A stretch of 22,414 nucleotides of DNA, taken from NCBI GenBank assembly GCA_021432655.1, contig MU271354.1, positions 62,001 through 84,414 of the forward strand, read 5' to 3'. Positions 1 to 22,414 of the stretch are shown piece after piece (within the stretch, counting starts at the first letter, position 1; every line of letters starts with the position of its first letter). This DNA comes from Atractiella rhizophila. Taxonomy: Eukaryota. The notes below the pieces were generated by a model, which did not search any database, was not told where the DNA came from, and saw nothing but the letters and a program-made list of their open reading frames with translations. The position numbers and the translations under genes were made by a program.

Positions 1-1530
<1,530 letters not shown>

Positions 1531-1986
1531 GTATTTTGGTTGCAGCTAGAAGGTAGAACCAAACAGAATCCTGCTAAAAACGGGGCATCCAAACACTCAG
1601 TTTTCTTGTAATTTCGGTTCACCTTTGGGACTGAGGCTCCGCAACAGAGCTCACTTGTTTACGTCTCGTTAATCAACCAGTTCCCATCTTCTAGTGTATT
1701 GTCCCTGTTATCGCGGCGAAATCCAAACTCAATCCTTGTCAGACAGGATCACCCTTGAAAGATCATTTATAGAGACCAATAAGAATTGGATAAGATGCTG
1801 GGAAGCTGGAAGCATGTTTGCATTTGCTTAGTTGGACATTGTTCAATATTACACACTTTTAGAAACACATGAACATGGTTTCTTAATTTGTTGTCGTCTA
1901 TGCCGTTACGTGAGAATCACAGCACTGAATGAGGAAAGGGAGGAGCATACTTCAACTCGTTCCCCGTAATGCATCCACTGATTCAT

Positions 1987-2726
1987 TCAGAAGTTCTTGC
2001 GTGGGACAAGTTCGACCTACAATGACGTAAACAAATGCTGTGTATTTTTGAGGGACATCAGAGTACACACCCAATATCCATCTATTGTTGGGGAAGTCAG
2101 TCGATTTAGACCGTTGAGGAAAGGGAAACGAACCAGGGTCCAAAATAAAGGCGATATGCTTCATTTTCCCATCTATAAGCCTTGATGAGCTTTGCAATTT
2201 AGGATCCTGAACAAAGCACCTTGAGGTCTCTTCTTAAACTTGACTCCCAAGGCTTCAAGACGATCAGACGCCTTTTGAACATCATCGACGCCAATCGCGA
2301 TATGTCCAAACTAGCCGCGATGCCGCGACGTCAGCGATATATACAAGTATCGGACCAAAGGAAAGTACTCCTCTTCCAGTCTCTTCGTTCCCGCTCGCAT
2401 AGCCTTTGAAGTTGGGGTCACTTTCAGTGCCATGGTTATGGGTGAGTTCGAGGATGCCTTCCCTCGAAAATCTTCTGGTAGCTTTTTCTTCAGCCGACAA
2501 TCCTTCTCCATTGTCATACCCCAAGAAGTAGAGAGTGAAATCTCCTCCAGTGTGTTGATCAATCAAGTCCATTCCGAGGAACTCAGTATAGAACTTGATA
2601 CTGACTTGAGGGTCTTTCACCCTGATCATGGTATGACTGAAAAATGCTGATCAAAATTACGCGATAATGTAGCAGAATGGAATCTCACTTGAAGCAATAA
2701 GACGAAGTTTCCGCAGTCCTAGGCAT
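1987..2726 (-). CDS. GLO1: Glyoxalase I (lactoylglutathione lyase), single domain, ~158 aa
   Basis: Exons 2726-2689, 2636-2369, 2310-2220, 2172-2134, 2081-2071 and 2016-1987 give FNHTMIRVKDP, LELTHNHGTESDP, GFGHIAIGVDD and IAFILDPDGYWVELV, including the four metal-ligand positions H/E/H/E. Confidence 0.94.
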
Positions 2727-2769
2727 CTTGAATGATTATGTTGAGGACTGCTGAGAGAGGATCAAGGAT

Positions 2770-2793
2770 AGCAGTTGGATCAGCAGTTGGATC
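2770..2793. repeat. 12-nt tandem repeat (agcagttggatc x2) just upstream of the GLO1 ATG
   Basis: Two exact adjacent copies read directly from the sequence. Confidence 0.8.
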
Positions 2794-3822
2794 AGTATCT
2801 TGCTGCAACTGTTTTATGGACGGGACGCAATGACGATCGCTTATAAACAAGACCTGACGATTCCGTTGATGCTGTATGGTGGAGAAACAATTTAGCGACA
2901 TCACAGCACAAATGTGCTGCACGTCCCAACACTGCAAGAAATGGTTTCGACCTGGTTTATAACCCATTTAAGATATTCAATATTCAGTCTGCAATGCAGA
3001 CATAATTATCATTGTCTTGTTGCCTTTCTAGCTTTCGGGCCTATTTCGTGCAAGTTTCGTGAACGTCTCCGATCTAAAAAAGACCAGTTTTCCAACAATG
3101 CTGGTGGGTTTTTGCATTCGACAGCAATTTCTCCTCTTCTGGTACTCAGCCGTGACAGTTCAGCTTCGACAAGCCCTGCACCTAACGTAAGGGTGTTTAG
3201 GCATGACTTTAGTAATTACGTACTTACTCCTTGATGACAATCGCGCCAGGTTACTACAGCAGGTTTACATGGTTGTCGACATCTCCCACTCTGCGTTTGA
3301 CGAAGTTTTTGAGATGTGCATCAAATGGGAGGAGAGAAACCAGCTAGTCTCGCCAGATATTTTGAAGTTACACACAGGTTCACAACCGATCGATAACTAT
3401 ACCCCATAGGTTAGGACTCGTACCTTGATGCCTCAAACAATTTTCAATCCATTTCGCGTCCGTCTCCTCACGGAGCGTATATAGTCATTCAACTTGATGC
3501 GTTTGCAGGAATACACGAGAATAAAAGGAGTCGCGCGAGGTTGTTTTTATGACAATAAGGAAGGTAGAAGTTCCCTCAACATATTCACAAAACGACCAAT
3601 TTCACTTCCATGTGTTTTTCAGGCCATTCCTCATTCCACCTCCCCATTCCTTCAAGCACTTTCGGAAGTTATTGAGAAAAATTAGGAGGTACGAAGCATC
3701 AGTGATATCGAAGCGACAAACCTATCCAAGTTGAGTCGTTTCACTTTCCCCCGTCTTGGTGGCGGCATCGTGGATATAGAACGCTCATTATCTTTCCTGA
3801 TTTCCTCGTATAGTCAACGAAT

Positions 3823-6023
3823 ATGTATCCCGTAACCAGATCTAATGACAATTACGAGCCTCCGAGCACAGGCAGACAAGACAAATCGCCTCTCCTTCGC
3901 CCCGTCTGCACTCCACCCCGCCCTCATTCTTTCAACGCTTTTCACACTCCCCTCCGCGTCGAAGTAGAAATAATACCTCCAACTGGCTCGGATGGATCGG
4001 TGTCTACCACAGATTCAAGCACCAAGAGCCTTTTCGTCGCCGAAAGCGAAAGTCCTCAGTCCACGACACGAGCCAAACGTTCCAAATCCTCGAACAACGG
4101 GAGTCCTGAAGGAGAATCGAAATGGAGTTCGCAAAAGAATACTTCCATGACCAGACCGAGAGCGGTTTCAGAATCTGACACGAAGTCACAGGGACCTCCG
4201 GACTTCGACGTTGGAAGAAGGAGAGCGAGTGTGACTGAGACCAGAAGAATTCAACCTCTGGAGGAGGTGCGAGAGGACGACGAAGGCGAGATCACGGGAG
4301 AAGAATCGATTATCATTCATACTTCTAGCTTGAACATCGACGCGCCATCGTTCAACCCAAAAAGCCATATAACTTTCAATGGCGGTAGACGATTAAACAG
4401 CAACATATCGATGGAGTTTTCTAACGAAGATGGAAAAATCCAACCGATACCTGCACTGATAGGACCATCGTCTTTGCCTTATGGTGTGTAGTTCCGAGAT
4501 AACCGAGGGGAAACATCTGACGTTCATCAACAGCTCGTTGCCCCAGCGGGATCGATGCGTTCTACTTTGGAGGTGGTCTAGATCCAGAAACTGTTCACGA
4601 TTTTCCGGAACCAGATGCGTTGGATGGCTATCACACCTATGCCGTCCAATCTGATTTCCCTGATCCCCAAAAATCGTGGAGCCAGCGTCGCACATCAAGA
4701 GAGAGAATTGTCTCTTCCGCATCTTCCATCGTCGTCGACGAGGTTCGACCTACATATCCCGCTCCCCCCGGCGGTCATATTGCCTTCGCCCAATCGCGTG
4801 CGCGGCAGAGGAGCGCGTTCGGTGCTGCCGCCGAAGAAGCTAAAGAACGGAGAAGGGAGGCGACGCAAGTGCGAAAGGAGCTCGAAAGAGTTGGTGCAGA
4901 GGTTAGGAGGGATATATCAATGTCTGGGAGACTGGAACAAAACGGCAGCTCGAGGATGACGGGATTCAAATCTGCTTCTGACGCTTTGAAAGCTGAGAGA
5001 CACATCACAAGCCCTTTCTTGGCGACAGAGATGCAAAAGAAAGCTGCCAGCTCGAACATAGGTCTGCATTCTACTCTCGAGGAAGAGCAGAATTTTGAAC
5101 GCTCAGTCGCATCAAAGCAAGAACTTCATTTACCCTCGCAGTTCCAACTTCCCTCGCCTCACGTCGACACATCCGCGGCTCTTTTACATCAGACCGACGA
5201 CGCCTTCCACACATCAGTGGGCCGCCTTTCACCGACTATGATCAATCCGCTTTTCAACCCCTTCCTGAATCCCGGAGTTCTTCAAGTGATGATGGAACAA
5301 GCTCAAGCCCACGGCGTTTGGTCGTTCACATTGCCGATAATCCAACCTAGTTTCAGACATCCTGCAGGCATCCATTCACCAGAATTGAATTCTGTCAGTT
5401 TTCTCCCCCGCGCAGTTTCAGAACCGTTAGGCAGTTTGCACTTCGCCAATCAAGGCGCAGAGCACCAAGCTTTGTCAACCTTTAATAATAAAGCAATCGA
5501 CGCAATGCAAGATCCAGCGATCATCGCTTACGGCGTAGGACACGTCCATCGCCCTGGGTTAGAAGGATTGGGACTTGGCAAACCACCTATCGAGCGTCAG
5601 GCCCACATAGAGGGGAGGGTGGTATCGAATCAAAGCGATGCCGAGAACAAATATCGACCCCCTCACAAGAAGAACCAAGAGAACGTGAATATCTTCGAGA
5701 GCGCGAATCCCGCTCAGAAAAGTACGATCACTCAAAGCACCGTGTTGCCCTACAAGCCAGCAAACGCGAGCAAACCTTTGAGGGAGAGTCCAATGAAGAA
5801 GAATTGGAGAAATGCAACTACGAAGAAGAGTTCTATCCCCGATGTATCGCACCGCAATGGCTCAATCGTCTTTGGCAGTTCTGAATCCGCTATGACGACC
5901 CATCATCCTCAACCGACTCATTCCAAGGGAGCCAACGCCCCCATGGAACCGCTTCAAGAATCACCAAATCACGAGAAGAAGAGCGGAAAGGTAAGGGGAA
6001 AAGGCAAGAGCGCTCAGGCCTAA
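3823..6023 (+). CDS. Hypothetical, largely disordered protein (~716 aa) with a PAM2-like motif
   Basis: ORFs 3823-4491 and 4620-6023 join in frame through a 50-nt intron at 4484-4533 (gtgtgt...ctgac...cag). The product is S/P/R/E-rich, has no fold I recognise, and contains SSLNIDAPSFNP. Confidence 0.75.
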
Positions 6024-6610
6024 ACCTCAGAAGTCATCAGCCTGACAGCTCGGTTTCCTTCGATCATCCGTTTATTAAAGAAGTTCCTCTCAGCCATCTT
6101 CCACGCCCCTTTTATCACCAACATTAGCCAGAACAGATGTCATCGTCCGTCCGGGTTCTATGCGCCGGATGCTTACGCCTATTCCTTCACTTTCATTCCA
6201 GTCCAAACAATCGAAGCATGTACACAATTGTCGAGTTTCATCGCCAGTTCAGTTCGTCGCAAATGTTCAGTAGTTAAGCATTCTCGCCGTCCTCTCCACC
6301 CACTGTACACGGCCATTTGAGCAGTTGATCTCATAGGCCGCCTTAGTGTTCCATCTCGTTTTCCATCCTAGCTCACTACCTGTTCTTACATTTCCTTATT
6401 CGTTATTTTACGGCTATTATCGTCTCAAGTGCAATCAACAAGAAATTTCAAGCAGGGCGGATACTGAATTTGCATAGGGAGAAAGAGAGCACTAGTAATA
6501 ACTTGGAACTATTTTCAAGCACATGAAAGACATGAAAGGCGGAGCGTGAGAGGAGAGCTCCTTAATGGTATGGAGAAAAGAAATCTTGTGTTAACTCCTT
6601 GCCCTCCCGC

Positions 6611-7906
6611 TCAGTCAGACGTATCCATCTTTGAGGCCTCGGCGGCATCTCCGTTTTCTTTCTTTTCCCCATCCACCATCGTCAGATCGCCTTCGTTATC
6701 TTCCTTTTCTCCAACATCGACTTGCCATTTCTTGACTAGCTTCTCAGCTCGGATCTTAAAGTCGTATTTGTCGTTTTTAGGGATCTTATCATCTTCCATC
6801 ATAGAAATGCGTTTCATCACTTTGCCCAACTTGCTGCTCTGTGCTCCGCAACCGCAACGTTAGTAGTTTGACAGATGGGTGGGAAAGAACTAACCCGTAA
6901 CCAATCTCTATGAAAATCAAATTTTTCGATATTGGTAAAGAGCTTTCCGCACTCGTCCATCTCCTACAAAACGGCGATTGGTGATGACGCCAATAAAAAC
7001 GACAAAACGCACCTCAACTTTAGGAGGCTCCTTCCCTAAAAATGCTCGTTGAAGCTTGTTTCGATATGTTTTAGCTTTACTCGCTCCATCATCATCACCT
7101 GCAACAACCAGTGAGAGGGTGAGAACCGATAGTGGACGCCACACCTTTCTCCGCCTCAGCCTTGGAACCTTTCGTCGTTTTTTTCTTTCCACCATCCTGG
7201 CGAAACCGCCCCGTAAGTAAAATATGCAACATAACCACGCCAGCGGATGAATGGGAAAGCATACAGATTTCTCCTTCTTGGCTTTCCCATTCTTCTCCAC
7301 CTTCTTTTTCTTCTCACCGACCGTCTTCGTGCTTCCCCGCTTCCTCTTTTTGCTACCCTTCTCATCACCGTCTTCCTCCAATTGGTCCTCATCTTCTGCT
7401 AGCTCCTCCTCCGCCTCTAATTGAGCATTAAGAAAGTCCTCTTGCTCCTTCTCCCATTTGGTAGGATTCAACGCGGTCCTGTAGCCTTCTAACAGATTTG
7501 CGGCAAGCTTTTTCTTCGATCCTTCATTGAGAATGGTTTCGATTTCGTGCTTCGCAAGCGCTGACAAATCTTTAGCATTCGCCCATGTACTACTCATCCC
7601 AATCCAATCAAGGCTTCATCAGTCAAAGTCTACGGCCCAAGGGACGAAGTGAAACGCACTAGTCGCCTGCAGGGAAGAACTTGACCAGGAACTTAGAGCT
7701 GCTGGCGCCCTTATCCGCCTTGACCTTCTCAGGGGCCGACTCGGGATCCACGAGCTTTTGACGCGCGAATTACTCCCTTACATCACAAGGAGAAGACAAC
7801 GTACCTTTCCAGGCCAACTGGGGTAGCCTTTCACCTTCGCGAGAACTACATCTCCCACAGCATACTTATGGTCGTCCCCGCCCTTAGTTGACTTCTTAGC
7901 AGACAT
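6611..7906 (-). CDS. PWWP-domain protein with C-terminal TFIIS-N/IBD-like helical region (~318 aa)
   Basis: Exons 7906-7805, 7754-7660, 7589-7265, 7196-7145, 7098-7013, 6963-6895 and 6838-6611. N-terminus YAVGDVVLAKVKGYPSWPGK...FLVKFFPAGDYTW is a PWWP domain. An acidic/basic linker follows, then RNKLQRAFL...SKLGKVMKRI...IRAEKLVKKWQ. Confidence 0.88.
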
Positions 7907-8338
7907 GACAGCTCTACTCGTTCGACTGGGATATTATGGTACTGTTTCGACGCGTTTGTACGTCAGAAATATATTGAATCAGTCGCATAGGCCTTGGGGA
8001 AGTTGAGAATGGACCCACAGGAGGAGGTTGTAAGATAACGAGCAGGTTCTGAGGGAGGTCGCGGTTCTCACTCTTCGCTGTTTTCGCTCGTCGTGCACGT
8101 CAATTAAAGTTCGCTCCGCCATTTTTCTTCATGCGGATATGTCTCATTGTACCTGTCATAGAACGAGTTCTCACAGGAGCCTAACGCAGACGGTCGGCGC
8201 AGGTGCACCTATTGGGGAACGCCTCAAAGCACCGACGGAGAGAAAGGGTTGAAATTATTCGATTTGCACCTCAGGTTATCTATCGGGTAGTTCATCCCCA
8301 CTCCAACCCCTGAGCATGAAGAGCATCCACACAGGCTA

Positions 8339-9009
8339 TCACTTAAGAGCTGCCTGGAGCGCTTCATACACCTCGACCTCGACGGCGGCTTCCGCCTTTT
8401 CTTCCTCTGTCGCATTGCCGCTGACAACCCGTTGGGCTTCGGCGAGAGCTGAACGGACGGCCTTTGTCCCCAATTCCACCAGTTAGAGCTGTACATGATA
8501 TAGCAAACGCAACAAACCTCAGGTGAGAAATCCGTTAGAGGAAAAGCTTCAATGGCGTTGATGGTAAGGGTGTTGTTGGGATGAACGTTGGCAAAGCCAC
8601 CACTCACTAGAGAAAGAGGGTAAGCAATGTGTGTCCTCGTAGGAGCAAGAGCCATACCGAACCACTTCTTGGAATCTGCTGCTGAGCCCTCAATTACTTC
8701 GACAATTCCCGGTTTGAGCGGTTCAATGACGGGAACGTGGTTGGCAAGTATACCCATATCTCCACTGCCGGCTGCCACATTGACTTGTACCACATCCTGG
8801 GAGCTGAAAATTGTCTGTCAAGACGATACCTGTCATTTCTGTTGCGCATGCATCGGCAGAGAGCGTACCTCGTGAGGGAGGACCAAGGACAGCTTGAGCT
8901 TCCCAGACTCTTCAGCGTAAAACCTTTTTGCCCCAAGTGCAACAGGGTTGCGGAGGCTGAGACCTTTAGAGGTCTTTGGGACAGCCCGTAAAGCAAATCG
9001 AGAGAGCAT
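8339..9009 (-). CDS. ATP16: Mitochondrial ATP synthase F1 delta subunit, intact copy (169 aa)
   Basis: Exons 9009-8869, 8814-8658, 8606-8518 and 8461-8339. Basic presequence MLSRFALRAVPK..., then KLKLSLVLPHE, GDMGILANHVP, FVSGGFANVHPNNTLTINAIEA and a C-terminal helical hairpin ending EVYEALQAALK. Confidence 0.95.
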
Positions 9010-9131
9010 CCTTTTTGATAGTTGGTGGTTGATTTTGTCGAGCTTTACTTATGACTCACAACCTCAAACGACGAACAGTCCAAACAGTTTCTGTTCTGTA
9101 GGCCTTACCCGCGCTGTAGCAGACTATCGAA
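9010..9131. promoter_or_regulatory. 122-bp divergent intergenic region (ATP16/TOA1) containing TGACTCA at 9052-9058; duplicated at 11257-11377
   Basis: Head-to-head ATGs at 9009 and 9132. TGACTCA is the AP-1/Gcn4-CpcA core; its function here is inferred only. Confidence 0.55.
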
Positions 9132-9948
9132 ATGTCCAACAAAGTAGTGGTGAGCACTTTATATACCTCCCAGAGCAGGTTTGAGAGGAAGCACAGCCGT
9201 CCGTTTACAGGTCGATCATTGACCAGGTTATGGCCAACTGTCGCAACGATTTCGACGAAATGGGCATTGAAGATGCGGTACGAGGAGAACTACAGCGCGT
9301 GCGTTATTCTTCTGATACTTCGCTTCGCAATTGCTTACAAGGTATCAAGTCGTGGGAGAGCAAAGTGGCAAATTCCCGAACGGCTGACTATTCCTCCGAA
9401 GAACGCTTCCAGCAATGGACTTCTCCTTCCTCCTCAGCGTTGGAAACCACCTCAGGTTTTGGTGTTGGAAATGGTGGTCCTCTGAAAGACGAGTACGCTC
9501 TTCTGCTTCAGTTTACGCGGAGCTAAGGTAGCGAAGATCTGAGGACAGCAAGGATGGGATATTGCCTCAACCTGCCAGCTCCCAAGGGAATGGCAAATTG
9601 AATGGAACGCCACTGAGGGATCCAAAGAAGAACCTGGACGATGAGGAGATCGGCAGTGACCTGGATGAGCCTGATGATGATGAGATTGAAGACAACGACG
9701 GGTATGTGGGAGACATGGCGATTGCTCTTTATGACAAGGTGAGTCTTGTCTTAGATGGTGCGTGAAACTTTATTGACCAATCTCTAGGTACAAAGAGTGA
9801 AGAACAAATGGAAGATCACGTTGAAGGATGGAGTCGTCAATGTGAAGGGGAAAGATTATATATTTTCAAAATGCAGCGGGTTTGTCTTTCTTCCAATTCG
9901 ATGCTCTCAGCTGAAATTCTTACGTGATCTAGCGAGTTTGAATGGTAG
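9132..9948 (+). CDS. TOA1: Transcription initiation factor IIA large (alpha/beta) subunit, copy 1 (190 aa)
   Basis: Exons 9132-9149, 9197-9298, 9350-9492, 9537-9738, 9788-9879 and 9933-9948 give MSNKVVPSVYRSIIDQVMANCRNDFDEMGIE...SWESKV, IGSDLDE, and LYDKVQRVKNKWKITLKDGVVNVKGKDYIFSKCSGEFEW. Confidence 0.95.
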
Positions 9949-10641
9949 CATTCCCGGTGTTTGGGATCGTTTCTTGTGTGCCATATTTTCAGTATCTCTG
10001 ACTGTTTGTCGCTATCATCTCATCTGTACTCTTACGCTCACAAGGTGTGTCAGTCATCAGGCATCATTTCGTCCACAATGACCTCTCCTTGTCCACTTTT
10101 ACATCTATTGTTTTGGTTGATTTGGAGGAAAATTAAACGCATTAGTTGGTGACGGCACCCAAGGCTGTGCATTGGAGGTAACGGTCACGCGTCTTGTTCA
10201 AGTGTATTGTTTTATTGCTTCCCAAGGGCGAGAAAATGTCGCGTGAAGATACGCTCGATGTCACTTGCACGGAGTACAGCATAGTGTCCGAATGCGTTTC
10301 GAAATTACCCCTTCACACTCCTTGTCATCAATGGACAGGGACATTTTTGTTAGGATTGCTTGCTGGCGTCCAATAACTTCTGTCTTAATGATCAGGGTGG
10401 GCTCAAAGGAGAGGTTGTTTTGCTCTGCCTTGCCCAGGTGCACCTCGTTAACCACAACTTTGAAGCCAATGTCGCGATGGTGCTGGTGTTCCACATGTTA
10501 CATTCCAGTCGATCAGATTATAGATACGTGGAAAGCATGGTCTGTCCATTGCACATTTATTATTATTACAGTAAGAGACGCACAGCCATCAAAAAAAAGA
10601 AAACCGGGAAGGTACTCGACAGTCCCCCAACTTGACATCTA

Positions 10642-11256
10642 TCATTTCATTTTGACGTATTTGCGTCCTTCTTTGGGGTGTTCCAACTGGGTTTCACATC
10701 AGCAGTAGCTAAGATACAATTCCACCAGTTAGAGCTGTACATGATATAGCAAACGCAACAAACCTCAGGTGAGAAATCCGTTAGAGGAAAAGCTTCAATG
10801 GCGTTGATGGTGAGGGTGTTGTTGGGATGAACGTTGGCGAAGCCACCACTCACTAAAGAAAGAGGGTAAGCAACGTGTATCCTCGTAGGAGCAAGAGCCA
10901 ATACCGAACCACTTCTTGGAATCTGCTGCTGAGCCTTCAATTACTTCGACAATTCCCGGTTTGAGCGGTTCAATGACGGGAACGTGGTTGGCAAGTATAC
11001 CCATATCTCCACTGCCGGCTGCCACGTTGACTTGTACCACATCCTGGGAGCTGAAAATTGTCTGTCAAGACGATACATGTCATTTCTGTTGCGCATGCAT
11101 AGGCAGAGAGCATACCTCGTGAGGGAGGACCAAGGACAGCTTGAGCTTCCCAGACTCTTCAGCGTAAAACCTTTTTGCCCCAAGTGAAACAGGGTTGCGG
11201 AGGCTGAGACCTTTAGAAGTCTTTGGGACAGCCCGTAAAGCAAATCGAGAGAGCAT
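10642..11256 (-). CDS. Chimeric truncated ATP16 copy: exons 1-3 (129 codons) joined to the CDC50 3' end; may be a pseudogene
   Basis: Exons 11256-11116, 11061-10905 and 10852-10764 are open with GT/AG sites retained. The native last exon is absent. The stop depends on splicing: 10694-10696, 10642-10644 or 10647-10649. Confidence 0.6.
10647..10686 (-). other. Duplicated terminal exon of CDC50 ([12 protein letters not shown]) with its acceptor and downstream 3' region
   Basis: Identical to 12899-12938; preceded on the minus strand by gctgat...cccag. Confidence 0.9.
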
Positions 11257-12967
11257 CCTTTTTGATAGTTGGTGGTTGATTTTGTCGAGCTTCACTTATG
11301 ACTCACAACCTCAAACGACGAACAGTCCAGACAGTTTCTGTTCTGTAGGCCTTACCCCGCTGTAGCAGACTATCGAAATGTCCAACAAAGTAGTGGTGAG
11401 CACTTTATATACCTCCCAGAGCAGGTTTGAGAGGAAGCACAGCCGTCCGTTTACAGGTCGATCATTGACCAGGTTATGGCCAACTGTCGCAACGATTTCG
11501 ACGAAATGGGCATTGAAGATGCGGTACGAGGAGAACTACAGCGCGTGCGTTATTCTTCTGATACTTGGTTTCGCAATTGCTTACAAGGTATCAAGTCGTG
11601 GGAGAGCAAAGTGGCAAATTCCCGAACGGCTGACTATTCTTCCGAAGAACGCTTCCAGCAATGGACTTCTCCTTCCTCCTCAGCGTTGGAAACCACTTCA
11701 GGTTTTGGTGTTGGAAATGGTGGTCCTCTGAAAGACGAGTACGCTCTTCTTCTTCAGTTTACGCGGAGCTAAGGTAGCGAAGATCTGAGGACAGCAAGGA
11801 TGGGATATTGCCTCAACCTGCCAGCTCCCAAGGGAATGGCAAATTGAATGGAACGCCACTGAGGGATCCAAAGAAGAACCTGGACGATGAGGAGATCGGC
11901 AGTGACCTGGATGAGCCTGATGATGATGAGATTGAAGACAACGACGGGTATGTGGGAGACATGGCGATTGCTCTTTATGACAAGGTGAGTCTTGTCTTAG
12001 ATGGTGCGTGAAAACTTTATTGACCAATCTCTAGGTACAAAGAGTGAAGAACAAATGGAAGATCACGTTGAAGGATGGAGTCGTCAATGTGAAGGGGAAA
12101 GATTATATATTTTCAAAATGCAGCGGGTTTGTCTTTCTTCCAATTCGATGCTCTCAGCTGAAATTCTTACGTGATCTAGCGAGTTTGAATGGTAGCCTTC
12201 CCGGTGTTTGGAATCGTTTCTTGTGTGCCATATTTTCAGTATCTCTGACTGTTTGTCGCTATCATCTCATCTGTACTCTTACGCTCACAAGGTGTGTCAG
12301 TCATCAGGCATCAGTTCGTCCACAATGACCTCTCCTTGTCCACTTTTACATCTATTGTTTTGGTTGATTTGGAGGAAAATTAAACGCATTAGTTGGTTAC
12401 GGCACCCAAGGCTGTGCATTGGAGGTAACGGTCACGCGTCTTGTTCAAGTGTATTGTTTTATTGCTTCCCAAGGGCGAGAAAATGTCGCGTGAAGATACG
12501 CTCGATGTCACTTGCACGGAGTACAGCATAGTGTCCGAATGCGTTTCGAAATTACCCCTTCACACTCCTTGTCATCAATGGACAGGGACATTTTTGTTAG
12601 GATTGCTTGCTGGCGTCCAATAACTTCTGTCTTAATGATCAGGGTGGGCTCAAAGGAGAGGTTGTTTTGCTCTGCCTTGCCCAGGTGCACCTCGTTAACC
12701 ACAACTTTGAAGCCAATGTCGCGATGGTGCTGGTGTTCCACATGTTACATTCCAGTCCAGTCGATCAGATTATAGATACGTGGAAAGCATGGTCTGTCCA
12801 TTGCACATTTATTATTATTACAGTAAGAGACGCACAGCCATCAAAAAAAAGAAAACCGGGAAGGTACTCGACAGTCCCCCAACTTGACATCTATCATTTC
12901 ATTTTGACGTATTTGCGTCCTTCTTTGGGGTGTTCCAACTGGGTTTCACATCAGCAGTAGCTAAGAT
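10717..12967. repeat. Tandem segmental duplication, unit 2 (2251 bp)
   Basis: See unit 1; the two units are separated by a single A at 10716. Confidence 0.95.
11378..12195 (+). CDS. TOA1: TFIIA large subunit, copy 2 (protein identical to copy 1)
   Basis: Same six-exon structure. I see only two synonymous coding differences; the rest are intronic. Confidence 0.92.
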
Positions 12968-14410
12968 TAACTACTTTCACACACCTAAGATAGCGCAAGT
13001 CGCCAAGTTTTCTCGGTTTGATGATGTGCCGGAGAGTGAGAGCGAGTCCTAGCAAGAAGCAAACTCCACCAACGACTATGTAGACGATACCAAGGAACGG
13101 GTTTTTGCCTCCTATAAAACTGACAGTGCTGAAAACCAGTTGCTTTGAACCTTTAAACTGCCTGACGGGATAATCTAACCTCAAAGTCAGTTCAGGTTTT
13201 TCAAGTCTGCCAAAAGAGCGCACTCATGGTGATTTGGATCTGGTATCGTCCAGGAGCCATGTCTTCATTTTCATTTTTAAAGTAAAGCTTTCTGAAAGTC
13301 GGCAATCCCGCCGTCCTCATCCAAACCTGAAAATGCTCATCTTGGCTCAAGTCTGGTAAGCTAGTCGCAGAGCTCCCAGGTTCTCCCTCAGTATACCTTC
13401 CATTCGGGTACCTCGATTGCCAAAATGGTGGAGGAACAACTTGGTCGAAAGCATATTTGGTCTTCCCATATTTCTTCTTCTCTCCAGGCCAAGCAATCCC
13501 TTGATCCGTCATGTTGTATGTCTGGTTTTGACCAGTCGAACCAGCAGGATTGAGAAGCACGGGTGGGAGGAAGGTGTCGTTAAAGAACGAATTCGCAATT
13601 AAGCCGCAAGGATAGATAGGAAGGCCATCTTGGCTCGCCAATGGATCGCAAGCGCCTTTGTTCAGCGTTCCTGCCGATCGAGCGCTCCCTTTCAGCTGAT
13701 CTGTGTCCAGGGACTGCACATAGCTGTATAACCTCAGCACCAGAAATTCAAACTATTGTGATTCAGACTCACCGACGATGGTTTTGATAGTAACGTGTTA
13801 GCTTGTAATACATAAAAACGTTTTTTTCCAATTTTTTGGGGACCTCGAACTCTAAAAGGCAGATTGGCTGTTCCCACATGAGCATCACAGGTTGTGGTTC
13901 AGTAAGTGACCCCTCACCCCAGCGCTGCCGTTTGTGAACGAATATGTTGGCTTGGCAATGTTGCCAGTTGAGGCACTCCCTGAGCTCAAGCTATAATCGA
14001 ACTTGTCATCCGGGAGTGGAACGGGAGTTTCCGTCTGGAGGTCGCAGTCGGTGTAGTTAAGGGTAAACTCATTGACCTATCCCCCAAGCTCAGGCTAAAC
14101 CTGAGTTCATCTCGAAGAGCCTACCTTGTTCGAACCGTAGAGGAGGAGCCCACCGATAGGGCCGAAAATAATTCCGATGAGAAAGAAAGCAGGAAGAACG
14201 GTACGAGGAGTCAGGATAGGTTGCCACGCCTTTAGGCGCTGTTGTTTGAAGGCAGTGTCTGTGATTTGCCAGTTCAGGAGTCGCCATTATCTAAAGAAAT
14301 AGAATAAACTCACTTGCTGGCCGTCTCGAAGCCTTCTTCTTCTCTCCTGCATTGGAGATAGAATCGTCTTTCTCTTTCGTCGGGGATGACTTTCGATTGA
14401 ATAATCCCAT
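12899..14410 (-). CDS. CDC50: CDC50/LEM3-family flippase beta subunit (~404 aa)
   Basis: Exons 14410-14314, 14258-14125, 14076-13918, 13867-13773, 13723-13224, 13174-12985 and 12938-12899. Motifs [77 protein letters not shown] and [13 protein letters not shown]. Confidence 0.95.
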
Positions 14411-14853
14411 CCTCCTTCAGAATAACTCTAAGCGCAAGTGCCAAAGCGTTGTAGTCTTTCCAGATGGACCGGCGGCTGGTTTCCGAGACAATATGCGAGA
14501 AGAAGAGGGACCAGCAGCAGGTCGAAGAGTAGGAGGTCGAAGTTCGCTTCGCAGTTCGGTGGTGGTCAGACCGAGGAGGAGAGAGAATAGGGTTTTGGAT
14601 AAGTGTAGTCACATTGTAGTCCAGTCTTTGAAATTTCACAATTGGTTCTCGCACACTGCCAACTGGCTACACAGAATAAATGATTATGCCTTGCTCATCG
14701 AACTCTTTGGTGTGGTTATGTGTGATTGTTGATAGACTGTTTTTGATTTGGTAATTCACCGTCGGTCTCCAACTCCAATCAGAAGAACATGGACAGAAAC
14801 GCAATTAAAGAACGATAGTATGGCGAAGAGCTCCATTCCTGCCTTGAGATTCC

Positions 14854-15756
14854 TTATTCTCGCACAGGCTTCCCATATCGACCGGATACCGACTGGCACA
14901 TTTTGAGTGAAGAATGGTCAGCCAAAATAGAGAGATATTTACAAAGGTTCTCGAATCTGGATCCCACTTTACAGAGACGTCCCCTTCACCGCTTCTCTTT
15001 CAGCATAGATTCACACAGGAGAGGAAAGAGCGAGTTATGAGGGGAGATTTACCTGAGGTGATTCGTAAGACATCATATCTAACTTTTCCTTGGCATTCTT
15101 GGTCCAGGACCTTACTTTCGAAGCGGTGAGTATCGATTTTCAAGGTCTTCTTGTTCCAGCTGCCCAGGCCCGTCAGCGAGATGGACGACAAGCGAACCCA
15201 GAGAACAACGAACTCTTTTGAGAGGTGGAAGAAAGATAAGAAGACGTCCTTATGTGTGACACAATTTTCATATGAGACTGCTAGACGCTAGGTATGTGGT
15301 CCGCAAGTTAATCAACAGACTTACATTTTGCATTTCCTTGCTTCGCGCTTGCAACCCACTTGAACTACAGATGAGATTTCTTCTTCGAAAAAGGAGGTGA
15401 CCCACCTTCATTTGCTTCTCGATTCCACGCCTAACCGTGGCTCTCAGGCGGTCCGCCTCCTTCTCAATGAGGACTTCTGGTATGGCTGGCATCATGGGTC
15501 CCGAACTCCCGCCTTCACCCTTAAAGGCGACTTGGAGCATTTGTACCATAGACACAAGCCTCTCTTTCTTTTGTTTCTGAAGCGCCGATATTGACATCGC
15601 AAGGACCTCTTCCAGAGTAGGAGGCTGGATTTCGTCGTTGTTGATTGATCTGCGCGGCCGTTTAGCTGAAACTTGTTCTTCATTGTCGTCACTGTCGTCT
15701 GGGAGCTGGCGCTTCGAAGAACCCTCAGACAACTCAGTTGCCATGTTGGCGTCCAT
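14854..15756 (-). CDS. Hypothetical protein (~211 aa) with a compact, globular-looking C-terminal half
   Basis: Exons 15756-15406, 15358-15325, 15277-15214, 15159-15053, 14983-14943 and 14892-14854 splice in frame: GIEKQMKWVASAKQGNAKFSYE...GKVRYDVLRITSGDVSVKWDPDSRTFSVSGRYGKPVRE*. The exon 5 acceptor is less certain. Confidence 0.72.
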
Positions 15757-16128
15757 TTTCCGAAGTATCCAGAGATTATTCTGTAAACCGCGTGGATGTT
15801 ATTAGAGGGTATTGGGGGTTTGGAAGAACAGGTGTGTTGACGCCTTCCACATTGTTGTTTCACAAGGACGACAATGATCCGCGAGACACGGATCCTGCCA
15901 TCAGTGTTTGGCAAGTCACCTTACGTGATTCAAAGGTAGACCATGAAGGTTATGGACCGTGGCTCGAGCCATCGGGAAGATGGATTCAATAAATGAAGTC
16001 ATGCAACCCATGTATCATCTCCAGCAATTGAGATTATGATAAAGGCTACTCACTTGTGGAAATGCCTTGTACCCGTTCCTATTCCCTTCAACTCACTGTC
16101 GTCGCGGTCGTGTTGGGTTCTGATGCAT

Positions 16129-16156
16129 TCACGTGATTGAAACATTGGTCACGTGA
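16129..16156. promoter_or_regulatory. Pair of TCACGTGA E-box palindromes (16129-16136, 16149-16156)
   Basis: Two perfect 8-bp palindromes 20 nt apart, about 380 bp upstream of the 15756 ATG. They match the Cbf1/USF-type bHLH consensus; function untested. Confidence 0.4.
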
Positions 16157-16389
16157 GCACCGATTGTCTTCCTCAAGTTCGTTAAGAAATCTTTAGAGGG
16201 TTAACGCGGAACTGAGATACAAAGGTTTGCGAATGTGGCCATGGGTCCATTAACATCCAACACAAACCGAGGGGGACCAGGGTGAACGTCTCAGCATGAA
16301 GCGACATCAGGTTTTTTTGGTGAAACAGTATGACATTTAGTGCGACAGAACACAGAGAGTAAAGGTTCAAACATTTAAATCTTGGAAGC

Positions 16390-19300
16390 TCAGAATCTCC
16401 CTGTTAAAATAATCAATCCAGAACTCGGAACGGAAAGGAAGAACCCACAATCTGCTTCTACGTCACTCCAAGGAAACTTTTCTCTAATGGTCTTGCTGAA
16501 CAACTTGGAAACCGGCACATCGTGCTCTAAGACATGATCAGCTCAGTGAAACGGACATCGCCATGCCTCACTTTTACACCAAGCGAAAGTTATACGAGGA
16601 TCGAGGTAGTTCAGCCTAGAGGTTGTCAGACTCAAAGTCTTACCCTCCTCTCGATCCAAGACTTGAACGCGTTGCGCTCCGATTCTGTCATCCATCTTCT
16701 TGATAGCCTCAATAATTTTCTCTTCCGTCTGACCCCTTTTCGGCTCCACAATACCAGTTTTGCGCTCCTCCAAGAGTTTGTCCTCTTCTTCTTTCAATTC
16801 CGCCAAGCGTTCGTCCAAAACCGCAGGTTTCTGAACTTCCTCACCGTCGGCTTCGAGCTTCTCATTCTCCTTCTCAAACTTTTTAACGGCCTTCTCGCGA
16901 GCTTTTTCCACCAAAGACTCTTCATGCTGGACTATCCACTCGTCGTCGATGTCGCTCTCCTCCTCTGTGTACTTCGCATACGCCTTCTTCTTCTTGAGTG
17001 TGGGATCGAGTGTGAAGAGTGACTGGCGTAACTTCTTCCTTTGGTACTTGAGCGCTCGTACCTTCATCCATCTGGTGAGGCAAGTCGATACACCTGGAAG
17101 ACGAAAAATACTTTGTCTTTGAGCCTCTCAACAGCGGCACCATGATTTTTCCCCACATCTCTTTGATGATTGCACAATTCGGCAACAATGCGATTGGATC
17201 GATTGTAGTGAAGGACCTTGTCAGCCATCGAAAGGCCCTCCTCCATTTTGTCAAGCTCGGATTGAAATGTCATGGAGGCGTTGAACGTCCTAAAAACCTT
17301 TGCAGTGAGACCTTCCATAAGACCGTTAAGGTGCTTGTTCAGCATAGATGTCTATGACAGCATCAGTCTCGCAACAACCAGGAAGATTGATAAAATTGCT
17401 TACGGATATTCGATCAAAAAGGGAGTCACTTGCTTCCTTATTCTTCTTGAACAGTTTGAGATTCTTGAAAACTAAATCGGAAACATTGAGGTCTTTCTGG
17501 AATCTGACAGAATCTTTTCCAAGAAAGTCTAGGTGGACGTTGTTAGGAGGTGACAAAGTGACGTGCTCGAAGCGGAGGGAGCAACAACCGACAGTGTCGG
17601 CTTCTTCTCCTAGATCTTTCTCATTACCAGCTCGAAGAGCAAAATTGTCGATCAGATATATGGCTGTCGCCCGTTGCCTTTCCAGCATCACCTTCGACTT
17701 AAGATCGGCGGTATAATCACGCCTAATTTTATCGATATGATCCTAAAGCGAACAATGATCAGAACTTATCAGGAAAAGCGTTAGGTGAGATGAATAAACC
17801 TTCAAGGCCCGGGCTTTGTCAAACTTTTTCTTGTCAGCTTGGCCTTTGAAGGCAGAACCAGCCGCAAGGAAGACATATTTGACGCTATTGTTGACATTTT
17901 CGTTCCATGTTGCAAGCCAAGTGACGTTATCATCGTGTTTCACCTCCTTCCATTGGTGTCCCTCTGGTGGCTCTGGGATCTTGGCATCTTTGCCGATGTT
18001 GATAGTGATTTGTTCTGGTTGAACACGGCGCTAAAGGACACTTGTTAGTCCGTTCAAGTCATCAAGCCCTAAATGTTACTGACTTTCAGCCTTCCAGTCT
18101 TAGGATGATCCCCACGACCTCTGAATAAGCCAGGAGGTTCCACCCTGAAATTGCCGACCTTTTCTTTCCTCCCATCAACCAGACAGAACTTGTAGGTCTT
18201 TTCGAACTCGTCTTTCTCTTCTTTGGCTTTTTTCTTTTCATCCTTGGTCCGATTTCTCTTAGCTTCTTTCTGTACCGTAGCCCAATCATATATCGGACCG
18301 AAGTCGCACTTCGAGAAGTCTGTTATCTTCACCTTCCCAGCCTGATCGGAAATAAACATGAGGCCTGCAGCATCAACTAAATACGCACAGGAGGATACTT
18401 CTTTAGAACATCTTGGAAATCAGAGAAGAAATTCTTAGCGAAGGTCTCTTTCTGGACGTGATCTGTATCCAACATTTCGGCGAAGAACGTTGCGACCTCC
18501 TCAGCTTCGGGTGCCAGAGTAACTGGTTTACCATCGTATTTCATCTTGATACCATGAGGCTGGTAAGGCGGAGGAAAGAGGACTCCGTTATGTTCCAAGG
18601 TGGTCCACTTCTTCGTCCCATCGGTCTCAGCCTCCCACCATTTATACACCTCTTCTTCTTCTTCTTTCACCACATCCTCACCTTCTTCCTTCTTGCCTTT
18701 CTTCTTCGCAGAAGCCGAAGCCCTCCCGTTTGTTTTCGCTTTCGAAGATCTGATATCTGCCATATCCACATCCTCCTCCTCTTTCGGCACCTCTCGAGCT
18801 TTCGCCGTGGCTGTCTTTCGCTTCGCTGGCGGCTTCGACGAAGTTTTAACTTCTCTCTCGTGGGATTTAGCATTTCTCTTGACTAAAGGCTCATCGTCGC
18901 TGTCTTCGTCCTTTACCCTAGCCCTTTTGGATGGAAGTCGAGAGGGCTTGGGCTTTTCCGCCACAGCCAGCTTCTTGGAAGTCGTCACAGCGAGGGGAGC
19001 TCCATCATCTTCGGCCGCAGACAGGGAAGACGTTCGAGAGCGCGCACGTTTGGTGGCAGAGTCTCCAATCTGACTGGTAGCTAGTCTAGCTCCGGAATTG
19101 AGGGCAGGAAGAGACTTCTCATCTTCCTGACTGGATTCGGATCTAGAAGTAGAGGCAATCCGAGCAATAATCGGCTGGACTTCCGTCTGTTGCGGAGCAG
19201 TCTTGGTAGGCGATTCAAGCTTGACTCGTTTAGCCTAAGCACCACCGTCGGTAGGTGTCGGTGTCAGCACATTGCAGGACCATCGAGGTATCAAAGCAAT

Positions 19301-19417
19301 GGTTCCACGATTCACTTCAATATCTAACTGAAAACGTACCAAAGGTTTGTCGTCCTCAGATTCCTCGTCGGACGAAGGAGCAATGACCCTTTTCTTATAC
19401 GACTGGTTAACGCTCAT
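16390..19417 (-). CDS. TOP1: DNA topoisomerase I (type IB)
   Basis: [77 protein letters not shown] and the catalytic [10 protein letters not shown] (Tyr codon 16606-16608). About 8 introns; ends [14 protein letters not shown] (TGA 16390-16392). Confidence 0.96.
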
Positions 19418-19582
19418 CCTAAACTTCTCGAGGTCGAAACAATCCAGGTATTTGCCACCAATCGAGAGCTGCTTTGTTTCACTTTGGGATTCCGTTATTC
19501 GCAGCGAGCCCCTTAGGCCTCAAACTTGCATTGTAACCTGCTCCCGAACCTTCTCCCACAATCAACACCAACAACAGTTCGA

Positions 19583-19877
19583 ATGCCTACTCCATTTCCC
19601 CCTTCAGATCCCGTAGGCCGTTCATTTGCAAAGTATCCCTCAAGCGTATTTCGCTGACCTCCAAATTGCAGTGGGCAAGGGCAAATGCATGGCGGAAGCA
19701 CCCTGTTTTCAATCGCAGAGCTATGTTCGTCTTCATCCTTCTTCGTCCCAGAAATTTCATCGTCTCAATAGGATGAGCCAAGTATTCCCTGGGTTTGGTC
19801 TCGGACTCGGCGCCTTTGCCATTTACGTTGCGTACGATACGCTGCGTCCACGAACGGGAAAGGTGGAGCATCATTAA
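19583..19877 (+). CDS. NDUFB3: NADH:ubiquinone oxidoreductase B12 subunit (62 aa)
   Basis: Exons 19583-19612, 19672-19724 and 19772-19877 give DPWARANAWRKHPVF...FPGFGLGLGAFAIYVAYD...EHH*, the typical B12 pattern. Confidence 0.9.
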
Positions 19878-19977
19878 AATGAACCGCATCAAATTGCATG
19901 AGATGGTACAACACATGTTACAGACATTCCTTGGTCTTCTTTCCTGCAAGAAGATCGTAATGCCCCACTCTCTCCTC

Positions 19978-20500
19978 CTATTTGACAAGGGGTCGGACGC
20001 CGCTACCTAAACATGACGAGCGTCAGCTGTACACACTCAATCAATATGAAAGCCCACCTTCGTCTCGCAGAGTACGTTCGCTCATCTTTTTCACCTCCTT
20101 AAGATACGCATTCTCTGGCTCCCCTACCTTGAACTTCTTCGATTCTGATTCTTCCATGGATTGCAACTTCCGTTTCCCTCGAAATTTCTGTACACAATAC
20201 TGGAGTAAGCAACGCCTGGAAGTAACGAACAGAACCCACAATCCTATTGTCAATGGCCTTTTTCCTAATCGACAAAACTTCGCTCAGTTATGGTCAACCC
20301 ACATAAAGTGAGAAAGGAACACACCGCGCCAGGGCGTCATCTTGTTGCTTTTTTTCCACTTGCTCTTCTCTCAGTTTCTTGAATCTTTCCAGAAAGGAGC
20401 CATCATCCGTAAACACATTCATCGCTTTCGCCTACGACCCTTTCAGCTTTCAAAATTACTGTCGCGTTGGACTTGCCTGGACTGCTTTCGCTTGAGACAT
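19978..20500 (-). CDS. TRIR: TRIR/C19orf43-like small protein (~104 aa)
   Basis: Exons 20500-20477, 20431-20325, 20264-20240, 20187-20058 and 20006-19978 give NVFTDDGSFLERFKKLREE...RGKRK...AYLKEVKKM...GVRPLVK*. This matches, from memory, the NxFxxDGSF and terminal RPLVK motifs of human TRIR. The start could instead be the ATG at 20422. Confidence 0.75.
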
Positions 20501-21035
20501 GTCTGTTGGACGATGGGAGTGACCTCTCTTCTTGCGTACAAGATATGGCAATCCACTAAACAGACTATGCACGGGAGCAGGAATAATGAACGATTAGCGC
20601 TTAGCCTATGCTGATATGGTAATGAAAACTGAACGTTGGTTGGGCATTGAGCTTTGAGTGTTGCTGGTTGGACGTTGGACCCCCAAGCTGCAATCCCCCT
20701 AAGATCAAGATCACTCCACTACTTCTGTCAATCATCTCATCAGAGTCAGCATCTGGGTCACGTACGGAACATTATTGCTTGCGATAGCGTATACTCTGTA
20801 AGGAACTAGTCGCAAGTCTCCTCTCCAAATCTGCCTGATATCTATCGCGAGAGAGGGTAAGTCATGCATCTATGCTGTGTTCATTCATGGGTTTTCAGCT
20901 GACATGTCTGTATGTTGCTCATCATCACCGCGTCACCTCAGTCAACTTCGTTCTTAGACAGTAGTCCCCTTGTTAACCATTTGACGGCATCCCCACTACC
21001 TACTGCTTGAAAGCTGCACTTATTGCTTCTTGGCG

Positions 21036-22414
21036 ATGTCTAATCCCCTTTTGGCGCAAATTCAGCAAGGGAAGAAGCTGAAGAAGGCTGTTACCAATGA
21101 TCGATCAGCTCCAGCGATCGACGGTATGCATCTCTTCTGTTCTGACCGCCACCTGGTGTTGATCAAGAGCAGGTAAAAGCAGTTCAGGAGGAGGAGGCAA
21201 TATGGGAGCGGTAGCTAGTGCTCCGCGACCTCCCACTCTAGGGTCTGCGCCTCCAGTTCCGGGAGGTGGTGGTGCACCTCAATTGGGAGGTCTTTTTGCT
21301 GGTGCGCTGCTTCGTAATTACTATTTTGGCCTGCCTAAATTAAATATCAAAAGGGGGTATGCCAACGCTCAAGAAGACCGGAGGACTAGGAAGGGACCCA
21401 AGCACTTCAATATCGTCCGCACCACGTCCTCCAAGCGGGCCGCCGAAACCCCCCAGCTTGGCACCCCCAAAACCTCCTGCCTCAGCTCCTCCACGACCTC
21501 CCCCTGGGCGTCCTCCGGGAGCCCCTCCGCCTCCTCCATCGCCTATCCCCTCCAAGCCTGCAGCTCCTCCTCCTCCACCCAATGTTGGCAGACCAGTCGC
21601 TCCTCCCCCGCCTGTACCAACAAACAGACTTCCAAGCGCTCCACCTCCACCTCCACCTCCAGTTGCACGCCCTCCGGCAGCTGCTCCTCCTCCTCCTCCT
21701 GCTGTAACTTCTGTCCCCCCGAAGCTCCCGCCATCCCGCCCTCCTGTACCACCGCCGGCTCGCACTCCTCCGACAAACACTACACCTAACCCTCCACCAC
21801 GGCCTGCGAACGGACTCCCTCCTCCCCCTCCTCGTCCAGGATCAACCTTAGCGACTAAACCGCCTCCTACTCCATCGAGACCTGGCAGCACCATAGTTCC
21901 TCCCCCTGCGCCACCCAGGCCAGCTGTACCCCCGGCGCCAGCTCTTCCAGGTAGAAAACCGCCTCCTCCGTCACGGCCAATCTCATCTGTATCGCCTGGT
22001 TTACCACCGCGTGCAGTTCCTCCTCCACCACCTTCCTCTGGTCCCGCACCGCCTCCCCGGCGAGTGCCTGCGCCGCCTCCTCCAACCATCGTCCCCGAGG
22101 ATGAAACAGAAGAGCCTTCACCACCTCCACTGCCTCCTGCTCGCGCCCCCATGCCCCCTGTCTCCGCACCGCCGAGAAATGTTCCCCCACCCCCTCCAGC
22201 AGCAGCAGCTACCAATCCTGGAAGCAGAGCACCTCCAACTCTGCCTCCTCCTCGGAAGGCTCCACCACCTGTTGGAGGATCCGTTTTTACTCCTCCTCCG
22301 AGACCTCTAAGTGCAATGCAGTCCAGGCCGATTAAAGACGATGGCGAGAGCAGCAATACCCGCGGCAGTCGACTAAGTGTCGACGGCCCAGCGCTTGGTA
22401 GACAAAGGAGCATT
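21036..22414 (+). CDS. VRP1: Verprolin/WIP-like proline-rich WH2 actin-binding protein; 3' end outside window
   Basis: WH2 motif LLAQIQQGKKLKKAVTNDRSAP; second motif QLGGLFAGGMPTLKKT formed across intron 21302-21353; first intron 21124-21172. A long poly-Pro region stays open at the window end. Confidence 0.88.

Follow-up and report, generated by a model that had tools for sequence, protein, structure and literature searches.

A tandem ATP16-TFIIA-CDC50 segment and its chimeric gene model in Atractiella rhizophila: a probable false heterotype duplication

In the assembled genome of Atractiella rhizophila, a gene model joins exons 1-3 of ATP16, which encodes the mitochondrial F1 delta subunit, to the 3' end of CDC50, and the question raised by this locus is whether such a chimera belongs to the organism or to its assembly. 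The window, meaning the whole stretch of DNA that was analysed, comprises 22,414 nucleotides (GenBank assembly GCA_021432655.1, contig MU271354.1, positions 62,001 to 84,414 of the forward strand), and all coordinates given here are those of the window. Based on a repeat search and pairwise alignments, the window contains a direct, head-to-tail tandem repeat (8471-10715 and 10717-12967) with the single base 10716 between the two copies. The repeat is about 2245 nt long, with an identity of about 98.8%, far above the chance expectation. There are 0 N letters in the window, so the units are joined without an assembly gap, and the gapless junction consists of one non-templated base without microhomology. 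In the global alignment, the two units differ by 23 substitutions (15 transitions and eight transversions) and four indels (three of 1 nt and one of 5 nt, the latter a slippage of GACTG), and the final 565 nt of both are identical except for the 5-nt slippage indel. The units and the genes that they contain or interrupt are as follows.

8339-9009, minus strand: native ATP16 (F1 delta, 169 aa; GenBank KAH8922420.1), exons 8869-9009, 8658-8814, 8518-8606 and 8339-8461
8471-10716, no strand: unit 1 (haplotype 'c1'); its last base, 10716, is A, the junction base, versus T at 12968
9132-9948, plus strand: TFIIA large-subunit (TFIIA-L) gene, unit 1 copy (TOA1-like, 190 aa, six exons), from the reading frame and Pfam
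10717-12968, no strand: unit 2 (haplotype 'c2'); first mismatch to unit 1 at its 96th base (10812)
11257-11377, no strand: divergent region of 121 nt between the ATP16 and TFIIA-L start codons
11378-12195, plus strand: TFIIA-L gene, unit 2 copy, exons 11378-11395, 11443-11544, 11596-11738, 11783-11984, 12035-12126 and 12180-12195
12899-12938, minus strand: last exon of native CDC50; its last intron is 12939-12984 (46 nt), and the other exons lie upstream, above 12985

Both breakpoints fall within co-oriented minus-strand genes, namely, in intron 3 of ATP16 (8462-8517 in the native gene, 56 nt) and in the last intron of CDC50. Both parent genes are nevertheless intact, native ATP16 combining unit 1 with exon 4, and native CDC50 combining the last exon in unit 2 with the exons that precede it. 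In Pfam searches, the native delta subunit carries both PF02823 and PF21334 (the latter at residues 126-166), and PF03381 (CDC50) was recognized in the frame 13204-13752. A whole TFIIA large-subunit gene, absent from the initial annotation of this DNA, lies inside each unit, with PF03153 (TFIIA alpha/beta) found in two plus-strand exons. The two copies encode identical proteins, differ at two synonymous sites, and have five introns each, of 44-53 nt. If the duplication were real, this doubling of TFIIA-L would be its main dosage effect.

The sequencing runs examined, designated X1, X3, X4 and X5, all come from isolates other than the source of the assembly; X1 is the only DNA-type run, was examined as Logan contigs, and contains 0.80 of the sampled words. 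Two ATP16 introns (10853-10904 and 11062-11115) and three TFIIA-L introns were confirmed by spliced contigs in three runs, and the last two TFIIA-L introns by 243 letters of record 8 of X3. In the divergent region, transcript contigs on the ATP16 side reach 11263-11268 and those on the TFIIA-L side begin at 11308-11309, the divergent transcripts thus starting only about 40 nt apart. At the other end of TFIIA-L, record 8 of X3 is a single contig that covers TFIIA-L exons 4-6, the 3' region and the last exon of CDC50, the latter spliced to an upstream CDC50 exon (10000-10688 with 11784-11900); because this contig spans both genes, the 3' ends of the TFIIA-L and CDC50 transcripts, which converge here, either overlap or meet. 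Elsewhere in the window, the stretch 21000-22414 reaches a GC content of 0.59 and has open frames of more than 350 codons on both strands (21340-22413 on the minus strand and 21344-22414 on the plus strand).

The initial annotation described the junction as a minus-strand gene that passes from ATP16 exons 1-3 (in unit 2) into the end of the CDC50 intron, the last CDC50 exon and the 3' region (in unit 1). Recomputation gave the same anatomy, and all of the coordinates proposed for it hold: the ATG at 11256, the donor, the CTAAC branch site, both acceptors, the intron lengths, and the substitutions at 10812 and 10839. What is confirmed in this way is the assembled sequence, as distinct from a junction in the DNA of the organism. 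The parts of the chimeric model are these.

11116-11256, minus strand: exon 1, with the ATG at 11256 and the presequence; one non-synonymous difference to unit 1 (A24S, 11187)
10905-11061, minus strand: exon 2, core of the beta-sandwich
10764-10852, minus strand: exon 3, ending in ...FSPE
10687-10763, minus strand: hybrid intron of 77 nt, made up of 47 nt of ATP16 intron 3, base 10716, and then 29 nt of the last CDC50 intron
10642-10686, minus strand: terminal exon of the 143-aa model, which is the last CDC50 exon in a different frame (stop of the CDC50 frame at 10647-10649)

The three ATP16 exons total 387 nt. The hybrid intron has a GT donor (10763-10762), the ATP16 branch site CTAAC (10732-10728), the CDC50 branch site CTGAT, and an AG acceptor at 10688-10687, together with an alternative acceptor (AG, 10710-10709) that is the first after the ATP16 branch site and would give a 55-nt intron. 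The three products put forward in the initial annotation could all be reproduced: product a (133 aa, acceptor at 10709, ending in ...FSPE-LLLM and a stop), product b (143 aa, acceptor at 10687), and product c (167 aa, intron retained), the last arising because the 77-nt intron is stop-free in frame and its retention reads into the CDC50 frame. When exon 2 served as the query in a protein search, two NCBI proteins of Atractiella rhizophila from one 84,414-nt record matched, the native KAH8922420.1 and KAH8922422.1 (143 aa), which is product b exactly; the chimera is thus already annotated in GenBank. The distance from the branch site to the first AG is about 20 nt in the hybrid intron (AG at 10709) versus 21 nt in the native one, and judging from this spacing product a would be at least as plausible as product b, the choice made in GenBank. 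At the same conserved intron position, directly after ...FSPE, the delta model of Sporobolomyces johnsonii (183 aa) has about 23 extra residues, which look like an unspliced intron.

The chimeric reading frames were said to keep the promoter, ATG, presequence and complete beta-sandwich of ATP16 and to lose its C-terminal hairpin, and both statements stand. PF02823 was found at residues 38-115 of the 143-aa model (63 bits against a cut-off of 27, E-value = 2.7e-17), and PF21334 is absent from that model, occurring in Pfam searches only in the native 169-aa protein. The AlphaFold model of the 143-aa form, built from a 10-sequence alignment, has ten strands over residues 38-122 at a pLDDT of 72-85, with values below 50 in the presequence and the new tail (129-143). 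Its best structural match in Foldseek is the yeast F1 delta chain 3ofn_H (59% identity, E-value = 2.3e-11), and other delta and epsilon chains also match. By residue count only, the first 34 residues of the chimera contain seven K/R versus two D/E. None of the stops of the three products lies upstream of an intron, and the CDC50 3' end region (10527-10688) is covered by X4 and X5 contigs.

Taken as it stands, this arrangement could be a real, young tandem duplication of 2.25 kb, private to the isolate or to one of its nuclei and end-joined with one added base. The allelic split between the copies would then have come from a single meiotic crossover, right of 10151, with a homologue that had diverged, or from an assembler that spread heterozygous alleles over the copies. 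TFIIA-L would be doubled, and the transcribable chimera of ATP16 exons 1-3 with the CDC50 3' end would be a by-product, neutral or mildly harmful, and not under selection. Several features agree with such an event. The gapless junction with its single non-templated base is what end-joining at a real tandem duplication is also expected to leave; the right-hand 565 nt of the units are near-identical despite variation at these positions in other samples, which a young duplication explains at least as well as an assembly error does; and the chimera retains its splice signals, all 121 nt of the divergent promoter region, and a 3' end region that is proven by the X4 and X5 contigs. Moreover, segregating tandem duplications that make chimeric genes are described as common in Drosophila populations (PMC4069613, PMC5460883). 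Weighed together with the evidence presented below, a real duplication nonetheless seems unlikely to us.

The junction is absent from the one other isolate with DNA data. X1 is recognized as a different isolate because it combines 11101-A with 11112-G, 11 nt apart, a combination found in neither unit. All seven of its matching contigs were inspected and none bridges 10716 (0/7); two of them run natively through the breakpoints and are unbroken there, although X1 contigs do break at SNP bubbles. One contig passes from 10271-10715 into the native CDC50 intron, and another from native ATP16 exon 4 into 10717-10811. Over all of X1, X3, X4 and X5, no contig covers 10716, contigs being able to show presence and not absence. 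That the junction is missing from X1 counts against a real duplication and says nothing direct about the source isolate, and this difference of isolate likewise weakens the case for an assembly error.

The contig depths of X1 count only as a hint, since contig depth is no copy number. The two X1 haplotypes at 10782-10930 have depths of 109.9 and 256.4, giving 366, and the depth is 327-333 for contigs wholly within the unit and 372 for the 99% unique flank; these values hint at one locus with two alleles. The two haplotypes stand at about 1:2, not 1:1 (138.6:227.3 at 10189-10300 and 109.9:256.4 at 10782-10930), and may reflect unequal nuclei in a heterokaryon, aneuploidy or a mixed culture.

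Transcripts that cross the junction and carry the copy-2 SNPs had been proposed as a check on the chimera. In the spliced contigs of X3, X4 and X5 (3/3), the unit-2 alleles at 10812 and 10839 occur in an exon 3 that is joined to native exon 4, and the last CDC50 exon is joined to its native upstream exon (3/3). The chimeric joint, from 10764 to 10708 or 10686, was found in none of the four runs (0/4), a weak result in that all four come from other isolates. The copy-2 SNPs therefore ride on native transcripts, and the check turned out against the chimera to the extent that these runs allow.

Broader searches were less telling. In two metagenome scans, one for a 27-nt pattern from the ATP16 intron and one for a 33-nt pattern from exon 3, 0 loci were obtained each time, and as the patterns fit native and junction forms alike these scans have no bearing either way. 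The 97-aa frame across the junction (10650-10940, minus strand), compared with a protein database, gave 24 matches, none of them over the junction, the best coverage being 61% at 56% identity, from other fungi; this search is uninformative, because in short-read contigs a real junction would lie on a fragment not long enough for gene calling. In X3, the depth leaps to 7727 at 10960-11023, where two contigs diverge from the window with loose ends at 10970 and 11004; a second sequence resembling ATP16, either a paralogue or derived from a different organism, matches the conserved GDMGILANHVP stretch in this run.

The differences between the units are allelic. In the coding regions, seven of the eight are synonymous (five of six in ATP16 and both of the two in TFIIA-L). 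When the 21 differing sites in the stretch covered by the contigs were compared with the other samples, the unit-1 allele was seen at 11 sites, the unit-2 allele at 18, and both at eight. Within X1, the haplotypes of 10782-10930 coexist and equal units 1 and 2 at all six sites (6/6, 10812-10900). The substitutions at 10812 and 10839, proposed in the initial annotation as diagnostic of the second copy, are instead population alleles, carried in three other samples by transcripts spliced to native exon 4. Judging from these comparisons, the differences are standing alleles and not the decay that follows a duplication, and such differences are not expected at the birth of a sister-chromatid duplication. 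Repeat-induced point mutation as their source was ruled out, there being no one-sided C-to-T bias and most of the alleles being common to other samples, and so was an old duplication with independent decay, the unit-2 alleles being native-gene alleles of other samples. In other samples these alleles are those of native ATP16, which accounts for the 5:1 excess of synonymous differences across exons 1-3; the excess is no evidence of selection on the chimera.

The positions of the unit edges point to the assembler. The first difference between the units lies at offset 95 (8566/10812) and the last at the final base (10716 A versus 12968 T), so that, given K = 96 and the edge criterion adopted in this analysis, the first variant site follows the start of each unit by K-1 = 95 bases and the last variant site is the final base of the unit. 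With the left breakpoint placed at random, offset 95 would result at seven of 2246 positions (0.3%), which argues against a real duplication; the pattern was noticed after looking, however, and the chance of a match summed over 11 common K values is about 7%, which must be held against the assembly reading. The same edge rule is seen at K = 31 in the Logan contigs of X1, where the branch contigs at 10782-10930 extend from the first variant (10812) minus 30 to the last (10900) plus 30. ALLPATHS-LG was the usual assembler for fungal drafts from JGI at that time. The unipath graph of that assembler is built at K = 96 (PMC3483556). The Atractiella rhizophila genome is described as unpublished (PMC13347111), and literature searches for the species found no paper that links it with this assembler, nor an assembly method or ploidy, which counts against the assembly reading.

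Taken together, these results indicate that the tandem pair is probably a false heterotype duplication, from which a chimeric gene and an additional TFIIA-L gene, both false, have arisen. In the source isolate, a single ATP16-TFIIA-L-CDC50 locus would be present as two haplotypes, and both branches of one graph bubble would have been written in series by the assembler, where it should have chosen between them. Concatenation of K = 96 edges, with K-1 bases dropped per edge end, would yield the order S0 (up to 8470), H1, H2 and R (from 12969), in which the orphan base 10716 would be nothing other than the last heterozygous site, and the 143-aa ATP16::CDC50 model and the second TFIIA-L gene would be annotation products of the assembly error. 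That the source isolate is heterozygous or heterokaryotic, and that its assembler worked at K = 96, is what we infer from the allelic differences and the edge arithmetic. The initial annotation had itself named an assembly artefact as the outcome that would refute its proposal; this is now the likelier reading, drawn from the assembled sequence and from contigs of other isolates. Assembly errors of this kind, in which a false heterotype duplication produces a false chimeric gene, have been described (Ko et al. 2022, PMC9516828). According to that description, false duplicates 'most often' have a gap between them, and only in some cases does unsupported sequence link them; the lack of any gap (0 N) between the present units is a point against counting them in this class.

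The proposal made at the outset was one of gene birth, in which the chimera is real and expressed and owes its maintenance to the action of a hairpin-less mitochondrial delta subunit as a modifier or a dominant-negative form in the rotor. Some of its premises are sound. All three products retain the presequence and the intact beta-sandwich (pLDDT 72-85 over 38-122; 3ofn_H, E-value = 2.3e-11), with no product stop upstream of an intron, and a solved bacterial F1 whose epsilon C-terminal domain has been deleted (8yh8_H, rank 10 in Foldseek) indicates that a sandwich-only subunit can sit in the complex. If the junction were real, the chimera might be transcribed from the intact divergent promoter, spliced at 10709 or 10687, and imported; it might then compete with native delta for gamma and the c-ring while being unable to hold epsilon, as a dominant-negative or tuning rotor subunit born with a doubled TFIIA-L dose. 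This course of events appears improbable to us, and its retention by selection is more doubtful still, to the point of being very improbable. Every argument against a real duplication applies here too, and the synonymous excess that might have spoken for selection reflects, as noted above, native-gene alleles in other samples. No relative with such a form was found in the protein searches, the sole sandwich-only annotated protein of the species being KAH8922422.1 itself. In F1, the hairpin holds subunit epsilon (Atp15), so that a hairpin-less delta made from the native promoter would more likely do harm than be of use. Gene birth is accordingly not borne out by the seven X1 contigs, the four runs, the population alleles at the supposed copy-2 SNPs, or the unit edges, which fit a K = 96 bubble.

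If the false heterotype duplication is the right reading, the GenBank entries for Atractiella rhizophila include a false gene model, KAH8922422.1 (143 aa), along with a spurious second copy of the TFIIA large-subunit gene, and the same assembly may contain more such pairs, which would inflate the numbers of gained genes and of 'new' chimeras. The edge rule (first difference at base K, last at the final base) would then serve as a cheap, sequence-only flag for such artefacts in other draft assemblies. If, on the other hand, the junction is real, the locus would be a clear example from nature of an F1 delta subunit with a promoter but no hairpin.

Among known systems, the mitochondrial F1 delta (yeast Atp16) and the bacterial epsilon share with the chimera the N-terminal beta-sandwich (PF02823; 3ofn_H), and the intron after ...FSPE lies at the domain border; unlike them, the chimera lacks the C-terminal helical hairpin (PF21334) and has in its place 4 to 38 unrelated residues of low predicted order. 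The mitochondrial hairpin also contacts the small epsilon subunit. In the Bacillus PS3 F1 whose epsilon is without its C-terminal domain (PDB 8yh8, chain H), a sandwich-only rotor subunit is likewise still in the complex, although that deletion is bacterial and man-made. The chimeras of Drosophila yakuba and D. simulans (PMC4069613, PMC5460883), which stem from segregating tandem duplications with each breakpoint inside one of two adjacent genes, have the same geometry and also join the promoter-bearing 5' part of the gene in the downstream unit to the 3' part of the other gene, with the parent genes intact and the gene between them duplicated whole; those chimeras, as described there, were validated by reads and some by RNA, whereas no read or transcript in the present runs supports the junction. 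The false heterotype duplications of Ko et al. (PMC9516828) differ from the present pair in the N gap, which does not occur here, and the K-1 edge arithmetic comes from this analysis rather than from that paper. They resemble it in that two alleles stand side by side in a haploid assembly, with copy variants that equal haplotype variants, and in that the annotation gains an extra gene, here TFIIA-L, and a chimeric one, here ATP16::CDC50.
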